Source: Escherichia coli phage AZ21. Taken from it: a DNA stretch of 64,000 nt. Under the pieces are notes generated by a model that worked only from the letters and a program-made list of their open reading frames with translations, was not told the DNA's origin and made no database searches. Position 1 is the first letter of the stretch, and the number at the start of each line of letters is the position of its first letter. The DNA lies in sequence record LC788708.1; one strand, 5' to 3'. This document shows, piece by piece, positions 1 to 64,000 of this stretch. The position numbers and the translations under genes are program-made.

Positions 1-467
1 TCGTACGTCCTAATGAACCTCTAGGCAAGTCTCTTGGTATGCTTCCTGGTGATCTAGCAGAAAAGCTAGAGCCTTGGTTGGAGCCAATAGCTGATGGTAT
101 GAAATGGGCCATCGGCGATCATGCATATAAAGGATATGTCGAACGTCAGAAAATTAAATTTTTGGCTATCGAACATGCTCGTGGCAGAACTTTCAACAAC
201 TCCTATGTAATTGTCGATGAAGCTCAGAATATTTCCGTTGAGGCAATGATTTGTCTCCTAACTCGTGTAGGACAAGACTGCCGTTTAATTATCTGCGGAG
301 ATATAGCTCAGAAAGACATTAAAGGTGACTCAGGTCTAGCACTCCTTATGGAAGTCTATGAGAAATACGAAAATGCCCCATTCTCAATGATCGAATTGAT
401 TGATAACGTTCGTTCTGTCGAGTCTAAAGCATTCTATGATATTTTTAAAGACATGGGGAAGGTGTAA
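1..467 (+). CDS. phoH: PhoH-like ATPase, C-terminal part (5' end lies outside window)
   Basis: Frame open to window start; Walker B-like VIVDEAQN and PhoH-like C-terminal sequence. Confidence 0.65.
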   Translation, partial: VRPNEPLGKSLGMLPGDLAEKLEPWLEPIADGMKWAIGDHAYKGYVERQKIKFLAIEHARGRTFNNSYVIVDEAQNISVEAMICLLTRVGQDCRLIICGDIAQKDIKGDSGLALLMEVYEKYENAPFSMIELIDNVRSVESKAFYDIFKDMGKV

Positions 468-468
468 T

Positions 469-690
469 ATGGGAAACGTCGTTCATCTGAGCCGTAAAAC
501 TAAAATACATCGTACTTCACTGAGTGCTGCTAATATTATTACACGTAAGGAAGGAGAAGAAAGTCCTAAGACAACCCTAGCGTGGAAAATTGTAACCTCA
601 AATCCAAATAAACCATTCAATTATAACGAGCTGAGCACCTCCATAGATATTCTATTAAAAGAAGTAGCTAGAGCTAAAGTAATTGAATAA
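469..690 (+). CDS. hypothetical small protein
   Basis: ATG after AAGGTG, 73 aa, between phoH-like gene and nrdA. Confidence 0.3.
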   Translation: MGNVVHLSRKTKIHRTSLSAANIITRKEGEESPKTTLAWKIVTSNPNKPFNYNELSTSIDILLKEVARAKVIE

Positions 691-832
691 GCTAAAAAGC
701 TAGACTGGTAATATACAGGGCCTGGGTATGAAAATACTCGGGCCTTTTCTATCAGAAAATTTTATTTGCCTAATGACCAATAATAATGTAGAATATTCCT
801 TAAATCCTGATAACTATAAAAAGGAAAGCCAA

Positions 833-3163
833 ATGAGCCATCGCATTGAAAAAGTAATTAAACGTGACGGTACTGTAGAAGACTTTGCTCCTGAAAAAAT
901 CAATGGTTGGGCAGAGTATGGTTGCAAAACAGTTGATGTAAGTTGGTCAGCCATTACTATGGCTGCTCAAAAAACTCTGCCTAAAGGGGTTGTAGATTCC
1001 GACACTCTGATGGATGCATTAATTAAAGCTGCTGAAAGTCTTATTAAAGATAATCCAGCATATGATGTGCCAGCAAAGGAATTACGTCTTGCGCAAATGC
1101 GTAAACGCCTTTATGATTCCTTCGAACCGCCTTCTCTGCGCTTCTTCCATGACCATATGGTTAGCGTAGGTGCATGGGAAGACATGAGTGCATGGATTAC
1201 CGATGAGCAATTTGAAGCTCTGAATCAGGTTATCGACCATGATCGTGACCGTCTTTTTACTAGTGGTGGGCTGAAGCAGTTCTTTGATAAGTATTCCCGC
1301 CGTAACATAGCCACTGGTGAAATTTATGAAACCCCGCAGTTTGCCTACATGGGTATGGCAATGGCGATGCTTTCTCAACCTAACTGGACAATTCTAGATG
1401 CAATCGACCTCTACAACGCAATGTCACTCCACAAAATCAACGTTCCTACGCCGCCACTGGTTGGTCTGCGCTCTAGTGACCGTGGATTTGCTAGTTGCTG
1501 TCTCGTGGATTCCACTGACACGTTGGATTCAATCGACACCGCCGAGCACATCGTCTTCAAAATGGTCGCAGCCAGAGCGGGAATCGGGTATCATCTTGAA
1601 AGCCGATCAATTGCTGATCCGGTGCGAAATGGGGCATTCCCGCATTCCGGAAAACTGCCATATTATCGACACATTGACCGCTCAGTAAAGGCCAATACTC
1701 AGCAAACTCGTGGTGGTTCTGCTACAGTGTCTTATCCATACTTCGACCCTGAAATCATTCAATTGATGCAGGTTAAGCAACAACGTGCTACAGATGAGAA
1801 TAAAATCGATAAGATGGATTATTCTCTGAGCTTTAACAATCTTTTGTTAAAACGTTATCTTAAAAACGAAGATATTACGCTAATGTCATACTTCTATGCT
1901 CCAGAAGTTCATGAAGCGTTTTATAGTGATGACGAGGCTAAATTTGAAGAAATCTACGTGGCAGCGGAGAAACGTGTGGCATCTCTTACAAAGATCGACC
2001 ACGAAGGAAAAACAGTTCCTGCAGCTCCTAAAGTCTCTGCAAAAGAAATCCTAGATACTTGGCTACGTATCCGAATGGAAACAGGACGTATGTATGCTCA
2101 TCACATCGGGGAATCTAATCGTCACGGTAACTTCCTTGATCCGATCCGTATGACAAACCTTTGTGTTGAAATTACTCAGCCTACACGCCCGTTCCATCAT
2201 ATCACAGAGCTGTATAAGACAAAAGAGCAGCTTGATCAAATGAAGCCGGAGGATATTGGTGAAGTATCTCTGTGTAACTTAGGCGGTGTTGTACTTGGAC
2301 GCATGGAATCTCTGGCTGAGTGGGAAAAAACTTGCTACATCCTTCTGAAATTCGTTGATACAATTATTGAGATTCAGGATTATCCGTTCCCAACTATGGA
2401 ATATACGGCTAAGAAACGTCGTAATGTTGGTATTGGCCTGATGAACGCAGCAGGTGCAATGGCAGCAGAAGGTCTGGCTTACGAAGGTATTGAAGCCCGT
2501 AACTGGATCCACCGTGAGGCTGAAAAACTGTCTTACTTCCTGCATAAAGCCTCTGTACGCCTAGCTAAAGAACAAGGTGCATGTGAGTGGTTTGATCGTA
2601 CTAAACCATCTAAAGGAATTCTGGTAATCGACACGTACAAGAAAACTGTTGATGAACTAGTATCCGTAGGCCTAGAAATGGATTGGGAGTCTCTGCGGGC
2701 AGATATTCTGAAATATGGTATGCGTAACTCTGTTCTAACTGCTCAGATGCCGGGAGAAAGTTCTTCTGTTCTGTTAGGTGTTACTAACTCTATTGAACCA
2801 CCTCGTAAGATTGTATCTATCAAGGGTAGTGCAGTAAATAAAGTAATTGCAATTGCTCCGGGTGCAACCGATTGGGAGACGTTAATGAGCTATAAACTGG
2901 CTTATGATGTAGATCGTATCGAGTGGATCAAGTGGGTAGCAACTATGCAGAAATTCTTCAGTCAGTCTATCAGTACGAATATGTACTATGACTACACCAA
3001 GTTTGAGAATGAAATCATTCCTGGCCCAGTAGTAGTTCGTGATTTCATGACTGCTGTTAAGTATGGGTGGAAAACTTTCTATTATGCTAACTTCAACACC
3101 GCAAATGGTGGAGGTGCTGGAGAAGAAGCAGCCGGTTGTGCATTCGGTGGTTGTACTATTTAA
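833..3163 (+). CDS. nrdA: ribonucleotide reductase class Ia large subunit
   Basis: ATP-cone-like N-terminus (MSHRIEKVIKRDGT) after RBS AAGGAAAG; active-site NLCVEI motif; C-terminal Cys pair CAFGGC; track ORF 728 trimmed to RBS-supported ATG. Confidence 0.9.
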   Translation: MSHRIEKVIKRDGTVEDFAPEKINGWAEYGCKTVDVSWSAITMAAQKTLPKGVVDSDTLMDALIKAAESLIKDNPAYDVPAKELRLAQMRKRLYDSFEPPSLRFFHDHMVSVGAWEDMSAWITDEQFEALNQVIDHDRDRLFTSGGLKQFFDKYSRRNIATGEIYETPQFAYMGMAMAMLSQPNWTILDAIDLYNAMSLHKINVPTPPLVGLRSSDRGFASCCLVDSTDTLDSIDTAEHIVFKMVAARAGIGYHLESRSIADPVRNGAFPHSGKLPYYRHIDRSVKANTQQTRGGSATVSYPYFDPEIIQLMQVKQQRATDENKIDKMDYSLSFNNLLLKRYLKNEDITLMSYFYAPEVHEAFYSDDEAKFEEIYVAAEKRVASLTKIDHEGKTVPAAPKVSAKEILDTWLRIRMETGRMYAHHIGESNRHGNFLDPIRMTNLCVEITQPTRPFHHITELYKTKEQLDQMKPEDIGEVSLCNLGGVVLGRMESLAEWEKTCYILLKFVDTIIEIQDYPFPTMEYTAKKRRNVGIGLMNAAGAMAAEGLAYEGIEARNWIHREAEKLSYFLHKASVRLAKEQGACEWFDRTKPSKGILVIDTYKKTVDELVSVGLEMDWESLRADILKYGMRNSVLTAQMPGESSSVLLGVTNSIEPPRKIVSIKGSAVNKVIAIAPGATDWETLMSYKLAYDVDRIEWIKWVATMQKFFSQSISTNMYYDYTKFENEIIPGPVVVRDFMTAVKYGWKTFYYANFNTANGGGAGEEAAGCAFGGCTI

Positions 3164-3172
3164 TAAAAACAA

Positions 3173-3198
3173 GGAGATCTTCGGGTCTCCTTTTTCTT
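3173..3198 (+). terminator. rho-independent terminator after nrdA
   Basis: GGAGATC-UUCG-GGTCTCC hairpin followed by TTTTT. Confidence 0.7.
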
Positions 3199-3209
3199 TG
3201 AAATTTTAC

Positions 3210-3239
3210 TTGCTAATCGCTACCAGATTTGCTATAATA
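3210..3239 (+). promoter_or_regulatory. sigma70 promoter (T5 early type)
   Basis: TTGCTA-18-TATAAT upstream of nrdB. Confidence 0.6.
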
Positions 3240-3269
3240 TTCCTGAAATAGTGAGAAAGAGGAAAATCA

Positions 3270-4415
3270 ATGACTACTTTACTAAACCTGAATTGGGATC
3301 ATACTAACGCTGACCTTTTCCTGGGAGATTCTCTCGGTATCGCAGATTATGTACGTGTAGCACATCCAGAACTAGAACGTCTGGCACTTCTGCAACGCTC
3401 TCAATTTTGGACTGAAACTGAAATCAGTCTGGAAGCAGATAAGAAACAATGGCCCAATCTCCCTCGTGAAATTCAGGAAATTACACTCCTGAACTTAGCA
3501 TGGCAAACTCAAACTGATTCCTTTATCAGTCGTGCCCCTGAAGCAGCTATTATGCCACTTGTAAGTCGTCCAGAATTGGAAGGTATGCTCAAACAGTGGA
3601 GCTATTTTGAAGACCTGCATAGTCGTGCTTATAGCAATATTATTCGTAATGTGCTGACTGATCCAGCAGAATTTATTGATTCTGTAACCAAAAACCAAGA
3701 AGCATTCGCGCGCATCGCTGATTCTGTTGAACTATTCGATGAACTGTACCAGTTAGGTCAGTATTTCATCGCAGTACGCGATCATCGTGGAGACAATACA
3801 TATCCAGAAACTGAGTTCCCTGAAGTTAAACGTGAAACTCAGGCTAAACTATTGGACGCTTACTTTGCGATCTATGGTCTGGAAGCAATGCAGTTTTACG
3901 CATCCTTTGCATGTACCTTTGCATTAGCAGAGAACGATATTCTGCAAGGTATTGCTAAAAATCTGCAATTAATCGCTAAAGATGAAGCTCTGCACACTCA
4001 GATGTCCAAAGCAATCATCCAGATTATGTTTCAGCAATTTGACAAAGATCTGGTAGATGAGGCAGTAGCTAAAGCACCAGCACAGCTCCTGAAAACTCTG
4101 AAAACTGAAATTGAATGGGGTCATTTCATTTTCAAAGGTCGTAGTCTGATTGGCTTGAATGCAGAACTTCTAGAAGAATATCTGTACTTTGTGGGGCGCA
4201 ATGCATTTATGCACATCGGTGTAGAATGGCCTAGTCACTTACCAGTAATCACCAAAAACCCTATTCCGTGGATCATGAACTGGTTGGATACTACTTCTCT
4301 ACAGCCTGCTCCGCAAGAAATCCAGATTGGTGCAGCTTACCGTGTAGGTCAGGTAACTGAGACCTCTACTGATACTCTGAAAGATCTGGGTAATGAATTT
4401 GGAGATTTCTTATGA
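3270..4415 (+). CDS. nrdB: ribonucleotide reductase small subunit
   Basis: 381 aa directly after nrdA with RBS; length and helical di-iron-type sequence consistent with NrdB. Confidence 0.8.
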   Translation: MTTLLNLNWDHTNADLFLGDSLGIADYVRVAHPELERLALLQRSQFWTETEISLEADKKQWPNLPREIQEITLLNLAWQTQTDSFISRAPEAAIMPLVSRPELEGMLKQWSYFEDLHSRAYSNIIRNVLTDPAEFIDSVTKNQEAFARIADSVELFDELYQLGQYFIAVRDHRGDNTYPETEFPEVKRETQAKLLDAYFAIYGLEAMQFYASFACTFALAENDILQGIAKNLQLIAKDEALHTQMSKAIIQIMFQQFDKDLVDEAVAKAPAQLLKTLKTEIEWGHFIFKGRSLIGLNAELLEEYLYFVGRNAFMHIGVEWPSHLPVITKNPIPWIMNWLDTTSLQPAPQEIQIGAAYRVGQVTETSTDTLKDLGNEFGDFL

Positions 4416-4945
4416 TTACAGCAATGTATGCAGTTGGGCCGAATGGGGAGTTCGGCCTCCGCGGTAAACTTCCATGGGGTTCCTTCAAAGAAGAACTAGA
4501 TGCTTTCTATTCTCAACTGGACGTATTAAATCCAGATAACATCATCATTGGTGCGGGTACTTATTTAGCTCTTCCATACGCCGTTAGAGAACGTATGATT
4601 AGGGCTTCTGACCTATTTATTCGTGTTGATCGTCCACTGCCAGACGATATTACGCATGATATTTACACTCCAATTTCTAAGATTGGGGATACATTACCTA
4701 CGTTTCTGAAAGATCAGCAGACAGTGGTTTTAGGTGGCGCAACATTATTGTACGAAATGTATATTCATGGACATATTGAGAGTGCTTTTGTATCCACAAT
4801 CTTTAGTAGTCAAAAACTAGAGGCAGATGTACATCTGGATAATATGATTCTAGATTACAACTATGAATCTACTCGTTTAGTTTACGCAACTGGCGCAAAC
4901 AGTGATAACAGCCTGCGATTTGTACAGGAATTGGTTACTTATTAA
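4412..4945 (+). CDS. frd: dihydrofolate reductase
   Basis: 177 aa; N-terminal GxxxxLPW and central GGATL pattern like FolA; start overlaps nrdB stop. Confidence 0.65.
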
Positions 4946-5799
4946 TGGATCAGTATATCGAAGTTGGAAAACGCATTCTATCAGATGGTCAGTGGGTAAC
5001 GAATCCTAGAACAGGGGTTCGTTGCCTCACTATTATTGATGCAGACTTTACTTTTAACGTAGGTGCAGGGGAATTTCCCCTTATTACTACTCGTAAGGCG
5101 TTTGCAAAACAAGCAATAATGGAAATGATTGGGTATCTACGTGGATATGACTCAGCAGCACAATTCCGTGCTATTGGTGTTAACACATGGAATGCTAATG
5201 CAAATGAAAACTCAGCTTGGCTAGACAATCCATACCGTAAAGGTGAGGATGATATGGGACGAGTCTATGGTGTTCAAGGACGTCAGTGGACTAATTCCGA
5301 TGGTCTTATGTTTGACCAACTAGCCAAGATTTATCATAATCTGAAAAGGGGCATTGATGATCGTGGGGAAATTCTAACCTTCTGGAATCCGGGAGAGTTC
5401 TCAAAGGGTTGCTTACGTCCATGTATGCACACTCATCAGTTCTCTATTTTGGGAGATACATTATACCTGAACTCTTTCCAGAGATCTAATGACTTCCTGT
5501 TAGGCCAAGTATTTAACATGGTTCAGTGCTATACGCTTCTAGCATTAATGGCTCAGATTACAGGCCTTAAACCAGGAATTGCACGCCAGAAGATTATCAA
5601 TCTTCATATCTATGAGGATCAGTATAATGTTTTGATGGAGCATAAGCAATTCGATCGTAAACCTTTTGCACCTCCTACTCTAGAAATTAATCCAAATATC
5701 CGAACTCTGGAGGATGTATTGACCTGGGTAAATAAGGATGATTTTACTGTTCGTGGTTACGAACACCACCCTGCTATTGCATACCCCTTTACGGTATAA
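4945..5799 (+). CDS. thyA: thymidylate synthase
   Basis: FWNPGEF and catalytic [10 protein letters not shown] motifs. Confidence 0.9.
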
Positions 5800-5802
5800 T
5801 AT

Positions 5803-6156
5803 ATGTTGACAATACTATTATTTGTTATATTCTTCCTGAAACATTTTATGGCTGATTATCCCCTCCAAACTCCATACATGTTAAGGAAGACCCACAAAAT
5901 AGGGTGGAAACTTCCATTACTAACCCATTCTCTAGTACATGCTGGACTAACCTTTATAATTCTTACTATGTTCACATCACTAGGAATGGCTATAACTTTA
6001 GCTATAATGGAATTAATTCTACACTTTATCATAGATTACTGGAAAGCACAATGCTGTAAATACGATATAAGTGATTCCAGGTTTTGGATAGCTTTAGGAT
6101 TTGATCAGTTACTCCATTACTTAACCTATGCTCTCATAATTTTAATTATAATTTAG
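5803..6156 (+). CDS. hypothetical membrane protein
   Basis: 117 aa, several hydrophobic helices. Confidence 0.4.
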   Translation: MLTILLFVIFFLKHFMADYPLQTPYMLRKTHKIGWKLPLLTHSLVHAGLTFIILTMFTSLGMAITLAIMELILHFIIDYWKAQCCKYDISDSRFWIALGFDQLLHYLTYALIILIII

Positions 6157-6159
6157 CTC

Positions 6160-6190
6160 AAATAGCCCTTCGGGGCTATTATATTTAAAT
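6160..6190 (+). terminator. terminator-like hairpin
   Basis: ATAGCCC-TTCG-GGGCTAT hairpin then AT-rich run. Confidence 0.55.
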
Positions 6191-6250
6191 TTCATTTGCT
6201 TATTTAGTGAAATTTAAATATAATATATTTTATAAATTGGAGGTACACAT

Positions 6251-6508
6251 ATGGGACTCTTTAGAAAGAAAGTTTATTTAACAGAAGAGCAAGAACACAA
6301 ACTTCTTACTCTATCAGAATACTATCATTTACCATATGATTATTTTGTAGATAGAGCAATAGAGGAATTCTTAGATAGAGAATTAGAGGCTATAAAACCT
6401 AAGCCTCCTGAGCCGTCTTTAGCATCAAAGGGTCACCAAAGAGAATCCCCAAGAGTTCCGCCAATGCCCCCAATTCCACCAAAAACTAGAGTTGTAACAG
6501 AGTTGTAA
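6251..6508 (+). CDS. hypothetical protein, proline-rich C-terminus
   Basis: RBS GGAGG then ATG. Confidence 0.4.
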   Translation: MGLFRKKVYLTEEQEHKLLTLSEYYHLPYDYFVDRAIEEFLDRELEAIKPKPPEPSLASKGHQRESPRVPPMPPIPPKTRVVTEL

Positions 6509-6524
6509 TAGAAGGTAAAAAATA

Positions 6525-7004
6525 ATGTCGGTTTTCCACATTTACACAGATGGTGCTTGTAAGTCTAACCCAGGTCCAGGTGCTTGGGGTTTTATTGTCT
6601 ATAATGATAACGACGATCGTTTAGGTTCTAAATCTGGTTATAATCCTAAAACTACAAATAATGAGATGGAACTCACAGCTATTGTAGAAGCTCTACGTTG
6701 GTCTGTTAAAAAAGATAATAGACCAATTGCTATCTATACTGACTCTGCTTATTGCAAAAATGGCATGGAAAGCTGGATGTTTTCTTGGCAAAGGAAAGGC
6801 TGGAAGAAAGCAGATGGTGAAGTTCCTCTTAATCTAGAACTTTGGCAGGAAGCATTTAAATTAACACAGCAGTATATCAACTTTCATAATACTAATCCTA
6901 CCTTTATTAAGGTTAAAGGACATTCTGGTATTAGTGGTAATGAAGCTGTAGACGCCTTATGTAATACAGTTATTACTGAAGCTGAAATGGCTGAGATGTT
7001 ATAA
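6525..7004 (+). CDS. rnh: ribonuclease H
   Basis: RNase HI motifs: IYTDGAC, EMELTAI, YTDSAY, GHSGISGNEAVDAL. Confidence 0.8.
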   Translation: MSVFHIYTDGACKSNPGPGAWGFIVYNDNDDRLGSKSGYNPKTTNNEMELTAIVEALRWSVKKDNRPIAIYTDSAYCKNGMESWMFSWQRKGWKKADGEVPLNLELWQEAFKLTQQYINFHNTNPTFIKVKGHSGISGNEAVDALCNTVITEAEMAEML

Positions 7005-7021
7005 ATAAATTAAAAATTTTC

Positions 7022-7050
7022 TTGCTTAAAGCCCTCTAATTTAGTATAAT
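7022..7050 (+). promoter_or_regulatory. sigma70 promoter (T5 early type)
   Basis: TTGCTT-17-TATAAT. Confidence 0.6.
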
Positions 7051-7077
7051 ATTCGTATTGAAAGTGAGGAGGGATTT

Positions 7078-7356
7078 ATGCGAATTTATAACTCAAATTC
7101 ATTAGGATTTAAACCATTGAGAAAACGTGCACAATCACCTCGTCAAATAAGAAAGGCTAATATTGGTGAGCCAGAGACACGCCTTCCACCTCCTCCAGAA
7201 CAACGTTTAGTTTATCTGGACGAAGAATTAGCTGAACGCGAAAGAAAAGCTCAAGAAGAGATTGAGCGTAAGAAAATGTGTACTGCTCCAGCGTATAATA
7301 AAGGGGCGTATCAATACGTCTCAGATGCCGAACAAGCTAAGATGGTTGGTAGATAA
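7078..7356 (+). CDS. hypothetical protein
   Basis: RBS GAGGAGGG then ATG. Confidence 0.4.
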   Translation: MRIYNSNSLGFKPLRKRAQSPRQIRKANIGEPETRLPPPPEQRLVYLDEELAERERKAQEEIERKKMCTAPAYNKGAYQYVSDAEQAKMVGR

Positions 7357-7372
7357 TTTTTAAAAAATTCAT

Positions 7373-7401
7373 TTGCTAAACGCTTCAAATTCTCGTATAA
7401 T
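7373..7401 (+). promoter_or_regulatory. sigma70 promoter (T5 early type)
   Basis: TTGCTA-17-TATAAT then CATAAATTGAT leader. Confidence 0.65.
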
Positions 7402-7439
7402 ATACTTCATAAATTGATAAACAAAAAGGAAAACAAATA

Positions 7440-7955
7440 ATGGCTAAGCAGAAAAACGCAAAAACTCAAGCAGCTCCGGCAGTTAAAACTTTCCCGAAGA
7501 CTGAGGCTAATCGCAAAGCTCGGCTGGAACGTCACCTGCGTAAGCATCCTACAGATGCTCAGGCTGCGCAAGCACTGAATAATCCGGCTCCGATTCGTCA
7601 GAAGCCTAAAGCTAAAAATGCCACCCGTAAATCCTACAAAATGGTTATGTATGTAGAAAATTACGGCCACAAATCTGTCCCAGTTTCCCTGAGCTTTAAC
7701 GCTGGGGCTGAATTGTTCTCTCGTAATGGTATGTCTATGAAAGACTATGAGAAGGCAGTTAACCAGAAGCGTAAACCAACAGCAGATGTATTGCGCGATA
7801 CTCGTGGACAGTTTGGTTCTGTTAAGCCAAGTATCTTTGGCGTAGAGTATAGTAAAGATAATGTTCGTGCTCTGTGTTACGGTGTAGGTATTAAGTTCAC
7901 GGGTGATTCTGCTCGTAAATCTGCTAAACCAGCTCGCAAGCGTAAAGCGAAGTAA
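7440..7955 (+). CDS. hypothetical basic (K/R-rich) protein
   Basis: 171 aa, lysine/arginine-rich termini. Confidence 0.45.
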   Translation: MAKQKNAKTQAAPAVKTFPKTEANRKARLERHLRKHPTDAQAAQALNNPAPIRQKPKAKNATRKSYKMVMYVENYGHKSVPVSLSFNAGAELFSRNGMSMKDYEKAVNQKRKPTADVLRDTRGQFGSVKPSIFGVEYSKDNVRALCYGVGIKFTGDSARKSAKPARKRKAK

Positions 7956-8019
7956 TAGATAAATAGGGGCGAAAGCCCCTACAATCGACTAATTCTCTAA
8001 CTAATCAAGGATATTTTTT

Positions 8020-8235
8020 ATGTTCTCTAAGAAACCACGTTCTGTTACTGAAATCGTTGCTTCCTTTACCACTATCACTGATGAGCTTCAAGCTCGTATT
8101 GAGGCTGATCAAAAAATCGCTGCTGATATTCAGAAACAGCAGGAAGAACTCGCTTTAAAGTTGGCTGAAACCAACAAGAGTGAAAAATCTGCCCAAACTA
8201 TTATGGAAAATATCCTTAAACTGCTGGGCAAGTGA
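8020..8235 (+). CDS. hypothetical protein
   Basis: RBS AAGGA then ATG. Confidence 0.35.
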   Translation: MFSKKPRSVTEIVASFTTITDELQARIEADQKIAADIQKQQEELALKLAETNKSEKSAQTIMENILKLLGK

Positions 8236-8279
8236 TTTAAATCAGGGGGGGGCGAAAGCCCCTCTTATTTGGAGAAACT

Positions 8280-8516
8280 ATGCGTAATTTTGTAGCAAAG
8301 AATGATTTTAACCGTGCTAGCACTCATAAGTCCGCTAGAGATTATACACGACTTTCTAGTCATGAGGTAATGGATACCTGTTATGAAGAGCTGGAAGGTA
8401 GCTGGAATGAGTGTCCCGACTTCTCTATGGAAGAGAACTGGGATGTCAGTGAGGATATGCTTCCTGGTTTTAAAGACCCCAAGAAGTGGGAGTCTATTAA
8501 AGAGACAGCTCTTTAA
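8280..8516 (+). CDS. hypothetical acidic protein
   Basis: RBS GGAGAAA then ATG. Confidence 0.35.
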   Translation: MRNFVAKNDFNRASTHKSARDYTRLSSHEVMDTCYEELEGSWNECPDFSMEENWDVSEDMLPGFKDPKKWESIKETAL

Positions 8517-8544
8517 TAGTTTTCTACACAATAAAGGATAAGTT

Positions 8545-9246
8545 ATGAAAGTAAAACCATTTGGTATGCTAGATATTGAATCTCTAGGAACTCCAGGAGA
8601 TTGTGGTACTACCCATATCGCAATGCCTTCATTCGCTTTTGTGGCTATGCATGGAATTGATAAAGACCCTGATCTAGTATTTGTTACTTTAGATGTACAA
8701 GATCAACTTAATTCTGGTGCCAAAGTTACAGCATCTACTCTAGCATTCTGGATGGATCAGGCTAAACATAGCCCGTCTGCTATCCACATTATGGAAGCTA
8801 TGAATGAGCGTAATCCAAAACTGGTTGCCTTCCAAAATGGTAAACATCATTGCACTAATAAACTTGGCTCTAACCATGCTGCCTTCTCTATGGCTCAAAA
8901 TATTATGGAGTTGGCTCTAGGCGAAAATGCTTTGTATTATGGCAATGGCCCAGAGTTTGATATGACTATCTACTCTGCAAACACTTTCCATGCTGGAACC
9001 AATGAAGAAATAGTTCCGTGGAAATTCTGGAACTTGGGTAATGTTAGATCTCTTCGTAATCTCTGGATGCAAACTGGCTATAGTTATAAAGCTCTAGAAA
9101 CCGAAGGTATTAGCTGGGCAATAGCTAAAATGGAGAAGATGGACACCATTCGTTATGGGATCTATCCGGTTAAGCACGACCCAGCATTCGATGCCCTAGT
9201 TGAGAGCTATTGTGTTGCAGCTATGATCGAAAAAATGAAAATTTGA
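8545..9246 (+). CDS. putative DEDDh-type 3'-5' exonuclease
   Basis: Exo I-like LDIESLG near N-terminus and Exo III-like YPVKHDPAFDA near C-terminus. Confidence 0.5.
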   Translation: MKVKPFGMLDIESLGTPGDCGTTHIAMPSFAFVAMHGIDKDPDLVFVTLDVQDQLNSGAKVTASTLAFWMDQAKHSPSAIHIMEAMNERNPKLVAFQNGKHHCTNKLGSNHAAFSMAQNIMELALGENALYYGNGPEFDMTIYSANTFHAGTNEEIVPWKFWNLGNVRSLRNLWMQTGYSYKALETEGISWAIAKMEKMDTIRYGIYPVKHDPAFDALVESYCVAAMIEKMKI

Positions 9247-9247
9247 T

Positions 9248-9276
9248 TTGCTTCCGGCTCCAAAATTCTGTATAAT
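9248..9276 (+). promoter_or_regulatory. sigma70 promoter (T5 early type)
   Basis: TTGCTT-17-TATAAT then CATAAATTTGAG leader. Confidence 0.65.
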
Positions 9277-9316
9277 ATATTCATAAATTTGAGAAAACAA
9301 TAAAAGGAAAACAAAT

Positions 9317-9499
9317 ATGCCAGTATCTAAAAATGTTCGTAAAAATGGTAAGAAAGCTACTCGTAATCTGGGTATCCGTCGTATGGCTGAACGTCAATCA
9401 GGTATCCAGAAAATCTTTGATCTGCTAAATCGTGCTAATCCTAAAATTGATAACAGTAACGATACTGTTCTGCGCACCCTGCTGGCAATTGGTCTGTAA
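9317..9499 (+). CDS. hypothetical basic small protein
   Basis: 60 aa. Confidence 0.35.
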   Translation: MPVSKNVRKNGKKATRNLGIRRMAERQSGIQKIFDLLNRANPKIDNSNDTVLRTLLAIGL

Positions 9500-9552
9500 T
9501 AGACCAAATTTAAACAAATTCAAATCTCAAACTTCATATAAGGAAGCAAATA

Positions 9553-10191
9553 ATGACTACTCGTATCTCTAAAACTCGCGCTCTGGCAACTATCAAATCT
9601 CTGGAAGCTAAAATCCGTAAAGCTACTGAACAACAGCTTCTGATCGCTGTTGGTGAAGGTAAGGATAAAAACCAGGTTGTAGTTGGCGCTGCAATCGAAG
9701 TAGATGCCCTGTCTACTCGTATTAAAACTGATTTCCAATCTCTGCTGGATATGATGTCTCAGCGTGATCGTATTAAATCTGCTCTGATTAAGAGCAATGC
9801 AGAAACAATCGTTGAGATTGGTTCTCGTAAGATGACTGTTGCGGAAGCAATTGAAGCTAAGCGTTCTATGGAGCTTAAAGCTCAGCTGCTGGCTAACATG
9901 CGTAAGCAGTTCCATGCCGCTACGATTAAGTTTAATACGCAGAAAGCACAGTTTGATGCTAAATATGAGCGTTTGCAGGATAGCATGGCTACCCGCGATA
10001 AGAAAACTTCCGAAGATGAAGTTAAAATGCAGCTCAATCTGCTGGAACTCAAGAATACTCCATTCTTGATTGATCCGCTGGAACTGGAGAAGCTGATTAA
10101 GCAGCATGACGAGGAATACCAGGACTTTGCAACAAATGTTGACTTTGTTCTATCCGAGTCTAACGCCTCTACCTTCATTGAAGTAGAGTAA
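9553..10191 (+). CDS. hypothetical coiled-coil protein
   Basis: RBS AAGGAAG then ATG; 212 aa. Confidence 0.45.
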   Translation: MTTRISKTRALATIKSLEAKIRKATEQQLLIAVGEGKDKNQVVVGAAIEVDALSTRIKTDFQSLLDMMSQRDRIKSALIKSNAETIVEIGSRKMTVAEAIEAKRSMELKAQLLANMRKQFHAATIKFNTQKAQFDAKYERLQDSMATRDKKTSEDEVKMQLNLLELKNTPFLIDPLELEKLIKQHDEEYQDFATNVDFVLSESNASTFIEVE

Positions 10192-10574
10192 TAATTTAAA
10201 AGCTAGTAAATCGGTAGACGAAAGCCCAAGCATCTTACCTCGCAGCAGCGGTTGAAATACGAGGTTAAATAAGACCGCTGACCATACTATAAAGTATAAT
10301 CTATTGGAGATTATGTTTATTACACCAGCCTCTTAAGCTGACACGTAAGAACAAAGCGTCGTTGATATTACCGACACAACTTCAAAGATCAACATTTAAG
10401 TATGAAAGCTGAAAAGTTTAAAGAACTCAAACTTCTAAACTTCTAAAGCTAAAAGATGCAAAGTATTCGTTGATGATTCAAACCCTAGATCAAAGGTACA
10501 TGGCTCATAAGATATGGCCTGTGGCGCCTCTAGGCTGTTTATCGGTTTACTAGTTTCACAATTTAAAAATGTAT

Positions 10575-10603
10575 TTGCTAATTTACTAAGTTATCTGTAT
10601 AAT
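10575..10603 (+). promoter_or_regulatory. sigma70 promoter (T5 early type)
   Basis: TTGCTA-17-TATAAT then AAATTGATGAAACGAGG leader. Confidence 0.65.
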
Positions 10604-10633
10604 ATATTTTTAAATTGATGAAACGAGGCTATT

Positions 10634-10951
10634 ATGACTTTTCATATTTTGATTGATGATGTGCGTAATCTTCACGGAATGGACATTATCATTCGAACCC
10701 CAGAAGCCGCTGTAGAGTTTCTGAATAAAACTGATACCACAGGCCACTTCGTTTATATGGATAATGACTTGGCTGTAGATGGTATGGAAGGTTATCAAAT
10801 TCTTCGTTTACTCTTAGAATTTGGGCAGAGACCAAAGAAAGTGGTACTAGTAACCTCAAACCCAGTAGCTAAGCAAAATATGCGTAATGATTTGCTTGAC
10901 TTAGGGTATAAAGAAAATCCCAATCGTGTTGAATATGATTGGCAGGAGTAA
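10634..10951 (+). CDS. CheY-like receiver-domain protein (stand-alone)
   Basis: ILIDDV acidic pocket, YMDNDLAVDGMEG (Asp + MDG-like), VVLVTSN (conserved Thr/Ser) in receiver-domain order; 105 aa. Confidence 0.4.
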   Translation: MTFHILIDDVRNLHGMDIIIRTPEAAVEFLNKTDTTGHFVYMDNDLAVDGMEGYQILRLLLEFGQRPKKVVLVTSNPVAKQNMRNDLLDLGYKENPNRVEYDWQE

Positions 10952-10956
10952 AAAGA

Positions 10957-11406
10957 ATGAAGGCAGCTTTGCTTTTAGTAGCTGCCCTTACCTTCAGCTT
11001 TAGTAGTCAGGCATCGCACGATGCAAAAGAAATAGATTGCATTGCTAAAAATATCTATTTCGAGAGTCGCGGTGAGGGCATAAAGGGAATGACGGCGGTT
11101 GCACATGTTACTAAAAACCGTGTAAACTCCGGTAAATTCCCAGATTCCTACTGTAAAGTAGTATATCAGTCTAACCAGTTCTCTTGGGTATCTAAGAGAC
11201 CAAAAGTTGATAAAACTGATGAGGCTTGGCAAACCGCTAAGAATTTAGCTAGAGTGATATACTACGTTGATTTACCACAAGATCCTACGTATGGAGCACT
11301 ATACTTCCATAGTGGTAAAGATAAACCTTACTGGACAAAGAAGTTTAAGAAAACAACTAAGATTAAGGGACATACGTTTTATAAACCTGTTGTCACTAAA
11401 ACTTAA
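10957..11406 (+). CDS. SleB-like cell wall hydrolase with signal peptide
   Basis: Signal peptide MKAALLLVAALTFSFSSQA; YFESRGEG...AVAHVTKNRV...QFSW pattern typical of the SleB hydrolase family. Confidence 0.55.
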   Translation: MKAALLLVAALTFSFSSQASHDAKEIDCIAKNIYFESRGEGIKGMTAVAHVTKNRVNSGKFPDSYCKVVYQSNQFSWVSKRPKVDKTDEAWQTAKNLARVIYYVDLPQDPTYGALYFHSGKDKPYWTKKFKKTTKIKGHTFYKPVVTKT

Positions 11407-11414
11407 AAATTTAC

Positions 11415-11443
11415 TTGCTTAGCTACTTAAATTTCTGTATAAT
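11415..11443 (+). promoter_or_regulatory. sigma70 promoter (T5 early type)
   Basis: TTGCTT-17-TATAAT. Confidence 0.65.
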
Positions 11444-11474
11444 ACTTTCATAAATTAATGAGAGGAAGCGAAAT

Positions 11475-11645
11475 ATGAAATCAGTTGTAATTATTGGTGT
11501 TAACACTCGCGGTATTCGTACTACGAAAACTGTTAAAACTTCTAACGTTGCTGAAATCACTACGAACCCTAAAAAGTTTGATTTCGCCAAAGTCTCAGCA
11601 GTTATGACAGAACAATCTTTTAACCAAGCATTGGGGATGAAATAA
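11475..11645 (+). CDS. hypothetical small protein (56 aa, below ORF-track cutoff)
   Basis: Promoter plus RBS GAGAGGAAG then ATG; stop overlaps next start (ATAATG). Confidence 0.4.
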   Translation: MKSVVIIGVNTRGIRTTKTVKTSNVAEITTNPKKFDFAKVSAVMTEQSFNQALGMK

Positions 11646-12079
11646 TGGGTGAAAATATTCTAATGACCCTTCGTGGACTGCTTAGTCTAGCACGTACCCA
11701 CGGTGATAAGGAGAGGGCACTTAATCTTCAGACCATGATTGGTGATCTGCAACGTATTGATAAAGACATTGTTACTCGAACCGAGTTCGTAGCCTATCTG
11801 AAAGCTCAGATTAAGGCTCTAGAAAATGCAAAACAACGCGCTATTAAAGTTGGTACGGAAGTTCCTACTGATGTAGACTATGAGCAACTGCTTTATTCCA
11901 TGCTGCAAGAGTATCAGCCAAGTCAACTGACTGAAGTTCAGATTCGTGAGTATTTTGCAGAACTGGTTAAATTAAACCCAGGTATTACCAAAGCTCTATT
12001 AATGAAAACTATTAAGGCAGAATTTCCTGGACGTTATGACGGTAAAACAACTGCTTTGATTGCTAGTGAATTTTTCTAA
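11645..12079 (+). CDS. hypothetical protein
   Basis: 144 aa, coupled to upstream small ORF. Confidence 0.45.
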   Translation: MGENILMTLRGLLSLARTHGDKERALNLQTMIGDLQRIDKDIVTRTEFVAYLKAQIKALENAKQRAIKVGTEVPTDVDYEQLLYSMLQEYQPSQLTEVQIREYFAELVKLNPGITKALLMKTIKAEFPGRYDGKTTALIASEFF

Positions 12080-12087
12080 AAATTCAC

Positions 12088-12116
12088 TTGCTAAATGCTT
12101 ATAAATTCTATATAAT
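12088..12116 (+). promoter_or_regulatory. sigma70 promoter (T5 early type) ahead of tRNA cluster
   Basis: TTGCTA-17-TATAAT. Confidence 0.65.
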
Positions 12117-12193
12117 ATATTCATAAATTAGATGATAATTAGGCATCTAATTTATAAATAGTGGGGTGTGGAAATCACTTATGTAGTAACACT

Positions 12194-12265
12194 GCCGTCC
12201 TAGTATAATTGGTATTATCAAGCCGTAACTGGTGGAAGATGTAGGTTCGAATCCTACGGTCGGTA
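12194..12265 (+). tRNA. tRNA-like element, isotype undetermined
   Basis: Perfect T-arm GTAGG-TTCGAAT-CCTAC and D-loop GG, but acceptor and anticodon stems did not pair cleanly by eye. Confidence 0.35.
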
Positions 12266-12767
12266 AGAACTGGATAACTGATGCTTTTAACGTAAAAGCT
12301 TCCGAGGTTAGTTGCGCACTGCCTAAACCACGCGGTAGTTGGTTCCAGACTAACCAACCAGTCTGCTGAATAGTTTTATTACGATTTAACTATGTCCAGG
12401 CTAAAGAAGAACTTTAGAAGGTATTCTAGGATAGTGAAGTTCTTTCTCCACATCGGAGTAGTTTTTCAAGCTATCCACAAAGTGGGAAATGCTGACATGA
12501 GAGATGTCACTAATGGTGCACAATAGCACAGGTAATTCGCGATAATTCCTGTTGAGTAGCAGCAAAAGGCGGGAAGTCATGACCCCAAGCCTAACCGAGT
12601 CCTCAATATACCGCAGGGCATAACCACTAAGTCACCCTGACTTAAACTGGAAAATAATAGACGTTACTGTATTTTGTCTTGAAATACTTAATGAGTGAGA
12701 CTTATGACTCTCCCGGTATCGTCTGTATTTTTAAGAGTTTTTACGAGAGTTCTTAAAAATACTTAAA

Positions 12768-12842
12768 CGGGGTGTAGTCTAAGGGAGAGGCAGGAGTCTT
12801 CTAAATTCCTTTATGCAGGTTCGAATCCTGTCACCTCGGCCA
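12768..12842 (+). tRNA. tRNA-Arg (anticodon UCU), CCA encoded
   Basis: Acceptor CGGGGTG/CACCTCG, anticodon stem GGAGT/ATTCC with loop CTTCTAA, T-arm GCAGG-TTCGAAT-CCTGT. Confidence 0.65.
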
Positions 12843-12876
12843 ATTTTATTAACTGTAACTAAAACAAAGGAAACAT

Positions 12877-13824
12877 ATGTTTAATACTAAAAATATGAAA
12901 GAATTGACTTCTGAGCAGAAAGTAATTCGTACTATTAAACGTTGGGGTATTGGTGCTGTAGTTGGTTTAGCAGGTTTAATCCTAGCTTTTAATTCGTATA
13001 CCATTGTTTCTGATGGTACGGTTAAAACCCAAACATTCCTGGGTAAAGTAGACCCTAATCCAGTATTACCTGGTTTCCATCTTGTAAACCCGTTTGCATC
13101 TTTCGATACTTTTAGTACGAAAGATATTTCTATGAAACTGGATAAACTTCAGGTTCCTAGCCAGGATAAGTTTAAGTCTACAGTTGACATTACCGTTATG
13201 TTGCAGTTTGATGGTGCTAAAGCTCCTATTAACCGTGTTAACGCAGGTACTCAGGATCAAGCTCTGAACAAGTACGTTGAAGAGAAGATGCTGTCTACGA
13301 TTCGTGAGTTTGGTAAGTCTGTACCAAAAGCACAAGATCTGTTCGACGCTAAGATTCAGGCTCAACTGCAAACCGCTATTCAGCAAGAAGTAGAAGAGTA
13401 TGCGCGTCCTTATGGCTACACCGTTAAGCAAGTATTCCTTCAGGATATTACTCTGCCACCGGTAATCATGGAACAGGTACAAAACACCAAAGTTCGTGAA
13501 GAACAAGTTAACGCTGCAAAAGCTGAACTAGCTCGTGTTGAACAAGAAGCACAGCAGAAAGTTAAGCAAGCTGAGGCTGATCGTTCTGCTCGTGAAAATA
13601 TGGCAGTAGCTAACGAACGTGACGCAGATGCTAAACTGTATGCGGCTAAGAAAGAAGCTGAAGCTAACACCGCTCTGCAGCGTACCATCACTCCAGAGAT
13701 GATTCGCTGGAAACAGCTGGAAGTTGATATGAAACGCGCTGAAAAATATCAGGGTGGCGTTCCTCAGACTGTTGTAGGTACTGGTTATGATGGCCAGATG
13801 ATTATGGATATGCGTAATAAGTAA
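12877..13824 (+). CDS. SPFH/band-7 (prohibitin/HflKC-like) membrane protein
   Basis: N-terminal TM helix, SPFH-like core, long Ala/Glu/Gln-rich coiled-coil tail. Confidence 0.55.
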   Translation: MFNTKNMKELTSEQKVIRTIKRWGIGAVVGLAGLILAFNSYTIVSDGTVKTQTFLGKVDPNPVLPGFHLVNPFASFDTFSTKDISMKLDKLQVPSQDKFKSTVDITVMLQFDGAKAPINRVNAGTQDQALNKYVEEKMLSTIREFGKSVPKAQDLFDAKIQAQLQTAIQQEVEEYARPYGYTVKQVFLQDITLPPVIMEQVQNTKVREEQVNAAKAELARVEQEAQQKVKQAEADRSARENMAVANERDADAKLYAAKKEAEANTALQRTITPEMIRWKQLEVDMKRAEKYQGGVPQTVVGTGYDGQMIMDMRNK

Positions 13825-13848
13825 TAGTTACACGTAATCTTCGAAACA

Positions 13849-13882
13849 AGCCCGCGTTTCCTCCGAGAGCGCGGGCTTTTCT
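13849..13882 (+). terminator. rho-independent terminator
   Basis: AGCCCGCG...CGCGGGCT hairpin followed by TTTTCTG. Confidence 0.7.
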
Positions 13883-14027
13883 GTATTTAAGGCAAAAGAA
13901 AAGCCCATAAGTTATTCAACTAAGGTCTTTAGTACTTAATTCTTTAGAATCATATACTATTATTGCAGCAACAACGTGCTACCACTAAATGCCCTACGAT
14001 TTTCCTCTAAAAAGTTAAAAAATTCGA

Positions 14028-14056
14028 TTGCTTGAATGCTAAATTCTCTGTATAAT
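14028..14056 (+). promoter_or_regulatory. sigma70 promoter (T5 early type)
   Basis: TTGCTT-17-TATAAT then TTATAAATTTGAGAGAGG leader. Confidence 0.65.
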
Positions 14057-14086
14057 ATATTTATAAATTTGAGAGAGGAATCAAAT

Positions 14087-14383
14087 ATGAAACGCATTGT
14101 ACTTGCATTGACTCTAGTATCTACTTCTGTATTTGCTGCTCCACAACAGGAACTTTGTCAAGTTCAAGTTTGTAATAAGCTAGAACGATTTACTTTGGAT
14201 ATTTGGTCACACATTAAAGATAATATGGGTGAGCAATGTTTTGATATTGTTCTGCCAAAAGAACAAGCTGTTCCTGGTGCTGTTCTCAGCTCAGAATCAC
14301 GTTGGTGGCAAGGTTCTTCTATCAATCCAACTAAGAAGTCAGTGACACGTATCAAACAAGTGTATCAGTGCAGTGTTCAGTAA
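14087..14383 (+). CDS. small secreted Cys-containing protein
   Basis: Signal peptide MKRIVLALTLVSTSVFA; track ORF trimmed to RBS-supported ATG. Confidence 0.45.
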   Translation: MKRIVLALTLVSTSVFAAPQQELCQVQVCNKLERFTLDIWSHIKDNMGEQCFDIVLPKEQAVPGAVLSSESRWWQGSSINPTKKSVTRIKQVYQCSVQ

Positions 14384-14391
14384 AATTTCAC

Positions 14392-14420
14392 TTGCTTAAT
14401 GCCGAAATTTTCTATATAAT
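14392..14420 (+). promoter_or_regulatory. sigma70 promoter (T5 early type)
   Basis: TTGCTT-17-TATAAT. Confidence 0.65.
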
Positions 14421-14451
14421 ATATTCTATAAATTATAGATAGGAGTCATAT

Positions 14452-14970
14452 ATGACTGTTGACGAGTTAAAACAACATCTTTTATCTAGGGGCTTTGATA
14501 GTGATAAGTATCACTGTTGGCTCTCTCCACATGGATGGTTAACAGTTCCACTGTATGATTTCTCTGGCATGTTACGTGGATATCAAACATATAACCCTAG
14601 TGCAGCTAAAGGTCATGGAAAATGTCCTTCTGAAGCTAAATATTTTACGCATTCTTCTACTCAATGTCTATGGGGTTTAGAAACTCTTACAGGTAATGAA
14701 GACCTAGTATTAGTTGCAGAATCTGTATTTAAAGCTGTGGCACTACACAACGCGGGATATCCCGCACTAGCAATGCTAGGATCTTCCCCTAGCAAAGCAC
14801 TGCTAAAGCAGCTAAAATTACAACCTTTTAAAGTAGTAGCCGTAGGCGATAATGATTCTGCTGGTGAGAAGTTTGCTAAAAAACTAAATGGGTTTACTTC
14901 CCTCATGGATTTAGATGAAATGAATACAGAAAACTTGAAAAATTTTCTTGCCATGAAGCTAAATTTCTAA
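14452..14970 (+). CDS. Toprim-domain protein (primase-like fold)
   Basis: Toprim-like conserved Glu (LVLVAESVF) and DxD (VAVGDNDSAG). Confidence 0.4.
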   Translation: MTVDELKQHLLSRGFDSDKYHCWLSPHGWLTVPLYDFSGMLRGYQTYNPSAAKGHGKCPSEAKYFTHSSTQCLWGLETLTGNEDLVLVAESVFKAVALHNAGYPALAMLGSSPSKALLKQLKLQPFKVVAVGDNDSAGEKFAKKLNGFTSLMDLDEMNTENLKNFLAMKLNF

Positions 14971-14976
14971 TATAAT
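14948..14976 (+). promoter_or_regulatory. sigma70 promoter inside the 3' end of the preceding CDS, ahead of tRNA pair
   Basis: TTGCCA-17-TATAAT then CATAAATTTGG; tRNA starts about 15 nt downstream. Confidence 0.55.
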
Positions 14977-14990
14977 ATATTCATAAATTT

Positions 14991-15084
14991 GGAAGATTAA
15001 CCCTAAAGGTAAGGGAGCTGTTTGCTAAACAGCCAGTAGCTGTGGAGACACGGTGTGCCAGTTCGAATCTGGCATCTTCCTCCA
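14991..15084 (+). tRNA. tRNA-Ser (anticodon GCU), long variable arm, CCA encoded
   Basis: Acceptor GGAAGAT/ATCTTCC, anticodon stem GCTGT/ACAGC with loop TTGCTAA, T-arm GCCAG-TTCGAAT-CTGGC. Confidence 0.7.
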
Positions 15085-15089
15085 AATTT

Positions 15090-15167
15090 GGTTCTCAAGC
15101 TCATTTGGTATGAGCCGTCGCCTCATAAGCGAAAGGTAGGCAGGTTCGAATCCTCCGGGAGCCACCA
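15090..15167 (+). tRNA. tRNA with CAU anticodon (Met or Ile2), CCA encoded
   Basis: Acceptor GGTTCTC/GGGAGCC with G-U pairs, anticodon loop CTCATAA, T-loop TTCGAAT. Confidence 0.65.
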
Positions 15168-15186
15168 AATTAAATAAGGACAACTA

Positions 15187-15375
15187 ATGGAATTATTCAT
15201 AGTTTCTATTAAATTTGCACAAGATAGAGAACATTCGGACGAGTTTAAACAAGGGTACAGACTAGTAAAGGCTACATCTGAACTACATGCTATGGACAAA
15301 GTAGTAGACTATATGTATAAAGTAGAAGACGTTTACTACGTCAATGCTTTAGAAGCCTCAAAAGTAATTAACTAG
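15187..15375 (+). CDS. hypothetical protein
   Basis: RBS AAGGA then ATG. Confidence 0.3.
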   Translation: MELFIVSIKFAQDREHSDEFKQGYRLVKATSELHAMDKVVDYMYKVEDVYYVNALEASKVIN

Positions 15376-15383
15376 GAGACTAT

Positions 15384-15569
15384 ATGTCCAAATTTCAAGA
15401 ACTCAAGCAAGAGCTAGAAGAGTGTGCCTGCCCAAAATGCTTCGGAGTAGGTGAGTGGAACGATGCTGAACCCGGTGATACACGGTATAATACATACGTT
15501 TGTACATATTGTAATGGTTCTGGTATTAATCCTGAATGTGGTATTTCTCTAGACATTGAGCGAGGTTAA
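15384..15569 (+). CDS. small zinc-finger-like protein
   Basis: Two CxxCxGxG-like motifs (CPKCFGVG, CTYCNGSG). Confidence 0.4.
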   Translation: MSKFQELKQELEECACPKCFGVGEWNDAEPGDTRYNTYVCTYCNGSGINPECGISLDIERG

Positions 15570-15909
15570 GATGGATATTTTTACTACTCCGGCAATAAAC
15601 CTTTTAGGTGTTGGCTTGTTCCAAGCTACGGTGTATCGTACTGATGATTCTACTGATGTGGTAACGTTCATCGTACCTGAGTTCTTCCTAGAAAAGTTCT
15701 TTGAAGAGTTTGAGCAGTTCCGTGAAGAACACAATGCTCATTCCGATATGGAAGATCTAGCAGCTATGTTCCCTGCGGTTTACGGCTATATCTTTGAAGG
15801 TAATGGCCTAGATCTTAATAAATCTGAACTCGTTGAACTTAACTGGGGCATCAATTTTGAAGTTGGCTCTCCATTCCCTCGATATTTCCAGGGTTTAGAG
15901 ATTCGCTAA
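15556..15909 (+). CDS. hypothetical acidic protein
   Basis: Start overlaps upstream stop. Confidence 0.4.
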   Translation: MSEVKMDIFTTPAINLLGVGLFQATVYRTDDSTDVVTFIVPEFFLEKFFEEFEQFREEHNAHSDMEDLAAMFPAVYGYIFEGNGLDLNKSELVELNWGINFEVGSPFPRYFQGLEIR

Positions 15910-15917
15910 GATTACAT

Positions 15918-15994
15918 GGGGGTGTAATCGAATTGGCATAGGTACTGGACTTAAAATTCAGGTTTTGTGGGTTCGAATCCCACCACCCCTACCA
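15918..15994 (+). tRNA. tRNA, anticodon apparently UAA (isotype uncertain), CCA encoded
   Basis: Acceptor GGGGGTG/CACCCCT, anticodon stem CTGGA/TTCAG with loop CTTAAAA, T-arm GTGGG-TTCGAAT-CCCAC; short variable loop is atypical for Leu. Confidence 0.5.
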
Positions 15995-16145
15995 AATTAA
16001 GGAAATAAAATGAAAGCTATTAAGAAAGCACTGCGTAAATTTATGTATTGTCGTTTTCATAGCATCAAGGCTTCAACTAATGGTACTACTTACGATCGCT
16101 ATGATCCTAAGTTTGGCTTACATTCTAAATAACTGGAGAAAACAA

Positions 16146-16352
16146 ATGGCTAATCCTGAAATTACGGCACAACGCTTTATGCTGAAAGGAATTATTGCTG
16201 AAGCAGGCATGACAGAAGAAGTTGCAGATTTTCAAAAGCAATTCCTCAATATTCTCACTCAAGCCAAAGAGCTAGGAGAGAAAGAACATGGCGCGGCTAT
16301 TATGGCAATCACATTGGTTGGGCTTGATCTGGCTGAAGAATCAGGAGTTTAA
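16146..16352 (+). CDS. hypothetical protein
   Basis: RBS CTGGAG then ATG; track ORF trimmed. Confidence 0.35.
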   Translation: MANPEITAQRFMLKGIIAEAGMTEEVADFQKQFLNILTQAKELGEKEHGAAIMAITLVGLDLAEESGV

Positions 16353-16382
16353 CTCCTCCAAGCAGAAATTTTAAAAATGTAC

Positions 16383-16412
16383 TTGCTTTTTGCTTAAGAT
16401 TTCTGCTATAAT
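16383..16412 (+). promoter_or_regulatory. sigma70 promoter (T5 early type)
   Basis: TTGCTT-18-TATAAT then AAGTTGATGAGAGG leader. Confidence 0.6.
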
Positions 16413-16441
16413 AGTTATATAAGTTGATGAGAGGAATCAGA

Positions 16442-16717
16442 ATGTTAAAACGTTTTGCAGCAACTGGTATTGAAAGCTCAGTATGTAAATCCTGGGGTGG
16501 TTGGGAAGGTGAGATCGAGTGGCTTCAGTTCTACAATGTAGAACTTCTTCCAGAGATCAAAGCTCAATGTATTGAGGCTGGTATGGCTCCTGATGCTACG
16601 GCTGATGTTGAAATCAGCATGAATAAGCTAGAGGGTCGAGTAGTCACTGTTACTGATGAAGGTGAAGAGGTATTCGAACTTCCATTCACTTTGAAAGTCA
16701 CTCCTTCATTTGATTAA
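16442..16717 (+). CDS. hypothetical protein
   Basis: RBS GAGAGGAATC then ATG. Confidence 0.4.
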   Translation: MLKRFAATGIESSVCKSWGGWEGEIEWLQFYNVELLPEIKAQCIEAGMAPDATADVEISMNKLEGRVVTVTDEGEEVFELPFTLKVTPSFD

Positions 16718-16753
16718 CTGATACAGCACTGAGCAAGTTCTTTAAAATTTGAC

Positions 16754-16782
16754 TTGCTCAGTGCCTTAAAACTTGATATAAT
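16754..16782 (+). promoter_or_regulatory. sigma70 promoter ahead of tRNA-Tyr
   Basis: TTGCTC-17-TATAAT. Confidence 0.6.
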
Positions 16783-16847
16783 ATTTATCTAATTTGGAAA
16801 CATATTTAAAAGTGTTTAAATGAGAATTTTTGAATACTTCTAAATAT

Positions 16848-16935
16848 GGGCGTTTATTCCGTAAGTGGTAGCGGAGGGGATTGTAAATCCCTGGTCATTG
16901 CGACTCGAGTGGTTCGACTCCATTAACGCCCACCA
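16848..16935 (+). tRNA. tRNA-Tyr (anticodon GUA), long variable arm, CCA encoded
   Basis: Acceptor GGGCGTT/AACGCCC, anticodon stem GGGGA/TCCCT with loop TTGTAAA, T-loop TTCGACT. Confidence 0.7.
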
Positions 16936-16952
16936 AATTAAAGGTAAAGGAT

Positions 16953-17144
16953 ATGTATATTGATCGGATAATTCAAGAAGCTGCAAATAGGGGTATTATA
17001 CAGTTGGGTTCACCCGCTGATATAAATAAAGATCTAATATTAGAAAGCCTCACATTTGGTACAGCTAACTTTGGTCGCGATAGTAATCGTCGATATAGCT
17101 TGAAGTTATCTGCACTATCTTTTATCAAGTATAACAAATTATAG
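16953..17144 (+). CDS. hypothetical protein
   Basis: 63 aa between two tRNAs; weak support. Confidence 0.25.
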   Translation: MYIDRIIQEAANRGIIQLGSPADINKDLILESLTFGTANFGRDSNRRYSLKLSALSFIKYNKL

Positions 17145-17218
17145 TTAGTTGGCAGAGTGGTTATGCACCTCCTTCATACGGAGCGACTACAGTGGTTCAA
17201 CTCCACTACTAACTACCA
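17143..17218 (+). tRNA. tRNA with CAU anticodon (Met or Ile2), CCA encoded
   Basis: Acceptor AGTTAGT/ACTAACT, anticodon loop TTCATAC, T-arm AGTGG-TTCAACT-CCACT. Confidence 0.6.
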
Positions 17219-17401
17219 AAGATAAGATCAGGCCTTTGTGCCAGATCTCTGTGTTTATTAAACTGAATGGGACTATCAATCCACAAGCCGGACTACGAGC
17301 GATTATCGGGTATTCACTTAATAAACAGCCTGCCTCCCAGTTTTTATCTTGCTTCTGGGTTAACAAAAAGCTGAGCCAAATTCTAACATCAGGGAGATCT
17401 A

Positions 17402-17770
17402 ATGAAAGCATATCAAAGTCTTAAGTCTGGCGTAATTAACCTTGTTCATGATAACCAGATCATTCAGCTATATTCTAAAGATGGTGAACTTAAACAAAAG
17501 GTTCTAGTTGAAGATCTAGAGGGTATCACACCTCATTTTGACCCTGAGGCCTTCCGCATTGTAGATGTAGAAGTGGTTCCTCAAGTCGAGGGTGGTCAGC
17601 ACCTAAATGTCAATGTGTTAAGCCGTGATCAGCTTTTGGATGCACAGAAACATCCTGAAAAATATCCTCAGTTGACCATCCGTGTCTCTGGCTATGCTGT
17701 TCGATTTAACGCATTGACGCGTGAACAACAGAACGACGTTATTAGTCGTACATTTACTCAGGCGATATAA
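17402..17770 (+). CDS. grcA: GrcA/YfiD-like autonomous glycyl-radical cofactor protein
   Basis: C-terminus [12 protein letters not shown]...[40 protein letters not shown] is near-identical to the PFL/GrcA glycyl-radical domain (RVSGYAVRF radical motif); RBS GGGAG. Confidence 0.8.
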
Positions 17771-17851
17771 TGGGGTTTGGATACGATTTCTCCCAACTAC
17801 GCAAGGTAGTCGAGCAAACTCCATTTATCTCCCAAGTTTTAGGAGAAATGT

Positions 17852-18151
17852 GTGGATCGAGCATTAAGACGCCATCACCGGCAACGTGTGAAAAACAATC
17901 GCAAGAAGTATTGGACAGTCTTCCCACATGAAGAAAGCCCTAAGAGGTTAGGCATTATCACTACCACTCCTTGCATCTGTTCTTGTTGGATGTGTGGGAA
18001 TCCTCGCAAATACTATAAGAATAGTAAAGCAGGCATGAAAATTTCGGAGATTAAAAAGATGGATGCAATGATTATGGGCATCACCTTTACAGGTGGTATC
18101 TCTGATGAATTCGACGGTTTTGTAACTCAGGATATTGTCGAAATTATCTAA
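17852..18151 (+). CDS. hypothetical Arg-rich, Cys-cluster protein (GTG start)
   Basis: RBS AGGAG 6 nt before GTG; CICSCWMCG cluster. Confidence 0.35.
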   Translation: MDRALRRHHRQRVKNNRKKYWTVFPHEESPKRLGIITTTPCICSCWMCGNPRKYYKNSKAGMKISEIKKMDAMIMGITFTGGISDEFDGFVTQDIVEII

Positions 18152-18161
18152 TTAATAATAA

Positions 18162-18196
18162 ACCCCAGCTATTGAATACGTAGTCTGGGGTTTTCT
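18162..18196 (+). terminator. rho-independent terminator
   Basis: CCCCAG...CTGGGG hairpin then TTTTCTTG. Confidence 0.65.
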
Positions 18197-18215
18197 TGTA
18201 TATAGGATTTTCGAA

Positions 18216-18401
18216 ATGAAAATTTTTAAAGTGAACTATAGCGGCCTGTGGTTAGGTGGTACAGCTATTGTTGTTGCGGAAACTGCGGAAGAAGCAATCG
18301 AACTGGCTAGAAATCATAGAAGTTCTATAGAATTCGAGAATGTGACAGCAGAAGAACTCCCTAGCAGTGGGGTAGTATACAACGATAACGGAGACTACTA
18401 A
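18216..18401 (+). CDS. hypothetical protein
   Basis: 61 aa. Confidence 0.3.
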   Translation: MKIFKVNYSGLWLGGTAIVVAETAEEAIELARNHRSSIEFENVTAEELPSSGVVYNDNGDY

Positions 18402-18460
18402 ATGTTATATTTTGAAGTTAGACCACATTAAGTTACTTTAACAGACTTAATGGAGGTATT

Positions 18461-18814
18461 ATGAGCCGTACATATCGTAAACAATCGGGGAATCGTCACT
18501 GGCGTGATGCACATCGTTCTAAATTCAACTTTACTCTTGGGTACAATCGTCGTTTCTTTGCTTTGAAGGAGCCAGCAGTCCCGTATACTAGAGAAGAAGT
18601 TGAAAAGGAATTACAAGACGATATCATTAAATATGAGAAGAAGGATGGTTATAACTGGAATTCCATTAGTAAGAATGTTAAGTGGCACTCTAATAAAATG
18701 GTTCGTCAAGGGAATCGTCAAGAACTTCACCGCGTGATGAAAGATCCAGAAAATTACGACTATAATCGCGATCATGACATGCGTAAGCGTGGGTTATGGT
18801 GGTGCTATGACTAA
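18461..18814 (+). CDS. hypothetical basic protein
   Basis: RBS GGAGG then ATG. Confidence 0.4.
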   Translation: MSRTYRKQSGNRHWRDAHRSKFNFTLGYNRRFFALKEPAVPYTREEVEKELQDDIIKYEKKDGYNWNSISKNVKWHSNKMVRQGNRQELHRVMKDPENYDYNRDHDMRKRGLWWCYD

Positions 18815-18831
18815 ATTCTGAAATAATTCAT

Positions 18832-18860
18832 TTGCTAAACCTCTCTTTTCTTGCTATAAT
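18832..18860 (+). promoter_or_regulatory. sigma70 promoter (T5 early type)
   Basis: TTGCTA-17-TATAAT then ATAAATTGATGAGAGAGG leader. Confidence 0.65.
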
Positions 18861-18890
18861 ATGTTTATAAATTGATGAGAGAGGTTTGAA

Positions 18891-19172
18891 ATGAAAACTC
18901 GTCTAGACTGTGCTGTTCATGTTCTTGAGCATGATGTTGCGGGAACCTGTATGTCCTACCATGAAGCAGGTCGTTTAATTAAAGAACGTGTGGCAGATGT
19001 GTGCGGATTGAAGATTACTGCTGAGGAAGCTGATGATCTTTTAGGTCAAGCACTGGAGAAAACCGAAATGTTCCTCTGCGATTCTTGTTCTTGGTGGTGT
19101 GAAGCTCACGAACGTTCTTTCAACGATTATGATGTATGTCGTGATTGTAGTGGGGAGGATGAAGATGAATAA
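18891..19172 (+). CDS. hypothetical Cys-rich acidic protein
   Basis: CDSCSWWC and CRDCSG motifs; C-terminus GEDEDE. Confidence 0.4.
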   Translation: MKTRLDCAVHVLEHDVAGTCMSYHEAGRLIKERVADVCGLKITAEEADDLLGQALEKTEMFLCDSCSWWCEAHERSFNDYDVCRDCSGEDEDE

Positions 19173-19464
19173 GTTTATTATTGCACTGATGATCTCCGCA
19201 GTTAGTTTCGGTTCTCTGGCGTCTACCAAAGTTTCTATGAAAAATGGTAATGTTAAAGTCCAACAGAACGGTATTATTACCGAGTATGGTAAAGTTCGCG
19301 ATGTTAAAGAACGTAATGGTAAAGTAGAAATCTATACTAATAAAAACTTCTCTACTCCAGCCGTTACTATTGGCAAACGTGGTGAAATAACCACTCAACG
19401 TACTAATAGTTCCAGCTCTTTTACTTGTCGTTATGATTGCGACTTTGAAGGTGAAGATGAATAA
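19165..19464 (+). CDS. small secreted protein
   Basis: Signal peptide MNKFIIALMISAVSFGSLAS; start inside GAAGATGAATAA coupling junction. Confidence 0.4.
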   Translation: MNKFIIALMISAVSFGSLASTKVSMKNGNVKVQQNGIITEYGKVRDVKERNGKVEIYTNKNFSTPAVTIGKRGEITTQRTNSSSSFTCRYDCDFEGEDE

Positions 19465-19852
19465 TTTAGACCCTAGAATTAAATTTGCAATTACAGAAAT
19501 CCAAGATCAAATTGATGAGGACTTCACTGTTTGGTCAAGGTCTGGTAATGGGGAATATTGCCAGCTTTATAGCATGAAAATGGGTATCTCAATTGAGCTT
19601 AATATCAACTCTGAAGGCAGAGTAGAAGCCCAACCCATGTTCAGTGTTCCAGGCTTCTCTGGATTTGTTGCAGGTATAAAATTGTGTCTACCAAATAACC
19701 ATCTTCATCGAATTATTTGTCAGCTAGAGACTATTAAGCATTTCTTGCCAGAAGATAACATTAATGACTACTACCACGAAGTTGTAGCAGCTCATATGAT
19801 GAAAGAATCTAAACGTCGGAGAGAAGAACGTGAAAAGACTAAACATCAATAG
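19457..19852 (+). CDS. hypothetical protein
   Basis: Start in a second GAAGATGAATAA junction. Confidence 0.4.
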   Translation: MNNLDPRIKFAITEIQDQIDEDFTVWSRSGNGEYCQLYSMKMGISIELNINSEGRVEAQPMFSVPGFSGFVAGIKLCLPNNHLHRIICQLETIKHFLPEDNINDYYHEVVAAHMMKESKRRREEREKTKHQ

Positions 19853-20126
19853 CACAGTGCAGATTCCAGCAACTAAGGATGTTTTAACATTCCTACGGAG
19901 TGAAAACGCTCAGTTTTGGCATGATCATGTTGTAAAGAACGGTAGTATTCCAGATGTAGTTGCCTTTGCCAAAAAACGTATTGAAGAATATAAAGATCCA
20001 GAGATTAAAGATGGGATGATCACTATACAATTGTGGGTAGCCATGAATACGTTTGGGCCTACTATGAGTCTAGGAGTTACTCCACTGTTTACTAATATTC
20101 TAATTAAGGAAAAGGATCTGAAATGA
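19830..20126 (+). CDS. hypothetical protein
   Basis: 98 aa. Confidence 0.35.
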   Translation: MKRLNINSTVQIPATKDVLTFLRSENAQFWHDHVVKNGSIPDVVAFAKKRIEEYKDPEIKDGMITIQLWVAMNTFGPTMSLGVTPLFTNILIKEKDLK

Positions 20127-20407
20127 TTATCTCTCCATTTGCTCTTTGGTTCGTCATTGGATCTATAGTAGCTATTTACAGCTTGGTTGATGATCTGTAT
20201 ATTTCTAAGAATAAAGATGTAATATTATACGTTATACATAAAACTCGACCGTTAGATCTGCCTCCTCTTGATGATAAAACATTACTCAGATGTGCTAGAT
20301 CTATGATATTTGTTGTGGATATTCTTCTAGGCCCAACATCTGTGTTTTTCTTTTATAGAAAGACTCGTAATATGAAAAAATTTAAAGCTGAAATGCAGAA
20401 TACCTAA
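20123..20407 (+). CDS. hypothetical membrane protein
   Basis: N-terminal TM helix. Confidence 0.35.
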   Translation: MIISPFALWFVIGSIVAIYSLVDDLYISKNKDVILYVIHKTRPLDLPPLDDKTLLRCARSMIFVVDILLGPTSVFFFYRKTRNMKKFKAEMQNT

Positions 20408-20481
20408 AGAACTCGCGTAGGACCGAGTTGCGTCACCTGCAACTGTTACGGATAAGGGAGTCGTGCCCCTTAGTGCGGTAA

Positions 20482-20862
20482 GTGGTGAGGTGGCTGCTAG
20501 CCATAACTGGAGATAATATGACTATATTACTAATTCTTGTTACAACTTGGTTTTTAATAGGTGCTGGATACGCAATAGCTATTATTAGACATTTGGACGA
20601 ATACTCTGCTGAATGGTTTGTTAAATATCTACGTATTGATGATCAAGAACAGAAGTTTAAAGATGAAAAGCAGAAAAAAGCAGTAAATAATATGACAGCC
20701 AAAGAATGCTTGTTCTACATGCGTATTGTAGGGTTCTTTGGACTATTAGTTGCTGGCCCAATTGGTTCTACCATTGCTCCCTATAAAGAAACAGTTGCTG
20801 ACATCAAATTGTGGAGAAATGCAGGGGTACTACGCAAAGCTAGAGAAACTAATATTACATAA
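20482..20862 (+). CDS. hypothetical membrane protein
   Basis: Two predicted TM helices. Confidence 0.35.
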   Translation: MVRWLLAITGDNMTILLILVTTWFLIGAGYAIAIIRHLDEYSAEWFVKYLRIDDQEQKFKDEKQKKAVNNMTAKECLFYMRIVGFFGLLVAGPIGSTIAPYKETVADIKLWRNAGVLRKARETNIT

Positions 20863-20956
20863 GATTGATACTAAATCAACTTACTAGCAAAAGCAAATAA
20901 TGACAAAGTCCAGCCTGCACTTTTGCGACTGGGCTATTTTTATAATAAAATTTTAG

Positions 20957-20985
20957 TTGCTTAGATGCCCAAACTTTTGTATAAT
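20957..20985 (+). promoter_or_regulatory. sigma70 promoter (T5 early type)
   Basis: TTGCTT-17-TATAAT. Confidence 0.65.
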
Positions 20986-21016
20986 ATGTTTATAGATTGA
21001 GGCAAGAGGATTAAAT

Positions 21017-21715
21017 ATGAGGATTATTTCTAAGTTCGCCGATGTGTATGATTTGCAGAACAGTTTGTTCGACCCAGATCGTGTTTGGGAACGTAAAACT
21101 GAAGAGTTGCTGGTTAAAGTAACCGATGATGCAGAAAAGAACATTGTGCATACTCGCCAGGTATTTCGTGATGGTTCGCTATCTTTCCGTGGTGATTTCG
21201 AATATTTTGTAAACCCACTATTTGTTGCAGGTGAAGTTTACTGGTTACACGAGCTGTACTGCTGGCATCCAGCATTTAGCTTCAAAACGTTTAATCTCGA
21301 CACTATGTTCGATAAAATGGAAGAGATGGGATTACATGCTCGCTCTTACTTAATGGATAAGAGTCGTGGAGATGTTCGTGAAACAGTACGTGATTTGCTC
21401 TCTGAAGCAAAACCTAAAGCAGAACGTATCTTATCCGAACTGCGTGTACCGATTGCATATGTGAAAGGTATTAAGAAGAACGATAACGATGATGTTCGTA
21501 ACTTCGTGATTCAGACTAACATTCGTTTCCATCAGTCAGGTATTCCGTGGCAGGAAATTGAAAGTAACTTATACCGTTTACACCAAGTTCTCGAACAGTA
21601 TATCTTCGGTGTACTAGGAACTGGTGAGCCTGATATGATTAAAGTATCAGATAAAGACAGGTTAGCAGCGCATGGATTTGATACAAAAACTTCTTTCAGG
21701 AATATGGCACGGTAA
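21017..21715 (+). CDS. hypothetical protein
   Basis: 232 aa, RBS GAGGATT. Confidence 0.45.
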   Translation: MRIISKFADVYDLQNSLFDPDRVWERKTEELLVKVTDDAEKNIVHTRQVFRDGSLSFRGDFEYFVNPLFVAGEVYWLHELYCWHPAFSFKTFNLDTMFDKMEEMGLHARSYLMDKSRGDVRETVRDLLSEAKPKAERILSELRVPIAYVKGIKKNDNDDVRNFVIQTNIRFHQSGIPWQEIESNLYRLHQVLEQYIFGVLGTGEPDMIKVSDKDRLAAHGFDTKTSFRNMAR

Positions 21716-22121
21716 GTGGTATATCCTGGGAGCAGGTCTAGCGATAGGCATCGGGTTCGGTGCTTATCACTTAGTAGATAAAGTGGAGACTTTAGCAGGA
21801 GATCTTGCGGTAGCTACTAAAAAGATTTCTTCTCTAGAAACTTCCCTTAATAAGGTGAAAGCTGAAAGTGAACTTCGGGAGACTCGGATGAATCAGTATT
21901 TCACGATGAATAATACTTCTCAAGCAGATCTAGACAAAAAGATTAAGCAGTTAGATAAAGCTCTTAGTCGACAAGATATTATAGCTGCAAAGCCTGGATT
22001 GGTAACATTAATTGCTAAAAAGCAGAGTAAAGAGTTCGAGGAAAGATTAGCGTGTTTAACTGGAAACTTGGAATACTGCTCGCAGCCGCAATCACAATCA
22101 CAGGCTGTGCAGAAGAAATAA
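21672..22121 (+). CDS. putative i-spanin (Rz-like)
   Basis: N-terminal TM helix (ILGAGLAIGIGFGAYHLV) then coiled-coil periplasmic domain; start uncertain. Confidence 0.45.
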   Translation: MDLIQKLLSGIWHGKWYILGAGLAIGIGFGAYHLVDKVETLAGDLAVATKKISSLETSLNKVKAESELRETRMNQYFTMNNTSQADLDKKIKQLDKALSRQDIIAAKPGLVTLIAKKQSKEFEERLACLTGNLEYCSQPQSQSQAVQKK

Positions 22122-22405
22122 AACCAGAGCCATCTCATGAGTTAAAGCAAGCTCATGTAGACTGGCCTAAAGGACTTCAACCTTGTAGCTTTGACTTTAA
22201 GTTTGAAAAGAAATTAGCTACAAATGGAGAAGATGGCGTAGTAGTTGTTGTACCATACAAAGATTGGAATGCAAAAGCAAAATGTGAGGAAGCAGTTTAC
22301 TCTTACATTTCACGACTGACTGGTATGGTTTGCTTCTATCGCCAAGATTTACAAGAAAAACGTTGCTTAGTTTACTATCCACCAATTAACAATAGGAAAG
22401 ATTAA
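22052..22405 (+). CDS. putative o-spanin (Rz1-like lipoprotein)
   Basis: Lipobox ITGC after signal sequence; gene starts inside the i-spanin gene in another frame. Confidence 0.45.
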   Translation: MFNWKLGILLAAAITITGCAEEIKPEPSHELKQAHVDWPKGLQPCSFDFKFEKKLATNGEDGVVVVVPYKDWNAKAKCEEAVYSYISRLTGMVCFYRQDLQEKRCLVYYPPINNRKD

Positions 22406-23157
22406 TGTCAGTATTAGTCGGTTTACATGGTGAAGCTGGTTCGGGAAAAGATACCGTTGCAAAATTAATTATCGATTGGTGTAATGACACGTATCCAACG
22501 TGTTTATCCCGTCGTTATAGTTTTGCTAAGCCCGTTTATGAACTTGCATCCGTAATCCTCGGTGTAACTCCGGAGTTTCTAGGAGAGCGCAGGGGAAAAG
22601 AGATTGACCAATGGTTTACTGTCACACAATCTCAATTGGAGCGAGCCAGAGATGTGTGGTTTAAGTACGGTATCGATAAGTTTGAAGACTTCTCGTACAT
22701 TTGGCCTATTTTTGAGGAAAAGTATCTTAATCCTCAACAACTTATCTCAGAGAATAAAGAAGACGGATTTTATAGTTTATTTATTTCTCCGAGAAAAATG
22801 TTACAGCTCGTAGGGACAGAGCTAGGAAGGCAGCTGGTGCATGAACGCATTTGGCTCATAATTCTGGAGCAATCCATCGCTAAAGACGACCCAGATGTCG
22901 CCGTAATAACAGATGTTAGATTCCCCAATGAAGGAGAGTTACTCAGAGAAACAAACCATTTAGATATGGATTCTTTGATAGTAAATGTAGTACCCGCTGA
23001 GCAGAAGTTCACTATTAAATCAGATCATCCATCTGAAAGTGGTATTCCTGCAAAATATATTACTCACGAATTAGTTAATAAATTCGATGGTATCAATAAC
23101 CTTAAACTAGAAGTTTATAACTTCTGTGACTTAGAGCTAGAACCACTAGTTGGATAA
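22405..23157 (+). CDS. dnk: P-loop kinase, putative deoxynucleoside monophosphate kinase
   Basis: Walker A GEAGSGKDT; 250 aa. Confidence 0.5.
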   Translation: MSVLVGLHGEAGSGKDTVAKLIIDWCNDTYPTCLSRRYSFAKPVYELASVILGVTPEFLGERRGKEIDQWFTVTQSQLERARDVWFKYGIDKFEDFSYIWPIFEEKYLNPQQLISENKEDGFYSLFISPRKMLQLVGTELGRQLVHERIWLIILEQSIAKDDPDVAVITDVRFPNEGELLRETNHLDMDSLIVNVVPAEQKFTIKSDHPSESGIPAKYITHELVNKFDGINNLKLEVYNFCDLELEPLVG

Positions 23158-23169
23158 TCAAGGATCGCT

Positions 23170-23769
23170 ATGACTAATAAAAAAGAAGAAAAGACTAACC
23201 TGTTTCACTCCATTCGCCAATCTAACGAGTATACCTTTTTCTTTGATGAAGAATTAGGCCCGCCTGATGAATACCGTGATTTATCAATGGTACTTATGCA
23301 GGCAAATGAGGACGACGAAATTAATCTGATGATTAATGGCCCAGGTGGTTATGTTGATACTGCTGCACAGTTAGCTAACTTAATTGCTAATTGCCGTGGA
23401 ACAGTTATAGGGCATCTGATTGGTCCTAGTGCTTCTGCTTACTGCACAATTTTCCTATCCTGTCATGGATGGGTAGTACATCCACATGCTACGTTAATGG
23501 GACACACGTTCTCTGGCGGATTCTGTGAGAAAGGTCAGGAAATCAAGAAAGCCTATGAATCTTACAACAAGTTTGTAGAAGATATGATGCTAGATGTCTA
23601 CTATCCCTTTTTCTCAATAGATGAAATCGACGAGATGGTAAAAGACAACAAAAATATCTATCTAGATAGCAAGGAAATCCATAAGCGTATTGAAATCTTG
23701 GCGAAATATCGATCTGAGCAATATAATAAAGCCCAGTTACCTCAATCCGAGGAGTACAACGAAGAGTAA
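23170..23769 (+). CDS. ClpP-like serine peptidase
   Basis: INGPGGYVDTAAQL and GPSASAY...LMGH resemble ClpP nucleophile Ser and His regions. Confidence 0.45.
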   Translation: MTNKKEEKTNLFHSIRQSNEYTFFFDEELGPPDEYRDLSMVLMQANEDDEINLMINGPGGYVDTAAQLANLIANCRGTVIGHLIGPSASAYCTIFLSCHGWVVHPHATLMGHTFSGGFCEKGQEIKKAYESYNKFVEDMMLDVYYPFFSIDEIDEMVKDNKNIYLDSKEIHKRIEILAKYRSEQYNKAQLPQSEEYNEE

Positions 23770-23777
23770 GTAATTTT

Positions 23778-23810
23778 AAGCCAGGGTTTAACGACCCTGG
23801 CTTTTCTTTT
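23778..23810 (+). terminator. rho-independent terminator
   Basis: AGCCAGGG...CCCTGGCT hairpin then TTTTCTTTT. Confidence 0.7.
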
Positions 23811-23873
23811 ATCTAAAATTCTTCTTGACAACGACAAAATTTTGTGCTCCAAAGAAAATCTTTAAAAACACAT

Positions 23874-23901
23874 TGTAATTTTCCTCCAAAATTAGTATAA
23901 T
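23874..23901 (+). promoter_or_regulatory. sigma70 promoter ahead of lysis cassette
   Basis: TTGTAA-16-TATAAT then RBS GAGGAGG. Confidence 0.5.
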
Positions 23902-23925
23902 GGTACTGGTTAGAGGAGGTTACAA

Positions 23926-24582
23926 TTGGAAAAGTTCTTACAATTATTAACGGTACTGCTCCAAGAAGCGAAAGATCCAGCATCGCTTCTTAAACGTCTG
24001 CTAACTATCTTAGTTGCTGTCATTATTTTCTTATTTGTTAGTAATACTAGCGAGGTGATGTCATTCTTAAAGACTTTCTCCACGTCTGCGGTTCTACAGG
24101 ATGTTCAAACTCAAAGGATAGATAACTTTCCTAATGTAGCTAGAGAAAAGAGCATGGTACTCTTTTCTCAAACGGGTGCGGATGCTGTTTTTGTAGTCAA
24201 GTATAAACCCGATGCCATTAATGATTATTCTAACATTATTGCATGGGAAAGCAATGCGCAATTAGATAGGGCTGACTTGGCCGATAAAGCAGTAAATAAA
24301 ACGTCTGAGCTATACAGACGTCACTTAGAGGGCTTTAACTACGCATCGGATTTAAGTGTAAGAGTAAATAAATATACGGGGTTAAATATACCTGCGTTTA
24401 AGAACGTTACTTTTAATTACATATACACTTGTCCATATTTCAATCTAAACAATATCTATGCTGGATATATTGGTATTGCTTGGAAAGATAATCCTGTAGA
24501 TGCAGCCGATTCTGAGAGATTTAAGGAATATTTAACAAAGCTCTGTTCTCCACAACAGAGATCTTTAGGTAGATCAATATGA
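23926..24582 (+). CDS. putative holin (TTG start)
   Basis: N-terminal TM segment, directly upstream of and overlapping endolysin. Confidence 0.5.
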   Translation: MEKFLQLLTVLLQEAKDPASLLKRLLTILVAVIIFLFVSNTSEVMSFLKTFSTSAVLQDVQTQRIDNFPNVAREKSMVLFSQTGADAVFVVKYKPDAINDYSNIIAWESNAQLDRADLADKAVNKTSELYRRHLEGFNYASDLSVRVNKYTGLNIPAFKNVTFNYIYTCPYFNLNNIYAGYIGIAWKDNPVDAADSERFKEYLTKLCSPQQRSLGRSI

Positions 24583-24992
24583 GTTTTAAATTTGGTAAAA
24601 ATAGCGAAAAACAATTAGCTACCGTTAAGCCAGAGCTACAAAAAGTAGCTCGTAGAGCGTTAGAATTATCCCCATATGATTTCACAATCGTACAGGGTAT
24701 TCGTACAGTAGCACAAAGTGCCCAGAATATTGCTAATGGTACTTCATTTTTAAAAGATCCTAGTAAAAGCAAGCATATTACTGGGGATGCGCTTGATTTT
24801 GCTCCATATATTAATGGCAAAATTGATTGGAATGACTTAGAAGCATTTTGGGCGGTTAAAAAGGCTTTTGAACAAGCGGGTAAAGAACTAGGTATTAAAC
24901 TTCGTTTTGGTGCTGATTGGAATAATTCTGGAGACTATCACGATGAAATAAAACGTGGTACCTATGATGGCGGTCATGTCGAACTAGTTTAA
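24579..24992 (+). CDS. endolysin, L-alanyl-D-glutamate peptidase (M15-type)
   Basis: Zinc-ligand motifs HITGDALDF and DGGHVEL; 137 aa. Confidence 0.75.
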   Translation: MSFKFGKNSEKQLATVKPELQKVARRALELSPYDFTIVQGIRTVAQSAQNIANGTSFLKDPSKSKHITGDALDFAPYINGKIDWNDLEAFWAVKKAFEQAGKELGIKLRFGADWNNSGDYHDEIKRGTYDGGHVELV

Positions 24993-25001
24993 TTAATAAT
25001 T

Positions 25002-25028
25002 GAGGCGGGAATATTCCCGCCTTTTTAG
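25002..25028 (+). terminator. rho-independent terminator
   Basis: AGGCGGGA-ATAT-TCCCGCCT then TTTTT. Confidence 0.7.
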
Positions 25029-25069
25029 GCAAAGGGGGCTTTAATAATTTTTGAAGATAGGAGAAAGCC

Positions 25070-25486
25070 ATGTTTGCAGAACTATTCACTATGATGCTGC
25101 TAAGTATCTGGAAAATAAGTCTAGTAGTATTCGTTTTAATGATAGTCTTTACTATCCTTGCATTAACTACCCGAAATAGCTTATTAATAAAGGTTATTCA
25201 CGGACTAGAGTATATAATTATGGGTTCATTCGGCGTTTGTAAATGCAATTGCCATAGAGATACGAAATATTGTTGGTTATGGATGGAACTAGAGAATCCT
25301 ATATCCATAGCTTTGGCTGTTTCATTCGGCATGATTCTTATGGCCCTTACTCTAGCATTAATACCTTTGATGTTAGCTGGGGGAGTTACAGCGTATTTCA
25401 CCCTTTTCTCCCCGATACTTATGTACTCAATTTACCCGATAACTATGTATCTAGTTAGGAAAAGATTTATCCATGCAGTAGATTAA
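25070..25486 (+). CDS. hypothetical multi-pass membrane protein
   Basis: Several TM helices. Confidence 0.35.
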   Translation: MFAELFTMMLLSIWKISLVVFVLMIVFTILALTTRNSLLIKVIHGLEYIIMGSFGVCKCNCHRDTKYCWLWMELENPISIALAVSFGMILMALTLALIPLMLAGGVTAYFTLFSPILMYSIYPITMYLVRKRFIHAVD

Positions 25487-25499
25487 GATAAAAAAGTAG

Positions 25500-25528
25500 T
25501 TGACTTTTAGCCCTACTTATTATATAAT
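25500..25528 (+). promoter_or_regulatory. sigma70 promoter (T5 early type)
   Basis: TTGACT-17-TATAAT then CATAAATTAG. Confidence 0.6.
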
Positions 25529-25563
25529 ATATACATAAATTAGTTAAGAGAGGTATATATATT

Positions 25564-25992
25564 ATGTCTGATCGTTTCTATACTCAAATGGCGGAACATT
25601 TTCGTATACCACATTACGAGCTAAACATTGCACTCCGTGATCATGACTCTCCTGAGTACAAAAAGCTCGAAAAGAAAGCGGAAAAATCTATTGATACAAA
25701 GGTAGGTGCATCTATGTCTAAGGGCAAAAAGTTAACTCGTCTTGATCTTAATAAAATTTTAACTGAACTTTTGGGTACTGATATTGAAGGTGCTAAATTA
25801 CCGCTTCTTGTACTAGAGACTATGATTAAAAAGGTCAAAAATAAAGAATATAAGAAGGTAGAAGTCCCGGAAGGCAGATTAAAAGCTCCTTATCAGGAAG
25901 CATTAACCGAGTGTTTGGGTGTAAATCTTGATCTGAGCACCGCAACCGTAAAAACTATGAAAAACTTCTTAGAGGCCATTAATAAATTGTGA
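25564..25992 (+). CDS. hypothetical protein
   Basis: 142 aa. Confidence 0.4.
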   Translation: MSDRFYTQMAEHFRIPHYELNIALRDHDSPEYKKLEKKAEKSIDTKVGASMSKGKKLTRLDLNKILTELLGTDIEGAKLPLLVLETMIKKVKNKEYKKVEVPEGRLKAPYQEALTECLGVNLDLSTATVKTMKNFLEAINKL

Positions 25993-26495
25993 TTACTAGG
26001 GAAAGATTATTAGAGGTACTAGAGTATCACGAAGATGGTACTCTAACCTGGAAACCTAGACCAGAAGGTACAAGAGGTTGGAATACCAGCCTTAACAATA
26101 TGCCTGCTGGGTCTATTAATGCTGATGGCTATCTAATGCTCTCTATTGATAGAGAACGAATACTTGCGCATAGGGCAATCTTCTTTATGCACAAAGGCTA
26201 TTTACCTGATATAGTAGATCATGATGATACCAATACTCTAGATAATCGTATTGGTAACTTAAGAGAAGCTACAAAAGCTCAAAATGCTTTTAATAGGAAA
26301 TCGGCTAATAAAAATAACCTATTGGGATTAAAAAATATATCTCAAAGAGGGAAGTCTTTTAGAGTAAAAATCTCTAGGGCAGGAATCAATTATATGAAAA
26401 CGTGCAGTTCTTTGGAAGAAGCAATTGCATGGAGAGATGAAAAACTAGAAGAACTCCACGGTGAGTTTGCCAGCAAAGGAAATAAAAATGTCTAA
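25989..26495 (+). CDS. HNH homing endonuclease (HNH plus AP2-like DNA-binding region)
   Basis: DHDDTNTLDNRIGNLREAT HNH motif; GTG start overlapping upstream stop. Confidence 0.65.
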   Translation: MITRERLLEVLEYHEDGTLTWKPRPEGTRGWNTSLNNMPAGSINADGYLMLSIDRERILAHRAIFFMHKGYLPDIVDHDDTNTLDNRIGNLREATKAQNAFNRKSANKNNLLGLKNISQRGKSFRVKISRAGINYMKTCSSLEEAIAWRDEKLEELHGEFASKGNKNV

Positions 26496-26778
26496 ATTAG
26501 TCTATCTATTAAAAGGTTCCACCTGTAACCCGTGTAAACTTTTCGAGCCAGTATTTGATAAAGTAGTCAGTGACTATAATTTGGAAATCCATAAAGAGAC
26601 TGATAATACAGAATTAATGCAGAAATTTGGTGTGCGCCAAGTTCCTGTAGTAGTTCTGGCGGATCGCTTACCTAATGGTCGAGTAGAAGCTAATCATATT
26701 CTGATTGGACGTCAGCTTCGTAAAGAAACTATGCACGAAGCTATTAAAAATTTCCTGGATGATAATCCAGAGGACTAA
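26488..26778 (+). CDS. thioredoxin/glutaredoxin-like protein
   Basis: CNPC redox motif near N-terminus; VRQVPVVV beta-strand. Confidence 0.5.
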   Translation: MSKLVYLLKGSTCNPCKLFEPVFDKVVSDYNLEIHKETDNTELMQKFGVRQVPVVVLADRLPNGRVEANHILIGRQLRKETMHEAIKNFLDDNPED

Positions 26779-26783
26779 TAAAC

Positions 26784-26816
26784 AAAGCCTGATTTTAGCT
26801 GATCAGGCTTTTATTT
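26784..26816 (+). terminator. rho-independent terminator
   Basis: AGCCTGAT...ATCAGGCT hairpin then TTTATTTT. Confidence 0.65.
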
Positions 26817-26819
26817 TAC

Positions 26820-26848
26820 TTGCTTTTTGCTAAAAATTTTGGTATAAT
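26820..26848 (+). promoter_or_regulatory. sigma70 promoter (T5 early type)
   Basis: TTGCTT-17-TATAAT. Confidence 0.65.
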
Positions 26849-26875
26849 ACTTATATAAATTGATTGGAGGATTAA

Positions 26876-27121
26876 ATGTTAGCGGAACAAGCAAAACGTT
26901 TAGCTAGAATAAATAGAGCTGCACTCCTTAAGAGCAAGAAGAAAACGTATAAGTATGTTAAAAAGAGAATAGTTTCTTCTGTAGGGATTGGAAGTTCTTT
27001 TGTACAGTTTAATCGTGATGAAATTAGTTATGAAGTTATAAAAGCCCTCTATAAAGAGGGTTATACTCTCCAACTATCTAATGATTATGGCACAACTATT
27101 TTAACTGTTATTTGGGAATAA
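26876..27121 (+). CDS. hypothetical basic protein
   Basis: 81 aa. Confidence 0.35.
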   Translation: MLAEQAKRLARINRAALLKSKKKTYKYVKKRIVSSVGIGSSFVQFNRDEISYEVIKALYKEGYTLQLSNDYGTTILTVIWE

Positions 27122-27123
27122 TT

Positions 27124-27987
27124 ATGAAAAAAGAATTTAATGTACATAAAACTCTAGTAGTGCCTGATGATGCCAACTTGTTTTTCGTTGGTGATATTCA
27201 TGGATGCAATGATTTGCTAGAAGATGCGTTGAAGTTAGCTGGGTATAATAGCAAAAAAGATTGCGTAGTATGTGTCGGAGACTTAATAGACCGAGGCACA
27301 CAAAACCTACAAGTTTTAGCCAAATTCCTGTATAATCCACGTTTTATCAGTGTACGTGGTAATCATGACCAATTTATGATTGTAGGAGATTGGGCTAATT
27401 GGATGTATAATGGTGGTATGTGGGCTATGAATGAACTAGATGCAGACACCATTAAAAATATTGCCGAAGATATGGCTGAAAAAATGCCAGTATTCCTAAC
27501 TGTTAGACATCGTGGTAAGAAGTTTGGTGTTGTTCATGGTGGTGTACCTTTTACGTACAAAGAATGTGGTAATGAAGTAGAAACCCCAGTATGGGATAAT
27601 CTTATTGCACAAATAGAAGCAGCTAAGGAAAACCCACATGACCATCCTGAATACCATATTGAACCATATTTATGGGATCGAGATGTAATCCAAGAAATAG
27701 GCTTCTACTTGTCCAAAAATGGTGAGGAACACCCGTATTTCCAGCGTTATGCAGGATTTAAAGAAAAATACATGGTAGAAGTGCCAGAAGTTAAAGGTGT
27801 AGATTTCGTGTTTCACGGACATACTGGAGTTCCTTACCCACTTCTTTATAAGAACCGTGTTTATCTTGATACTGGCGGTGTTTTCAACGGGCAGTTGACG
27901 GTTGCGCAAGTTAACGATGAAACTGGCAAAATCACCACATTTACCACAGATAAAAATAATAGCTGCGGTGTACAGAGGATTCTTTAA
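27124..27987 (+). CDS. Ser/Thr protein phosphatase-type metallophosphatase
   Basis: GDIHG, GDLIDRG, GNHD motifs. Confidence 0.7.
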   Translation: MKKEFNVHKTLVVPDDANLFFVGDIHGCNDLLEDALKLAGYNSKKDCVVCVGDLIDRGTQNLQVLAKFLYNPRFISVRGNHDQFMIVGDWANWMYNGGMWAMNELDADTIKNIAEDMAEKMPVFLTVRHRGKKFGVVHGGVPFTYKECGNEVETPVWDNLIAQIEAAKENPHDHPEYHIEPYLWDRDVIQEIGFYLSKNGEEHPYFQRYAGFKEKYMVEVPEVKGVDFVFHGHTGVPYPLLYKNRVYLDTGGVFNGQLTVAQVNDETGKITTFTTDKNNSCGVQRIL

Positions 27988-28508
27988 TGAAAGTTCGCTT
28001 TTGGAGTGATCTCCACTTGGGGCATGCAAATATTACTAAATTCAGACCAATCTTCTCTACTATGGAAGAGCATGATGAATTTATTATGGATACTATTACA
28101 TCTATGAAAGATAAGCGTACAGTATTCTATATTTTAGGAGACGCATTTGTATCTAGAAATGGTTTGGAGAAGTTCGAAAAACTCTTTGGCAATGTTAGAA
28201 CTACGTTAGTTTTGGGAAACCACGACTTAGAACGAGAAGGATTATCTTTCAAAGACTTAATAGGGGTTGTAGATAATGTACAATCACTAGTTAAATATAA
28301 AAACTTCTGGCTTTCCCATGCTCCAGTGCACCCTGGGGAGCTGAGGGGTAAAAAGAACCTACATGGACATACTCACTTTGAGTTAATGGGAGACCCTCGT
28401 TATATTAACGTTTGTATCGAGTATGCAAAATCTCCAGTACGCCTGGAAGACATCATGAGTGGTAAGTACACTTCACATGATAAAACTAGCTGGATGTTAA
28501 ATGTCTGA
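27987..28508 (+). CDS. calcineurin-like metallophosphoesterase
   Basis: DLHLGH, GD, GNHD, GHTH motifs. Confidence 0.6.
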   Translation: MKVRFWSDLHLGHANITKFRPIFSTMEEHDEFIMDTITSMKDKRTVFYILGDAFVSRNGLEKFEKLFGNVRTTLVLGNHDLEREGLSFKDLIGVVDNVQSLVKYKNFWLSHAPVHPGELRGKKNLHGHTHFELMGDPRYINVCIEYAKSPVRLEDIMSGKYTSHDKTSWMLNV

Positions 28509-28616
28509 GTATATAGCTGAGGGTATTATTAAACGAATCATACAAGCGATAGCAATACTTATAATCATTTGTATTGCTATTGGTGCGGGATTAGGCATTT
28601 TAATTAAAAGTTTTAT

Positions 28617-28645
28617 TTGCTAAAATGCTTAAGTTTCTGTATAAT
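28617..28645 (+). promoter_or_regulatory. sigma70 promoter (T5 early type)
   Basis: TTGCTA-17-TATAAT then ATAAATTGATGAGAAGG. Confidence 0.65.
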
Positions 28646-28675
28646 TACTTTATAAATTGATGAGAAGGAATCAAA

Positions 28676-29104
28676 ATGAACAAAGTTGATAAAGCTCTAG
28701 TTTTCGCAGCAGCAGATAAGTTTGAACAAGTTAAGGCAACTTTCCGAACCTTGTTCCAGTCTTACGTTCAAGATAAGTCTAATCCTATCTCTGAACGTTT
28801 GATGGTCTGGGAATGCTACGCAACTGATGCCCTATTAATGGCATATTACAGGGGTGAGGCAGACGAAGAGATCGAAGAACTTTTTACTGAAGATACTCCA
28901 CGTTATCAGGCAGTTTATTTCCAAGACCTAGCTGAGCGCATCATTCCTGATGATCTTTGGAATAAATACTACGGTGATCCTGAAGATGAAGGAATGACTC
29001 CAGAAGCCTGTATTGAGCTGATCTGCAAAGATCATCCTGAAATTGCAGAGAAATTTGAAAAAGTTTTTGCTTCTGAGTTCTCCGGCGTTGTTAACGATTG
29101 GTAA
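28676..29104 (+). CDS. hypothetical acidic protein
   Basis: 142 aa. Confidence 0.4.
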   Translation: MNKVDKALVFAAADKFEQVKATFRTLFQSYVQDKSNPISERLMVWECYATDALLMAYYRGEADEEIEELFTEDTPRYQAVYFQDLAERIIPDDLWNKYYGDPEDEGMTPEACIELICKDHPEIAEKFEKVFASEFSGVVNDW

Positions 29105-29121
29105 GTAATTAAAAAATTCAG

Positions 29122-29150
29122 TTGCTTTAAGCCTTAAAATTCTGTATAAT
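29122..29150 (+). promoter_or_regulatory. sigma70 promoter (T5 early type)
   Basis: TTGCTT-17-TATAAT then CATAAATTAATGAGAGAGG. Confidence 0.65.
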
Positions 29151-29182
29151 AAGTTCATAAATTAATGAGAGAGGAAATTCTA

Positions 29183-29461
29183 ATGAAAAACATGACTAAA
29201 GACTTCGACGCCTCTAACCTTACCAAGACTGAAATGGCCAATGTATTAGCAATTCTCCTCGACATGCAAGGATTTGAGGGGCAACTGATGAAAATGTCTA
29301 TTCCAGCGATGAAGAAGATGTACGATTCCCTTAACAAGAACGCTATGGCCTTTAACTTAGCAAAACAAGAGGCGCGCTTTGCTAAGGAGCATCAAGCAGT
29401 GGCAGAACGCCGAGCAGCTAGCTTTGAGCGTGAAGTTAAGCAACTGAAAGGTAAGAAATAA
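29183..29461 (+). CDS. hypothetical protein
   Basis: RBS GAGAGG then ATG; track ORF trimmed. Confidence 0.35.
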   Translation: MKNMTKDFDASNLTKTEMANVLAILLDMQGFEGQLMKMSIPAMKKMYDSLNKNAMAFNLAKQEARFAKEHQAVAERRAASFEREVKQLKGKK

Positions 29462-29483
29462 GGACTAAGGGAGTATATAATTA

Positions 29484-29765
29484 ATGTTAATTGAAATTCT
29501 CATTGGATTGCTAGTGCTTATGACACTAGCAGCGATTGGTGGGGTTATTGGTATTGTAAGCATACGAAAAAACATGGAGAGTATGCTTATTACTAATAGT
29601 GGACTTCACTGCCGCTTAATAGAACAAGAACAAGATATTGAACTAGCACAAAGACGCTCGGATATTCTAAAAGAAAAATTAAACAATATTGAAGCAATAG
29701 CTGGGAATACAAAACTACCTAATAAAGTAATGCGTGCTCAGATAATTACGGAGATTAAAAAATGA
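29484..29765 (+). CDS. hypothetical membrane protein
   Basis: N-terminal TM helix. Confidence 0.3.
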   Translation: MLIEILIGLLVLMTLAAIGGVIGIVSIRKNMESMLITNSGLHCRLIEQEQDIELAQRRSDILKEKLNNIEAIAGNTKLPNKVMRAQIITEIKK

Positions 29766-30007
29766 TGATGTTTATTCTAGCGTTTTATCTAATTGTGGTT
29801 GGTGTACTGGTTACTAAATATCACACATGGACGCCAAAGAATGTTGTTAAGGTAGCCTTATTTGTTATTCCAGTTCCACTTATTATCTTTTCTATGTTAC
29901 TAGTGATGTTAGTTGGTAAAGTAACAAAAACCGATATTAAACGAATTGCGGATGAATTGCAACAGTCTTGTGATATGGTAGAGGATATTCTTAAAGATGA
30001 AGCTTAA
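29762..30007 (+). CDS. hypothetical membrane protein
   Basis: Two TM helices. Confidence 0.3.
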   Translation: MMMFILAFYLIVVGVLVTKYHTWTPKNVVKVALFVIPVPLIIFSMLLVMLVGKVTKTDIKRIADELQQSCDMVEDILKDEA

Positions 30008-30323
30008 TTTTAATGAATTAAATACCTTACATGAGATATTACAGTTTGTGAATAACAATATTAGTATTCCGGACGATACACTAGAAGTTCTCAGGATAAT
30101 TGAGAAAAAGGTAGGAATTGAAATTGAGGACTCTTGGAAACCACTTTCTGTATTAACACCACTTAATATGAAAGTGATAGTTAAAAATATCAATACTGGT
30201 GAAGAGTGTGAAATGATTCGTAAAGAACTAGCTGATAGCTATTCACCAAAGTCTGTAGTAATGTACCATGATGATACTGCTAAGACTCTACAGACAGCTA
30301 ATTACGTATGGCGTCTCCCATGA
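29997..30323 (+). CDS. hypothetical protein
   Basis: 108 aa. Confidence 0.3.
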   Translation: MKLNFNELNTLHEILQFVNNNISIPDDTLEVLRIIEKKVGIEIEDSWKPLSVLTPLNMKVIVKNINTGEECEMIRKELADSYSPKSVVMYHDDTAKTLQTANYVWRLP

Positions 30324-30619
30324 TTGATTTAGTACCAATTACTGCTGGGCTAATAGCACTATTAGTGCTTGCAGTTTTTATTATTGTGGAGCAGGCCAAA
30401 GTAATAAGGAGACTTAAAAACAATGATAAAACGTCTTGTTTATCAGGCACCAAAGATTGTAACTGAGTATTTTGTATTACTGCCTCAGATTGTATTTCTA
30501 ACAGCATTATTTAATATACTTTTTCGGCATCTAGGAATAACGGAAAATATCTTCTACACTTCTGAACTACTTCCTTTTATGTACGAAGGCATCATCGTGG
30601 CAATTAACGGAGTTCGTAA

Positions 30620-31081
30620 ATGACAGCACTACAACAACTACAGAATTACTGGTTTGATAACCAATTTAACGATCTCTTCATCCAGTTGTTTGTCGAAACG
30701 AACGGACGCTTCAACTACCGATTCTTTAATAAGTTTCACGAAACAAAATTCTCGCATACAGAAATTAATGCAGCGATCCAAGACCTAACTGGTTCTAAAG
30801 TAATTCAGTATCGTGAAGTAGACTTTACACCAGATTGTTTTGGGTTTGAATTGTTTAAGAAAGCATATAAATTTGGTAAGTTTGAGGATGCTCGTCAATG
30901 GGTTCATGATTTCTGGTACAACACTGATATTGTTCCTAGTCGTGTGCTGATTCTTAACTGGATTGCTAAACAACATCCACCTAAAGCTCAATCGTCCTTC
31001 TTACCAACTGACACAGGAAACCTTTACCATGACAGAAAAGAAAAATCCATTGCTGGAGCAGATGAAGGAATGGGAGAGTAA
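30620..31081 (+). CDS. hypothetical protein
   Basis: 153 aa. Confidence 0.35.
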   Translation: MTALQQLQNYWFDNQFNDLFIQLFVETNGRFNYRFFNKFHETKFSHTEINAAIQDLTGSKVIQYREVDFTPDCFGFELFKKAYKFGKFEDARQWVHDFWYNTDIVPSRVLILNWIAKQHPPKAQSSFLPTDTGNLYHDRKEKSIAGADEGMGE

Positions 31082-31400
31082 TATTGAATCTGGTCTGGTA
31101 GACGGAGAAGATATTGTTAACTCTATGCTAGAAGTAACAATAGATAATATAAATCCTATTTTGGCCAGTGAAACCTCAGATCTTATAGGACTTTCTAGTA
31201 CTTTCGATTCTTTGGCTAAATTAGCCTTAGATGACAAAGAGATAACCAAAGAAGATCTCGCCTCAGCTATGAATATGGCTATTAACGCTTACATTGGCAA
31301 ACGTACCGATGAACTCGACAAACAAATCAAAAAGCGTGATACAACACTAAATCTTATGGAAACGGCCACTATTTTAAGAAGTGGTAAACAACTTCATTAA
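31029..31400 (+). CDS. hypothetical acidic protein
   Basis: RBS AGGAAA then ATG; track ORF trimmed. Confidence 0.35.
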   Translation: MTEKKNPLLEQMKEWESNIESGLVDGEDIVNSMLEVTIDNINPILASETSDLIGLSSTFDSLAKLALDDKEITKEDLASAMNMAINAYIGKRTDELDKQIKKRDTTLNLMETATILRSGKQLH

Positions 31401-31454
31401 TTCTAGAGGCCGGGACTTGATTGTTCTGGCCTTTTGTGTTTCAAGGAATATAAT

Positions 31455-31652
31455 ATGAAAGCACTAGATAATTACTTAAAGGCTAAATATAGTCCTATAG
31501 AAGATCAATCTGCTGTAACTTGTGAAATAAGTCGAAATAATACAGTACGATTAGCTCAAAAAGGCGGAGGAACATCTGCTAATATTATTTGGCTATCCGA
31601 AGAACAAGCAAAAGACTTGTACCATAAACTAGACAAGTTATTTAATAAGTAG
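31455..31652 (+). CDS. hypothetical protein
   Basis: RBS AAGGAAT then ATG. Confidence 0.3.
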   Translation: MKALDNYLKAKYSPIEDQSAVTCEISRNNTVRLAQKGGGTSANIIWLSEEQAKDLYHKLDKLFNK

Positions 31653-31653
31653 T

Positions 31654-32094
31654 ATGAGAGAAAAAGTAAATGAATTACTAATCGAGGAAGCTAACAACTT
31701 TCCAATAAATAGGTTTGTCAAATCTGATGGATCTATTAATAGAACTAAGATTAAGCAGCTACATCCCGACTTTCAACAAGAAGCACTAAACCTTATATTT
31801 ATCAAGAAAGCTGTTGCAGTTCATGGGGCTTTCTTTGGGTATGAGCGTGTAAATTACAAAACAATGCAACAGCAAGTCGAGATCTACTGTCCAGATCATG
31901 AAGGGTATTATTGGCAAACTGCTAGATCTCATTTAGAAGGGCATGGTTGTCGACTGTGTGCACACAAGGTTGTGCAGCGTGTCACGGATTATGGAACTTA
32001 TACCGTACCAGCATGTTATCATAAATTTGTAGTTGACGATAATCATATAGTTTGGTATAATAAGTTTTCAAAGTTAAGAATGGAGATAAAATAA
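31654..32094 (+). CDS. hypothetical Cys/His-rich protein
   Basis: CPDHEG...HGCRLCAH motif. Confidence 0.35.
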   Translation: MREKVNELLIEEANNFPINRFVKSDGSINRTKIKQLHPDFQQEALNLIFIKKAVAVHGAFFGYERVNYKTMQQQVEIYCPDHEGYYWQTARSHLEGHGCRLCAHKVVQRVTDYGTYTVPACYHKFVVDDNHIVWYNKFSKLRMEIK

Positions 32095-32279
32095 TGGAAA
32101 CTCTTTTTCTTTTAATGCTCGTAGGTTCTCTGTTACTAATACTAGCACTTCTACTAATCTGCAATATTCTTAACAACAAGAATCTAGAGCTAAAGTGTGA
32201 GAACCAAATCCTTAATCGTGAACTTAAACAATATAACATCGCAGCCCATAAACTGTTAGACAAACTGGAGAATAAATAA
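32094..32279 (+). CDS. small membrane protein
   Basis: Single TM helix. Confidence 0.3.
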   Translation: METLFLLMLVGSLLLILALLLICNILNNKNLELKCENQILNRELKQYNIAAHKLLDKLENK

Positions 32280-32884
32280 TGACTTTTAATACACAACAAT
32301 CTATTCAAGTAGTGCCAGATCATGAACTGAACACATGGGATTATAGCTTTAAAGATTTAACTGCTACTATACAATTTAAATCTATGAAGCTAACATTTGC
32401 ACACACTGATCTTAGAGCCTGTAAAGATCTTGAGGATAAGCTCGAAGATGCTCGTAAGATTTTTGGCAAGGCTCGCATCCCGGCTGATAATCTAATTAAC
32501 GCATTAATCGATGTAGGATACAAACTCGTGAAGACTGAGGTGAACCGCCCTAGTACTCCAGTGACTGTTAGAGATCCGTGGCAGCCAGGGACAATCTCAA
32601 TGCTAAATAAATCATCGGATATACACAATGTTCCATGCGGTGGTGTGGTAAGTAGTACGCAGTCATACAAGTTTGGTGAAGATTACGGCCCTTCTGTGCA
32701 GTTGAAACATACTCAAGAAGCTTTTGAATCTGATATGCGAAGCGTAGCACCTGTGGATGCTGGAGTTTCTAGGAGTTCTGTTTGTACTATTCATTTTAAT
32801 AATCCTAGTAAACATGGAAGTTTAGAGGATGCTATCCTTGAAGCGTTGGGAGCTGCTATTAATGAAGATAAAAGAGGTAGTTAA
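32279..32884 (+). CDS. hypothetical protein
   Basis: 201 aa. Confidence 0.4.
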   Translation: MTFNTQQSIQVVPDHELNTWDYSFKDLTATIQFKSMKLTFAHTDLRACKDLEDKLEDARKIFGKARIPADNLINALIDVGYKLVKTEVNRPSTPVTVRDPWQPGTISMLNKSSDIHNVPCGGVVSSTQSYKFGEDYGPSVQLKHTQEAFESDMRSVAPVDAGVSRSSVCTIHFNNPSKHGSLEDAILEALGAAINEDKRGS

Positions 32885-33774
32885 TGGGATTTTATAGTAA
32901 TAGAAAACCAAAAGGTGTAACTGGTAAATTCGCAGTTGAAGAAAGACCTTTTCCACCGGTCGATGTAGAGAAACTACGTGAACTTCTAGAAATGCTAGAA
33001 GGTTGCCATGAACGTTGTTATTCTGAACTCTCTTTAAATGAGAAACGTGTTGTTGAGATGTTCTGTATTCGTTCAGCTAGAACAGCTAAAGGTACTTCTC
33101 CAAAAGATGAAGTAAAAGAGTACAGAGTTCTAGTGATGCATGCTTGGGCACAACGTTTTGCAGTTCATTCGCTTCAGGAATGGTTTAATCTTCCAGCCTA
33201 TAAAGATTTTCATGTTTACGAAGATGAGGTTATGAATTATAATGAGTTGTATGGTTTGTCCTTCAAAAAGACAGGCTCACCGATGCATGATGCACTCAAT
33301 TCATTCCCTGATCATTACCTTCCAGTTCGTGAATATAGAGATCGTGAAGGAAATAAACCCTGCTTCACTATTTGGAATAAGTCTAAGACGATATCTGATC
33401 TAGATAATTATTGGTTTCGCACAAAAGAAGGATTCCTAGGAACAGAACCTTTACCTAAGGATCTCAAACCTATCCTTCCGCCTGCGAAACCTAAACATGA
33501 AGTAACGATTGCTATTAATAGAATAATTCTAGGAGCAGATGATCTTACTAAACAAATCGCCGCAGTTATCGCAGTTCTGTTTGACGGTACAAATTCTTCT
33601 GCACGTTATGAGAAGCTAACGGATAACAAATTGCAGATACCTAACGAGTTGTATGAGAGTTCGTGCAAGATCTATGATAACTTTAGTAAAGTAGATTACC
33701 CCGTGAGATCCATTAAAGAACTCATGGAGTATGCGGAGATGGGGATGAAAGGAAATCTCATGTTCGATGAATAA
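32884..33774 (+). CDS. hypothetical protein
   Basis: 296 aa; last early-type gene before repeat region. Confidence 0.45.
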   Translation: MGFYSNRKPKGVTGKFAVEERPFPPVDVEKLRELLEMLEGCHERCYSELSLNEKRVVEMFCIRSARTAKGTSPKDEVKEYRVLVMHAWAQRFAVHSLQEWFNLPAYKDFHVYEDEVMNYNELYGLSFKKTGSPMHDALNSFPDHYLPVREYRDREGNKPCFTIWNKSKTISDLDNYWFRTKEGFLGTEPLPKDLKPILPPAKPKHEVTIAINRIILGADDLTKQIAAVIAVLFDGTNSSARYEKLTDNKLQIPNELYESSCKIYDNFSKVDYPVRSIKELMEYAEMGMKGNLMFDE

Positions 33775-33781
33775 ACTCTAC

Positions 33782-33810
33782 TTGACGTTATGATTTCTGC
33801 ATGTTATAAT
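33782..33810 (+). promoter_or_regulatory. sigma70 promoter pointing into the gene-free repeat region
   Basis: TTGACG-17-TATAAT; no convincing ORF downstream. Confidence 0.5.
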
Positions 33811-34138
33811 AACTCTATGAAATAACATAGAATAAAGAGATCCACCCGGATACGGATGGTGGATGGGAAACTTCTATTTCCCCCGTAGCTTGTCGGAGGG
33901 CTAGGGAAATCTTAAGAAGTTTTGTACCATCTCACGCAATTCGTATCCCAGGGGTGGAGCATCTCTTCCAATCTTTGGGGATCTTATACTTAAATTAAAG
34001 GTAAAACTTTTGGTCACATAATTTACATTCAAGATGATACACTGGTTGCCGCCATTCTTCCTAGGATGGCACAACACTTTCTTCTAGACTCCTAAGTTTC
34101 TAGGAATACTAACTCTAGAGTTTACACTAAACTTTGAA

Positions 34139-34876
34139 TCGGATTCGCACATGCTCTAGGGCAGTTTTTCATCTACTATAAATATCCTAGGCCGGTTTTC
34201 CTATACAGGGCGGTTATGGGGAGGGCGGTTATTTCTAGACAATAAAATTTACTCTTGTCAGTCCAGAAATTACTGTCGGATTTGCACATTGTGTTTCTAG
34301 AAATTTATGGTCGGATTTGCACAATTGCCTAAGTTTTTAGGAACATATAATCTCCTGAAAATGGCAGCATTATTTCGGGCCGAAGGCCCATGATTGCCTG
34401 AGTTTTTTTAGAGACACAGAAATTTTCACTTGTCAAGCTATTTTGCCCCATTTTGCTAATAAAATTTTACTTTATCTCCCCTAATCTCAAATTAACCCAA
34501 ATCTTCTCAACTCTTCTCCAAAATCCCCGCAAATCAGGTGCTCCGCACCAAACATGCGCCCCTCCCGTAGTTCCCCCAAGTTTCTCTCGATCTCTCAACT
34601 TCTCCCCAAACTCATACAATCACACACCCTCCAATCGAAGTCACAAAAATCTTGTCGGATTCGCACAAATAAACCCATGTCGGATTTGCACATATTCTAG
34701 TTAATTCCACAGGATTGATGCGCAGCATCGGATTGCTGGAGTTTTTGGGAGAATTCATTGTCGGATTCGCACACTATAAAAATTTTTCGGGTCGGATTTG
34801 CACACTACCAAAAATTGTCGGATTCGCACATACACGCCCACGCGTAATCCATGGGGGCAAATGTCGGATTTGCACA
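34139..34876 (+). repeat. array of nine direct copies of GTCGGATT(T/C)GCACA
   Basis: Copies at about 34139, 34275, 34310, 34654, 34679, 34760, 34791, 34817, 34863, irregular spacing. Confidence 0.85.
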
Positions 34877-34881
34877 AAAGC

Positions 34882-34899
34882 GCAGGGCAATTGCCCTGC
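34882..34899. repeat. perfect 18 bp palindrome GCAGGGCAATTGCCCTGC
   Basis: Read directly. Confidence 0.85.
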
Positions 34900-34904
34900 T
34901 TGCC

Positions 34905-35098
34905 TGAATGCGAATGATAATGAGAATCATTTGCATTTAAAAAGCGGAATGAGAATGATAATAATTCGCATTTAAGAATGGAAGTGAGAATTATTCAGGA
35001 AGTGAAACGATTCTCATTTAAAAAGTGAAACGATTCTCATTTAGAAAGTGAAACGCGAATGATAATGATTCGTATTTAAGAATGGAAGTGAGAAACAC
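34905..35098. repeat. GAATGATAATGA / AGTGAAACGATTCTCATTTA / CGCATTTAAGAATGGAAGTGAGAA repeat block
   Basis: AGTGAAACGATTCTCATTTA twice in tandem (35001, 35025); C(G/A)(C/T)ATTTAAGAATGGAAGTGAGAA twice (34968, 35071). Confidence 0.8.
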
Positions 35099-35109
35099 TA
35101 TTATTTAAG

Positions 35110-35118
35110 TTATCCACA
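35110..35118 (+). promoter_or_regulatory. DnaA-box consensus TTATCCACA
   Basis: Exact 9-mer; TTATCAACA variants at about 35122, 35171, 35183. Confidence 0.6.
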
Positions 35119-35199
35119 GACTTATCAACAGCACGATTTGACTTGACAGAATCCTAGCCATTTTGAGGCGTTATCAACAGACTTATCAACAGCTTATCC

Positions 35200-35219
35200 T
35201 ACTGTATAAATATACAGTA
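35200..35219. promoter_or_regulatory. LexA-box-like palindrome TACTGTATAAATATACAGTA
   Basis: CTGT-N8-ACAG with AT-rich core, close to the E. coli SOS-box consensus. Confidence 0.55.
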
Positions 35220-35413
35220 TTCCTATGCAGTGAATAATTCTAATATACAGCTAAAACGCTCTCAAACGCATTCTAACGCGTTTAATTTTGGTGGGGATAC
35301 TAAAACAAGGGCAAAATTGGAGGAGGCTTGAAAATTAGTTAGCTCGCTAATGATCACACACGGCGACACGTAACACCCTAACCATTAGCAGGCTAACCAT
35401 CGCGGGCGTGGTC

Positions 35414-35434
35414 AAATGAGAATGATTCTCATTT
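35414..35434. repeat. 21 bp palindrome AAATGAGAATGATTCTCATTT
   Basis: Same GAGAATGAT core as the upstream repeat block. Confidence 0.8.
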
Positions 35435-35585
35435 GTGGATTGGGGGCGCTTCCTGATAGTTGCGCCCCGTGATTATTATAGTAGGGGGCAACCGTTACGC
35501 TTTGCCCACTCCCGCCACTCATCTTGGTGCCTAGACTTGCGACGGCGTACTAAAAACCGCTTGTACCAGTGATTAAACCATCGTT

Positions 35586-35789
35586 TCATAAATCCTCCTC
35601 CGGTAGTCGATGCGTGATCTTTTCCTCCTCCCCATAGGAATCCACCAAATACTGATAATAACCATCGTGATCATAAATCACTTTATCATATTCCCCACGC
35701 TCGACCGCTTGCCGATTTTCCAACGTATCAGGCACAAAGAAAGTATCAACGGTAACAGTAGTTTTAGTTACAACAATTTTATCACTCAT
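35586..35789 (-). CDS. hypothetical pre-early protein
   Basis: 67 aa acidic; last gene of minus-strand block. Confidence 0.4.
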   Translation of the reverse strand: MSDKIVVTKTTVTVDTFFVPDTLENRQAVERGEYDKVIYDHDGYYQYLVDSYGEEEKITHRLPEEDL

Positions 35790-35915
35790 AATGCCATCGC
35801 CCCTAGAATGAGAATGATTATCAATATCATTGTGAAGCCATTACCAAATCGTAAACGCTGGGAATGTTTCCCAGCGGTATTATTAGACTTATGGCTTTGT
35901 GTTTTTCGCCACCAG

Positions 35916-36116
35916 CTATTCACGGTAGACGCTCCATCCGTCTAGCTTCCATTCTTCCCCCTTGCGAATATTGAAAAACCAATCATTAAAATTGTAACCA
36001 TCTTCTGACATGATCACGCCGTTTTCTTTCATGTACAAAAATTCATCACTAGTAAAATATTGATTACTAACTTTAAAACCTTGTTTCATTTTTTCTAGTG
36101 CTTCATCTTTAGTCAT
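35916..36116 (-). CDS. hypothetical pre-early protein
   Basis: 66 aa; start overlaps upstream stop. Confidence 0.4.
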   Translation of the reverse strand: MTKDEALEKMKQGFKVSNQYFTSDEFLYMKENGVIMSEDGYNFNDWFFNIRKGEEWKLDGWSVYRE

Positions 36117-36457
36117 TGCGCCACCTTTCGAAACGCTGTTTCAATACTATCCGCAGTGGATTGAATATATGCGCCTTTGAGTATCAGCCGCTCGGTGCAT
36201 ATCTTGCGAAAAATATTAATAAAATCGTCCTCATTTTCTGCGATTAATGCCTCACCCATAACCTGAACGTCGCAAGATGCAAAGGTCAAAAATTGAAACG
36301 CTAGTTCACGGGCAACGACCGCATTGATTTTATAATGCGCCTTGCCTTCATAGATATTAATAACGCCCTTATAAGCTGGCGAAAGCTGATTTAAGTAGTT
36401 TGCTAATAATGCCGGACGGCAATTAGCAACAAAACGATTGCCCTCATAAATAACCAT
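36113..36457 (-). CDS. hypothetical pre-early protein
   Basis: 114 aa. Confidence 0.4.
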   Translation of the reverse strand: MVIYEGNRFVANCRPALLANYLNQLSPAYKGVINIYEGKAHYKINAVVARELAFQFLTFASCDVQVMGEALIAENEDDFINIFRKICTERLILKGAYIQSTADSIETAFRKVAQ

Positions 36458-36580
36458 TTGATAGTCTCCCGATTAGATAGCCAGATAATAACATAAAGAT
36501 CCCCAATAAAAGAGGATCATTCTTAAATAAGGTGGCGGTAAAACCGCCAACCATTGCAAGGAGAATAACAATAATGCTTT

Positions 36581-36793
36581 TCATAGTACCCCACGAAACG
36601 CAGCGTAAAAGGTGGCAAAGTGTTTAACTGTTTCAGCAATCACGTTGCCGCGCTTATCAAATTTCTTTTCTGTAACACGAAAGGCATTTTTATTACGTGC
36701 TACATATTCGATTTTACAATCTTCCCGCTCGAACGTGTTAACATCCACCAGCTTAAAGCCTTTCGAACGTGCAAGAGAAACGTTGCGGATCAT
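36581..36793 (-). CDS. hypothetical pre-early basic protein
   Basis: 70 aa. Confidence 0.35.
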   Translation of the reverse strand: MIRNVSLARSKGFKLVDVNTFEREDCKIEYVARNKNAFRVTEKKFDKRGNVIAETVKHFATFYAAFRGVL

Positions 36794-36795
36794 TT

Positions 36796-36978
36796 TTATT
36801 CCCCTTTACTAGTCATGCAGCCCAGCAGATAAGAAAATACAGCGATGCCAGCACCAATAGTAACCATTGGTTTTATATTTACTAAACCGCAATAGGAATC
36901 CTGAATACCATAAGCGGTGGCGAAAAGAGTCAAAATAGCGCCCAAGATACCCGCTAAAATAGCTCGAAAAATAACCAT
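36796..36978 (-). CDS. hypothetical small membrane protein
   Basis: 60 aa, two hydrophobic helices. Confidence 0.35.
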   Translation of the reverse strand: MVIFRAILAGILGAILTLFATAYGIQDSYCGLVNIKPMVTIGAGIAVFSYLLGCMTSKGE

Positions 36979-37027
36979 TTGTAATACTCCTCTAGTTAGT
37001 GGGGCGAAAGTAACGCCCCGTTATTAA

Positions 37028-37258
37028 TTACATTAAAATAATTTTTGCCGCTTGTTTTTTGGTACAGTGTTCCGCTTTCAGGGTGTCCAGCAAAAAGCCC
37101 GCCGTTTGCTGATCGATTTTATCGGCATTATATAGTTCTTGGATGGTGTTATAAGTTTTAGCAATGCCGTATTCTTGTACCATTTCTTGAATAATCCAGC
37201 GATTTGATACCCAGCCTTTACCAGTGAAAAGAGCGTCAGAAGAAGAGTAAGCAACCAT
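37028..37258 (-). CDS. hypothetical pre-early protein
   Basis: RBS GGAGG then ATG on minus strand; track ORF trimmed. Confidence 0.4.
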   Translation of the reverse strand: MVAYSSSDALFTGKGWVSNRWIIQEMVQEYGIAKTYNTIQELYNADKIDQQTAGFLLDTLKAEHCTKKQAAKIILM

Positions 37259-37364
37259 TTTAAGCCTCCAAATTTTTGGGAAAATTTTCAACCGTCCTCA
37301 AACGGTGTAAAGGCATTATAACAAAAAAGGCCGCCATAAAAGGCGACCTTTACAAAACTTTACA

Positions 37365-37859
37365 TTAAACTACTTGTAAGGATTCAATATTGAAACATCG
37401 TTTCAGTTCGTCATGCAAAACGGCATATTCATCCCATCGGGTACTATCAGGAATATAAACAAGCTGTTTTAATCGGTTTGCATATATTACCGCTTTGTTA
37501 TCAATTATCTCGACGCCACCATATTTAATAATTAATTTCATGACGGAATTAATAGGATCGCCGCCGTTTACATATGCGCCGGATTTACTTAATTGATAAT
37601 GATAAAGGCTTGCATATACGTTTTCATTTTCATACCATTCGCCAGTCTCTTCGTCTTCATAGCCATCGCTACCAAAACGAGAAGCATTATCAACAGCCAT
37701 TTCATGAGCAAAAGCGTCCAGATCCGTACCAGCAGGAACAAAATATTCCTCGGTATTCCCTTCCCCGCAATAGCCAGTATGACAATCGACTAAAATGATC
37801 ATATCATGTTTAGCCTTGCTCACTTCCCCTAGCGAGAAGCCGTATTTTTCTTCTAACAT
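37365..37859 (-). CDS. hypothetical pre-early acidic protein
   Basis: RBS AGGAGA then ATG on minus strand; 164 aa. Confidence 0.45.
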   Translation of the reverse strand: MLEEKYGFSLGEVSKAKHDMIILVDCHTGYCGEGNTEEYFVPAGTDLDAFAHEMAVDNASRFGSDGYEDEETGEWYENENVYASLYHYQLSKSGAYVNGGDPINSVMKLIIKYGGVEIIDNKAVIYANRLKQLVYIPDSTRWDEYAVLHDELKRCFNIESLQVV

Positions 37860-37923
37860 AATTAGTCTCCTATTAATTAACAAGGAAATAGTAAAGCGGG
37901 GAAATAATCCCCGCTAGATATTA

Positions 37924-38157
37924 TTACTCGTTTTCGGTGTTAGTGGTAAAAGTAGAGATATCGATACCTTTTACCATTTCATCGATCATCTCAGCGATGT
38001 TAAAACTTTGCACCATTTCTAACATTGCCGCTTCCATAGCCGCCCCTGCTACCGCTTTCGCTTTCTGATTAGTCGGGGCGTACTGGTCAACCGCTACACT
38101 CAGCAGGTTAGCGATCACTACACGACCAATCGGCGTATCAATATAGCCTTTGATCAT
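37924..38157 (-). CDS. hypothetical pre-early protein
   Basis: 77 aa; start overlaps upstream gene end by 20 nt. Confidence 0.4.
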   Translation of the reverse strand: MIKGYIDTPIGRVVIANLLSVAVDQYAPTNQKAKAVAGAAMEAAMLEMVQSFNIAEMIDEMVKGIDISTFTTNTENE

Positions 38158-38929
38158 AAACGGTGCTTTTTTTAGCCGCTACTTTCGTGATTTGAGTTAG
38201 TGCAATTTTACCAGCTTCCAGTTTTGCAGCGTTTACAACAGCGGATTTATTAGCGGCAACGATATTAGCGATCTTGGTCATGGTATTTTTTCCTTTGTTT
38301 TCAGTAGTTTGAGTATTAACGCTTTGAGTGTTAGAGCTTACAACCTGTTTTTCAATATTGTCAACTGGTTTTAGTGTAAATCCAGCATTTGCAACGTTTG
38401 ATTCATTCCCATACTCTAAATAATCACTAGGGATCAACATGTTGCCACTAGCGCGTTCAAAACATAACACGCCAGTTGTAGAAATTACATTACTATCAGC
38501 ACTTTTGTAATTAGCTGATAGTTCACGCCAAATGCTAGTTAATAACGATCCGACACTATCAGTCCTGATATTACTTACTTTTGTTGCTGTTACTTGCTCT
38601 TTTTCTTGCACGTTATATAATCGCGCAATGTAACCACTATTAGATTCACTATAACCAACAATGATAAAATCAATATCTCTTCCACGTTGATTGCGGAAAA
38701 TGTGATAATCACGGTTGAAAATTACTAGCGCCCTTTTCTGGTCTAGTAATTGTGTGAAATCTTCAACTGAATAATGAGTACCCTCATCGTCTAAAATTCT
38801 ATCATGAATCTTTTCGATAATAGTAGCGGTATGCTGTACGCTTGCCGCGCTACTACCCTCTAACAGATTGCGCAAACTGCCTTTAATAATAGTGGCGTTT
38901 GCTGGTACTGCAATTCTTACAGTAGACAT
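38138..38929 (-). CDS. hypothetical pre-early protein (first gene of minus-strand block)
   Basis: 263 aa; RBS GGGAGA then ATG on minus strand. Confidence 0.5.
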   Translation of the reverse strand: MSTVRIAVPANATIIKGSLRNLLEGSSAASVQHTATIIEKIHDRILDDEGTHYSVEDFTQLLDQKRALVIFNRDYHIFRNQRGRDIDFIIVGYSESNSGYIARLYNVQEKEQVTATKVSNIRTDSVGSLLTSIWRELSANYKSADSNVISTTGVLCFERASGNMLIPSDYLEYGNESNVANAGFTLKPVDNIEKQVVSSNTQSVNTQTTENKGKNTMTKIANIVAANKSAVVNAAKLEAGKIALTQITKVAAKKSTVYDQRLY

Positions 38930-39195
38930 TTTATTTTGTCTCCCTCGTTAATCGGTGAGTGAATGATAAGGGTAATTTTCTAGCATAGGCAAATATTATT
39001 TTACTTTTTTATTTTCCTTGCCTAGCGTCTAATTTTATGCTAACCGCGCAGCGGTGCAATAAAGAGCAAACCACGGCGAAGCCACCAGCCCGACGCATTG
39101 AGGCTTTACTTTAATATTACCTTACAGCGTTTAGCTCGTTAGAATGCGTTTTGGGCCACTTAAAATTGATTGCAGTTGTTAACACTACCTTTCTA

Positions 39196-39215
39196 CCCTG
39201 TATATTTATACAGTG
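39196..39215. promoter_or_regulatory. LexA-box-like palindrome CTGTATATTTATACAG
   Basis: Exact reverse complement of the 35202-35217 core; lies upstream of the minus-strand block. Confidence 0.55.
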
Positions 39216-39224
39216 GAATAACCT

Positions 39225-39233
39225 GTGGATAAG
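39225..39233 (-). promoter_or_regulatory. DnaA-box consensus (TGTGGATAA on + strand)
   Basis: Exact reverse complement of TTATCCACA; second copy at about 39298-39306. Confidence 0.6.
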
Positions 39234-39554
39234 TCTGTGCAAAAGTCCTTATATCACCGCCTATCGTGTCAAGTTATTTTGTGCTGTGGAAAACATTGTG
39301 GATAACTTAAATGATAGTGCTTCTCACTTAGGCTAATGATTTCTTATAGTTATTATTTCTCATTAATTTATAAGTATATTATATATTATCAAATAGTTAG
39401 TTGGCTAATGAGATTTTCCGTGATTAATAGTCTGCTAATAATTCAGGTCGTTACAATCCACCAGCATGATTATCATTCTAGCAATTATTAGTCTGCTATC
39501 TTTCCGATACATACTAACAAATAAAAGTCAATTAATTTATTTCATAAAATAAGT

Positions 39555-39591
39555 AGTTATCCACTGGAAAATAAAAGTCAAGTGGATAACT
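39555..39591. repeat. perfect 11 bp inverted repeat AGTTATCCACT-N15-AGTGGATAACT
   Basis: Each arm contains a DnaA-box variant TTATCCACT. Confidence 0.8.
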
Positions 39592-39978
39592 AGGAAAATT
39601 TCATTTTTGCTTTTGGGGATAAGTTATCAACAAGGCTAGAATGCGCCTAAAACGCTCCAGAACGCGATGAAGTTTTTAGCCACCCCATCATAAGGGGATA
39701 GGCCGTTTATCGCTGCCACGAGCTTTTTAGATTTTGTCAAGTAGGGGAAAGCAAATATAAATGAAAAAATTACTTGCCTATTTGCTTTATTTTGTGGTAT
39801 TCGCGCCCGTTTCTTTTAATTTTAGGCCGTCGCCGGACGTGGTGCGGTGAATTTTGTCTTTACGTTTCTTTACAAAAATAAGGTTGCGCCATTTTCGGGA
39901 ATCCCCTATTATTTATCACGTAGGGCGGCAATGACGAACTACACGGCGGGAAGTTTACCGCCACGCTCTTTAAAAATT

Positions 39979-40002
39979 GGGTACATCTTAAAGCCTATCG
40001 GC
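39979..40002. repeat. left arm of 24 bp inverted repeat (GGGTACATCTTAAAGCCTATCGGC)
   Basis: 23/24 match to the reverse complement of 40247-40270. Confidence 0.85.
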
Positions 40003-40034
40003 GGTAAACTTATTTATTATAAGGAATCGACGAT

Positions 40035-40247
40035 ATGAAACAAACTTTATTGATCACTGGCAAGCCTATTAAGGCACTAGATAGCAAAACAAAAAATTTG
40101 TTGACAGTAGCGCAAAGATCGGTAAAATACCGATTCACGCAGTACAAGAAAGACCGCCAGCAAGGTTTAGAAATGATCTGGCGAAACATTATGATTGACT
40201 TGAAAGAAAATCATAAAAAACTGCAAAAAAATTATTTGACAACCTAG
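40035..40247 (+). CDS. hypothetical basic pre-early protein bracketed by the 24 bp inverted repeat
   Basis: 70 aa; stop codon TAG lies in the right repeat arm. Confidence 0.4.
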   Translation: MKQTLLITGKPIKALDSKTKNLLTVAQRSVKYRFTQYKKDRQQGLEMIWRNIMIDLKENHKKLQKNYLTT

Positions 40248-40270
40248 CCGATAGGTTTTAAGATGTACCC
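40247..40270. repeat. right arm of 24 bp inverted repeat (GCCGATAGGTTTTAAGATGTACCC)
   Basis: See left arm. Confidence 0.85.
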
Positions 40271-40391
40271 AGTTCGATAAGAGCGATAACTTGATAAAAT
40301 TTGACGGTCGGTGCTTACCATAATGCGCCCCGCCCCCTAACGGGATATAGCGGCCTACGTGGAGTTCTTTAAATTGATTATAGCGGCGAGA

Positions 40392-40445
40392 GGATTGTTA
40401 CTTATTACCTGCTAGTATTTTCTAGTAGGTAATAAGTAACAATCC
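40392..40445 (+). other. long hairpin, 24 bp stem (23/24) with 6 nt loop
   Basis: GGATTGTTACTTATTACCTGCTAG-TATTTT-CTAGTAGGTAATAAGTAACAATCC, just upstream of the next RBS. Confidence 0.8.
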
Positions 40446-40468
40446 ATCAAATAACTGGAGTTTATATT

Positions 40469-40720
40469 ATGCAAAACGTTATTACCGCGCCTAAAATTGG
40501 TCAATCCGTCTTTATTCCTTTCGTTACTAAAACGGATGAATTAACCGGAAAGGCCGAACGTATTAAAGGTGCGGCGCTTATGCCGTTCGATACAATCGAC
40601 GCGGTATATGCTGAAAATGAACGCAGTAACAACGGCAAGCCCGTTTTTAGCGTTCGCGTTAAATCCGGCGATGTTGTAAAGGTTGTTCAACGCAACGAAA
40701 AATGGGAAGCTGTGTTGTAA
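40469..40720 (+). CDS. hypothetical pre-early protein
   Basis: RBS CTGGAG then ATG; 83 aa. Confidence 0.45.
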   Translation: MQNVITAPKIGQSVFIPFVTKTDELTGKAERIKGAALMPFDTIDAVYAENERSNNGKPVFSVRVKSGDVVKVVQRNEKWEAVL

Positions 40721-40818
40721 TTTAGTGTTAACTTTATATCCCCCTTATTTCAGGGGGATATAACGATTAACATTAAGTTAATCTAATCCCTTAAATTAAA
40801 CTAATAGGAGTTTTTACC

Positions 40819-41226
40819 ATGACTAACGCAAAAACCGCAAAATTCGCATGGAATGAAGAAAACACTCAGAAAGCTGTTACCATGTACCAGCAGTTAATCA
40901 ACGAAAACGGTTTAGATTTTGCAAATAGCGACGGCCTGAAAGAGATTGCAAAAGCAGTAGGCGCGGCCTCCCCCGTATCCGTTCGGTCAAAATTGACCAG
41001 TGCAAAAGCCTATCAAAAAAGCGATAAGCCGCGTAAAGTTGGCGGCGGTAGCTCTGTGCGTAAAGCTCACTATGTGCGAGTAATTGCAAAACACGCTATC
41101 GATTCCGGTATTATCAAAGACGCCGATGATCTGGCAAGCCTTGAAAGTGCTAAACTGGAAACGCTGGACGCGGTGGCGCAACTGTTAGGCGTTGCCGATG
41201 AAGTAAAACAAGCCGTAGGTGAATAA
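40819..41226 (+). CDS. hypothetical pre-early protein, possible A2 homolog
   Basis: 135 aa; RBS TAGGAG; sits on the inner side of the A1-like gene with one small ORF between; name assigned by position and size only. Confidence 0.4.
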   Translation: MTNAKTAKFAWNEENTQKAVTMYQQLINENGLDFANSDGLKEIAKAVGAASPVSVRSKLTSAKAYQKSDKPRKVGGGSSVRKAHYVRVIAKHAIDSGIIKDADDLASLESAKLETLDAVAQLLGVADEVKQAVGE

Positions 41227-41316
41227 TAGTTATACCTTGCCCCCTTCTAGTGAGGGGGCACTAATATAACTGTTTAGCGATAGTTATTTTCTTCCCTTAA
41301 ATCAGGAGTTTTAAAA

Positions 41317-41514
41317 ATGGTTTTCTTCCCTACTGAATCTTTGATTCTAGGCTTGTTTATTATGGCGGCCTCATTATTGTTCGCTTATTTTCAGAATGAT
41401 TTAGATTCGTATTATTTTAAACGTAAATCTAAATTAGCAAAACGTTTGGGCTTGCTTTGTTTTATCGCTGCCGTTGCCTGTGGTGTTAGTTCGAGTCTAG
41501 TACCATTAAATTAA
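41317..41514 (+). CDS. small membrane protein
   Basis: Two TM helices; RBS CAGGAG. Confidence 0.35.
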   Translation: MVFFPTESLILGLFIMAASLLFAYFQNDLDSYYFKRKSKLAKRLGLLCFIAAVACGVSSSLVPLN

Positions 41515-41601
41515 TGTTGCAAATTATAACGCCTATTATTCGAGGCGTTATATTTGGCAATATTGCCATTATTAACCTAATCCCTTTAATGGAGTTTTAT
41601 T

Positions 41602-43272
41602 ATGATTATTTCCGCAGAAAAACAAACCGTTATCCTGAAAATGGCCGCTGATTTCAATTTCTACGGTAAACGCCTGCGCGCCACTAAACTGGAGGTCTGC
41701 GACGATATTTCAAAAGCGGTCTACGATACAACGAAACACTCCACCGCTATCTGCGACTGGCTGGAAGCAAATAAACCAGCGAAACCAAAAGCGGCAAAAG
41801 TAGCAAAAGCCATTAAAAACGGTGAGCGCCCCGAAGCGGCTGGGATTGTTTCTAGTACCGTGGAGCAGTGGGAAGTAAAACAAGGTAAACGCTTTATTAT
41901 TACATCGATTCAGAATAATACTTTCCCGCATAAAAACTTTTTAGCCTCACTGGAGCAATTTGCTAAATATATCGGGGCTGATTTGCTCGTTTCTAAGTAT
42001 ATTTATAATAAAAACGGTTTTCAAAATGGGGAAGGTGCTGACGGAATCAAATATGATTCCGCGTTTGATAAATATATTTGCAGCAAAAACGTGTTTTTGA
42101 ATAACCGCCGCTTTGCTTTCATGGCTGAAATTAATGTTTTGCCTACCGCAGATTATCCGCTTTCTGGATTCGCAGAAACTGCAACGGCTTTAAATATTGA
42201 AGGTCTGGCAATTGGTCACGCTAAAATTACCGCTGAAAGCGTACCAGCTTTAAAAGGTGAAGTAGTGCGCCGTATGTACTCAACCGGAACGGCAACGCTC
42301 AAAAACTACATTCAGCAGAAAGCAGGACAAAAGGCCGAGGCGCTGCATAACTTCGGTGCGCTTATTGTTGAGTTCGACGAGGACGGGGAATTTTTTGTAC
42401 GCCAGCTTGAAACGATGGACGAAAGCGGGGTATTTTATGATCTGAATGTGTGTGCTACTCCTGCCGGATGCTATGAAACATCGGGGCATGTTTTAGGCTT
42501 GCAGTATGGCGATATTCACGCCGAAAAATTAGATGAGGAGTGCGCCGCCGCGTCATGGGGGCATGGTGATACTTATGGGCTAGTAGATATTCTTAAACCA
42601 AAATATCAGTTTGTGCATGACGTGCATGATTTTACATCGCGCAATCATCATAACCGCGCATCGGGTGTATTCCTAGCAAAACAGTACGCCGCCGGACGTG
42701 ATAAGGTTATTGATGATCTTATCGATACGGGGCGCGTGCTGGAATCAATGGAGCGTGATTTTTCTCAAACAATCATTGTTGAATCGAATCACGATTTGGC
42801 GTTATCCCGTTGGCTTGATGATCGTAATGCTAACATCAAAGACGATCCAGCAAACGCAGAACTGTATCACCGCCTGAATGCTGCAATTTACGAGGCAATC
42901 GGTGAACATGACGAAACGTTCAACGTGCTAGATTATGCGCTGCGCAAGGTTGCAGGTTGTGAGTTTAACGCCATTTTCCTGACCACTGACCAATCTTTCA
43001 AGATTGCAGGCATTGAATGCGGCGTACACGGTCACAACGGCATTAATGGCAGTCGTGGCAATCCCAAACAATTTAAGAAATTGGGCAAGTTAAACACTGG
43101 TCATACTCATACGGCAAGCATTTACGGCGGGGTATATACCGCTGGCGTAGCTGGTAGTCTGGATATGGGTTACAACGTTGGCGCGTCAAGCTGGACGCAA
43201 ACTCATTTAATTACCTATGCAAACGGTCAGCGCACTTTGATTGACTTTAAGAACGGTAAATTTTTTGCGTAA
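41602..43272 (+). CDS. A1: A1-like pre-early protein, calcineurin-like metallophosphoesterase/nuclease
   Basis: 556 aa, the length I recall for T5 A1; metallophosphoesterase motifs YGDIHAE, HDVHDF, ESNHD, GVHGHNG, GHTHT; RBS AATGGAG. Confidence 0.75.
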   Translation: MIISAEKQTVILKMAADFNFYGKRLRATKLEVCDDISKAVYDTTKHSTAICDWLEANKPAKPKAAKVAKAIKNGERPEAAGIVSSTVEQWEVKQGKRFIITSIQNNTFPHKNFLASLEQFAKYIGADLLVSKYIYNKNGFQNGEGADGIKYDSAFDKYICSKNVFLNNRRFAFMAEINVLPTADYPLSGFAETATALNIEGLAIGHAKITAESVPALKGEVVRRMYSTGTATLKNYIQQKAGQKAEALHNFGALIVEFDEDGEFFVRQLETMDESGVFYDLNVCATPAGCYETSGHVLGLQYGDIHAEKLDEECAAASWGHGDTYGLVDILKPKYQFVHDVHDFTSRNHHNRASGVFLAKQYAAGRDKVIDDLIDTGRVLESMERDFSQTIIVESNHDLALSRWLDDRNANIKDDPANAELYHRLNAAIYEAIGEHDETFNVLDYALRKVAGCEFNAIFLTTDQSFKIAGIECGVHGHNGINGSRGNPKQFKKLGKLNTGHTHTASIYGGVYTAGVAGSLDMGYNVGASSWTQTHLITYANGQRTLIDFKNGKFFA

Positions 43273-43328
43273 TTAAATTATTTCCCTAGCGGCTTGAAAT
43301 ACAGCCGCTATTACAGGAGCTAAATTAA

Positions 43329-43607
43329 ATGGCTATTAAAATTAATCTTCCCAATATTAAAAACACCGCTGATATATGGTCGATTGATACTATATTGCGT
43401 GGCACTGTATACCGTAATTTAAAAGATAATAATTGTTATATTTATCAAAATGAATTAAACGGCCATATTTACATAATCGAGTCCGATGGTTTTTGTTCTT
43501 TTGAGACTGATTATGAAGCGCAAGATCATATACAGGCAAATGATATTCCTGACGTATGGAAAGAAACAAACCTTGCTTTTGTTGTAAGTCTTGAAGCTAA
43601 CAAATAA
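43329..43607 (+). CDS. hypothetical pre-early protein
   Basis: RBS CAGGAG; 92 aa. Confidence 0.4.
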   Translation: MAIKINLPNIKNTADIWSIDTILRGTVYRNLKDNNCYIYQNELNGHIYIIESDGFCSFETDYEAQDHIQANDIPDVWKETNLAFVVSLEANK

Positions 43608-43645
43608 ATTAAATATCTTATTAAATTAATTGGAGTTTTACAAAT

Positions 43646-44038
43646 ATGAAAAAGCAAAATATTCCATTCGATCGCGCTCAGTCTTCTATTGTTCTGGTTT
43701 ATTCTAATGGTGAGCGTTACCACGTCGAGGCGGGGCACGTTATTGATGAATTATTAGATTTCAATGACGCTTTACAGGTTACTACCTTTGCCTACACGCA
43801 AGGCCGCGCAAGTAGTTACATTAAGGCCGCAGGCGTTTATGTTGACACGGTGAAACAAGAAACGATTATCATCGACGCAGTAAAATCCGGTCTAGCCTTT
43901 GCAGTTGTCGCGCCTTGCCCCTCTTGTCTTGATGATCAGCTAACGAGTGCGAAAGTATACACCTGCGCGGGCATTCGTTCCCATGTATCAGGAGAGGATA
44001 TTAGTTTTATCGCTGATGCGTTGGCTTATGGTCTTTAA
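43646..44038 (+). CDS. hypothetical pre-early protein
   Basis: RBS TTGGAG; 130 aa. Confidence 0.45.
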   Translation: MKKQNIPFDRAQSSIVLVYSNGERYHVEAGHVIDELLDFNDALQVTTFAYTQGRASSYIKAAGVYVDTVKQETIIIDAVKSGLAFAVVAPCPSCLDDQLTSAKVYTCAGIRSHVSGEDISFIADALAYGL

Positions 44039-44118
44039 TAGTTGATTTATTATTGCCCGCTGATAGATAGCGGGCAATGCTGGATAAACTACATCCCTTT
44101 AATGGAGAACGTAACAAA

Positions 44119-44853
44119 ATGAATCAAGTTAAAACGAATATTTCCCGTAACTTCCCGCATATTTCCCGCGTCATGATCTGGGATCTTGATGGCACTATCG
44201 TTAATTCATTCCATCGTGTAGCGCCTTGCTTTGATAGTGAGGGTAATCTAGATTTAAATAAGTATAAGAATGAGGCTTGCAAACATGATTTAATAATGCA
44301 GGATACTTTATTGCCTTTGGTGGAATATATGCGCCAATGCATGAATGACGCAAATACTTTAAACATTATTTGTACCGCTCGATTAATGAGCAAATCGGAT
44401 TATTATTATTTGCGCAAACAAGGCTTGCGAGGGCGTGGGGATAGCAATATCCGCGTGTTTTCCCGCGACACGCTGCATAAATATTTTGAAGCTGATAAGG
44501 TTAGCGAGATATACCACAGTAAAGACGCAGTTTATAAATCGTATTACTTTGAATTATTTAAACAGCTATATCCGAACGCTGATTTCACAATGATTGATGA
44601 TCATAAAGGTGTATTATCAGCGGCGGCGTCATACGGATTTAAAACGCTAGACGCGCAAGCCGTTAACGATATTCTATCAATCGGCGTGGCATTGATAGGC
44701 GGAACCTTTATTGATGAATCTCTCGATGATGATAATGATTATCAGTTCCTAGCCGATCGATTGAAATTATGTTGGGAAAGTATGACCGAAGAAGAACGCG
44801 CAGAATATAGTTGCAGCCCGCAACAATATATTGAGAAATTAAAAGTTGCGTAA
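44119..44853 (+). CDS. dmp: HAD-family 5'-deoxyribonucleotidase (Dmp-like)
   Basis: HAD motif I VMIWDLDGT near N-terminus; 244 aa from the RBS-supported ATG; same CCCTTTAATGGAG leader as the A1-like gene. Confidence 0.7.
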   Translation: MNQVKTNISRNFPHISRVMIWDLDGTIVNSFHRVAPCFDSEGNLDLNKYKNEACKHDLIMQDTLLPLVEYMRQCMNDANTLNIICTARLMSKSDYYYLRKQGLRGRGDSNIRVFSRDTLHKYFEADKVSEIYHSKDAVYKSYYFELFKQLYPNADFTMIDDHKGVLSAAASYGFKTLDAQAVNDILSIGVALIGGTFIDESLDDDNDYQFLADRLKLCWESMTEEERAEYSCSPQQYIEKLKVA

Positions 44854-45017
44854 TAATTAAAGTTGAAATAGTTTCATCCTGCAATTAAAATGGTTGCGGG
44901 ATGAAACAATTACCCTGCTAATAGTAACGGGGGTGGCGGTTAGCAGACTAAGTATTCTCCCCCAACCCACTGGACACACCTCCATGTGTAATCCTATGAA
45001 ATTTGGCAAAAGTCAAA

Positions 45018-45263
45018 TTAGCGCATAGAAGGGTCATCAAACCTGTGCTCTGGTCTGAACTCACGGAATCTCTTCCACGACGCCCGAGATCCATCAGACC
45101 ACTCCCGCTCAAACTCCGCACGTTTCTCGTCAAACTTCCGCTCCCTTTCCGCAATCTCTCGCGTCACCCCCGCGATATATTCCCGATGCTTGTTAATTGC
45201 CGCAGTTGTCCCGAAAACTCCCGCGAGTATCCCGATAATAAAAGCAATTACAATACTAAACAT
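45018..45263 (-). CDS. small membrane protein
   Basis: N-terminal TM helix; RBS GAGAGGG on minus strand. Confidence 0.35.
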   Translation of the reverse strand: MFSIVIAFIIGILAGVFGTTAAINKHREYIAGVTREIAERERKFDEKRAEFEREWSDGSRASWKRFREFRPEHRFDDPSMR

Positions 45264-45450
45264 CTAATTCCCTCTCAATTTGCAGAATACGGGTACTATC
45301 ACAACGTTGCAGTAGTGCTAGCTTTTCTAGAGTAACTTGTTGTTGTTTTACCTGAGCTTCTAGAGTTTTTAGGCGGAGATACACGATACGAGAGACAATG
45401 AGGATTACCCAGACTAATATTACCATTAGTGTAATTGCCGCTTCCATCAT
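45256..45450 (-). CDS. small membrane protein
   Basis: TM helix; RBS GGAGAAA on minus strand. Confidence 0.35.
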   Translation of the reverse strand: MMEAAITLMVILVWVILIVSRIVYLRLKTLEAQVKQQQVTLEKLALLQRCDSTRILQIERELDV

Positions 45451-45553
45451 TTACGTTTCTCCAATAATAAGGTTTCAATTCTAGCTAAATGATTATCTAA
45501 AATACATTGTCCAATAATCACAATCCCTAGTAGTGCAATAATTACCCATTCCA

Positions 45554-45745
45554 TTAAATCCACCCCGCCATAGCTGCTAACCAAAAACCTACGAAGATTA
45601 GGAATAATACAAAACCAAATCCGTAAATATTAATCCACGCTTCATATACTTCTCCGCGTCTGTTCTTTCTTTTATTTGACATATCTTTCATGCTCCAATA
45701 AATGTGGTATCTGGAATATTTTACAGTTTGTGCACAACCAACCAT
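45554..45745 (-). CDS. small membrane protein
   Basis: C-terminal TM helix; RBS AGGAAG on minus strand. Confidence 0.35.
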   Translation of the reverse strand: MVGCAQTVKYSRYHIYWSMKDMSNKRKNRRGEVYEAWINIYGFGFVLFLIFVGFWLAAMAGWI

Positions 45746-45858
45746 GCTTGTGACTTCCTAGAAGGACTTCTCATTTTCTTGCATAGTGGTTTCTGCCAAT
45801 ATACCATCCAAAAAATAAAAAATTTAGTTTACTTGGATGTCGTTTTGCTTTATACTAA

Positions 45859-46125
45859 TTACAGGTAGTTAGATTGCTCTAGTTTAAATTTACAATCACC
45901 GTATTTAAGATCAAACTGACTGAGATCCCACCACCCAAACTTAGTACGGAGCTGTACTACTGGGAAGCGATCTCCCTTAATACGAACTTTTTGAACTTTG
46001 AGGCCATAATGTTCTTCTCCTGCACCTCCAAAAGATTTTACAAATCCCGTACAAAATGGTTTGGGAGCAGGTGCACAACCAGATAACATAACTGCGGCAA
46101 CTAGTGCAATCACAAACTTTTTCAT
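45859..46125 (-). CDS. llp: lipoprotein, Llp-like receptor-blocking candidate
   Basis: Signal peptide with lipobox LSGC; divergent from and adjacent to the receptor-binding protein gene; own early-type promoter. Confidence 0.6.
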   Translation of the reverse strand: MKKFVIALVAAVMLSGCAPAPKPFCTGFVKSFGGAGEEHYGLKVQKVRIKGDRFPVVQLRTKFGWWDLSQFDLKYGDCKFKLEQSNYL

Positions 46126-46156
46126 ATTTATCTCTCCATTTCTAATTTATGAATCT

Positions 46157-46185
46157 ATTATAGCAAAATAGAGGGATGAAAGCAA
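46157..46185 (-). promoter_or_regulatory. sigma70 early-type promoter for llp-like gene (minus strand)
   Basis: On minus strand TTGCTT-17-TATAAT then AGATTCATAAATT and RBS GGAGAG. Confidence 0.65.
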
Positions 46186-46210
46186 ATACATTTTTATAAT
46201 AGGAGATTAT

Positions 46211-47968
46211 ATGGGTTTTTTCGCTGGTAAGTATAGCGATGGTAAGACCGTACTATCTTTAAATACTGAATCTGGTGGTGACATTAATCGTCACTATAGT
46301 CCAAATGCCAATAGTATTTTTCATAGTGATATGCCATTTGTCCTAGTTGATGGTACTTATGAGTCTGGGTTAGGTGATGCCGGTAATGGGTTTTTTGTAT
46401 GTCAGATGCCCTCTGACATAATAAATATTAAATCTAACGATCCTGGTAGAGTTATACTAACTGCTATTGAAATTAATGGTACTCACAGAGCTTTTCTTAA
46501 CGGTACTCAGAGTAAAGTAGGTCAAACTATAGCTGCCACTCAAGCAGATCCTTTTAGATCTTTTGCTAGTGTTTCCCAGACTAGTGGATTTGCATTTGGT
46601 AATAGCCTGGCATCTGGTACATATAACTATAATCCATCTATAGGGCATGAAGAATCTATTTCTAGAAATGGTACTGGTGGAACCACCCTACATAGTACGT
46701 ATCATGGTATAGTTAGGCCAGGTGCAGGAGCTCCAGTAGGGGTTACTGTTGCAGAAGCTTTTGCACAGTTGGGTTTTCCTACTAATAGTAGTACAGTACC
46801 TATAGATGGTAATAATCAATATTACTGGGACCCAGGATGGATGTCTCCTTTAGGATCAGCACACAGAGGGCACGATTGGTTTTATGTTTGTAACTCTAAC
46901 ATACGTGGGTATGGTGGGGTAAGACAAGGTCTTCCTGGTAGTGTAAATACTATGTATCATGATGGTGGCAACAGATTTGTTTGTAGGGGTTCTACAACTA
47001 ATTTAGCTAATCAATCTAGTGATTCTACAATACTACAAGATTGGTATAACATAACTCCTACTAAGGTTATTTGGTACGTCTTGAATTTAAGATATTCTGG
47101 CGGCAATATGAGTATCTCTGGTAATCCTTTTACTGGTTCAGATATTCTTATATCTCCTTCTAATTTCATAATTAAAGGGGTTAGTCTTCCCAATACTGGA
47201 TACAAGTTTATTAACCAGAACGCTTTCGGTAACTTAGGTTATAGACCAGATATGGAATATATTGGAAATAATGCAGCGTACACTGGGGCCTTCGGAGATA
47301 CTACTGCAAGGTGTGAACTTGTAGGTTCTAGTAATGGGGGTTTATGGTCTCCTGTGGACTATGGAGGGGCTAAGTCTCAAATTAGTATTTACAAATTCGG
47401 AGCTGGTAAGCAATGGTACGTAAACTCTAATGATAATACTATCGGTAATGAACACGGGGTTGTTTGGGGGCCTTCAGCAGTTCCACTACGACTTTTTAGC
47501 GGAAATGTTGGTAGTTCTTACATGGGGGATGATATTACTCCCAGCTATCCAGGAACTGGAGATAGATACGTTGGTTTATCAACTATTGGGCTAGGTATAC
47601 CGGGTGGCAATGCTACCGTAATTCTTACCACTGAAGTTATATCAGGTAATCTTAACTGCGCGGGTGTTCCCGCTAATACATGGAATAACGGTGTATTTCA
47701 GGTTCAAGGAAGAAGAGCATATAGTTATAGTAATGGGGATGCAATATTTCATCAGATTTTAACATTACCAGTAGGGTATTTAGTACCTTTTCATACTACA
47801 TCTGCTTTTAGATACACACCTAACAATGCCCTAAGTAGAAATAGTTTTATATACACTGCTAAAAATCTGGGGAATGGAAATGTAGAGCTAGGGGTAGTTA
47901 TGCACGTAAGTTTAGGTAGTGCAGTTTTCCTACCTAGATTAAGAGTAACAGTTCAACGCCTAACCTAA
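46211..47968 (+). CDS. receptor-binding tail protein (pb5/Oad-like)
   Basis: 585 aa, Gly/Asn/Ser/Thr/Tyr-rich, adjacent to divergent llp-like gene. Confidence 0.55.
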
Positions 47969-47978
47969 AGGAGGATAT

Positions 47979-48461
47979 ATGGCAAATGATGTATTAGTTC
48001 CCGATCTCATGTCTCCCGAAGGCATGGATGTTATTGAAGCCTATTTACAGTGCGGTAGTGATGTTCCTGCCGCCGCTCGTAGTCTTGGAATGTCCGAGAT
48101 TGCATTTCGTGATATAATGAATCGTGGGGAAGTTAAAAACTATCTCAACGATATCTTTATGGAAAGCGGCTTCCGTAATCGTGACCGCTTATTCGGAGTT
48201 CTTGATGAAGTTATCAAACGCAAGTTGGAAGAACTCGAAGAAACTGGCATGGGTTCTGACCAGGATATCATGGATATTCTCTGGAAGGCGCACAAGATGA
48301 AGATGGAAGAAATGAAAATGATGGTAGAACTGGAGAAAGTGAAGGCAGCAGCCCGTACTCCGGCTAACCAGACTAATATTCAGAATAATATTATTGCTGG
48401 AAGTGGTGACGAAAACTATATGAATCTTATTACCGCTCTAGCAGGAGGAGGTAAGAGATAA
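47979..48461 (+). CDS. terminase small subunit
   Basis: HTH-like [17 protein letters not shown]; directly upstream of and overlapping terminase large subunit. Confidence 0.5.
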
Positions 48462-49777
48462 TGAAAGTCTCTAGAGATTATATTAACACCACAGATGTTA
48501 TTGACTTTGGTATTGACAAACGATTTTTTCGTCTGCCAGTCTCTAGCATTCTAGCTCAAGAGGGGATTACACCTAACGCCCCTCAGGTTGCAATTATTAA
48601 TGCGTTAGAAGATCCTAGACACCGTTTCGTAACTGCGTGTGTATCACGTCGTGTAGGTAAGTCATTCATCGCATATACACTTGGGTTCCTAAAACTTCTG
48701 GAACCCAATGTGAAGGTGCTGGTAGTTGCACCTAACTACTCACTGGCTAACATAGGTTGGTCACAGATTCGTGGTCTTATTAAGAAGTATGGATTACAGA
48801 CTGAACGTGAGAACGCAAAAGATAAAGAGATTGAACTAGCGAATGGTTCTCTCTTTAAGCTGGCTTCTGCGGCGCAGGCTGACTCCGCGGTTGGTCGTTC
48901 ATATGACTTCATCATTTTTGACGAAGCAGCGATTTCCGACGTTGGTGGTGCAGCTTTCGATATTCAGTTACGTCCTACTCTAGATAAGCCAAACTCTAAA
49001 GCTCTGTTTATTTCCACACCTCGTGGTGGTAACTGGTTTAAAGAGTTCTATGAGAAAGGATTTAACGAAACTCTACCTAACTGGGTATCTATTCATGGTA
49101 CATATCGTGATAACCCACGTGCTGATCTGAACGATATCGAAGAAGCGCGTCGTACTGTTAGTAAAAACTACTTCCGTCAAGAATATGAGGCTGACTTCTC
49201 TGTATTCGAAGGTCAGATCTTTGACACCTTCAATGCTATCGAACATGTTAAAGACCTCAAAGGTATGCGCCACTTCTTTAAAGATGATGAGGCTTTCGAA
49301 ACATTACTTGGTATCGACGTTGGTTATCGTGACCCTACAGCAGTTCTTACTATCAAGTATCACTATGATACTGATGTTTATTACGTACTGGAAGAATATC
49401 AGCAAGCTGAAAAGACTACAGCTCAACACGCTGCTTATATCCAACACTGCATAGATCGTTATAATGTTGATCGTATATTTGTAGACTCCGCCGCTGCTCA
49501 GTTCCGTCAGGACTTAGCATATGAACATGAAATCGCTTCTGCTCCTGCTAAGAAATCTGTCCTAGATGGTCTGGCATGCCTACAAGCACTGTTCCAGCAA
49601 GGTAAGATCATCGTAGATGCTTCATGTACCTCATTGATCCACGCCCTAGCGAACTACAGGTGGGACTTCCAGGAGGGCGAAGAGAAATTATCACGTGAAA
49701 AACCACGTCATGATGCGAACTCTCACCTTTGTGACGCACTGCGTTATGGAATTTACTCAATTTCCCGTGGGAAATAA
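48461..49777 (+). CDS. terminase large subunit
   Basis: Walker A-like VSRRVGKS, Walker B DFIIFDEAA, C-terminal nuclease-like acidic motifs (GIDVGYRDPT, FVDSAAA); 438 aa. Confidence 0.85.
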   Translation: MKVSRDYINTTDVIDFGIDKRFFRLPVSSILAQEGITPNAPQVAIINALEDPRHRFVTACVSRRVGKSFIAYTLGFLKLLEPNVKVLVVAPNYSLANIGWSQIRGLIKKYGLQTERENAKDKEIELANGSLFKLASAAQADSAVGRSYDFIIFDEAAISDVGGAAFDIQLRPTLDKPNSKALFISTPRGGNWFKEFYEKGFNETLPNWVSIHGTYRDNPRADLNDIEEARRTVSKNYFRQEYEADFSVFEGQIFDTFNAIEHVKDLKGMRHFFKDDEAFETLLGIDVGYRDPTAVLTIKYHYDTDVYYVLEEYQQAEKTTAQHAAYIQHCIDRYNVDRIFVDSAAAQFRQDLAYEHEIASAPAKKSVLDGLACLQALFQQGKIIVDASCTSLIHALANYRWDFQEGEEKLSREKPRHDANSHLCDALRYGIYSISRGK

Positions 49778-49948
49778 ATAAGTATAGGATGGGATACTAC
49801 TCAGTTGGTATCCCATTCCTGCATTTTAAAATCCCCTTTACAAATTCGACATGATTATGTATACTATATTCATTGATCGGGAGAACTTCTCCCCTAATAG
49901 AACGTAAACAAGAAAAATTAGTGCTCTATACGGAGTGTAGGAGATTCT

Positions 49949-50623
49949 ATGGGTCGACAAAAGCTAACAATAAAAGATATAAATACTAGATTAGCTGATC
50001 GTGGAATCCAAATTGTCGGTGAATATGTAAACCAACGTACAAAAACAGTATTTAAGTGCCAAAGAGCACACGTTTGGGAAGCAACGCCACATTCTATACT
50101 CCATATTAAGAGGGGTTGCCCACACTGCGCACCTAATACTATATTGCTAGATGAAGTTAATAACAGGATATCCAGTATAGGGTATACACTGTTAAATAAC
50201 TATACTAATGCAAAAACAAAACTACATCTACGCTGTAATAATGGTCATGAATGCGATATTACCTTAGATGGGTTGACGCAAGGTAGAAGATGTCCTTATT
50301 GCTCCCTTAAATGGGATAATGGTGGATTTCTCTATATCATGTCCTCTTCTAGGGGTACTAAAGTAGGTATAGGTTTATACCCCGAGAAGCGATTGAACGA
50401 GGTTAAAAGAGAGTCTGGATTTTCAGATCTATACTTATTTACCACGTATCACTTACCTGATAGAGAAACTGCTCTAGATTTAGAAAAAGAAGTCCATAGA
50501 GAATATTATAATAAAAACTGTGGGTTTTCAAAATTTACAGGAAGCACAGAATTTTTTAATGTTGCTCCAGAGGATATAGTAGTCTTTCTAAGTAACTTTG
50601 GATTGGAGGAATATGGCCACTAA
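49949..50623 (+). CDS. zinc-ribbon plus T5orf172/GIY-YIG-like domain protein
   Basis: Two CxxC pairs then GFLYIMSSSRGTKVGIGLYPEKRLNE pattern. Confidence 0.5.
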   Translation: MGRQKLTIKDINTRLADRGIQIVGEYVNQRTKTVFKCQRAHVWEATPHSILHIKRGCPHCAPNTILLDEVNNRISSIGYTLLNNYTNAKTKLHLRCNNGHECDITLDGLTQGRRCPYCSLKWDNGGFLYIMSSSRGTKVGIGLYPEKRLNEVKRESGFSDLYLFTTYHLPDRETALDLEKEVHREYYNKNCGFSKFTGSTEFFNVAPEDIVVFLSNFGLEEYGH

Positions 50624-51050
50624 TACTAAGTACAAACGTGATGCCATTTCCATAATGAGGGATGGTATAAAATCTAGGTATAGTAAGGATGGTTGCTGTG
50701 CTATATGCGGTAGTGATGAAGCCCTAGAACTTCATCACTATCATACTATATCTCAACTAATTAAAAATTTTGCTAAAGAACTCCAGCTGGATTTCACTGA
50801 TGAGAATATCGTCCTTTCAAATAGGGAAGCATTCTATAAGAAATATGAGCATGAATTAGTTAGAGACGTAGTAACATTATGCCAGCATCATCACCAATTA
50901 TTACATAAGGTTTACACAAAAGAACCTCCTTTATTTTCTGCTAATAAGCAAAAAGTGTGGGTTCAAAAGCAGAAAGACAAATTACAGAATCCTCAAGAAA
51001 AGACACAAGTCAAGACTGAAACAAAATCAGGATTCGCAAGGTTCTTATAA
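50598..51050 (+). CDS. HNH endonuclease
   Basis: CCAICGSDEALELHHYH ... CQHHHQLLH. Confidence 0.6.
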   Translation: MDWRNMATNTKYKRDAISIMRDGIKSRYSKDGCCAICGSDEALELHHYHTISQLIKNFAKELQLDFTDENIVLSNREAFYKKYEHELVRDVVTLCQHHHQLLHKVYTKEPPLFSANKQKVWVQKQKDKLQNPQEKTQVKTETKSGFARFL

Positions 51051-52267
51051 TGGGTTTTAAAAGCTGGATTACTGAAAAGCTAAATCCGGGTCAACGTATT
51101 ATAAGAGACATGGAACCAGTTAGTCATCGCACTAACCGTAAGCCTTTTACCACTGGACAAGCCTACAGTAAAATTGAGATTCTCAATAGAACTGCTAATA
51201 TGGTTATAGATAGTGCGGCGGAGTGTTCTTATACTGTCGGAGATAAATATAATATTGTCACGTATGCCAATGGCATCAAGGCAAAGACTCTAGACACTCT
51301 CTTAAATGTACGACCTAATCCATTCATGGATATAAGCACATTCCGTAGACTTGTAGTCACTGACCTACTTTTTGAAGGTTGTGCATACATCTATTGGGAT
51401 GGCACAGCACTTTACCATGTCCCTGCTGCACTAATGCAAGTAGAGGCAGATGCCAATAAGTTTATCAAAAAATTTATATTTAATAACCAGATAGACTATC
51501 GCGTAGATGAGATTATCTTTATAAAGGATAACAGTTACGTGTGTGGCACAAATTCTCAAATTTCTGGACAATCTCGTGTTGCTACTGTTATTGATTCTCT
51601 TGAGAAGCGTTCTAAGATGCTTAACTTTAAAGAGAAGTTCCTAGATAACGGAACCGTGATTGGTCTTATTCTTGAGACGGATGAAATCCTGAACAAGAAA
51701 TTGCGTGAGCGTAAACAAGAAGAATTACAACTAGATTATAATCCTAGTACTGGTCAGTCCTCTGTCCTGATTCTAGATGGTGGTATGAAAGCTAAACCGT
51801 ACTCCCAAATATCCTCTTTTAAAGATCTAGACTTTAAGGAAGACATTGAAGGATTTAATAAATCTATCTGTCTAGCCTTTGGTGTTCCGCAAGTGCTACT
51901 TGATGGTGGTAATAATGCGAACATTAGACCAAATATCGAACTGTTCTATTATATGACTATCATCCCTATGCTGAACAAGCTGACTAGTTCTCTTACTTTC
52001 TTTTTTGGTTATAAGATTACTCCTAATACTAAGGAAGTAGCTGCATTAACACCAGATAAAGAATCTGAGGCTAAACATTTAACCTCATTGGTTAATAATG
52101 GTATTATAACTGGTAATGAAGCTCGCTTAGAGCTGAACCTTGAACCTTTAGATGATGAGCAGATGAATAAGATTCGTATTCCTGCTAACGTTGCTGGTTC
52201 TGCAACAGGTGTATCCGGTCAAGAAGGTGGTAGACCTCAAGGTTCCACCGAGGGAGATAAAGAATGA
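51050..52267 (+). CDS. portal protein
   Basis: 405 aa immediately downstream of terminase region and upstream of protease and capsid; assigned by synteny and size. Confidence 0.6.
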   Translation: MGFKSWITEKLNPGQRIIRDMEPVSHRTNRKPFTTGQAYSKIEILNRTANMVIDSAAECSYTVGDKYNIVTYANGIKAKTLDTLLNVRPNPFMDISTFRRLVVTDLLFEGCAYIYWDGTALYHVPAALMQVEADANKFIKKFIFNNQIDYRVDEIIFIKDNSYVCGTNSQISGQSRVATVIDSLEKRSKMLNFKEKFLDNGTVIGLILETDEILNKKLRERKQEELQLDYNPSTGQSSVLILDGGMKAKPYSQISSFKDLDFKEDIEGFNKSICLAFGVPQVLLDGGNNANIRPNIELFYYMTIIPMLNKLTSSLTFFFGYKITPNTKEVAALTPDKESEAKHLTSLVNNGIITGNEARLELNLEPLDDEQMNKIRIPANVAGSATGVSGQEGGRPQGSTEGDKE

Positions 52268-52752
52268 TTGATTATAGTGGTCTAAAGACCATTTTTGGAG
52301 AAAAACTGCCAGAATCTCATATCTTCTTTGCTACGGTTGCTGCGCATAAATATGTTCCTAGCTATGCTTTTCTGCGTAGAGAACTAGGACTTTCATCTGC
52401 GCATACTAACCGTAAAGTATGGAAGAAATTTGTAGAGGCTTATGGTAAGGCTGGTCCAGTAGACGTTGTCCCTGGAGCCCCTACGTTGCAGGTAACTCCG
52501 GGTGAAAATTCAGTAACTTATATAATTACTGAGGGTACTAATACCGACTCACCAATCACCCAGTATAAAGTATACTATACTGATGGGGTTACTGCGAAAA
52601 CCTATAACTCTGGATCTTCTAAAACAGGTACTATTCCTACCTTAGAAGCAAAAGAGTATACTTTCCAGGCAGTAGCTGTTAATGGGGCGGGAGAATCTCC
52701 TAAGTCTACAGCAGTAAAAGCTACCCCAACTGCACCTGGTGTTGGAGGCTAA
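52264..52752 (+). CDS. putative capsid decoration protein with Ig/FN3-like domain
   Basis: Beta-rich C-terminal domain (TYNSGSSKTGTIPTLEAKEYTFQAVAVNGAGESP). Confidence 0.4.
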   Translation: MIDYSGLKTIFGEKLPESHIFFATVAAHKYVPSYAFLRRELGLSSAHTNRKVWKKFVEAYGKAGPVDVVPGAPTLQVTPGENSVTYIITEGTNTDSPITQYKVYYTDGVTAKTYNSGSSKTGTIPTLEAKEYTFQAVAVNGAGESPKSTAVKATPTAPGVGG

Positions 52753-52755
52753 TAA

Positions 52756-53388
52756 ATGACACAAGCTGCTATTGACTATAACAAGTTAAAATCAGCACCG
52801 GTTCATTTAGATGCTTATATTAAATCTATTGATAGCGAATCCAAAGAGGGTGTTGTAAAAATCCGTGGATTCGCTAATACAATTAGTAAAGATCGCGCTG
52901 GTGATGTAATTCCTGCTTCGGCATGGAAAACATCTAATGCACTTGCTAACTACATGAAAAACCCGATTATTCTTTTCGGACATGACCATCGTCGTCCAAT
53001 CGGCAAGTGTATTGATCTTAACCCTACTGAAATGGGTCTCGAAATCGAATGCGAGATCTATGAAAGTTCTGATCCGGCTATCTTTTCACTAATTAAAAAC
53101 GGTGTACTGAAAACTTTTAGTATCGGATTCCGCTGCCTAGATGCAGAGTGGGATGAAGCTACTGATATATTTATTATTAAAGATTTAGAACTATACGAAG
53201 TTTCGGTAGTTTCTGTACCTTGTAATCAGGACTCAACATTCAACCTCGCTAAGAGTATGAATGGTCATGATTATACTGAATGGCGTAAATCTTTTACTGC
53301 AATAAGTTCTAAAGCTGTCCCAGCTCAAGAACGTAATCTTTCTGAACTAGAAAAACTTGCGATAGCTTTAGGCTACGTTAAAGAATAA
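52756..53388 (+). CDS. prohead protease
   Basis: 210 aa directly upstream of major capsid gene; His/Ser-containing protease-like core. Confidence 0.55.
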   Translation: MTQAAIDYNKLKSAPVHLDAYIKSIDSESKEGVVKIRGFANTISKDRAGDVIPASAWKTSNALANYMKNPIILFGHDHRRPIGKCIDLNPTEMGLEIECEIYESSDPAIFSLIKNGVLKTFSIGFRCLDAEWDEATDIFIIKDLELYEVSVVSVPCNQDSTFNLAKSMNGHDYTEWRKSFTAISSKAVPAQERNLSELEKLAIALGYVKE

Positions 53389-53405
53389 CGGAGAATTATT
53401 TAAAA

Positions 53406-54782
53406 ATGACTATTGATATTAATAAGCTGAAAGAAGAACTTGGTCTGGGTGATCTGGCTAAATCTCTGGAAGGTCTGACCGCTGCTCAGAAAGCTGCTGA
53501 AGCTGAACGTATGCGTAAAGAGCAGGAAGAAAAAGAACTGGCTCGTATGAATGATCTGGTTTCTAAAGCAGTTGGCGAAGATCGTCAGAAGCTAGAAGAA
53601 GCTCTGGAACTGGTTAAATCCCTGGATGAAAAATCTAAGAAGAGCGCAGAACTGTTTGCACAGACTGTAGAAAAACAGCAGGAAACTATTGTTGGTCTTC
53701 AGGACGAAATCAAATCTCTGCTAGCAGCTCGTGAAGGTCGTTCCTTCGTCGGTGATAGCGTAGCTAAAGCACTGTATGGTACTCAAGAAAACTTTGAAGA
53801 CGAAGTGGAGAAACTGGTTCTTCTGTCCTACGTGATGGAAAAAGGTGTATTTGATACCGAACATGGCCAGAGACACCTGAAAGCTGTAAACCAGTCCTCT
53901 TTAGTAGAAGTTTCTAGTGAAAGCTATGAAACTATTTTCTCCCAGCGTATTATTCGTGATCTGCAGAAAGAACTGGTAGTTGGTGCACTGTTCGAAGAAT
54001 TGCCGATGTCCAGCAAATTGCTGACTATGCTGGTTGAACCAGAAGCTGGTAAAGCTACTTGGGTAGATGCTAGTGCATATGGTACTGATGCTACTACTGG
54101 TGACGAAGTTAAAGGTGCTCTGACTGAAATTCAGTTCAAAACCTATAAACTGGCTGCTAAGTCCTTCATTACTGATGAAACTGAAGAAGATGCAATCTTC
54201 TCCCTGCTACCGTTGCTGCGTAAGCGTCTGATTGAAGCACACGCTGTTTCTATCGAAGAAGCATTTATGACTGGTGACGGTACTGGTAAGCCTAAGGGTC
54301 TGCTGAAACTGGCTGAAGGCGATAAGGCTAAAGTTATTACTGAAGCTAAAGCTGATGGTTCTGTTCTGGTAACTGCTAAAACTATCTCTAAACTGCGTCG
54401 TAAACTGGGCCGTCATGGTCTGAAACTGAGCAAACTGGTACTGATCGTATCTATGGATGCTTATTACGATCTGCTGGAAGATGAAGAATGGCAGGATGTT
54501 GCCCAGGTTGGTAACGATGCTGTTAAACTGCAAGGTCAGGTTGGTCGTATTTACGGTCTGCCGGTTGTAGTTTCTGAGTTCTTCCCGGCTAAAGCTAACT
54601 CTGCAGAGTTCGCAGTTATTGTTTATAAAGATAACTTCGTAATGCCGCGTCAGCGTGCTGTTACTGTTGAACGTGAGCGCCAAGCTGGTAAACAACGTGA
54701 TGCGTACTACGTTACTCAGCGTGTTAACCTGCAACGTTACTTCGAAAACGGCGTTGTATCCGGTACTTACGCTGCATCTTAA
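53406..54782 (+). CDS. major capsid protein (with N-terminal coiled-coil delta domain)
   Basis: 458 aa; N-terminal ~150 aa coiled coil, HK97-like order protease-capsid. Confidence 0.8.
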   Translation: MTIDINKLKEELGLGDLAKSLEGLTAAQKAAEAERMRKEQEEKELARMNDLVSKAVGEDRQKLEEALELVKSLDEKSKKSAELFAQTVEKQQETIVGLQDEIKSLLAAREGRSFVGDSVAKALYGTQENFEDEVEKLVLLSYVMEKGVFDTEHGQRHLKAVNQSSLVEVSSESYETIFSQRIIRDLQKELVVGALFEELPMSSKLLTMLVEPEAGKATWVDASAYGTDATTGDEVKGALTEIQFKTYKLAAKSFITDETEEDAIFSLLPLLRKRLIEAHAVSIEEAFMTGDGTGKPKGLLKLAEGDKAKVITEAKADGSVLVTAKTISKLRRKLGRHGLKLSKLVLIVSMDAYYDLLEDEEWQDVAQVGNDAVKLQGQVGRIYGLPVVVSEFFPAKANSAEFAVIVYKDNFVMPRQRAVTVERERQAGKQRDAYYVTQRVNLQRYFENGVVSGTYAAS

Positions 54783-54802
54783 TACAGGCTTTTCAGCCGA
54801 TA

Positions 54803-54830
54803 AGGAGAGCTTCGGCTCTCCTTTTTTATT
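54803..54830 (+). terminator. rho-independent terminator after capsid gene
   Basis: GGAGAGC-TTCG-GCTCTCC then TTTTTT. Confidence 0.75.
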
Positions 54831-54841
54831 GGGAAAAATAA

Positions 54842-55354
54842 ATGCAAATCATCACAGCCGAAGATTATAGATTATATGGTGGTTTAAAACGACCTGAATT
54901 AGAATCTGGTGTAGAAATGATGATTACTGCTGCCAATGCGCTGATTACGAGCCTTCTAGGCATGGATGATGCTGATGCGGTAGACCAGTTAATCAATACA
55001 AAACCTACACGTAGGAAATATTTTCTGAGCTCACCATCTGCTACCTCCGTAACTAAAGTGACGATTAACGATAATGAGATTGACCCAGAGCAGTATAAGC
55101 TATACTCTGATGGTATTATCCTTCTCAAATTTAATCCTCCAGAAGGTTATATGGATGTAGCATATACACAAGGTGGATTCAATCCAATACCTGAAGATCT
55201 CAAACTTGCAGCATGTATGTTAGTAGATCATTGGCACAAACAAGATTACCGCCAAGCTAAAACAATTGGTGGTGAAACAGTAACCTTCAATAGCACTAAG
55301 TCTGGTATCCCAGAGCATATTCGTACTATTATTGAAGTGTATAGGAGAGTATAA
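54842..55354 (+). CDS. putative head completion/connector protein
   Basis: Position between capsid and tail genes. Confidence 0.35.
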   Translation: MQIITAEDYRLYGGLKRPELESGVEMMITAANALITSLLGMDDADAVDQLINTKPTRRKYFLSSPSATSVTKVTINDNEIDPEQYKLYSDGIILLKFNPPEGYMDVAYTQGGFNPIPEDLKLAACMLVDHWHKQDYRQAKTIGGETVTFNSTKSGIPEHIRTIIEVYRRV

Positions 55355-56121
55355 TGTCTCTTTCCGATCTAGCTAAACAAATTATTAAAGAGCAGCTAGA
55401 TACTGCAGGACGATCTGAAAATAATAAGAATACTGTTGTGTATTCTGTTGAGACAGGGTTAAAAGATCCTACCAGAGATGGTACTGTTGCTCAAGTATCT
55501 TTTAAGTTTTCAAAACCCGTATCACAAGATCTTCTTGATGTTAGAACAGCCTCTATACTAAAAGCAGTATCCTCTAGTTTAGATCTTTCGGGGGATTTAG
55601 GTGCTCTAGAGAACTTAATACAAGCAACCGCGGGTAAAAAATCCTCTGTAGGTAAAAAACGTTCTACAGGCAGAGTACAGGTAAACTTTGGGGATCCTAG
55701 AGACGTAGAGGATGGATACTCAGGTGCAATAACAGGTGCTTCCGGACGTTTTGTATCAAATAGCAATATGAAGGTTATATTAGAGATAGTTGCTAAAGAG
55801 TACTTAATAAAGGATATGAAAAAGACAGGAGCGCCATTAAAATTTAGAACTGGCAGGTTTGCAAATTCTCTGAAAATTAAGGATGTTATGCTTAGAGATG
55901 CAGAGACTAGTAAAGGTGCTCCTGAATTAAACGTGACGTATAATTATATGGTACGTCCATATTCTGTATTTAATCCAGCAGTATCTACATATCGAAGATT
56001 ATCTCTACGACCTTACCCAGGCGCTAGAAACCCCCAAAAACTTATTGGTGAGGCTATAGCAAAAGCTGCAAGAGACCTGATTCACTCTAGATATAAAATC
56101 AAGGTTAATCAAGGAACCTAA
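55354..56121 (+). CDS. putative head-tail joining protein
   Basis: Position. Confidence 0.35.
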   Translation: MSLSDLAKQIIKEQLDTAGRSENNKNTVVYSVETGLKDPTRDGTVAQVSFKFSKPVSQDLLDVRTASILKAVSSSLDLSGDLGALENLIQATAGKKSSVGKKRSTGRVQVNFGDPRDVEDGYSGAITGASGRFVSNSNMKVILEIVAKEYLIKDMKKTGAPLKFRTGRFANSLKIKDVMLRDAETSKGAPELNVTYNYMVRPYSVFNPAVSTYRRLSLRPYPGARNPQKLIGEAIAKAARDLIHSRYKIKVNQGT

Positions 56122-56124
56122 TAA

Positions 56125-56610
56125 ATGGATTATAGAACAAGTATTGCACAAGCTCTGGTTGACCGTATATCTAAACAGTTGGATGGTTCTCAACCTGACG
56201 AATATTTTAATAACCTATATGGAAACGTTTCTCGTCAAACTTATAAATTTGAGGAAATACGAGAGTTTCCTTATGTGGCAGTTCATATCGGAACTGAAAC
56301 TGGGCAGTATCTTCCTTCGGGCCAACAGTGGATGTTTTTAGAACTTCCAATCCTGGTGTACGATAAAGAGAAAACAGACATTCAAGAGCAACTTGAAAAA
56401 CTCGTAGCGGATATAAAAACCGTTATTGACACAGGTGGAAATTTAGAATATACTGTTAGTAAACCTAATGGATCGACCTTCCCATGTGAGGCAACTGATA
56501 TGATCATTACATCAGTTAATACAGATGAGGGTCTACTGGCCCCATATGGTTTAGCAGAAATAAATGTAACAGTGAGGTATCAGCCTCCACGTAGGTCACT
56601 TCGCAGATAA
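56125..56610 (+). CDS. putative tail terminator/completion protein
   Basis: 161 aa immediately upstream of tail tube gene. Confidence 0.4.
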   Translation: MDYRTSIAQALVDRISKQLDGSQPDEYFNNLYGNVSRQTYKFEEIREFPYVAVHIGTETGQYLPSGQQWMFLELPILVYDKEKTDIQEQLEKLVADIKTVIDTGGNLEYTVSKPNGSTFPCEATDMIITSVNTDEGLLAPYGLAEINVTVRYQPPRRSLRR

Positions 56611-56636
56611 GTTACAGATTAGGAGAAAATAATTAA

Positions 56637-58031
56637 ATGTCTTTACAACTATTACGTAATACTCGAATCTTCGTGTCTACGGTTAAGACTGGTCATAATA
56701 AGACCAACACGCAAGAGATTCTAGTTCAGGATGATATTTCTTGGGGTCAGGACAGTAACTCAACAGATATTACTGTTAATGAAGCTGGTCCGCGTCCAAC
56801 TCGTGGTTCTAAACGTTTTAACGACTCTTTAAACGCGGCTGAGTGGAGTTTCTCTACTTACATCCTGCCCTATATCAATAAAGATGATCAGAAGCAAATC
56901 GTTCCTGACTATATGTTATGGCATGCACTTTCTAGTGGTAAAGCTATTAACTTAGAAGGTAATACAGGGGCACACAATAACGAGGCTAACTTCATGGTTA
57001 ACTTCAAAGATAACTCCTATCATGAGTTAGCAATGTTACATATTTATATTCTGACTGATAAAGCATGGAGTTATATCGATTCCTGTCAGATTAATCAGGC
57101 AGAAGTTAACGTTGATATCGAAGATATTGGCCGTGTAACTTGGTCCGGTAATGGTAATCAGCTTATTCCTCTGGATGAGCAACCATTTGACCCAGATGAG
57201 TTAGGTATTGATGATGAAACTTATATGACTATCCAGGGTTCTTATATTAAGAACAAACTAACGATCTTGAAGATCAAGGATATGGATACCAATAAGTCTT
57301 ATGACATACCTATTACTGGTGGTACTTTCACCATTAATAATAACATCACGTATCTAACCCCGAATATTATGTCCCGTGTAAATATTCCGATCGGTTCATT
57401 TACTGGCGCATTTGAACTAACTGGTTCATTAACTGCTTATCTGAATGATAAATCTCTTGGTTCTATGGAGCTGTATAAAGATCTTATCAAAACTCTGAAG
57501 GTAGTTAACCGCTTCGAAATTGCTCTAGTACTTGGTGGTGAATACGATGAAGAACGTCCTGCGGCTATTTTGGTAGCTAAACAAGCACACGTTAATATTC
57601 CTACTATTGAAACTGATGATGTACTTGGTACTTCAGTAGAGTTTAAAGCTATTCCATCTGATCTGGATGCTGGTGATGAAGGTTACTTAGGCTTCTCTAG
57701 TAAATATACCAAAACAACTATTAATAACTTGATTGTTAATGGTGATGGTGCTACTAATGCTGTAACCGCAATTACTGTTAAATCTGCTGGTGATGTTACT
57801 ACAGTAAATAACTCGGCTACTCTTCAAATGAGTGTTGAAATTACTCCTTCTTCCGCAAAGAATAAAGAAGTTACTTGGGCTATCACTGCTGGTGATGCAG
57901 CTACTATCAATGCAGCAGGACTATTAACAGCCCATGCTAGTAAAACAGGTGCGGTAACTGTTGAAGCTACAGCTAAGGATGGTTCTGGAGTTAAAGGTAC
58001 TAAACAGATTACTGTAACAGCAGGTGGTTAA
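56637..58031 (+). CDS. tail tube protein with C-terminal Ig-like (BIG2-type) domain
   Basis: 464 aa; C-terminal Ig-like domain; upstream of chaperone and tape-measure genes. Confidence 0.75.
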   Translation: MSLQLLRNTRIFVSTVKTGHNKTNTQEILVQDDISWGQDSNSTDITVNEAGPRPTRGSKRFNDSLNAAEWSFSTYILPYINKDDQKQIVPDYMLWHALSSGKAINLEGNTGAHNNEANFMVNFKDNSYHELAMLHIYILTDKAWSYIDSCQINQAEVNVDIEDIGRVTWSGNGNQLIPLDEQPFDPDELGIDDETYMTIQGSYIKNKLTILKIKDMDTNKSYDIPITGGTFTINNNITYLTPNIMSRVNIPIGSFTGAFELTGSLTAYLNDKSLGSMELYKDLIKTLKVVNRFEIALVLGGEYDEERPAAILVAKQAHVNIPTIETDDVLGTSVEFKAIPSDLDAGDEGYLGFSSKYTKTTINNLIVNGDGATNAVTAITVKSAGDVTTVNNSATLQMSVEITPSSAKNKEVTWAITAGDAATINAAGLLTAHASKTGAVTVEATAKDGSGVKGTKQITVTAGG

Positions 58032-58035
58032 TTAA

Positions 58036-58935
58036 ATGTACTACTCTCTAATGAGAGAGTCAAAAGTTATAGTTGAGTATGATGGTAGGGCATTTCATTT
58101 TGATGCCCTATCAAACTATGATATACAGACTTCCTACGAGGAATTCAAGACTCTTCGTAGGACTGTTCATCGTAGAACTAACTATGCAGACTCTATTATA
58201 AATGCTCAAACTCCCTCTTCTATCTCTCTAGCCGTAAATTTCAGTAATACTCTTACGGAGGCTAACTTCTTTGAATGGTTAGGTTTTGATAGAAAAGGTA
58301 ATACTTTCTTACTCCCACTATATAGTAGTAATATTGAACCTATTATGTTCAATATCTATATAGTAAACAAAGATAGTAACTGTGTATATTTTGAAAACTG
58401 TTATGTATCTACGGTAGATTTTTCTTTAGATAAGAACATACCAATTCTTAATGTTGGTATTGAGTCTGGGAAATTCTCAGAAGTATCTACCTATAGAGAA
58501 GCAGCTTCTATTATACAGGGTGAAGTAATGTCTTACAGCCCAGTAATAGCTTCTACTAATGGCAGCATCTTACCAGGTCTTATTTCTGCCTCTTTATCTT
58601 TCCAACAGCAGTGTTCCTGGAGAGAGGATAAGAGTGTTTTTGATATAAATAAAATTTATAATAATAAAAGAGCCTATGTAACTGAAATGAATGCTTCGGC
58701 AACCATTTCTCTATACTACTTAAAACGTTTTGCAGGAGATATGGTTTATAATATAGAACCGGAGATAGATATACCTTTAACAATAAGAAATAATAATATT
58801 TCTATAGATTTTCCTTCAGCACGTATTACAAAACGCCTAGATTTCTCAGATGTGTATAGAGTTGAGTGGGATATTATACCTACTGCTTCTTCAGACCCAG
58901 TGAGAATAGATTTCTTTGGAGAAATTAAAAAATGA
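58036..58935 (+). CDS. hypothetical tail-associated protein
   Basis: 299 aa between tail tube and chaperone genes. Confidence 0.4.
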   Translation: MYYSLMRESKVIVEYDGRAFHFDALSNYDIQTSYEEFKTLRRTVHRRTNYADSIINAQTPSSISLAVNFSNTLTEANFFEWLGFDRKGNTFLLPLYSSNIEPIMFNIYIVNKDSNCVYFENCYVSTVDFSLDKNIPILNVGIESGKFSEVSTYREAASIIQGEVMSYSPVIASTNGSILPGLISASLSFQQQCSWREDKSVFDINKIYNNKRAYVTEMNASATISLYYLKRFAGDMVYNIEPEIDIPLTIRNNNISIDFPSARITKRLDFSDVYRVEWDIIPTASSDPVRIDFFGEIKK

Positions 58936-59336
58936 TTAATTTAAAAGATATTACTCTTGATACTCGTACTATTACTCTTTCCTACCCAGGTATGCCGAAC
59001 TTTAAACTAGAACTTAACTATATGTCTCGTGCTACCTCTAAACGTGTTATTTCTTCTGCTAAACGCGATGAATGGGTTAACGGTACTTTGGTTCAGGTAC
59101 AGGATGATGATAAGTTCATTGAAGCCTTTGTTGACGCAGCTATTAAAGGTTGGACTGGTTTGACTGTAGGTGACGTTGAAAAACTAATGCTGATTGAAAC
59201 AGATGCTGATCCTGCTACTGAAGTTCCTTTTAGCCGCGATAATGCTGTAATGCTTATGCAGAACTCTGCTGCGTTTGATTCTTGGATCAACCAGACAGTG
59301 TTCCACTTAGACACTTTTCGTAGCCCAAAAGCGTAA
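58932..59336 (+). CDS. tail assembly chaperone (short form)
   Basis: 134 aa acidic protein immediately upstream of tape measure gene. Confidence 0.45.
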   Translation: MINLKDITLDTRTITLSYPGMPNFKLELNYMSRATSKRVISSAKRDEWVNGTLVQVQDDDKFIEAFVDAAIKGWTGLTVGDVEKLMLIETDADPATEVPFSRDNAVMLMQNSAAFDSWINQTVFHLDTFRSPKA

Positions 59337-59766
59337 AGAACTTCTGGATGCTGTTGCTGATTTTGCAGATAAATGTATTAAGAGCTCAGCATCTAAAATG
59401 ACCAAACAACAATATTTAATACTTTGCGAGTCAATGGGTATAGAGCCTGATCCTAAGGCTATGCCCGTTGAACTTGAGGATTTTCCACCTATTGTATCTA
59501 TTAGTATGAATATTTATAACAGTCTGATTGACTGTTTCATACCGGGTGACTTTCCTATTTTTATAGGTAAGGATAAAGCTGCATTAGGTGTTTTATTTGA
59601 TATTTATGGGATTACTGATCCTATAGAAAAAGAATTTGTTCTACACATTATCAATATATTTGATGCTAAAGCTGTAGACGCTGCACGTAAACATGCTGAG
59701 AAGCATAAACCGCAAAACGGGAGGATCCCTAACGTTAAGCCACATGCTAGATCTCGTGCACGGTAA
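59311..59766 (+). CDS. tail assembly chaperone extension (probably expressed by +1 frameshift from 58932-59336)
   Basis: Frame open from 59311, overlapping the upstream ORF end; no convincing RBS before the first ATG at 59398. Confidence 0.35.
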   Translation, partial: TLFVAQKRKELLDAVADFADKCIKSSASKMTKQQYLILCESMGIEPDPKAMPVELEDFPPIVSISMNIYNSLIDCFIPGDFPIFIGKDKAALGVLFDIYGITDPIEKEFVLHIINIFDAKAVDAARKHAEKHKPQNGRIPNVKPHARSRAR

Positions 59767-59801
59767 AAGTTTCCTCCAATGGGCGTTCCACGATGAGGCT
59801 T

Positions 59802-59833
59802 GGCTCTGGGTGATTTGCCCAGAGCCTTTTTTA
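59802..59833 (+). terminator. rho-independent terminator
   Basis: GGCTCTGGG-TGATTTG-CCCAGAGCC then TTTTTT. Confidence 0.75.
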
Positions 59834-59849
59834 TTGGGAAAAATAAAAC

Positions 59850-62800
59850 ATGACTGATAAGCTAATACGAGAATTACTAATAGACGTTAAACAGAAGGGG
59901 GCAACTCGTACTGCAAAGTCTATTGAAAACGTATCTGATGCGTTGGAAAATGCTGCTGCTGCTTCCGAACTGACAAATGAGCAGTTAGGTAAAATGCCCA
60001 GAACTCTTTATTCCATTGAGAGGGCAGCAGACAGAGCAGCGAAAAGTCTTACTAAAATGCAAGCTAGTAGGGGTATGGCTGGTATCACTAAATCCATTGA
60101 TGGTATTGGTGATAAGCTAGATTACCTGGCTATCCAACTTATTGAAGTAACAGATAAACTAGAAATTGGATTTGATGGAGTTTCTAGATCTGTTAAAACA
60201 ATGGGTAATGATGTTGCAGCTGCAACAGAAAAAGTCCAGGATAGATTATATGATACTAATAGAGCATTAGGTGGTACAGCTAGAGGTTTTAACGACACTG
60301 CTGGTGCCGCTGGTAGAGCTTCTAGAGCTATTGGTAATACTTCTGGTTCAGCACGTGGTGCAACTCGTGATTTTGCGGCAATGGCTAAGATCGGTGGTAG
60401 TCTACCTATTATGTACGCAGCTCTTGCTTCCAACATCTTCGTTTTGCAATCAGCATTTGAACAACTTAAACTAGGTGATCAGCTAAATCGTCTAGAAAAA
60501 TTTGGTGTTATAGTAGGTACTCAGACAGGTACTCCTGTTCAGACCCTTGCTAGATCACTACAAGAAGCTGCTGGATATGCTATTTCTTTTGAGGAAGCAA
60601 TGAGACAGGCATCTTCAGCATCTGCTTATGGATTTGATGCTGAACAGCTTAATAAATTTGGTTTAGTAGCTCGTCGTGCGGCTGCTGTTCTTGGCGTTGA
60701 TATGACTGATGCACTTAACCGTGTAATTAAGGGCGTATCTAAACAAGAAATCGAACTTCTGGATGAACTTGGTGTCACCATCCGTCTTAATGACGCATAC
60801 GCTGATTATGTTAAACAGTTAAATGCTGCAAACACAGGTATAACATATAATGTTAATAGTCTTACCACTTTCCAGAAGCAACAAGCATACGCTAATGCGG
60901 TAATTGCTGAATCTACTAAGCGTTTCGGCTACCTAGATGAAGTACTACGTGCAACTCCATGGGAGCAGTTTGCTGCTAATGCAGATGCTGCACTAAGAAA
61001 AATACAACAAGCTGCTGCTAAGTATTTAGGGCCAGTAATTGATGCTATCAACACAGTATTTTATACGTCTCAGGCTTCTATATCTGCTGAGGCAGCTAGG
61101 GCTCAAGAAAAAACTAATAGACAGATAGACCCTACCAACGTTGGTGCTGTTGCTTTAAGTTTAGCTGCTTCTGAAGAAGGCTATAATAAAGCTCTAGATA
61201 TGTATAAGGAATCTCTTGATAAGCGTAATAAGCTAAAATCTGAGTTTGATAAACGAATGGAACAAGCAGATTTCTATACAAAATTAGCTATACGTCAAGT
61301 TGGTGAAGGTATTCCTATTGGTATTGCAGCAGCAGGTGCTTCGGAGGCCAATAAGCAATTTGTAGCAGAAACTGCAGCTATGGGTCTACAAGTAACTAGA
61401 CTTGGTAAGGAAGTAGAGGATTCTACAGAGAATCTCAATGCTTGGAAATCAGCGTATCAAGCTGCTGGGGCTGCTGCTGCAAATGCTAGTCCAGAGTTTC
61501 AGAAGCAAATTAATCTCCAGAGAGATACTACTGATCCTGATGCTGTATACGATTTTAACTCTACTGTATTAAAAGGACTAACTGAGCAGCAGAAAGCGTA
61601 CAATCAGACTAAGAAAACTGCTAGTGACTTAGCTAATGACTTTCAAAATATAGCTAGTAGCACAGATACTGCTGCTAAAACCAGTGCAACTTTTGAAGAG
61701 GTAATTAAAAACATATCGTCTCTATCCGCAGGAACTGGTAAGAGTGCTGATGATTATGTTAAAAGCCTCAACTTAGGGTTTAACACTCTGTCTGAAATGA
61801 AAACTGCGTCTCAGGCCTTATCTGAGTACGTTAAACTAACGGGTAATGAGACTAAGAACCAGTTAGCAGTTCAACAGAAGATAGCGGATGTATATAACCA
61901 AACTAAGGATAAAGAAAAAGCACAGGAAGCTGGTAGACGTTTAGAGTTGCAACAGTTAGAAGAGCAAGAAACTGCTTTACACCGTGTTCTTCAAACAAAC
62001 CAGGGAAATAAAGCTGTTGAAAAAGAAATTGAAAAAATTCAGCTGGAGAAACTTAAACTTACTAATCAGGGTATGGAGGCTCAGAAGAAGGTTAAGGATT
62101 ACACAGATAAAATTCTGGGTGTAGATCGTGAGATAGCCCTCTTAAATAACCGTACTATGACAGATACTCAGTATCGTCTAGCACAGTTAAATCTTGAATT
62201 GACCGTTGAAAAAGAGAAGTACGAATGGTACACAAAACAAGCTGATAAACAGAAAGAGGCAGAACAGTCTAGACGTGCTCAAGCTCAAATTGAACGTGAA
62301 ATCTGGAAATTCCGCCAAGATCAGATTGCTTCAATGGCTGCTGGTAGAGAGGAAGAACAGCAAAGACAATTTACTGCTAAACCATTAATGGGAAATGCGG
62401 AGCGCCTACAGGAACAGCTAAAATTATATGAAGACTTAAAGCAGAAAACATTAGGTAATGCTGCGGCACAAGCGGAATATAATAAAAAGATAGCTGAAAC
62501 TAGGGCACAACTAGCAGGTTTAAGGGCACAGAGAAATGCGGAGATGCAAGCTTCTGTTGGATCTTCTTTAGGTGCTGTGTACACCCCTACAACTGGACTA
62601 TCTGGAGAAGATAAAGATTTTGCTGATATGGGAAATAGGATGGCTTCTTATGACCAGGCAATATCTAAACTATCCGAGCTAAACTCTGAAGCAACCGCTG
62701 TAGCTCAAAGCATGGGTAACCTAACCAATGCTATGATTCAGTTCTCTATGGGGTCTTTAGACACGACTTCCACGATCGCAGTAGGTATGCAAGCTGTATC

Positions 62801-63530
62801 CTCTATGATTCAATATAGTACTAGTCAACAGGTTAGTGCAATTGATCAGGCTATCGCAGCAGAGCAGAAACGTGATGGTAAATCAGAAGCATCTAAAGCT
62901 AAGTTGAAGAAGTTGGAAGCTGAAAAGCTGAAGATTCAACAAGACGCAGCTAAGAAGCAGATTATCATCCAAACTGCGGTAGCAGTAATGCAAGCGGCAA
63001 CAGCTGTACCGTACCCGTTCTCTATTCCTTTGATGGTGGCGGCAGGTTTGGCAGGTGCCTTAGCTCTTGCTCAAGCATCTTCTGCATCTGGCATGTCTTC
63101 TATTGCAGATTCTGGGGCGGATACAACTAGTTATTTAACCTTAGGAGAACGTCAGAAGAATATAGATGTGTCCATGTCTGCTAATGCTGGTGAATTATCT
63201 TATATTCGTGGCGATAAAGGCATAGGTGGTGCTAACTCTTTCGTTCCCCGTGCTGAGGGTGGTAATATGTACCCTGGGGTTAGCTATCAAATGGGTGAGC
63301 ATGGTACAGAAGTAGTTACCCCTATGGTTCCTATGAAAGCTACACCTAATGATGAGCTAAAAATCTCATCTAACTCAACTTCAGGAAGACCTATCATCTT
63401 GAATATTAGTGCTATGGATGCTGCAAGTTTTAGAGAGTTTGCTTCTAGTAATAGTAGTGCTCTAAGAGACGCAGTAGAATTAGCTCTGAATGAGAACGGT
63501 GCTAGTCTGAAAACATTAGGAAATTCTTAA
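59850..63530 (+). CDS. tail tape measure protein (pb2-like)
   Basis: 1226 aa, Ala/Gln-rich coiled-coil central region, TM-like segment near C-terminus. Confidence 0.85.
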   Translation: MTDKLIRELLIDVKQKGATRTAKSIENVSDALENAAAASELTNEQLGKMPRTLYSIERAADRAAKSLTKMQASRGMAGITKSIDGIGDKLDYLAIQLIEVTDKLEIGFDGVSRSVKTMGNDVAAATEKVQDRLYDTNRALGGTARGFNDTAGAAGRASRAIGNTSGSARGATRDFAAMAKIGGSLPIMYAALASNIFVLQSAFEQLKLGDQLNRLEKFGVIVGTQTGTPVQTLARSLQEAAGYAISFEEAMRQASSASAYGFDAEQLNKFGLVARRAAAVLGVDMTDALNRVIKGVSKQEIELLDELGVTIRLNDAYADYVKQLNAANTGITYNVNSLTTFQKQQAYANAVIAESTKRFGYLDEVLRATPWEQFAANADAALRKIQQAAAKYLGPVIDAINTVFYTSQASISAEAARAQEKTNRQIDPTNVGAVALSLAASEEGYNKALDMYKESLDKRNKLKSEFDKRMEQADFYTKLAIRQVGEGIPIGIAAAGASEANKQFVAETAAMGLQVTRLGKEVEDSTENLNAWKSAYQAAGAAAANASPEFQKQINLQRDTTDPDAVYDFNSTVLKGLTEQQKAYNQTKKTASDLANDFQNIASSTDTAAKTSATFEEVIKNISSLSAGTGKSADDYVKSLNLGFNTLSEMKTASQALSEYVKLTGNETKNQLAVQQKIADVYNQTKDKEKAQEAGRRLELQQLEEQETALHRVLQTNQGNKAVEKEIEKIQLEKLKLTNQGMEAQKKVKDYTDKILGVDREIALLNNRTMTDTQYRLAQLNLELTVEKEKYEWYTKQADKQKEAEQSRRAQAQIEREIWKFRQDQIASMAAGREEEQQRQFTAKPLMGNAERLQEQLKLYEDLKQKTLGNAAAQAEYNKKIAETRAQLAGLRAQRNAEMQASVGSSLGAVYTPTTGLSGEDKDFADMGNRMASYDQAISKLSELNSEATAVAQSMGNLTNAMIQFSMGSLDTTSTIAVGMQAVSSMIQYSTSQQVSAIDQAIAAEQKRDGKSEASKAKLKKLEAEKLKIQQDAAKKQIIIQTAVAVMQAATAVPYPFSIPLMVAAGLAGALALAQASSASGMSSIADSGADTTSYLTLGERQKNIDVSMSANAGELSYIRGDKGIGGANSFVPRAEGGNMYPGVSYQMGEHGTEVVTPMVPMKATPNDELKISSNSTSGRPIILNISAMDAASFREFASSNSSALRDAVELALNENGASLKTLGNS

Positions 63531-63537
63531 AACTGGA

Positions 63538-63562
63538 GGAGGACTTTGAGTCCTCCTTTTCT
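63538..63562 (+). terminator. rho-independent terminator
   Basis: GGAGGACT-TTG-AGTCCTCC then TTTT. Confidence 0.75.
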
Positions 63563-63583
63563 TTATGGAAAAATAAAAATTTC

Positions 63584-63612
63584 TTGATAAAATTTTCTAA
63601 TACTATTATAAT
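63584..63612 (+). promoter_or_regulatory. sigma70-like promoter in late region
   Basis: TTGATA-17-TATAAT upstream of RBS AGAGGAG. Confidence 0.5.
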
Positions 63613-63639
63613 ATTGTTATTAAAGAGGAGAAATTAACT

Positions 63640-64000
63640 ATGAGATTACCAGACCCATACACGAATCCAGAACTTTCAGGCTTAGGATTCGAAAGTGTTA
63701 ACCTGATTGATAATGACCCAGTAATTCGTGATGAGTTACCAAATGGTAAAGTTAACGAAGTTAAGGTATCTGCTCAATACTGGGGTATAAATATTTCTTA
63801 TCCAGAATTATTTCCAGATGAATATAGTGTTCTAGATGCTTTTATTCTAGAATACAAAAGGACTGGTGGTTATATAGATGTTATATTACCCCAATACGAA
63901 GCTTTCAGAGTTAGAGGTAATACTAGTCTAGTAAATATACCTGCTGGACAGAAGGGTTCTAATATAACTATGGATACAAAAGGACTTCTTACAGGTACTC
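63640..64000 (+). CDS. distal tail protein (Dit-like), N-terminal part; 3' end outside window
   Basis: First gene after tape measure; ORF runs to window end. Confidence 0.45.
   Translation, partial: MRLPDPYTNPELSGLGFESVNLIDNDPVIRDELPNGKVNEVKVSAQYWGINISYPELFPDEYSVLDAFILEYKRTGGYIDVILPQYEAFRVRGNTSLVNIPAGQKGSNITMDTKGLLTGT

Follow-up and report, generated by a model that had tools for sequence, protein, structure and literature searches.

The window, as the whole 64,000-nt stretch of DNA analysed here will be called, comes from a T5-like phage: the region around the hairpin H1 described below is 100% identical to Escherichia coli phage AZ23, and many Tequintavirus genomes match it at 94-97% identity. 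The gene map was fixed by comparison with three annotated T5 records (NC_005859, AY587007 and AY692264), and the features of the locus are collected in Table 1. The two sigma-70 promoters found in the promoter scan align with the T5 features 'promoter P-H 22' and 'promoter P-D/E 20' (AY692264, 4664-4738), two experimentally characterised pre-early promoters, the first of which was found by primer extension to be active early in T5 infection (PMC7472727). Judging from the -10 hexamer, transcription from the P-D/E20 homologue would start near 40271. No terminator-like site was detected by the terminator scan between the two promoters and the ORF starting at 40469. The genes that follow are the pre-early genes of the first-step-transfer DNA, with P-H22 and P-D/E20 serving a leader and, behind it, T5.007, A2, T5.005, A1 and finally dmp. 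In T5, dmp, A1 and A2 were treated together with small genes as one likely operon behind P-H22/P-D/E20, and gene 007 could be deleted (10.64898/2026.04.02.716235). According to the same study and the T5 annotation, A2 binds DNA and A1 brings pre-early transcription to a stop. The products of T5.007 and hdi are domains of unknown function. The sequence GGAGT at the Shine-Dalgarno site of T5.007 was invariant among the aligned relatives.

Table 1. Features of the pre-early region in the window
Feature	Position	Strand	Basis and remarks
hdi / T5.008	40035-40247	+	comparison with T5 records
P-H22 homologue, sigma-70, TTGACA-16-TAAAAT	40101-40128	+	inside hdi; promoter scan, 11/12 matches
P-D/E20 homologue, sigma-70, TTGACA-17-TAAGAT	40236-40264	+	overlaps hdi; promoter scan
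Pre-early leader (5' UTR), ~198 nt	40271-40468	+	leader alignments
H1 hairpin	40392-40445	+	arms 40392-40415 / 40422-40445, loop TATTTT 40416-40421
ACTT, 5' side of the relatives' internal loop	40403-40406	+	alignment with BUCT632, TUMS_E3 and L003
Shine-Dalgarno GGAG of T5.007	40457-40460	+	read from the sequence; ATG 40469
T5.007 homologue, 83 aa, DUF7177	40469-40720	+	comparison with T5 records
H2, ~8 + 12 bp composite, no U-tract	40725-40773	+	T5.007-A2 gap; fold z = -6.3
Motif TCCCTTAAAT (TCCCTTWAAT)	40787-40796	+	between H2 and the A2 Shine-Dalgarno
A2	40819-41226	+	comparison with T5 records
H3, 10 + 9 bp composite	41225-41274	+	A2-T5.005 gap; position of T5 'palindrome B'
TCCCTTWAAT, further copies	41293-41302, 41581-41590, 44094-44103	+	each between a hairpin and a Shine-Dalgarno
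T5.005	41317-41514	+	comparison with T5 records
H4, 9 + 2 + 10 bp	41512-41565	+	T5.005-A1 gap
A1	41602-43272	+	comparison with T5 records
Two small ORFs, then dmp	3' of A1	+	comparison with T5 records
H6, 5 + 5 + 12 bp (T5 'palindrome A')	44039-44091	+	T5.002-dmp gap
H7, 17-bp hairpin	44871-44907	+	after dmp; no U-tract in the window

The two 24-nt arms of H1 are 96% complementary, the lone non-complementary position being G40411 opposite T40426. As RNA all 24 positions pair (23 Watson-Crick pairs and G40411·U40426), and the stem can be extended to 26 pairs by G40390-C40448 and A40391-U40447 if A40446 is left as a bulge. Folding of the 111-nt context gave a minimum free energy of -39.3 kcal/mol, compared with -17.2 ± 3.3 for 200 dinucleotide shuffles (z = -6.6; none of the 200 was as good). 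Among all 64-nt folds on both strands of the 64 kb, H1 ranked first with -39.0 kcal/mol, whereas the background mean was -10.3 (sd 4.3) and the next unrelated site reached -32.0; the antisense strand of H1 gave -33.5 kcal/mol. The hairpin lies ~120 nt downstream of the P-D/E20 homologue, and its stem ends 11 nt before the Shine-Dalgarno sequence and 23 nt before the ATG. An earlier, sequence-only reading of this DNA had described a 24-bp stem with a TATTTT loop at this place, called it unusually stable and labelled the gene behind it pre-early. All three points were confirmed, with one pair being G·U and the gene being the T5.007 homologue followed by A2, T5.005 and A1; the 20 nt given there as the distance from stem to ribosome-binding site had to be corrected to the 11 nt above. 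That reading had also noted that H1 has no U-tract and is no classical terminator, and this holds: no T-run follows the stem (tail ATCAAATAACTGG / ATCAAATAAC), and the terminator scan gave no match at H1. H1 shares with intrinsic terminators a stable stem-loop at a gene boundary, but its stem is AU-rich (32% G+C) and far longer than typical; an intrinsic terminator was therefore rejected.

A permissive Rfam scan of 38500-46500 yielded no family reaching its gathering threshold; the sub-threshold microRNA-precursor look-alikes (~25 bits, thresholds 47-90) reflected generic long-hairpin shape. Leader folds masking the T5.007 Shine-Dalgarno were weak and G·U-rich in single-sequence folds and found no support in the consensus fold of 11 leaders, which retained only H1 and small G+C-rich stems.

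Regions 5' of T5.007 homologues were collected from 37 IMG/VR loci, 18 metagenome contigs, Klebsiella phages and GenBank records. They contained 42 distinct H1 variants, all built on one plan. A lower stem of 7-8 bp (GGATTxT… / …AxAATCC) is followed, in a constant position, by an internal loop or mismatches, in the typical case ACTT facing GCGG; above these come an upper stem of 10-13 bp, most often 12, and a terminal loop of 4-13 nt, and the ATG lies ~20-24 nt beyond the hairpin. The core hairpin comprises 17-24 pairs in most of the 42 variants, and a few more if flanking pairs are included. At least five unrelated upper-stem sequences were found, all of them paired (ATTACCTGCTA, AATAGCGTTTC, GTTAACACTCTA, GTAACTGATTAG and GTTGCTGATTAG). 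Compensatory changes maintain the two-part architecture in T5-like phages of Escherichia and Salmonella and in related Klebsiella phages, and it is kept in those Klebsiella phages and metagenomic relatives in which T5.007 is 57-76% identical and the stem sequences are unrelated. No H1 hairpin was found beside the T5.007-like genes of Vibrio phage L048 and of the 149-kb Klebsiella phage L043. These distant homologues stand in other contexts; therefore the element belongs with the T5-type pre-early operon rather than with the gene.

Covariation was analysed with 22 distinct sequences; the formal pair counts do not include the Klebsiella hairpins, which MAFFT misplaced. Double changes were observed in 11 of the 24 pairs of H1, compared with 4.8 ± 1.4 in shuffled data (none of 500 shuffles reached 11), and the covariation score was 0.188 against 0.084, values to be read with the reservation that the sequences are phylogenetically related and that kinship inflates shuffle-based statistics. 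In the proper register 88% of the cells were paired, in slid registers 34-55%. Some of the covariation may have a mutational origin, because palindromes can gain 'compensatory' changes by template switching without selection on the RNA. In the closely related phages L035 and L038 the flanks are identical for 40 nt on either side and A2 is 94% identical, and the ~17 differences in 35 nt (1430-1470) are confined to the upper stem, whose pairing is preserved in both. This is a cassette-like replacement, not point-by-point drift, for which recombination, template switching or diversifying selection are possible causes.

Evidence on the strand came from the nine core pairs of the upper stem. In the 22 sequences no unpaired cell occurred among them, and all non-Watson-Crick pairs were G·U or U·G, which on the complementary strand are C·A mismatches. 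Read as DNA, these exceptions would be G·T/A·C mismatches, which a DNA hairpin would not tolerate and which would leave a DNA palindrome asymmetric. Moreover, the sense fold was better than the antisense fold in 20 of 26 variants of H1, in all 25 variants of H2 and in 19 of 21 variants of H4, counts obtained with related sequences and thus not independent trials, though they all point the same way. The G·U pattern together with the sense bias favours selection on the transcript and argues against a symmetric DNA site. Taking these comparisons together, it is very probable that a functional RNA structure is formed by the sense strand.

The perfect stem of the window is a different matter. Among 50,697 phage records only AZ23 matched the 91-nt hairpin region at 99% or more; the next best match was 91%, despite 94-97% identity in the surrounding 1.5 kb. 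The window's ACTT (Table 1) pairs with AAGT at 40431-40434, where the relatives have GCGG. The close relative BUCT632 shares its upper stem and loop with AZ23 but retains the GCGG internal loop. The change from GCGG to AAGT in AZ23 amounts to three substitutions in four bases and creates the exact complement of ACTT. The uninterrupted 24-bp stem is thus unique to AZ23, and since the relatives carry an interrupted stem of ~8 + 12 bp, the 24 perfect pairs are not the conserved state. The substitutions are a recent local change, most likely brought about by template switching within the quasi-palindrome during replication. Corrections of this kind are an established outcome of template switching in quasi-palindromes.

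Composite hairpins without a U-tract were found in most intergenic gaps of the pre-early operon, and five of the operon hairpins, H1 included, were among the most stable folds of the window in the 64-nt scan. When the 64 kb were searched with a covariance model built from H1 only, the best non-self sites were H6 (29.6 bits, E = 1.5e-5 for 64 kb) and then H2 (21.5 bits, third-ranked distinct site in the window), both on the sense strand. H6, the T5 palindrome A, is by its sequence a paralogue of H1 (T5 H6 UUAUUACCCGCU…AGCGGGUAAUGCUGAA compared with UUAUUACCUGC…GCAGGUAAUGCGGAA in H1), and the 3' side of the internal loop is conserved (AAUGCGGAA in H1, AAUGCUGGA in H6). At one upper-stem position of H2 all four base pairs were found across the relatives. 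H4 is conserved by sequence and not by covariation, its upper stem being conserved even in Klebsiella phages, which is a hint that some of the operon hairpins are read sequence-specifically by something else. The hairpins are accompanied by the conserved single-stranded motif TCCCTTWAAT, copies of which precede the GGAG of A2, T5.005, A1 and dmp. Four of its five exact matches in the 64 kb lie in this 3.4-kb operon, on one strand, and a degenerate copy is found at 40441-40454. The motif may act as a signal in translation or in processing.

Palindromes A and B of T5 were reportedly annotated by Wang et al. in 2005. They share operon, strand and intergenic position with the hairpins described here, but unlike H1 they are annotated (AY587007), as DNA palindromes only and with no function proposed. 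H1 carries no annotation in NC_005859, AY587007 or AY692264, because the T5 copy is interrupted, and it is not listed among the repeats of AY587007 (IRA-IRD, palA-palJ) or in Repeat Regions 1-3 of the Davison preprint, where it falls just outside Repeat Region 1 (4682-5310). Nor is it mentioned elsewhere in that preprint, a catalogue of the repeats of the T5 terminal repeat region (10.1101/866236).

Some of the gaps can adopt more than one structure. In the T5.007-A2 gap, GATTAAC…GTTAATC (40764-40784) can form a 7-bp hairpin competing with the 3' strand of the H2 lower stem, and both structures appear in the folds of relatives. The A2-T5.005 gap occurs among relatives in two forms, the 10 + 9 bp composite of the window or a short 9-bp GGGG/CCCC hairpin, the latter being the 'palindrome B' of T5 (L044 3690-3725, - strand). 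Around H4, CCATTAAA at the end of T5.005 (41503-41510) is the exact complement of TTTAATGG (41586-41593), which overlaps the A1 Shine-Dalgarno (GGAG 41591-41594); a helix closed in this way could keep the ribosome-binding site of the essential A1 hidden as long as the region stays unprocessed. The dmp ORF, called mechanically from 44077 (to 44853), would start within H6; the T5 annotation and GGAG at 44105-44108 indicate ATG 44120 as the true start.

Substrates of E. coli RNase III typically span two turns, ~20-22 bp, with a minimum distance of 11 bp between cut and loop; internal loops confine the cleavage to one strand and leave a protective 3' hairpin, whereas the engineered, fully paired R1.1[WC] is cut in both strands (Pertzev and Nicholson, PMC1540722). 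By homology with the T5 promoters, H1 lies within the transcribed strand of an RNA made in vivo. Its 24-26 pairs in the window correspond to about two turns. The upper stem measures 10-13 bp in all variants despite their unrelated sequences, the helix being continuous in the window, and a strand-restricting internal loop (1x1 to 4x4) was seen in every relative examined but not in the window. As a fully paired site is still a type of substrate, the missing loop alters the expected pattern of cutting and not the eligibility of the hairpin. In a loose check by eye the pairs next to the loop (U·G, A-U, U-A, U-A, A-U, C-G) were AU-rich, as preferred, and compatible with a proximal box, in which G-C is disfavoured at positions 2 and 4, and the top pairs U-A and A-U were not the canonical UA/UG of a distal box.

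The T7 sites R0.3, R0.5, R1, R1.1 and R1.3 were folded from coordinates that we take to be those of Dunn and Studier. All five gave a lower stem of 6-8 bp, an internal loop and an upper stem of 9-13 bp. The hairpins of the T5-type operon thus resemble the T7 early RNase III sites in their two-part stem with ~11-12 bp in the upper part, in spanning about two turns and in having no U-tract, and also in their setting: tandem, very strong promoters for the host RNA polymerase, one site in the leader just ahead of the first gene, and others in the gaps between genes. There is no sequence similarity between the two sets, the motif TCCCTTWAAT accompanies the T5-type hairpins, and the window's H1 with its zipped-up loop would be a natural counterpart of R1.1[WC]. 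The RNase III site in the N leader of phage lambda is, like H1, a long hairpin in the leader of an early gene, close 5' of a ribosome-binding site; there the structure affects translation of N and interacts with nutL and N. We know of no equivalents of these partners for H1.

The span of about two turns, the constant 11-12 bp spacing to the loop, the internal loop, the missing U-tract and the placement are all consistent with H1 being a host RNase III processing signal like those of the T7 early RNA, an interpretation by analogy to which we give about an even chance. No paper connecting T5 with RNase III was found in the literature searched. If H1 is such a signal, RNase III would bind about two turns of its helix. 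In most relatives a single cut would be expected at the internal loop, ~12 bp below the terminal loop, and in the AZ23-type hairpin both strands would be cut. The hairpins of AZ23 and BUCT632, which differ only in the open internal loop, offer a natural pair for comparing single- and double-strand cleavage. Cleavage would free the long leader from the coding RNA, and T5.007 would keep a short 5' leader of defined length, ~25-35 nt. At the other hairpins the polycistronic RNA would be divided into units that end in protective 3' hairpins. Since T5.007 is dispensable, a role confined to this gene would matter little.

[quoted passage not shown] Should the hairpins prove to be cut by RNase III, T5 would be a further phage, after T7, T3 and lambda, to have its first transcripts cut up by the host enzyme, and the unexplained palindromes A and B would be accounted for. 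H1 would then be an early-RNA processing signal of a well-known kind, a modest surprise. Since P-D/E20 and P-H22 rank with the strongest E. coli promoters known, there is a practical side: their native leader may affect the yield and stability of the RNA made from expression constructs.

Whatever speaks for a conserved structure of the sense strand speaks just as much for a function other than RNase III cleavage, and this is a tentative but real possibility. The hairpins could act as barriers to 3' exonucleases, stabilising RNA ends cut by RNase E in adjacent AU-rich stretches, or as binding sites for a host or phage protein that governs translation or the A1-dependent silencing of the pre-early genes. 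The conservation of TCCCTTWAAT, of the H4 upper stem and of the 3' side of the internal loop suggests sequence-specific recognition. On the other hand, an exonuclease barrier needs neither a constant upper stem of ~12 bp nor a fixed internal loop nor a span of about two turns, all of which RNase III measures, and for an RNA-binding protein no candidate was identified. More doubtful, in our judgement improbable, is the related proposal that hairpins and TCCCTTWAAT together constitute a T5-specific module of post-transcriptional control with a reader other than RNase III. They would then be, for example, the RNA on which A1 or a different pre-early product acts to shut off pre-early expression or to time the translation of A2 and A1, and the rapid, cassette-like exchange of upper stems would mean changing specificity or evasion of host defence.

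The sequence-only reading had named an RNA processing site, an attenuator and a palindromic operator as alternatives, the first of which gained from the covariation, the sense bias and the T7-like size and architecture, while the other two lost ground. A palindromic operator for a dimeric DNA-binding protein would suit a near-perfect inverted repeat 3' of very strong promoters in an operon whose product A2 binds DNA and whose product A1 shuts off pre-early transcription, and operator half-sites would co-vary too. Nevertheless, it is very unlikely: the arms differ by G·T-type asymmetries that are tolerated only as G·U in RNA, most variants have the better fold on the sense strand, covariation extends over all 11-12 positions of each arm and is not limited to a short core, the upper stems of L035 and L038 are wholly different at nearly the same A2, and in most phages a 4 x 4 mismatch breaks the palindrome. 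An attenuator, pause site or leaky terminator limiting read-through from P-H22/P-D/E20 must be rated highly unlikely. A very stable nascent hairpin in a leader would fit such a device, and equivalents of H2 in phage BB1 and of H7 in T5 are annotated as terminator (in T5 as a putative one). But besides the missing U-tract and the negative terminator scan, the essential genes A2 and A1 lie downstream with no promoter of their own detected in between, and neither a conserved anti-terminator or other alternative pairing nor a conserved leader peptide was found. The one candidate peptide, a TTG frame from 40374 to a TAG in the stem (40413-40415), was rejected; indels in relatives break it (TT insertion in L009 and L012). 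That H1 has no function of its own, being a palindrome kept or perfected by template-switch mutation while hitch-hiking in a conserved leader, is hardly credible, for although the AZ23 substitutions and the L035/L038 swap are concerted multi-base changes at H1, the architecture persists in distant relatives with unrelated stems and a sense-favouring G·U bias is not expected from a purely DNA-level process.

The leader itself has features of its own. Upstream of H1 (40271-40391) it is almost invariant in T5-group phages, more so than coding sequence, and holds small G+C-rich stems such as CCCGCCCCCTAACGGG…GCGG around 40329-40354; the L035/L038 group has another, shorter leader and retains H1. 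Cut off from the coding RNA, it could form an abundant small RNA. The T5 'inverted repeat A/A'' has its match in a 39-nt inverted repeat with 85% complementarity (39964-40002 / 40247-40285), which flanks hdi on both sides, overlapping the P-D/E20 promoter; both arms would be in one RNA only if transcription started at a promoter further upstream. Still further upstream, four consensus DnaA boxes are located at 39224-39305 on the - strand, in two pairs with 3 bp within a pair and ~52 nt between the pairs, a layout that matches the 'IRC-spacer-IRD' tied by Davison to the injection-stop signal of T5. A further consensus DnaA box is present at 35110.

Follow-up and report, generated by a model that had tools for sequence, protein, structure and literature searches.

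Stem-loops under selection for pairing follow nearly every gene of the pre-early operon in a T5-like coliphage

All but one of the seven genes in the pre-early block of a T5-like coliphage were followed by a stem-loop, and sequence comparison indicated that selection acts on the pairing of these stems rather than on their sequence, and at the RNA level. The favored, though still tentative, explanation is that RNA polymerase reads through these intercistronic stem-loops, which cap and stabilize segments of the pre-early mRNA. A first-pass annotation made from the sequence alone had listed six hairpins and placed one after almost every gene of the block; all six were present where it had put them, and the one gene lacking a hairpin was that ending at 43607.

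The window (the whole 64,000-nucleotide stretch analyzed) is DNA of a T5-like coliphage and is 100% identical to phage AZ23. Comparison with T5 agreed with the earlier label of a pre-early block, in that positions 40035-44853 on the plus strand correspond to the leftward pre-early operon of the T5 terminal repeat, with the gene order T5.008, T5.007, A2, T5.005, A1, T5.003, T5.002, dmp (Table 1). Transcripts from P-H22 have been detected in vivo by primer extension (PMC7472727). A longer dmp open reading frame starts at 44077; its additional upstream codons reach into H5. The terminal repeat was collapsed in the assembly behind the window. The left repeat is the only template present at the pre-early stage; there the DNA stops 123 nt past dmp, and H6 lies 69-105 nt from this physical left genome end. 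Second-step transfer of T5 DNA requires A1.

Table 1. Features of the pre-early operon, in window coordinates
Feature	Position	Strand	Remarks
Promoter-like TTGACA-16-TAAAAT	40101..40128	+	11/12 match; positional equivalent of T5 P-H22 (AY543070, AY692264)
Promoter-like TTGACA-17-TAAGAT	40236..40264	+	Positional equivalent of T5 P-D/E20, mapped from T5 records
IR0, 24-bp 5'-UTR hairpin	40392..40445	+	Just before Shine-Dalgarno (SD) site of T5.007 homolog; z = -9.1
T5.007 homolog, 83 aa	40469..40720	+	
H1	40734-40745 / 40752-40763	+	12-bp core, 6-nt loop; possible extended lower stem over 40721-40777
TCCCTTAAA box	40787..40795	+	Upstream of A2 SD (GGAG 40807-40810)
A2, 135 aa	40819..41226	+	
H2	41238-41246 / 41252-41260	+	9-bp core; extended 41227-41272
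TCCCTTAAA box	41293..41301	+	Upstream of T5.005 SD
T5.005 homolog, 65 aa	41317..41514	+	Two TM segments per T5 annotation
H3	41525-41534 / 41543-41552	+	10-bp core, then UUUGG; most terminator-like of the six
Palindrome TGGCAATATTGCCA	41555..41568	.	Directly after H3; identical in 28/28 variants, including the most divergent
TCCCTTTAA box	41581..41589	+	Upstream of A1 SD
A1, 556 aa	41602..43272	+	
H4	43287-43294 / 43303-43310	+	8 bp, loop UGAAAUAC
T5.003 homolog, 92 aa	43329..43607	+	Sole block gene without 3' hairpin
T5.002 homolog, 130 aa	43646..44038	+	
H5	44053-44061 / 44069-44077	+	9-12 bp
TCCCTTTAA box	44094..44102	+	Upstream of dmp SD
dmp, 244 aa	44119..44853	+	T5 dmp is 735 nt
H6	44871-44884 / 44894-44907	+	14-17 bp, one U.G pair
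Terminal-repeat boundary	44976	.	Base 1 of T5 genome; blastn, T5 bases 1-400 against window

The hairpin cores begin 10-17 nt past the stop codons, which end at 40720, 41226, 41514, 43272, 44038 and 44853. Folding z-scores against 200 dinucleotide shuffles were -4.7, -3.5, -4.5, -3.1, -4.2 and -5.0 for H1 to H6 in order; for five of the hairpins no shuffle folded as well as the native sequence, and for H4 three of the 200 did. The same test found no hairpin in the gap past T5.003 (43608-43645, z = -0.9). Hairpins were present at six of the seven gene ends in the block and at 30 of the 104 others (Fisher p = 0.005), and when the comparison was restricted to gaps of at least 35 nt the counts were 6 of 7 and 29 of 52 (p = 0.22). 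Post-gene hairpins are common genome-wide wherever there is an intergenic gap, and the block is distinctive in having a gap after every gene, in its missing U-tracts and in an accompanying box, not in the frequency of hairpins per gap.

Comparison of about 40 T5-like loci showed that each site keeps a hairpin in every variant, with a median dG of -14 to -24 at the hairpin sites versus -3.4 at the hairpin-free gap, and that stems and loops vary while the flanks stay invariant. Pair 12-29 of H1 occurred as all four Watson-Crick types (AU 5, CG 4, UA 3, GC 2), and 98.7% of H1 cells were paired, about 40-60% with the partner slid. A hairpin was found at the H2 site in 47 of 47 loci, drawn from several unrelated sequence families, and the H2 sequence is unrelated to that of T5 at the same site. 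The apical stem of H3 covaried (CGCCT/AGGCG versus CGCTG/CGGCG or CAGCG). The H4 stem was swapped at the same site (TTGGCGGCT/AGCCGCCG, TCGGCGG/CCGCCA, TAAGCGGGG/CCCCGCTTA or TAAGCTGG/CCAGCTTA), and the gene after it was present, absent or replaced, depending on the relative. H5 showed a compensatory change from G-C to A-U (TTGCCCGCT/AGCGGGCAA versus TTACCCGCT/AGCGGGTAA), and two unrelated replacement hairpins also occurred at its site. Three pairs in H6 had changed on both sides, giving a covariation score reached by none of 500 shuffles, and a second, unrelated hairpin family (AGTCACGGTGTGT/ACATGCCGTGACT) also occupied this site.

Similar evidence was found for IR0, in which five pairs had changed on both sides (0 of 500 shuffles reached the covariation score) and 90% of cells were paired; in most relatives it is bipartite, with 8 bp, a 4x4 internal loop and then 11 bp. 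A conserved box, ATCCCTTWAAT, lies directly 5' of Shine-Dalgarno sites, and the box and SD together, about 25-30 nt, recur in near-identical form before most genes. Invariant palindromes adjoin both H1 and H3.

Pooled over H1, H6 and IR0, there were 72 G.U cells versus 8 A.C cells, and singly the counts were 6 versus 0 for H3, 15 versus 0 for H5, 34 versus 0 for H6 and 30 versus 6 for IR0. Because nearly all wobble pairs read as G.U on the plus strand, the selected structure is that of the sense mRNA. Of 46 variants of H3, H5 and H6, 41 folded more stably as the plus strand, among them 15 of the 16 H3 variants (Wilcoxon test on the pooled set, p = 6.5e-6), and the mean dG of H6 was -23.8 on the plus strand and -18.5 on the minus strand. 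H1, H2 and H4 showed no strand preference by folding energy. These comparisons indicate that sense-strand structure is favored, as measured for IR0, H1, H3, H5 and H6.

The hairpins had also been described as mostly lacking U-tracts, and a terminator scan flagged none of the six. There were 2-4 Ts in the 8 nt past each stem, and weighted T-tail scores were 1.8-3.6, compared to a background of 2.2 +/- 0.6 and to 4.3-5.5 for nine canonical U-tract terminators used elsewhere in the window; H3 was borderline (GGCGUUAUA-UUUGG). A consensus scan, which a weak internal promoter could escape, found no promoter-like site in the spacers. At least three hairpins precede A1 and dmp, and since A1 is needed for second-step transfer and the spacers contain no promoter-like site, the hairpins would have to be read through. 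Equivalent hairpins in two more distant Demerecviridae (L040; L042/L043) have T-tracts and resemble ordinary terminators. Other parts of the window contain hairpins without U-tracts as well, such as those at 7958-7986 and 16726-16764.

Transcript levels were available from published RNA-seq of Bas33, a relative with the same hairpins, as per-gene TPM at one late time point (20 min). The maximum group mean TPM was 12199 for T5.007, 5207 for A2, 1171 for T5.005, 4925 for A1, 1143 for T5.003, 4425 for T5.002 and 2218 for dmp, a non-monotonic profile with up to a 12-fold spread. The lowest gene was the one without a 3' hairpin and the highest was the one flanked by IR0 and H1; T5.005 was low despite H3. 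Three of the low genes are short (198-291 nt), and length or library bias may contribute. This unequal profile is the opposite of one uniform unprocessed transcript, the outcome that the first-pass annotation had named as counting against its own proposal. No RNA 3'-end or 5'-end mapping for any T5-like phage was found in the searchable literature.

If the stem-loops cap mRNA segments, host RNA polymerase would start at the equivalents of P-H22 and P-D/E20 (40101-40264) and read through the hairpins to give one long T5.007-to-dmp transcript, with little transcription stopped at them because they lack a U-tract. Each hairpin lies just clear of the ribosome footprint during termination at the stop codon before it. 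The transcript may then be cut endonucleolytically in the A/U-rich spacers, or polymerase may run off the DNA end past dmp as an alternative source of 3' ends, and the hairpin would then block 3'-to-5' exonucleases. Cistrons, singly or in pairs, could thereby persist as capped segments, each with a separate half-life, and T5.007, closed by IR0 on the 5' side and H1 on the 3' side, would for that reason be expected to accumulate most. A terminator role for H6 in the left repeat seems unnecessary, because the template ends so soon after dmp, while a 3' cap there is useful. Known examples of such elements are the REP/BIME sequences in malEFG and the hairpins of the puf operon, which presumably act as barriers to PNPase and RNase II and so make the cistrons of one transcript unequal in abundance. 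These too are stable sense-strand hairpins without U-tracts, directly after a cistron and read through, as is probable here; unlike them, the present hairpins have no REP consensus, and each site has its own fast-evolving sequence.

The earlier proposal of processing or stabilization elements rather than simple terminators was thus upheld in part: RNA-level selection on the sense strand, missing U-tracts, genes needed downstream and unequal cistrons in Bas33 favor it, whereas the borderline tract of H3 and the U-tracts in the two distant Demerecviridae may point to partial termination. The main rival explanation, which is unlikely but deserves weight, is that the hairpins are leaky intrinsic terminators (attenuators), each stopping a fraction of polymerases, with T5.007 and A2 made in excess over the distal genes and H6 ending the unit. 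Their geometry is typical of such terminators, in that the GC-rich stems have 8-12 bp, the loops have 5-8 nt and the stop codons lie 10-17 nt ahead; the GC core of H3 is followed by UAUAUUUGG, the T-tracts of the distant equivalents are followed within about 25-30 nt by the start of the next gene, and TPM in Bas33 drops at H1 and once more at H2, by about 2-5 fold. However, the defining U-tract is missing in five of the six and weak in H3, though the same genome uses canonical ones, and in E. coli hairpins without a U-tract terminate poorly. TPM in Bas33 also rises 2-4 fold again at A1 and T5.002, which counts against this explanation, since a terminator cascade without internal promoters cannot give such rises; needed genes lie downstream with no promoter detectable by consensus scan, and H6 in the left repeat precedes a DNA end. 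Cleavage of extended stems by host RNase III, leaving hairpin-ended monocistronic messages as in the early operon of phage T7, is improbable. In T7, the 3' hairpin remaining after the cut stabilizes the upstream message. Both operons enter the cell first, are transcribed by host polymerase into long RNA and have structure before the first gene and between almost all genes, and three structures reach the length of RNase III substrates: IR0, at 24 bp here and bipartite around an internal loop in relatives; the extended H1, a bulged stem of about 23 bp; and H6, at 17-21 bp. The T7 sites, R0.3 to R1.3 of the early (class I) operon, reportedly described by Dunn and Studier in 1983, are bipartite duplexes of ~20 bp whose internal loop is conserved and whose cleavage is proven, whereas four of the six cores in the present operon measure 8-12 bp, sequence similarity is absent, and only IR0, H1 and H6 are comparable in length. 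H4 and H5 are merely 8-12 bp, H2 and H3 get to 17-18 bp only through unsupported lower stems, none of the lower stems showed covariation, the T5-type H2 hairpin has no lower stem, and an Rfam search gave no match.

It is slightly less probable again that hairpin and box mark cassette boundaries, as recombination modules or remnants that arrived with small genes and have little present RNA role. The exchange of unrelated hairpins at the H2, H4, H5 and H6 sites, the variable gene after H4 and the recurring box and SD fit this explanation, as does a likeness to the PeSLs of T4-type phages, short stem-loop modules repeated between small early genes at insertion, deletion and replacement boundaries. 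A PeSL consists of a strong sigma-70 promoter and an effective terminator (PMC2839356); the T5-type module lacks the promoter half that defines it and has instead the conserved box directly 5' of the Shine-Dalgarno site. Furthermore, point-wise compensatory changes within one lineage (H1, H5, H6, IR0) indicate continuing selection for pairing, and the flanking extends to the core genes A2, A1 and dmp. An element acting in the DNA, such as a cruciform or a palindromic binding site for A2 or a host protein in first-step-transfer DNA, is very improbable. In its favor, the hairpins are part of the first-entering DNA, two of them bear the label "palindrome" in T5 annotation, and the palindromes next to H1 and H3 are truly invariant, but stem sequence is free as long as pairing is kept, the reverse of what a dimeric DNA-binding protein would need. 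The 72:8 asymmetry is likewise unexpected for a symmetric duplex, and loop length and sequence vary.

Earlier annotation already covers four of the six sites, each recorded singly and with no assigned function. T5 record AY587007 labels H5 "palindrome A", the H2 site "palindrome B" and H6, on the opposite strand, a "putative rho-independent terminator", and the record of phage BB1 annotates H1 as a "terminator"; the two terminator labels agree with the attenuator explanation. In T5 record AY692264, a putative promoter is marked ahead of A1. No description of the operon-wide pattern, the covariation or the strand bias was found in the literature searched. The hairpins, in the operon expressed first when a T5-like phage enters its host, are real but of a fairly ordinary type.

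In T5-like phages the pre-early operon is all that can be expressed while 92% of the DNA is still outside the cell. Transcription at this stage lasts a few minutes from a single DNA copy, and A1 and A2 are needed for importing the remaining genome. Comparison with three annotated T5 records identified the plus-strand block of the window as the leftward pre-early operon of the T5 terminal repeat. Positions 40000-45100 matched 470 phage records, with 100% identity to Escherichia coli phage AZ23 (LC788707) and 88% to T5. Two promoter-like sites occupy the positions of known T5 promoters (see table), and transcripts from one of these, P-H22, have been detected in vivo (PMC7472727). Base 1 of T5 aligned inside the window, and therefore the terminal repeat, a direct repeat of about 10 kb, was collapsed in the source assembly. 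The alignment point marks the terminal-repeat boundary, where the genome physically ends on the left. The T5.162 homologue beyond it is convergent with dmp, and the two are neighbors in the right-hand copy only. The longest dmp open reading frame begins at 44077, within the 3' arm of hairpin H5; homology to T5 Dmp (244 aa) and a box and Shine-Dalgarno (SD) sequence at 44094-44107 place the real start at 44119.

Features of the pre-early block and other sites in the window, with the maximum group mean TPM of the homologous gene in the relative Bas33
Feature	Position	Strand	Basis or remark	TPM in Bas33
T5.008	40035-40247	+	T5 records; upstream of main promoters	1232
Promoter-like site	40101-40128	+	position of T5 P-H22	
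Promoter-like site	40236-40264	+	position of T5 P-D/E20	
IR0	40392-40445		24-bp 5'-UTR hairpin; fold z = -9.1	
Degenerate box	near 40443-40456		before T5.007	
T5.007	40469-40720	+	T5 records	12199
H1	40734-40763		fold z = -4.7	
Invariant palindrome	40765-40783		GATTAAC-ATTAA-GTTAATC, directly after H1	
Box	40787-40795	+		
A2	40819-41226	+	T5 records	5207
H2	41238-41260		fold z = -3.5	
Box	41293-41301	+		
T5.005	41317-41514	+	T5 records	1171
H3	41525-41552		fold z = -4.5	
Invariant palindrome	41555-41568		TGGCAATATTGCCA, directly after H3	
Box	41581-41589	+		
A1	41602-43272	+	T5 records	4925
H4	43287-43310		fold z = -3.1	
H4 loop	43295-43302		GAAATA	
T5.003	43329-43607	+	T5 records; Bas33 gene T5.003-like	1143
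Hairpin-free gap	43608-43645		fold z = -0.9	
Degenerate box	near 43617-43631		before T5.002	
T5.002	43646-44038	+	T5 records	4425
H5	44053-44077		fold z = -4.2	
Box	44094-44102	+		
dmp	44119-44853	+	T5 records	2218
H6	44871-44907		fold z = -5.0	
T5 base 1	44976		alignment point	
T5.162 homologue	45018-45263	-		
Hairpins of divergent operon	37326-37351, 37895-37915, 37001-37019	-		
Canonical U-tract terminators (examples)	3172, 13849, 18162, 23778, 54802, 59802, 63535		T-tail score	
Canonical U-tract terminator (example)	37351	-	T-tail score	
Promoter-like intergenic sequences	7355-7420, 9266-9308		early region	

The first-pass annotation had placed a hairpin after almost every gene of this block, mostly without U-tracts, and both statements held. 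All six hairpins (H1-H6) were present, at six of the seven gene ends, with cores starting 10-17 nt past the stop codons; the gap after the T5.003 homologue was the one gene end without a hairpin. The fold z values of the intergenic regions and of this gap (see table) were computed against dinucleotide shuffles. With stems of 8-17 bp, loops of 3-8 nt and dG of -12 to -22 kcal/mol, the cores had the geometry of intrinsic terminators, for which a GC-rich stem of about 5-14 bp and a 3-8 nt loop were required. A U-tract was defined as at least about 5 U within the 8 nt that immediately follow the stem on its 3' side. None of the six was flagged by the terminator scan, the number of T in these 8 nt being 2-4, with H3 borderline. 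T-tail scores of H1-H6 (1.8-3.6) compared with a background of 2.2 +/- 0.6 and with 4.3-5.5 for nine canonical terminators in the window, the list of which was checked by hand. In the hairpins of relatives the maximum T count in 8 nt was 3-5. Automatic classing of the window's hairpins by T content gave 0 of 6 against 13 of 30 (p = 0.07), an unreliable comparison because the finder absorbed U-tracts into extended A-U stems. Hairpin frequency was considered as a hallmark of the block and discarded, since hairpins occupied six of seven gaps here and 29 of 52 elsewhere (gaps of at least 35 nt, p = 0.22). What distinguishes the block is a gap after every gene, the missing U-tracts, and the ATCCCTTWAAT motif upstream of the SD (the box). 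An Rfam search of 39000-45500 in E-value mode returned just chance microRNA-like matches on IR0 and a sub-threshold match to the S15 leader.

Conservation was analyzed in 57 loci retrieved via the A1 protein, plus T5, BB1, Bas31 (DaisyDussoix) and Bas33 (HildyBeyeler, MZ501074); about 40 were T5-like. The loci with only about 40% identity in A1 (L045-L061) belonged to phages of other types that lack such punctuation, and were uninformative. At every hairpin site of the T5-like loci the flanks were nearly invariant and the stem and loop variable. One pair of H1 occurred as A-U (5), C-G (4), U-A (3) and G-C (2); H1 stem cells were paired in 98.7% of cases, falling to about 40-60% when the partner was slid, and the covariation score was matched by none of 500 shuffles. 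Double-sided changes were found in three pairs of H6, a G-C to A-U switch in H5, and covariation in the apical pairs of H3. At the H2, H4, H5 and H6 sites, different phages carried unrelated hairpins at the identical position. Of the 47 loci in which the end of A2 gave an anchor, every one had a hairpin at the H2 site, drawn from several unrelated sequence families, one of which is the T5 'palindrome B'. Every variant formed a stable hairpin (median dG of -14 to -24 per site, compared with -3.4 at the control gap). With the flanks fixed, the stems covarying or swapped, and a hairpin always kept, selection has therefore acted on pairing at fixed positions, not on sequence. A stable sense-transcript hairpin kept by selection on pairing, one of the features of a stabiliser, was found. 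The loop of H4 was kept while its stem sequence varied (L013, L031, L037, L038 and L044). H4 marks a cassette boundary, since relatives may have, lack or replace the gene that follows it.

The strand that carries the structure was indicated by the non-Watson-Crick stem cells, in which G.U on the plus strand outnumbered A.C, equivalent to G.U on the minus strand, by 72 to 8 in H1, H6 and IR0 together, 6 to 0 in H3 and 15 to 0 in H5, these cells being sequences rather than independent events. Folding energy favored the plus strand in 41 of the 46 variants of H3, H5 and H6, clearly so for H6, and gave no strand preference for H1, H2 and H4. On sequence comparison, this points to a structure carried by the sense mRNA, and speaks against an antisense RNA as well as against a palindrome acting in duplex DNA.

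The six hairpins recur in Bas33, as does the hairpin-free gap. The only transcriptome of a relative is from this phage and consists of per-gene TPM at one late time point, 20 min (PMC13250531, Dataset S1B). The cistrons were 12-fold unequal and non-monotonic: T5.007, with IR0 at its 5' side and H1 at its 3' side, was highest and the hairpin-less gene lowest, with T5.005 low despite H3, and three of the low genes being short. This sawtooth was seen with and without daunorubicin when TPM were divided by the listed fold changes. One stable unprocessed transcript does not fit this profile, and an unprocessed polycistronic transcript was what the first-pass annotation had named as contradicting its reading. 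The profile also rises twice, so a simple leaky-terminator cascade is a misfit as well; it does fit segments of differing stability. Hairpins also punctuate the divergent minus-strand pre-early operon: one is a canonical U-tract terminator, a second is intermediate and the third lacks a U-tract. The three homologous genes of this operon in Bas33 fall monotonically (3540, 2363 and 537 TPM).

We tentatively favor, at just under even confidence, stem-loops that are read through and that block exonucleases, so delimiting stable mRNA segments. The proposal of mRNA processing or stabilization is partly supported by the pairing selected in sense RNA, the absent U-tracts and the unequal Bas33 cistrons; the stabiliser mechanism itself, judged from sequence, is only plausible. 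Transcription would run from the two upstream promoters through H1-H5 to A1 and dmp. H1-H5 must be read through because A1, required for second-step DNA transfer according to the T5 records, and dmp lie downstream, and the promoter scan of every spacer found no promoter-like site. H1-H5 therefore do not stand at the end of a transcription unit; H6 does close it. In E. coli, intrinsic termination at hairpins without U-tracts is poor. While the pre-early genes are expressed, the left repeat is the only copy that has entered the cell, and its DNA ends 123 nt beyond dmp. Polymerase would run off this end regardless, and a terminator at H6 seems unnecessary there; a 3' cap would still be useful.

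Leaky attenuation, in which each hairpin terminates part of the transcription, is possible but rather unlikely. The geometry is terminator-like, H3 has a partial U-tract, and the Bas33 TPM drop across H1 and H2, although the profile then climbs again twice. Its chief support comes from two more distant Demerecviridae (L040 and L042/L043), whose equivalent hairpins have T-tracts. These hairpins, at equivalent intergenic sites and followed by an ATCCCTT box, lie at 3383-3408, 3917-3954 and 6055-6084 in L040 and at 3378-3421 and 6344-6368 in L042. The presence of a U-tract is therefore lineage-variable, while hairpin and box persist. Attenuation and stabilization may coexist. Cleavage by RNase III as in T7 is improbable. 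RNase III sites of the T7 early type contain a duplex of around 20 bp, about two helical turns, in which an internal loop is common. This could apply to IR0 (24 bp), to H1 in its extended form (about 23 bp) and to H6 (17-21 bp). H4 (8 bp) and H5 (9-12 bp) are too short, however, and H2 and H3 are marginal; in H1 and H2 the lower stem lacks compensatory changes, in H1 it is broken in one variant, and the T5-type H2 hairpin has none. With stems of 8-12 bp at H4 and H5 and lower stems neither covarying nor conserved, this reading is not general.

The PeSL cassette of T4-type phages joins a strong sigma-70 promoter to a stem-loop (PMC2839356). The hairpins studied here share its marking of gene insertion, deletion or replacement boundaries (H4) but not the promoter, no spacer having a promoter-like match. 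A pure PeSL-like recombination module would account for the cassette polymorphism at H4 and the hairpin swaps at H2, H5 and H6, which place these sites at boundaries; the point-wise compensatory evolution and the missing promoter half contradict it, and it is, if anything, slightly less probable than RNase III cleavage. A role at the DNA level is very hard to credit, the stem sequence being free while pairing is kept, with a G.U bias on the plus strand. REP and BIME elements have a consensus in many copies, whereas here each hairpin differs and none matched Rfam or a repeat family. Terminators, RNase III sites, REP and PeSL each fail in at least one defining feature. In function the hairpins come closest to the T7 early operon with its punctuation and to intercistronic stabilisers in bacterial operons.

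The box precedes the GGAG(TTTT) SD of A2, T5.005, A1 and dmp by 2-14 nt. Four of the five exact matches to TCCCTTWAA in 64 kb fell within this 3.4-kb block, all on the plus strand, and the box also precedes pre-early genes in L040 and L042, where A1 is just 65-67% identical. Nothing else in the locus looks as novel, and the box may act as a translation enhancer, an operator or a cleavage signal. A -10 element was rejected, because TTTAAT and TTAAAT have T rather than A at -11 and transcription would start at the SD or beyond it. Pairing of the box with the SD or the hairpin 3' arms, judged by eye, worked for H1 and H2 only and is not general. IR0, which follows the two pre-early promoters and precedes the first well-expressed gene, was strongly supported, with compensatory changes in five pairs. 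The hairpin is bipartite in most relatives, with a 4x4 internal loop between stems of 8 bp and 11 bp, and so resembles an RNase III site of the T7 type or a stabiliser at the 5' end. The palindromes directly after H1 and H3 are strictly invariant; here sequence, not pairing, is constrained, so they may be protein-binding sites. Elsewhere, the two intergenic sequences in the early region closely resemble the classic strong T5 promoters P-H207 and P-N25, and this region, in contrast to the pre-early block, seems to be made up of numerous short units of promoter, gene and terminator.

Annotators had already recorded four of the six sites, as 'palindrome A', 'palindrome B', a minus-strand 'putative terminator' (AY587007) and a 'terminator' (BB1). 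Among the papers that were read, none discussed these hairpins, and the literature search found no 3'-end mapping, Northern or Term-seq of T5-like pre-early RNA; a Davison preprint deals with injection-stop repeats only. Annotation pipelines that call some of these hairpins terminators would split the operon wrongly. Structure-only hairpins in the sense strand, at fixed positions behind nearly every gene, and a box upstream of the ribosome-binding sites that is shared across genera are concrete cis elements for mutation. As a speculative extension, which we consider improbable, hairpin, ATCCCTTWAAT box and the uniform GGAGTTTT SD would form one Demerecviridae pre-early intercistronic control module read by a dedicated factor. 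A nuclease or RNA-binding protein could cut the RNA into hairpin-capped messages or stop translation, as a functional counterpart of T4 RegB/RegA, or an A1-modified RNA polymerase could begin terminating at U-less hairpins. Either version, if true, would provide a mechanism for the long-unexplained A1-dependent pre-early shut-off. The kind of element is familiar, and confirmation would refine, not overturn, the biology of T5.

What the first reader, a model, noticed from the sequence alone, without database searches (positions are those of the whole stretch)
41602..43272. A1-like protein carries a complete calcineurin-type metallophosphoesterase motif set
The 556 aa protein contains GDIHAE, HDVHDF, ESNHD, GVHGHNG and GHTHT in canonical order, consistent with a metal-dependent nuclease or phosphoesterase and with the host-DNA degradation role attributed to T5 A1.
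Basis: partly seen in the sequence, partly recalled or inferred. Interest (0 to 1): 0.45.

Follow-up and report, generated by a model that had tools for sequence, protein, structure and literature searches.

The report
T5 A1 host-DNA-degrading metallophosphoesterase gene
This is the A1 gene of a T5-like coliphage; its C-terminal half carries a complete metal-binding motif set and predicted fold of the Mre11/calcineurin phosphoesterase superfamily, which fits its role in destroying host DNA, but recent papers had already predicted this.

Summary
Window 41602..43272 (+) is a 556-aa ORF with GDIHAE, HDVHDF, ESNHD, GVHGHNG and GHTHT at residues 303, 339, 394, 474 and 500. The window is 100% identical to E. 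coli phage AZ23, and the protein is 96% identical to T5 A1.

HHpred gave a C-terminal nuclease domain in 2022. A 2026 preprint calls A1 a predicted metallo-phosphatase that is necessary and sufficient for host DNA degradation in vivo. In vitro nuclease activity is still untested.

The parts
41602..43272 (+). A1 gene (556 aa plus stop), pre-early gene of a T5-like phage
   Evidence: ORF. 100% identical to phage AZ23 LC788707.1. PHROG 1745 at E 5e-244. 96% identical to T5 A1.
41591..41594 (+). GGAG ribosome-binding site, 7 nt before the ATG at 41602
   Evidence: Read directly from the sequence. The long 556-aa form is also supported by the published Ec67 escape mutation A15T, which lies upstream of the internal Met used in T5 record AY587007.
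41602..41781 (+). N-terminal three-helix domain (residues 1-60); published as similar to the GcrA DNA-binding domain
   Evidence: Helices 5-17, 26-41 and 47-56 in the AF2 model. Poorly conserved: 0.24 mean pairwise identity. Replaced by Pfam HTH domains or absent in distant homologues. GcrA similarity and four Ec67 escape mutations are from bioRxiv 10.1101/2022.08.27.505566.
41782..41856 (+). Lys/Ala/Pro-rich linker (residues 61-85), predicted to be largely disordered
   Evidence: pLDDT below 50 for residues 63-74. Variable in the alignment.
41857..42489 (+). Middle domain (residues 86-296): predicted metallophosphoesterase-like fold without metal-ligand motifs
42490..43269 (+). C-terminal catalytic-type metallophosphoesterase domain (residues 297-556)
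42508..42525 (+). Motif I, GDIHAE (D304, H306)
   Evidence: Follows strand 297-301. G303, D304 and H306 are invariant.
42616..42633 (+). Motif II, HDVHDF (D340 is the predicted bridging Asp; H339 replaces the usual Gly)
   Evidence: Lies at the end of strand 335-339. H339 and D340 are invariant; D343 is at least 90% conserved.
42640..42654 (+). Family-specific RNHHN motif (N348, H349, H350) just after motif II
   Evidence: N348, H349 and H350 are invariant in 39 sequences. H350 is invariant in the 13 most divergent. Its role was not tested.
42781..42795 (+). Motif III, ESNHD (N396 ligand, H397 catalytic-type His)
   Evidence: Follows strand 388-393 and starts helix 396-406. S395, N396 and H397 are invariant. 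Aligned to GNHD of a real MPE family.
43021..43041 (+). Motif IV, GVHGHNG (H476)
   Evidence: H476 and G477 are invariant. H478 is about 90% conserved (Asp or Ser in some).
43099..43113 (+). Motif V, GHTHT (H501, H503)
   Evidence: Follows strand 497-499. H501 and H503 are invariant. Aligned to GHTH of a real MPE family with P 6e-5.
40819..41226 (+). A2 gene (135 aa), DNA-binding partner of A1 (context)
   Evidence: PHROG 1725 'DNA binding protein' at E 8e-52. Annotated as A2 in syntenic phages. The A1-A2 heterodimer is from the literature.
44077..44853 (+). dmp gene (258 aa), 5'-deoxyribonucleotidase acting downstream of DNA breakdown (context)
   Evidence: Syntenic with the annotated dmp / dNMP-monophosphatase. 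PHROG 415. Role is from the literature.

Best explanation
The ORF is the pre-early protein A1 of a T5-like phage. Its most likely mechanism is direct, divalent-metal-dependent hydrolysis of host DNA by the C-terminal domain (residues 297-556).

That domain would hold a binuclear metal centre. D304 and H306 (motif I) and H503 (motif V) would bind one metal. D340 (motif II) would bridge the two. N396 (motif III), H476 (motif IV) and H501 (motif V) would bind the other. H397 would act as the transition-state-stabilising His, as in Mre11, SbcD and PolD-DP1.

The variable N-terminal helical domain (1-60) would tether the enzyme to DNA. The conserved middle domain (86-296) appears to be a second metallophosphoesterase-like fold that has lost all metal ligands. 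It would act as a non-catalytic partner to the active domain, serving as a substrate or partner-binding platform.

Shown here: the ORF, the motifs, their invariance, and the predicted folds. Shown by others: A1 is necessary and sufficient for chromosome degradation in vivo. Inferred: metal binding, the ligand assignment, direct DNA cleavage, and the role of the middle domain.
For: The ORF and motifs are exact, and the motif set is beyond chance. All seven ligand positions and the motif-III His are invariant in alignments down to 27% identity. The family has 2478 cluster representatives.

Profile-profile alignment places SNHD on GNHD and GHTH on GHTH of a genuine Metallophos family.

Literature:
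- A1 point mutants escape retron Ec67/Eco2, and the ssDNA endonuclease DenB restores the triggering.

Distant homologues sit inside DNA-replication modules, in the order primase - helicase - A1-like - ligase / DNA polymerase. This fits a DNA-metabolism enzyme rather than a DNA-transfer device.
Against: No sequence-based library recognises the domain. Pfam Metallophos gives no hit for the whole protein or the C-terminal half at E up to 10 and 1 respectively. NCBIfam gives none. phmmer and hmmsearch against PDB sequences give none. Foldseek E-values are weak (0.08 or worse).

The fold evidence rests on AlphaFold2 models, not a solved structure. I could not inspect coordinates, so ligand geometry is unverified.

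Nuclease activity of purified A1 has never been reported. This fold also hosts phosphatases, nucleotidases, lipid and cyclic-nucleotide phosphodiesterases, so the fold alone does not specify DNA. It is unexplained how unmodified T5 DNA would escape such a DNase.
Confidence: 0.7

Rival explanations
1. A1 is an active metallophosphoesterase, but DNA is not its substrate. It hydrolyses a nucleotide, a cyclic or oligonucleotide signal, or a phosphoprotein. Host DNA loss is indirect, through activation or de-repression of a host nuclease.
Against: The best structural matches are nucleases and exonucleases. An N-terminal DNA-binding-type domain, or HTH domains in relatives, is fused to the core. Homologues are embedded in DNA replication modules of unrelated phages infecting very different hosts, where a specific host nuclease partner is unlikely to be conserved. 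An unrelated DNA endonuclease, DenB, substitutes for A1 in retron triggering.
Confidence: 0.15
2. A1 is a sequence- or structure-specific endonuclease that makes only a limited number of cuts, as in Davison's 'restriction enzyme' hypothesis. Bulk degradation is then completed by host exonucleases such as RecBCD. T5 first-step-transfer DNA escapes because it lacks the target sites.
For: This hypothesis was proposed to explain why T5 DNA is spared (bioRxiv 10.1101/866236). The in vivo degradation experiments used RecBCD-proficient strains as far as described. A DNA-binding N-terminal domain could confer specificity.
Against: Nothing in the sequence resembles a restriction-enzyme specificity module. 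The DNA-binding N-terminus is the least conserved part and is absent from many family members. The closest folds are non-sequence-specific exo/endonucleases. This is a variant of the main explanation, not an alternative to the metal-site chemistry.
Confidence: 0.12
3. The motif-bearing domain is a catalytically inert scaffold, like Vps29 or the B-subunits of eukaryotic DNA polymerases. A1 acts only by binding A2, RNA polymerase or membrane.
For: Inactive members of the fold are among the structural matches: Vps29, and the Pol alpha, delta and epsilon B-subunits. A1 has several binding partners in the literature.
Against: Inactive members have lost the ligand residues. Here all seven ligands and the catalytic-type His are invariant over at least 27-100% identity. 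Within A1 itself, the ligand-less pattern is seen in the middle domain, not in this one.
Confidence: 0.03

Closest known systems
Bacteriophage T5 protein A1 (PHROG 1745, usually annotated 'DNA transfer protein')
   Same: 96% identical over 527 aligned residues. Same gene order. Full-length PHROG match. All residues hit by published retron-escape mutations (A15, C33, I36, S47, V214) are identical.
   Different: Nothing of substance; this is an orthologue. The AZ23 record annotates it only as 'hypothetical protein'. Some T5 records annotate a shorter 527-aa form.
Mre11 / SbcD double-strand-break nucleases (calcineurin-like metallophosphoesterase superfamily)
   Different: No detectable sequence-profile similarity: Pfam PF00149 and NCBIfam TIGR00619 give no hit. 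There is no capping domain after the core, because the protein ends at the last core strands. No Rad50/SbcC-type ATPase partner gene is nearby. Motif II is HDxxDF. A ligand-less second copy of the fold precedes the active one.
PolD small subunit DP1 (archaeal 3'-5' proofreading exonuclease) and polymerase B-subunits
   Different: DP1 combines an OB fold with the phosphodiesterase domain (general knowledge). In A1 the preceding domain matches the MPE fold itself, not an OB fold. A1 is not associated with a polymerase catalytic subunit in T5-like phages.
Vps29 and other ligand-less MPE-fold scaffolds (comparison for the middle domain only)
   Different: No sequence similarity. In A1 the domain is covalently fused to an active MPE domain. 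It has its own strongly conserved polar residues at strand ends: QNNT 104-107, YN 135-136, N178..T182, T228-G-T..NY 236, H249.

Membership tests
Calcineurin-like metallophosphoesterase (MPE) superfamily | Motif I, D-x-H, after the first beta-strand | tested here: met
   G303-D304-I-H306 follows strand 297-301 and is invariant.
Calcineurin-like metallophosphoesterase (MPE) superfamily | Motif II, G-D-x-x-D-(R), with the bridging Asp | tested here: met
   H339-D340-V-H-D343-F. The Asp is invariant. The leading Gly is replaced by an invariant His and the Arg is absent.
Calcineurin-like metallophosphoesterase (MPE) superfamily | Motif III, G-N-H-[D/E] | tested here: met
   S395-N396-H397-D398. S, N and H are invariant. 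Aligned to GNHD of a real MPE family.
Calcineurin-like metallophosphoesterase (MPE) superfamily | Motif IV His and motif V G-H-x-H | tested here: met
   H476 is invariant. G500-H501-T-H503 has both His invariant and aligns to GHTH with P 6e-5.
Calcineurin-like metallophosphoesterase (MPE) superfamily | Four-layer alpha/beta/beta/alpha sandwich fold | tested here: met
Calcineurin-like metallophosphoesterase (MPE) superfamily | Significant match to the family's sequence models (Pfam PF00149 / PF12850) | tested here: not met
   No hit for the full protein at E up to 10, or for residues 289-556 at E up to 1. None of the 120 listed homologues carries a precomputed Metallophos hit. The PDB profile search finds no MPE.
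Calcineurin-like metallophosphoesterase (MPE) superfamily | Profile-profile similarity to a bona fide member family | tested here: inconclusive
   hhalign against the profile of the in-window Metallophos protein gives probability 65% and P 6e-5. The signal is confined to motifs V and III. HHpred detection of a nuclease domain is reported in the literature.
Calcineurin-like metallophosphoesterase (MPE) superfamily | Two bound metal ions and metal-dependent phosphoester hydrolysis | not testable with these tools
   Needs purified protein. No model coordinates were available to check ligand geometry.
Mre11 / SbcD nuclease family | Family-level sequence model (for example NCBIfam TIGR00619 sbcd) | tested here: not met
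   No NCBIfam hit at E up to 1.
Mre11 / SbcD nuclease family | Capping domain C-terminal to the phosphoesterase core, and an adjacent Rad50/SbcC ATPase partner | tested here: not met
   The protein ends with the core strands at residue 556. The neighbours are A2, small ORFs and dmp.
PolD DP1 / DNA polymerase B-subunit family | OB-fold domain combined with the phosphodiesterase domain | tested here: not met
T5 A1 family (PHROG 1745) | Full-length similarity and pre-early synteny with A2 and dmp | tested here: met
   PHROG match at E 5e-244 covering residues 8-555. 96% identity to T5 A1. Gene order A2 / A1 / dmp.

The most novel reading that the evidence does not exclude
A1 is an intramolecular pseudo-dimer of two metallophosphoesterase folds. 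A ligand-less, Vps29-like module (residues 86-296) keeps its own invariant polar pocket where the metal site would be: Q104, N105, T107, Y135, N178/T182, T228/T232/N235/Y236, H249, R267, D280. It is fused to a catalytic module (297-556).

In this reading the dead module is the regulatory or substrate-selecting half. It would bind DNA ends, A2 or RNA polymerase. It could account for A1's pleiotropy (second-step transfer, transcription shut-off) and possibly for sparing phage DNA. The retron-escape mutation V214M maps inside it.

This two-domain core, not the T5-specific N-terminus, is what is conserved across more than 2000 phage and prophage protein clusters. The family would then be a widespread phage DNase that is mis-annotated as 'DNA transfer protein'.
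Probability: 0.35. Interest if true: 0.55.

Novelty: already known. Interest (0 to 1): 0.3.

Why it matters
How T5 destroys the host chromosome within minutes while sparing its own unmodified DNA has been an open question since the 1960s. A1 is the one gene that is necessary and sufficient for the degradation.

The invariant ligand set gives an exact list of point mutants that would settle whether A1 is itself the DNase: D304, H306, D340, N396, H397, H476, H501, H503. That idea is already in print and is being pursued by the groups working on T5, so the finding adds confirmation rather than discovery.

Two by-products may be useful:
- The conserved middle domain also looks like this fold but lacks metal ligands. 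It is therefore a candidate for separation-of-function mutations.
- The family is far wider than T5-like phages and usually sits in replication modules. The propagated label 'DNA transfer protein' is therefore probably misleading for most members.

Tried and rejected
Sequence-library searches found no metallophosphoesterase:
- Pfam on the whole protein and on each half gave only sub-threshold DUF4899.
- NCBIfam gave nothing.
- phmmer, and hmmsearch with a 39-sequence profile, against all PDB sequences gave only spurious weak hits.
- Foldseek against the PDB put MPEs on top, but with E of 0.08 or worse.

hhalign comparisons were mostly uninformative:
- The A1 profile against the two single in-window Metallophos proteins was uninformative.
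- A 35-sequence profile was needed to see a motif-level signal. The global hhalign mode failed.
- Middle-domain profile against C-domain profile showed no similarity. An internal duplication therefore cannot be claimed from sequence; the tandem-fold idea rests on predicted structure only.
- Middle-domain profile against the real MPE profile also showed no similarity.
- The T5-type N-terminus against the HTH-type N-termini of distant homologues showed no similarity. I do not call the T5-type N-terminus an HTH on my own evidence.

A transmembrane segment was sought to explain the reported membrane association. None was found: the maximum 19-residue Kyte-Doolittle hydropathy is 0.9.

I could not measure ligand distances, check clustering of the middle-domain invariant residues, or examine the interface between the two domains.

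Three papers could not be read directly. Davison 2015 and Stokar-Avihail 2023 (Cell) are not held; the bioRxiv version of the latter was read instead.

The 'chance motif' and 'inert scaffold' readings were considered and rejected on the shuffle test and on ligand invariance.

Full report
**1. The observation**

Window 41602..43272 (+) is an intact ATG-to-stop ORF of 556 aa. A GGAG ribosome-binding site lies 7 nt upstream.

A deliberately loose ordered pattern, D.H / D..D / N[HD][DE] / H / GH.H with realistic spacings, occurred in 6 of 200,000 shuffles of the same protein. Among the 76 ORFs of at least 100 aa in six frames, the motif I-III pattern picked out only this ORF and 27112..27987. A looser motif-III string search added 27987..28508. 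Both of those are clear Pfam Metallophos proteins.

**2. Identity of the gene**

The DNA is 100% identical to E. coli phage AZ23 (LC788707.1). It is 93-95% identical to many Tequintavirus genomes, where the gene is called A1 or 'DNA transfer protein'. The protein matches PHROG 1745 end to end (E 5e-244) and is 96% identical to T5 A1.

The neighbourhood is the T5 pre-early block:
- a DUF7177 protein at 40469..40720
- A2 at 40819..41226
- a small membrane protein at 41317..41514
- A1
- two small unknown ORFs
- dmp at 44077..44853

**3. Is the motif set really a metallophosphoesterase site?**

Sequence libraries say nothing. Pfam gives no Metallophos hit for the whole protein or for the C-terminal half. 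NCBIfam gives nothing. Neither phmmer nor a 39-sequence profile finds an MPE among PDB sequences. None of the 120 listed homologues has a precomputed Metallophos hit. Membership therefore has to rest on other evidence.

(a) Conservation. G303, D304, H306, H339, D340, S395, N396, H397, H476, H501 and H503 are invariant in 39 homologues down to 43% identity. They are also invariant in 13 sequences that include Flavobacterium, Tenacibaculum, Caulobacter, Rhizobium and Pseudanabaena phage proteins at 27-39% identity. That covers every predicted metal ligand plus the motif-III His.

(b) Predicted structure. An AlphaFold2 model from the alignment has mean pLDDT 87.7 and pTM 0.80. Each motif lies at the C-terminal end of a beta-strand.

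Foldseek also ranks MPEs first, but only weakly.

(d) Profile-profile comparison. I built a 35-sequence profile of the small in-window Metallophos protein. hhalign places A1's SNHD on GNHD and GHTH on GHTH (probability 65%, P 6e-5). The signal is confined to motifs V and III.

I conclude that the C-terminal domain (about residues 297-556) is a highly divergent but complete member of the MPE superfamily. It deviates in flanking consensus residues: motif II is HDxxDF and motif III is SNHD. It also has a family-specific invariant N348-H349-H350 just after motif II.

**4. What is known**

[quoted passage not shown] Five T5 mutants escaping retron Ec67 carry A1 missense changes: A15T, C33R, I36T, S47P, V214M (bioRxiv 10.1101/2022.08.27.505566).
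- Azam et al. found the same gene in escapers, and showed that the unrelated endonuclease DenB restores triggering (bioRxiv 10.1101/2023.03.15.532788). The Eco2 structure paper repeats this (PMC12916289).
[quoted passage not shown] Ectopic A1 alone removes chromosomal DNA but not rRNA (bioRxiv 10.64898/2026.04.02.716235).

**5. What the evidence adds**

The middle domain has none of the Asp/His ligand motifs but is nearly as conserved as the catalytic one: mean pairwise identity 0.48 against 0.53. Its invariant polar residues lie at or just after strand ends: Q104-N105-x-T107 after strand 97-104, Y135-N136 after strand 127-133, then N178..T182, T228-G229..T232..N235-Y236, H249, R267 and D280.

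There is no detectable sequence similarity between the two halves, or between the middle domain and a real MPE family. This rests on predicted structure only. I could not inspect coordinates. One published retron-escape mutation, V214M, lies in this domain.

(ii) Distribution. The 2026 preprint describes A1 as predominantly associated with Demerecviridae. The family is large and wider than that.
- A profile search finds 2478 cluster representatives at 50% identity with E of 1e-3 or better, and 1630 with E of 1e-30 or better. Matches almost always cover the two-domain core, while the N-terminus varies.
- tblastn of the C-terminal domain hits 1132 phage records, 603 of them below 60% identity. 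These include Flavobacterium podophages, Caulobacter phiCbK-like phages, Rhizobium Autographiviridae, a cyanophage and a Tenacibaculum jumbo phage.
- In RHEph08 the gene lies between the DnaB-like helicase and the ligase / DNA polymerase. In Magneto it lies between DNA methyltransferases next to Pol I.
- A homologue sits on a 153-kb contig with T4-type baseplate genes.
- A scan of bacterial genomes gave 27 loci, mostly in alphaproteobacterial chromosomes. One, in Pannonibacter, has the order muramidase, Toprim primase, DnaB-like helicase, A1-like, dGTP diphosphohydrolase-like, DNA polymerase A. That is a T7-like prophage replication module.
- Earlier genome papers had already noticed A1 homologues in replication modules (PMC8541194).
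- Many distant homologues replace the T5-type N-terminus by a classical HTH (Pfam HTH_23 / HTH_38), or lack it.

The conserved unit is therefore the core of dead MPE-like domain plus live MPE domain. Its usual context is DNA metabolism, not two-step DNA transfer.

**6. Mechanism**

The best-supported reading (confidence about 0.7) is as follows. The C-terminal domain is a binuclear-metal phosphodiesterase that cleaves DNA directly. D304, H306 and H503 would bind one metal, D340 would bridge, and N396, H476 and H501 would bind the second. H397 would act as in Mre11 H85-type catalysis. This ligand assignment is by analogy with established MPE enzymes, not by measurement. The N-terminal domain would provide DNA binding. 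The middle domain would provide a non-catalytic partner surface.

Rivals:
- An active phosphoesterase with a non-DNA substrate and indirect DNA loss (0.15).
- A site-limited endonuclease whose cuts are finished by host exonucleases, which is Davison's hypothesis and a variant of the main reading (0.12).
- An inert scaffold (0.03), contradicted by ligand invariance.

How T5 DNA escapes remains unexplained.

**7. Verdict**

The remaining gap, in vitro activity and ligand mutants, is experimental.

Interest is modest (0.3). The only part that may be new is the ligand-less second MPE-like domain and the breadth of the family.

Noticed in passing
window 27112..27987 (+) and 27987..28508 (+): Two adjacent, conventional calcineurin-like phosphoesterase genes lie elsewhere in the window. 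One is a 291-aa NinI-like Ser/Thr phosphatase (Pfam Metallophos E 5e-17, PHROG 246). The other is a 173-aa phosphoesterase (Metallophos E 2e-6, PHROG 547, weak PdeM/SbcD-like NCBIfam hits). With A1, the phage therefore encodes at least three proteins of this superfamily.
   Followed up: partly
window 41514..41651 (+) and the A1 start at 41602; locus L008 (T5 AY587007) 1517..1663 and 1700..3283: T5 record AY587007 annotates A1 as a 527-aa protein starting at the internal Met (residue 30 here), plus a separate upstream 'ORF005'. It also labels the small upstream membrane protein 'probable A1 protein precursor'. In that record the long frame is interrupted by stops. In this window the 556-aa frame is open and has a good GGAG site. 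The published escape mutation A15T argues that the long form is the real one.
   Followed up: partly
loci L003-L007, L002, L034; one search hit list: The label 'DNA transfer protein' has been propagated to more than a thousand phage records. These include podophages, phiCbK-like phages, a cyanophage and jumbo phages, where the gene lies in replication modules and no two-step DNA transfer is known. The label is probably misleading for most of the family.
   Followed up: partly
loci L011-L034 (bacterial genome contigs), e.g. L034 5770..7491: A1-family genes occur inside alphaproteobacterial chromosomes, including Pannonibacter, Acidisoma, Pseudorhodobacter, Lichenicola and Erythrobacter. In L034 the gene lies in a T7-like module (Toprim primase, DnaB-like helicase, A1-like, dGTP_diPhyd_N protein, DNA polymerase A, muramidase), presumably a prophage. 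A chromosome-degrading nuclease in a resident prophage would need tight control.
   Followed up: partly
loci L009, L010, L013: Near-identical T5-type A1 fragments (88-97% identity) sit on very short contigs (754-3030 bp). The contigs are assigned to a Saccharibacteria MAG, a Lacticaseibacillus suilingensis assembly and a Clostridia MAG. These are most likely coliphage contamination or mis-binning.
   Followed up: no
window 40469..40720 (+): An 83-aa pre-early protein upstream of A2 matches Pfam DUF7177 end to end (E 1e-41). Its function is unknown.
   Followed up: no
window 44077..44853 (+): The dmp orthologue (5'-deoxyribonucleotidase, with a DLDGT HAD-type motif) matches PHROG 415, whose label is 'polynucleotide kinase'. 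It only grazes Pfam HAD_2 (E 0.13). The library label does not fit the characterised activity.
   Followed up: no
A1 homologues P0064, P0073, P0075, P0100, P0107: Homologues at about 45% identity replace the T5-type N-terminus ('NFYGKRL' helices) with a classical helix-turn-helix (Pfam HTH_23, HTH_38, HTH_7, CENP-B N). Others (P0082, P0118, P0120, Tenacibaculum PTm1) have almost no N-terminal extension. The DNA-binding head is a swappable module on a constant two-domain core.
   Followed up: partly

Follow-up and report, generated by a model that had tools for sequence, protein, structure and literature searches.

A BF23-type llp-hrs receptor module with BtuB as the predicted receptor in an Escherichia coli Tequintavirus

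Results and Discussion

The window analysed here, 64,000 nucleotides of Escherichia coli phage AZ21 (LC788708.1), contains two divergent genes that very probably form a BF23-type receptor module, in which a receptor-binding protein (RBP) binds BtuB and a lipoprotein (Llp) inactivates BtuB, most likely from the periplasmic side. The locus is already known as the receptor module of the T5 family and represents no new receptor class; both the Llp allele (that of BF23) and the RBP allele class (Bas31/SPLA5b type) are present in characterised phages. The window DNA is 100% identical to that of AZ23, an E. coli phage of the genus Tequintavirus (LC788707). The two ORFs correspond to AZ23E_1250 and AZ23E_1260 in the AZ23 GenBank record, where all CDSs in the 8.4-kb stretch that we inspected are labelled "hypothetical protein". 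The two CDSs can now be given names and BtuB put forward as the predicted receptor; this helps in the design of phage cocktails without shared-receptor cross-resistance.

Organisation of the locus

The llp gene (45859..46125, minus strand) encodes an 88-aa precursor of a BF23-type receptor-blocking lipoprotein, also described by the terms superinfection exclusion and lytic conversion. The RBP gene, hrs/oad (46211..47968, plus strand), encodes a 585-aa protein of the pb5/Hrs family, predicted to be of the BtuB type (DT57C/Bas31 subtype). The two ORFs are separated by an 85-bp divergent intergenic region (46126..46210), nearly all of which is taken up by the llp promoter and two ribosome-binding sites. 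Directly 3' of the RBP gene lie the genes of the terminase small subunit (47979-48461, plus strand; phrog_3802, E = 2e-90) and large subunit (48461-49777, plus strand; Pfam Terminase_6N and Terminase_6C), which belong to the late structural and packaging block. Downstream of llp, four small ORFs that encode single-transmembrane or unknown proteins (45018..45745, minus strand; phrog_8596, 6369, 5851 and 6447) are homologous to T5.159-T5.162 and BF23_00172-175, and their order is kept in T5, BF23 and DT57C.

A first-pass annotation of the DNA had described a divergent pair of 88-aa and 585-aa ORFs arranged like llp and oad of T5, and both points hold: the order, the orientation and the adjoining terminase genes are as in T5. 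[quoted passage not shown] The same annotation had placed the RBP gene at the start of the late module. The gene does adjoin the terminase genes and the late block, and its late expression is suggested by synteny with T5.

The closest characterised locus is hrs-llp of BF23 (Mondigler et al. 2006; OR083247). The two phages agree in gene order, in orientation and in the adjoining terminase genes, the llp DNA is 95-97% identical, the promoter is nearly identical, and the RBP is of the same pb5/Hrs family, with BtuB as its receptor. However, the BF23 RBP has 595 aa instead of 585 and is only 67-68% identical; the segments aa 104-132, 163-290 and 529-552, which correspond to the receptor-inserting loops of pb5, have as little as 13-47% identity. 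The oad (pb5)-llp locus of T5 has a like architecture, with an early-class promoter at the same position, and structures are available for it (8A8C/8B14 for FhuA-pb5; 8A60 for FhuA-Llp; 7QJF for Llp).

Promoters and ribosome-binding sites

The lipoprotein had been proposed to have its own early-type promoter, and at the sequence level a candidate is readily recognised at 46157..46185 (minus strand), 32 nt upstream of the llp ATG. Its -35 element TTGCTT (46185-46180) and -10 element TATAAT (46162-46157) are separated by 17 nt, and the spacer ends in TG (TGcTATAAT), forming an extended -10. The motif TTGCT-N17-19-TATAAT has 19 copies in the window, against 0.36 expected by chance, and the remaining 18 are all on the plus strand between 3210 and 38621, that is, in the early region. 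The site is conserved in BF23, DT57C, vB_SenS_S124 and T5, and the T5 and BF23 records carry an annotated promoter at this position. A scan of 45600-46400 with the generic sigma-70 consensus found nothing in the intergenic region for either gene; the llp promoter was missed because its -35 element matches TTGACA at only three of six positions.

Ribosome-binding sites were read from the sequence for both genes, GGAGAG for llp (46132..46137, minus strand), 6 nt upstream of the ATG, and AGGAG for the RBP gene (46201..46205, plus strand). On the plus strand, the same scan gave no convincing sigma-70 consensus promoter that could serve the RBP gene. A TATAAT at 46195-46200 was considered and rejected: it abuts the ribosome-binding site, lies 10 nt before the ATG and is absent in T5. 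A transcript from this element would start at or after the ribosome-binding site, and it was therefore not called a promoter.

The lipoprotein

Llp begins with MKKFVIALVAAVMLSGC and carries the lipobox L14-S15-G16-C17 in its signal peptide (46075..46125, minus strand). Its residues 1-18 match the Pfam lipoprotein lipid-attachment site LPAM_1 (E = 5e-5; 23.9 bits against a curated cut-off of 20), which bears out the earlier reading of an 88-aa lipoprotein with an LSGC lipobox. Cys17 (codon 46075-46077) is the predicted lipidated N-terminus of a mature Llp of 72 aa. C17, C25 and C78 do not vary in the alignment of the Llp family, and Cys25 and Cys78 are predicted to form a disulfide, analogous to Cys11-Cys58 of T5 Llp (PMC9586334).

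The Llp sequence is identical over all 88 residues to BF23 Llp (BF23_00171) and 100% identical to Bas31 Llp; with DT57C Llp the identity is 98.9%. The primer BF23Llp42-F, used for llp cloning (Golomidova et al. 2016), matches 46097-46137 (minus strand) with one mismatch. Llp also matched phrog_1119, "Cor superinfection exclusion protein" (E = 1.8e-26). This label, which RefSeq uses, is a family name and should not be taken to mean that the protein blocks FhuA.

The relationship with T5 Llp is more distant, at about 28-30% pairwise identity. A phmmer search with Llp gave no hit among PDB sequences, T5 Llp (8A60 chain B, 7QJF) included, and a narrow Llp-family profile did not reach T5 Llp. However, mature Llp and mature T5 Llp match phrog_1119 at the same profile positions (E = 2.6e-16 and 1.4e-11, respectively), a match that is perhaps partly circular, as both subfamilies may be members of this PHROG. 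An hhalign comparison of the T5 and BF23-type Llp subfamilies gave 92.4% probability (E = 5e-7), a score to which the signal peptide contributes. By these profile comparisons, and with the same cysteine pattern, the two proteins are remote homologues in the Cor/Llp family. In the phage collection, this family has 401 phage records, and Llp at ≥95% identity is found in 181.

The receptor-binding protein and its variable segments

The 585-aa protein had been described as rich in Gly, Asn, Ser and Thr, and these residues indeed make up 39.5% of it, compared with 20.1% of the adjoining terminase large subunit. It matched phrog_4815 over residues 1-585 (E = 1.4e-272), and the pb5 chains 8b14_B and 8a8c_B in the PDB in two blocks (E = 9e-50), with residues 142-273 left unaligned by HMMER. 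The N-terminal ~100 aa and the central and C-terminal core are conserved with pb5, including the ends MxFFAGK and ...LP..(I/V)QRLT. On these matches, the protein belongs to the pb5/Oad/Hrs family of receptor-binding tail-tip proteins (PHROG 4815). The BF23 member has been detected in virions by MS/MS (PMC10644984). Relatives of the RBP at ≥60% identity number 397 records in the phage collection, about as many as the Llp family.

Three variable segments were mapped onto the pb5 loops with the loop positions given in PMC9586334. Segment aa 104-132 (46520..46606, plus strand) aligns with loop L1, with Gln115 at the tip corresponding to Pro114; it is 47-60% identical to BF23 and 73% identical to DT57C. 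The most divergent segment, aa 163-290 (46697..47080, plus strand), includes the equivalent of loop L2, with Phe170 aligning near Ala172. Its identity is 13-57% to BF23 and 23-67% to DT57C, and part of it cannot be aligned with pb5. Segment aa 529-552 (47795..47866, plus strand) aligns with loop L4 (570-590) and, as in DT57C, is 6-7 residues shorter than in BF23.

DT57C and DT571/2 (Golomidova et al. 2016) carry a BF23-type Llp with one amino acid different beside an Hrs whose sequence is a mosaic when compared with that of BF23. The L1, L2 and L4 equivalents of DT57C are of the same type as those of the window. However, its RBP has 586 aa, is 73% identical overall and diverges at residues 176-290 and 333-400; in 333-400 the window is nearer to BF23 than to DT57C. 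The same allele class as in the window, with 12-18 substitutions, is found in Bas31 (DaisyDussoix), Bas32 (IrisVonRoten) and Salmonella phage SPLA5b. All four of these RBPs have 585 aa without indels, and each L1, L2 or L4 equivalent shows 0-1 differences.

Probable receptor blocking by Llp

The first-pass annotation had suggested that the early lipoprotein blocks the receptor used by the RBP. This is supported by the near-identical Llp of DT57C: when the DT57C llp was cloned, the efficiency of plating of BF23 and of the DT57C series fell more than 100-fold (PMC4728585). In that system, both BtuB dependence and protection by Llp are experimental. Protection by BF23 Llp was reported by Mondigler et al. 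(2006), as cited in PMC4728585.

In the mechanism that we propose, the RBP would be made late as a monomeric tail-tip protein, would bind the TonB-dependent B12 transporter BtuB irreversibly and would trigger DNA ejection. The early-class sigma-70 promoter of llp would direct the synthesis of Llp early in infection; after export and lipidation, the lipoprotein would inactivate BtuB as a phage receptor, preventing superinfection and the loss of progeny on cell debris. Most likely, Llp would act on the periplasmic side by binding the BtuB plug and forcing the extracellular loops over the RBP site. This last step is modelled on T5 Llp, which is periplasmic and allosteric in the crystal structure with FhuA (PMC9586334). 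The remote homology between the two lipoproteins makes such periplasmic jamming of the transporter likely here as well.

A less probable reading, to which we give a minor share of our confidence, keeps BtuB as the receptor and has Llp occlude it from the cell surface or inactivate it by another route. An older in vitro study, as cited in PMC9586334, placed T5 Llp outside the cell. Furthermore, a Foldseek search of the PDB with the AF2 model of Llp (pLDDT 83) gave a best E of 0.39, with T5 Llp absent from the matches; an inaccurate AF2 prediction has also been reported for T5 Llp in its free state (PMC9586334). Against surface occlusion stand the shared cysteine pattern and the allosteric, periplasmic action of the T5 homologue, and also the pairing of the two proteins across phages: one Llp, at ≥95% identity in the 181 records mentioned above, occurs with RBPs of strongly different loops. 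Such a pairing is more readily understood if the target of Llp is a conserved face of BtuB on the periplasmic side.

At least three Hrs variants, all from BtuB users, occur beside the near-invariant Llp, and their predicted receptor-inserting loops are only 13-60% identical. We tentatively consider a further possibility, which at present we would rather doubt than accept: the Hrs variants may differ in the loop chemistry or the epitope by which they dock on BtuB, in an arms race with variation in the BtuB loops of E. coli and Salmonella, while a single periplasmic, epitope-independent Llp excludes all of them. Substitutions specific to AZ23 could then tune the host range. Seven such positions distinguish the window and AZ23 RBP from the four clade members compared (S52, A108, S244, S270, G297, N299 and S430), and they could conceivably also affect receptor specificity.

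Assignment of the receptor

The RBP was compared with pb5, BF23 Hrs and FepA-type relatives, as the first-pass annotation had proposed. It is nearest to the BtuB-type clade, with 97.9% identity to Bas31, 96.9% to SPLA5b and Bas32, 73% to DT57C and 67-68% to BF23. In the scheme of PMC8594841, which sorts T5-like RBPs into three receptor clusters (FhuA, FepA and BtuB), it groups with the BtuB RBPs, apart from the other two clusters, and it is paired with a BF23-type Llp. Infection by BF23, whose receptor is BtuB, and by DT57C needs btuB (PMC10644984, PMC4728585), and mutations inactivating btuB gave resistance (PMC4728585). For SPLA5b, btuB dependence was found by TraDIS, and a btuB deletion gave no plaques (PMC10949491). 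For Bas31 and Bas32, BtuB is listed as the terminal receptor (PMC8594841, S5 Table). The Llp of Bas32 and SPLA5b differs from that of the window by 1-4 aa. The Llp identical to that of BF23, together with an RBP 97-98% identical to those of BtuB phages, predicts BtuB as the receptor. Whereas BtuB has been reported for Bas31, Bas32 and SPLA5b, it is predicted for the window and AZ23 from near-identical proteins of BtuB-dependent phages; a literature search for AZ23 found no published experiment on this phage and yielded only a paper on an unrelated Salmonella strain.

FhuA, the receptor of T5, would be the naive expectation from the gene arrangement, and a 2026 paper infers it for phage Cit2, giving the Cit2 RBP as 96.9% identical to the T5 RBP (PMC12980165). 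We consider this assignment highly improbable for the window. Compared with pb5 of NC_005859/AY543070, the Cit2 RBP shows 30.6% identity, whereas it shares 96.8% with the window RBP; the Llp that accompanies it in Cit2 is 100% identical to that of BF23. A BF23-like RBP in the record NC_005859 ("T5") could have been the source of the Cit2 figure; this was rejected, as the record carries the 640-aa pb5. The sequences thus contradict the FhuA receptor published for this clade of RBPs, and the assignment should not be carried forward. The window RBP itself is 30% identical to pb5 and 55 aa shorter, in line with the earlier suggestion from its length that the receptor may not be FhuA, its Llp is of the BF23 type and not of the T5 type, and near-identical RBPs occur in BtuB-dependent phages.

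For the FepA class, vB_SenS_S124 (OK108607, China) was rejected as a reference because it proved to be of the BtuB type and to have a BF23-type Llp, and the Danish S124 (NC_048013; RBP of 637 aa) was used. Binding to FepA (H8/S124 class) or to another, so far unrecognised outer-membrane receptor, which had been raised earlier and could draw on the 33% difference from BF23 Hrs, greatest in the predicted receptor-contact loops, is scarcely credible: the window RBP is 28.7% identical to that of S124, which is itself paired with an unrelated "blocking" protein, its loop equivalents resemble those of the BtuB-dependent DT57C, and BtuB is the receptor of those clade members whose RBPs are 97-98% identical to that of the window.

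Divergent llp and receptor-binding protein genes

The first-pass annotation had placed an 88-aa lipoprotein gene divergently from a gene for a 585-aa Gly/Asn/Ser/Thr-rich protein, and every detail of these two ORFs was borne out. [quoted passage not shown] They are separated by 85 bp, and the genes of the terminase small and large subunits are located directly downstream of the RBP gene. The LSGC lipobox read in Llp was confirmed as a canonical L-S-G-C with the predicted lipidated residue at Cys17, and the protein passed the Pfam lipoprotein lipid-attachment model. The noted compositional bias was also found: Gly, Asn, Ser and Thr make up 39.5% of the RBP vs 20.1% of the adjacent terminase.

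The claim that llp has its own early-type promoter was likewise supported, as TTGCTT-17 nt-TGcTATAAT (46185-46157, minus strand) precedes the llp ATG by 32 nt. This sequence closely resembles the classical strong T5 promoter P_N25. Across both strands, the window has 19 copies of the pattern TTGCT-N17-19-TATAAT, vs 0.36 expected in shuffled sequence. Apart from the llp site, all of them (18) lie on the plus strand, between 3210 and 38621, many with a TG preceding the -10 element, and the set presumably represents the strong early or pre-early sigma-70 promoter class of the phage. Generic scanners miss these 18 sites because the -35 element TTGCT(T/A) departs from the E. coli consensus. The llp promoter site is conserved in BF23, DT57C, vB_SenS_S124 and T5, and is annotated as a promoter in the T5 record and as a predicted early promoter in the BF23 record. 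A scan of the region upstream of the RBP gene found no sigma-70 consensus; from synteny with T5, we infer that this gene would be expressed late.

Over 45700-48100 the sequence shows 100% identity to that of Escherichia coli phage AZ23 (LC788707), a Tequintavirus (Demerecviridae) from sewage in Japan, for which a literature search found no paper. In positions 76612-85012 of that record (8.4 kb, corresponding to about 42700-51100 of the window), all 14 CDSs are labelled 'hypothetical protein', including those of the terminase, RBP and Llp. The locus is of a known kind and its alleles are also known already, namely the BF23 Llp and a Bas31/SPLA5b-type Hrs. The finding is ordinary, and the interpretation in the first-pass annotation is supported.

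Receptor of the RBP

The RBP is a full-length match to phrog_4815, the T5-family receptor-binding tail protein group (E 1e-272), and a clear homologue of T5 pb5 as found in the pb5-FhuA complex structures 8B14 and 8A8C (E 9e-50). At the tail tip, pb5 binds a TonB-dependent transporter, which leads to tail opening and DNA ejection, and Hrs of BF23 can functionally substitute for pb5 (PMC10644984). Representatives of the three receptor classes named in the first-pass annotation were compared with the RBP by global identity: T5 pb5 (640 aa, FhuA) is 30% identical, the RBP of S124 (NC_048013; 637 aa, FepA-type) 29%, and BF23 Hrs (595 aa, BtuB) 67%. The doubt about FhuA that had been raised from protein length was thus upheld. 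DT57C Hrs (586 aa, BtuB) is 73% identical, and three 585-aa proteins are closer still: those of Bas31 (DaisyDussoix; 97.9%, BtuB listed), Bas32 (IrisVonRoten; 96.9%, BtuB listed) and SPLA5b (96.9%, BtuB shown), which differ from the RBP by 12-18 substitutions and no indels.

[quoted passage not shown] The BASEL S5 Table gives BtuB as the terminal receptor of Bas31 and Bas32, and the methods describe testing of isolates on receptor knock-outs, among them a purpose-built btuB mutant (PMC8594841). The BtuB dependence of DT57C was shown by btuB-inactivated resistant mutants (PMC4728585). Because these near-identical relatives use BtuB, the receptor of the RBP is predicted with high confidence to be BtuB, the basis being the relatives rather than AZ23 itself.

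Relative to the other BtuB-type alleles compared, the RBP is a mosaic. Its first 103 residues match vB_SenS_S124 (OK108607) at about 100% identity. The segment 104-176 most resembles DT57C, 176-290 is unlike every allele compared (13-60% identity), 273-430 comes nearest to BF23 and vB_SenS_S124, and the C-terminal third is intermediate. Four loops of pb5 enter FhuA: L1 (tip Gln115), L2 (tip Phe170), L3 and L4 (570-590) (PMC9586334). L1, L2 and L4 align to RBP residues ~114, ~172 and 529-539, within low-identity segments; given the low identity to pb5 in these parts, L2 and L4 could be placed only approximately. These segments are of the DT57C type and not the BF23 type, with the L4 equivalent 6-7 residues shorter in the RBP and DT57C than in BF23. 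The L1, L2 and L4 equivalents differ at only 0-1 positions from those of SPLA5b, Bas31 and Bas32.

The RBP of Citrobacter phage Cit2 has been reported as 96.9% identical to the T5 RBP (NC_005859) and assigned to FhuA, with a 'decoupled' BtuB-type Llp (PMC12980165). We compared the two loci (OP745948, 849-2958; NC_005859, 4428-6350). NC_005859 holds the authentic 640-aa pb5, to which the Cit2 RBP is 30.6% identical; the Cit2 RBP is 96.8% identical to the RBP of the window and 73.2% to DT57C Hrs, and the Llps of Cit2 and BF23 are 100% identical. Both the FhuA assignment and the decoupling therefore look like an error, and the simplest reading of these sequences is that Cit2, like AZ23, would be a BtuB-type phage with coupled RBP and Llp.

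Llp and its proposed mechanism

Llp is identical over 88/88 aa to the Llp of BF23 (OR083247, BF23_00171) and of BASEL phage Bas31, and differs by one residue each from those of DT57C and Bas32 and by four from that of SPLA5b. The llp cloning primer BF23Llp42-F of Golomidova et al. (PMC4728585) matches 46097-46137 on the minus strand with one mismatch. In that study, BF23 Llp is stated to block BtuB, and leaky expression of DT57C llp reduced the plating efficiency of DT57C-series phages and BF23 more than 100-fold (PMC4728585). The family comprises 401 records in the phage collection: 181 of the BF23 type, with ≥95% identity, and 213 with 65-69%. Most sampled members of the latter group belong to T5-like phages of Salmonella; among them is TrudiRoth/Bas30, for which complementation of the BtuB dependence was reported (PMC8594841). 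Only 11 clusters were found in a database of 5.8 billion proteins at E ≤ 0.001, and five of these sit on contigs as long as T5-like genomes (92-120 kb).

T5 Llp is periplasmic; by binding a non-native conformation of the FhuA plug, it causes EL7 and EL8, two extracellular loops, to close inward over the site of pb5. The authors of that study proposed that small phage lipoproteins generally jam TonB-dependent transporters in this manner (PMC9586334). The Llps of BF23 and T5 were termed non-homologous in older literature. We found evidence that the two may be remotely homologous. Each matches PHROG 1119 (Cor/Llp) across its whole length (E 2e-26 for the Llp of the window and 1e-19 for T5 Llp) and, once the signal peptide is removed, still aligns to the same positions of the profile (E 3e-16 and 1e-11), with the caveat that both subfamilies may be among the members of this PHROG. 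Profile-profile comparison of the two subfamilies with hhalign gave 92% probability, a score to which the signal peptide adds. In both proteins the lipidated Cys is accompanied by two further Cys, one N-proximal and the other C-proximal (C25 and C78, invariant in the window type), and the equivalent pair Cys11-Cys58 is disulfide-bonded in T5 Llp (PMC9586334). T5 Llp was not recovered by a narrow Llp-family profile, nor by Foldseek with an AF2 model of Llp (pLDDT 83). In view of these caveats, we consider it likely that Llp would act from the periplasm by 'reverse allostery', as T5 Llp does on FhuA.

Module boundaries

At the DNA level, llp (45800-46200) is 94-97% identical to BF23 and DT57C, the flanking backbone about 80-90%, and hrs 46-83%. 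Similarity to T5 collapses at about 45750-47950, covering both genes, and resumes in the terminase genes. The profile reproduces the replaceable hrs-llp module with an extra llp/hrs recombination point described by Mondigler (2006) and Golomidova (2016; PMC4728585). Because llp is more conserved than the backbone and hrs far less, these identities suggest that llp may spread or persist as a near-invariant cassette with hrs alleles shuffled beside it.

Neighboring genes and related records

The short name 'S124' covers two phages, vB_SenS_S124 (OK108607, China, Tequintavirus), which belongs to the BtuB class because its RBP and Llp are BF23-type, and S124 (NC_048013, Denmark, Epseptimavirus), the FepA-type reference; the shared name easily leads to confusion in receptor trees. 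In NC_048013, the feature at 4219-4530 (minus strand) annotated 'receptor blocking protein, T5 Llp-like' translates to a protein of 103 aa that lacks a signal peptide and lipobox and resembles neither of the two Llp types (17% and 16%). Either FepA-type phages rely on an unrelated blocking protein, or this annotation or its start/frame is in doubt.

Enterobacterial T5-like RBPs about 96-97% identical to that of the window also occur in two short 'Listeria phage LM 4-11-1/4-14-1' records (OR846838, OR849067) and in two records labelled as Campylobacter phages. Mislabelling or contaminating contigs probably account for these records, rather than true Gram-positive or Campylobacter hosts.

A 224-aa ORF (49949-50623, plus strand), located between the gene of the terminase large subunit and the next late gene, has matches among PHROGs of endonuclease, HNH and homing-endonuclease type (phrog_681, E 7e-58). 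The corresponding site in T5 carries an endonuclease gene (T5.154), whereas none is annotated in the BF23 and DT57C records, and the ORF likely encodes a mobile homing endonuclease. An ORF with a HAD motif (DLDGT; 44077-44853, plus strand) matches phrog_415 'polynucleotide kinase' and occupies the position of dmp (5'-deoxynucleotidase), the first terminal-repeat gene in BF23 and T5. Because of this position, the boundary of the terminal repeat can probably be placed at about 44900-45000, with one collapsed copy probably present in the AZ23 assembly.
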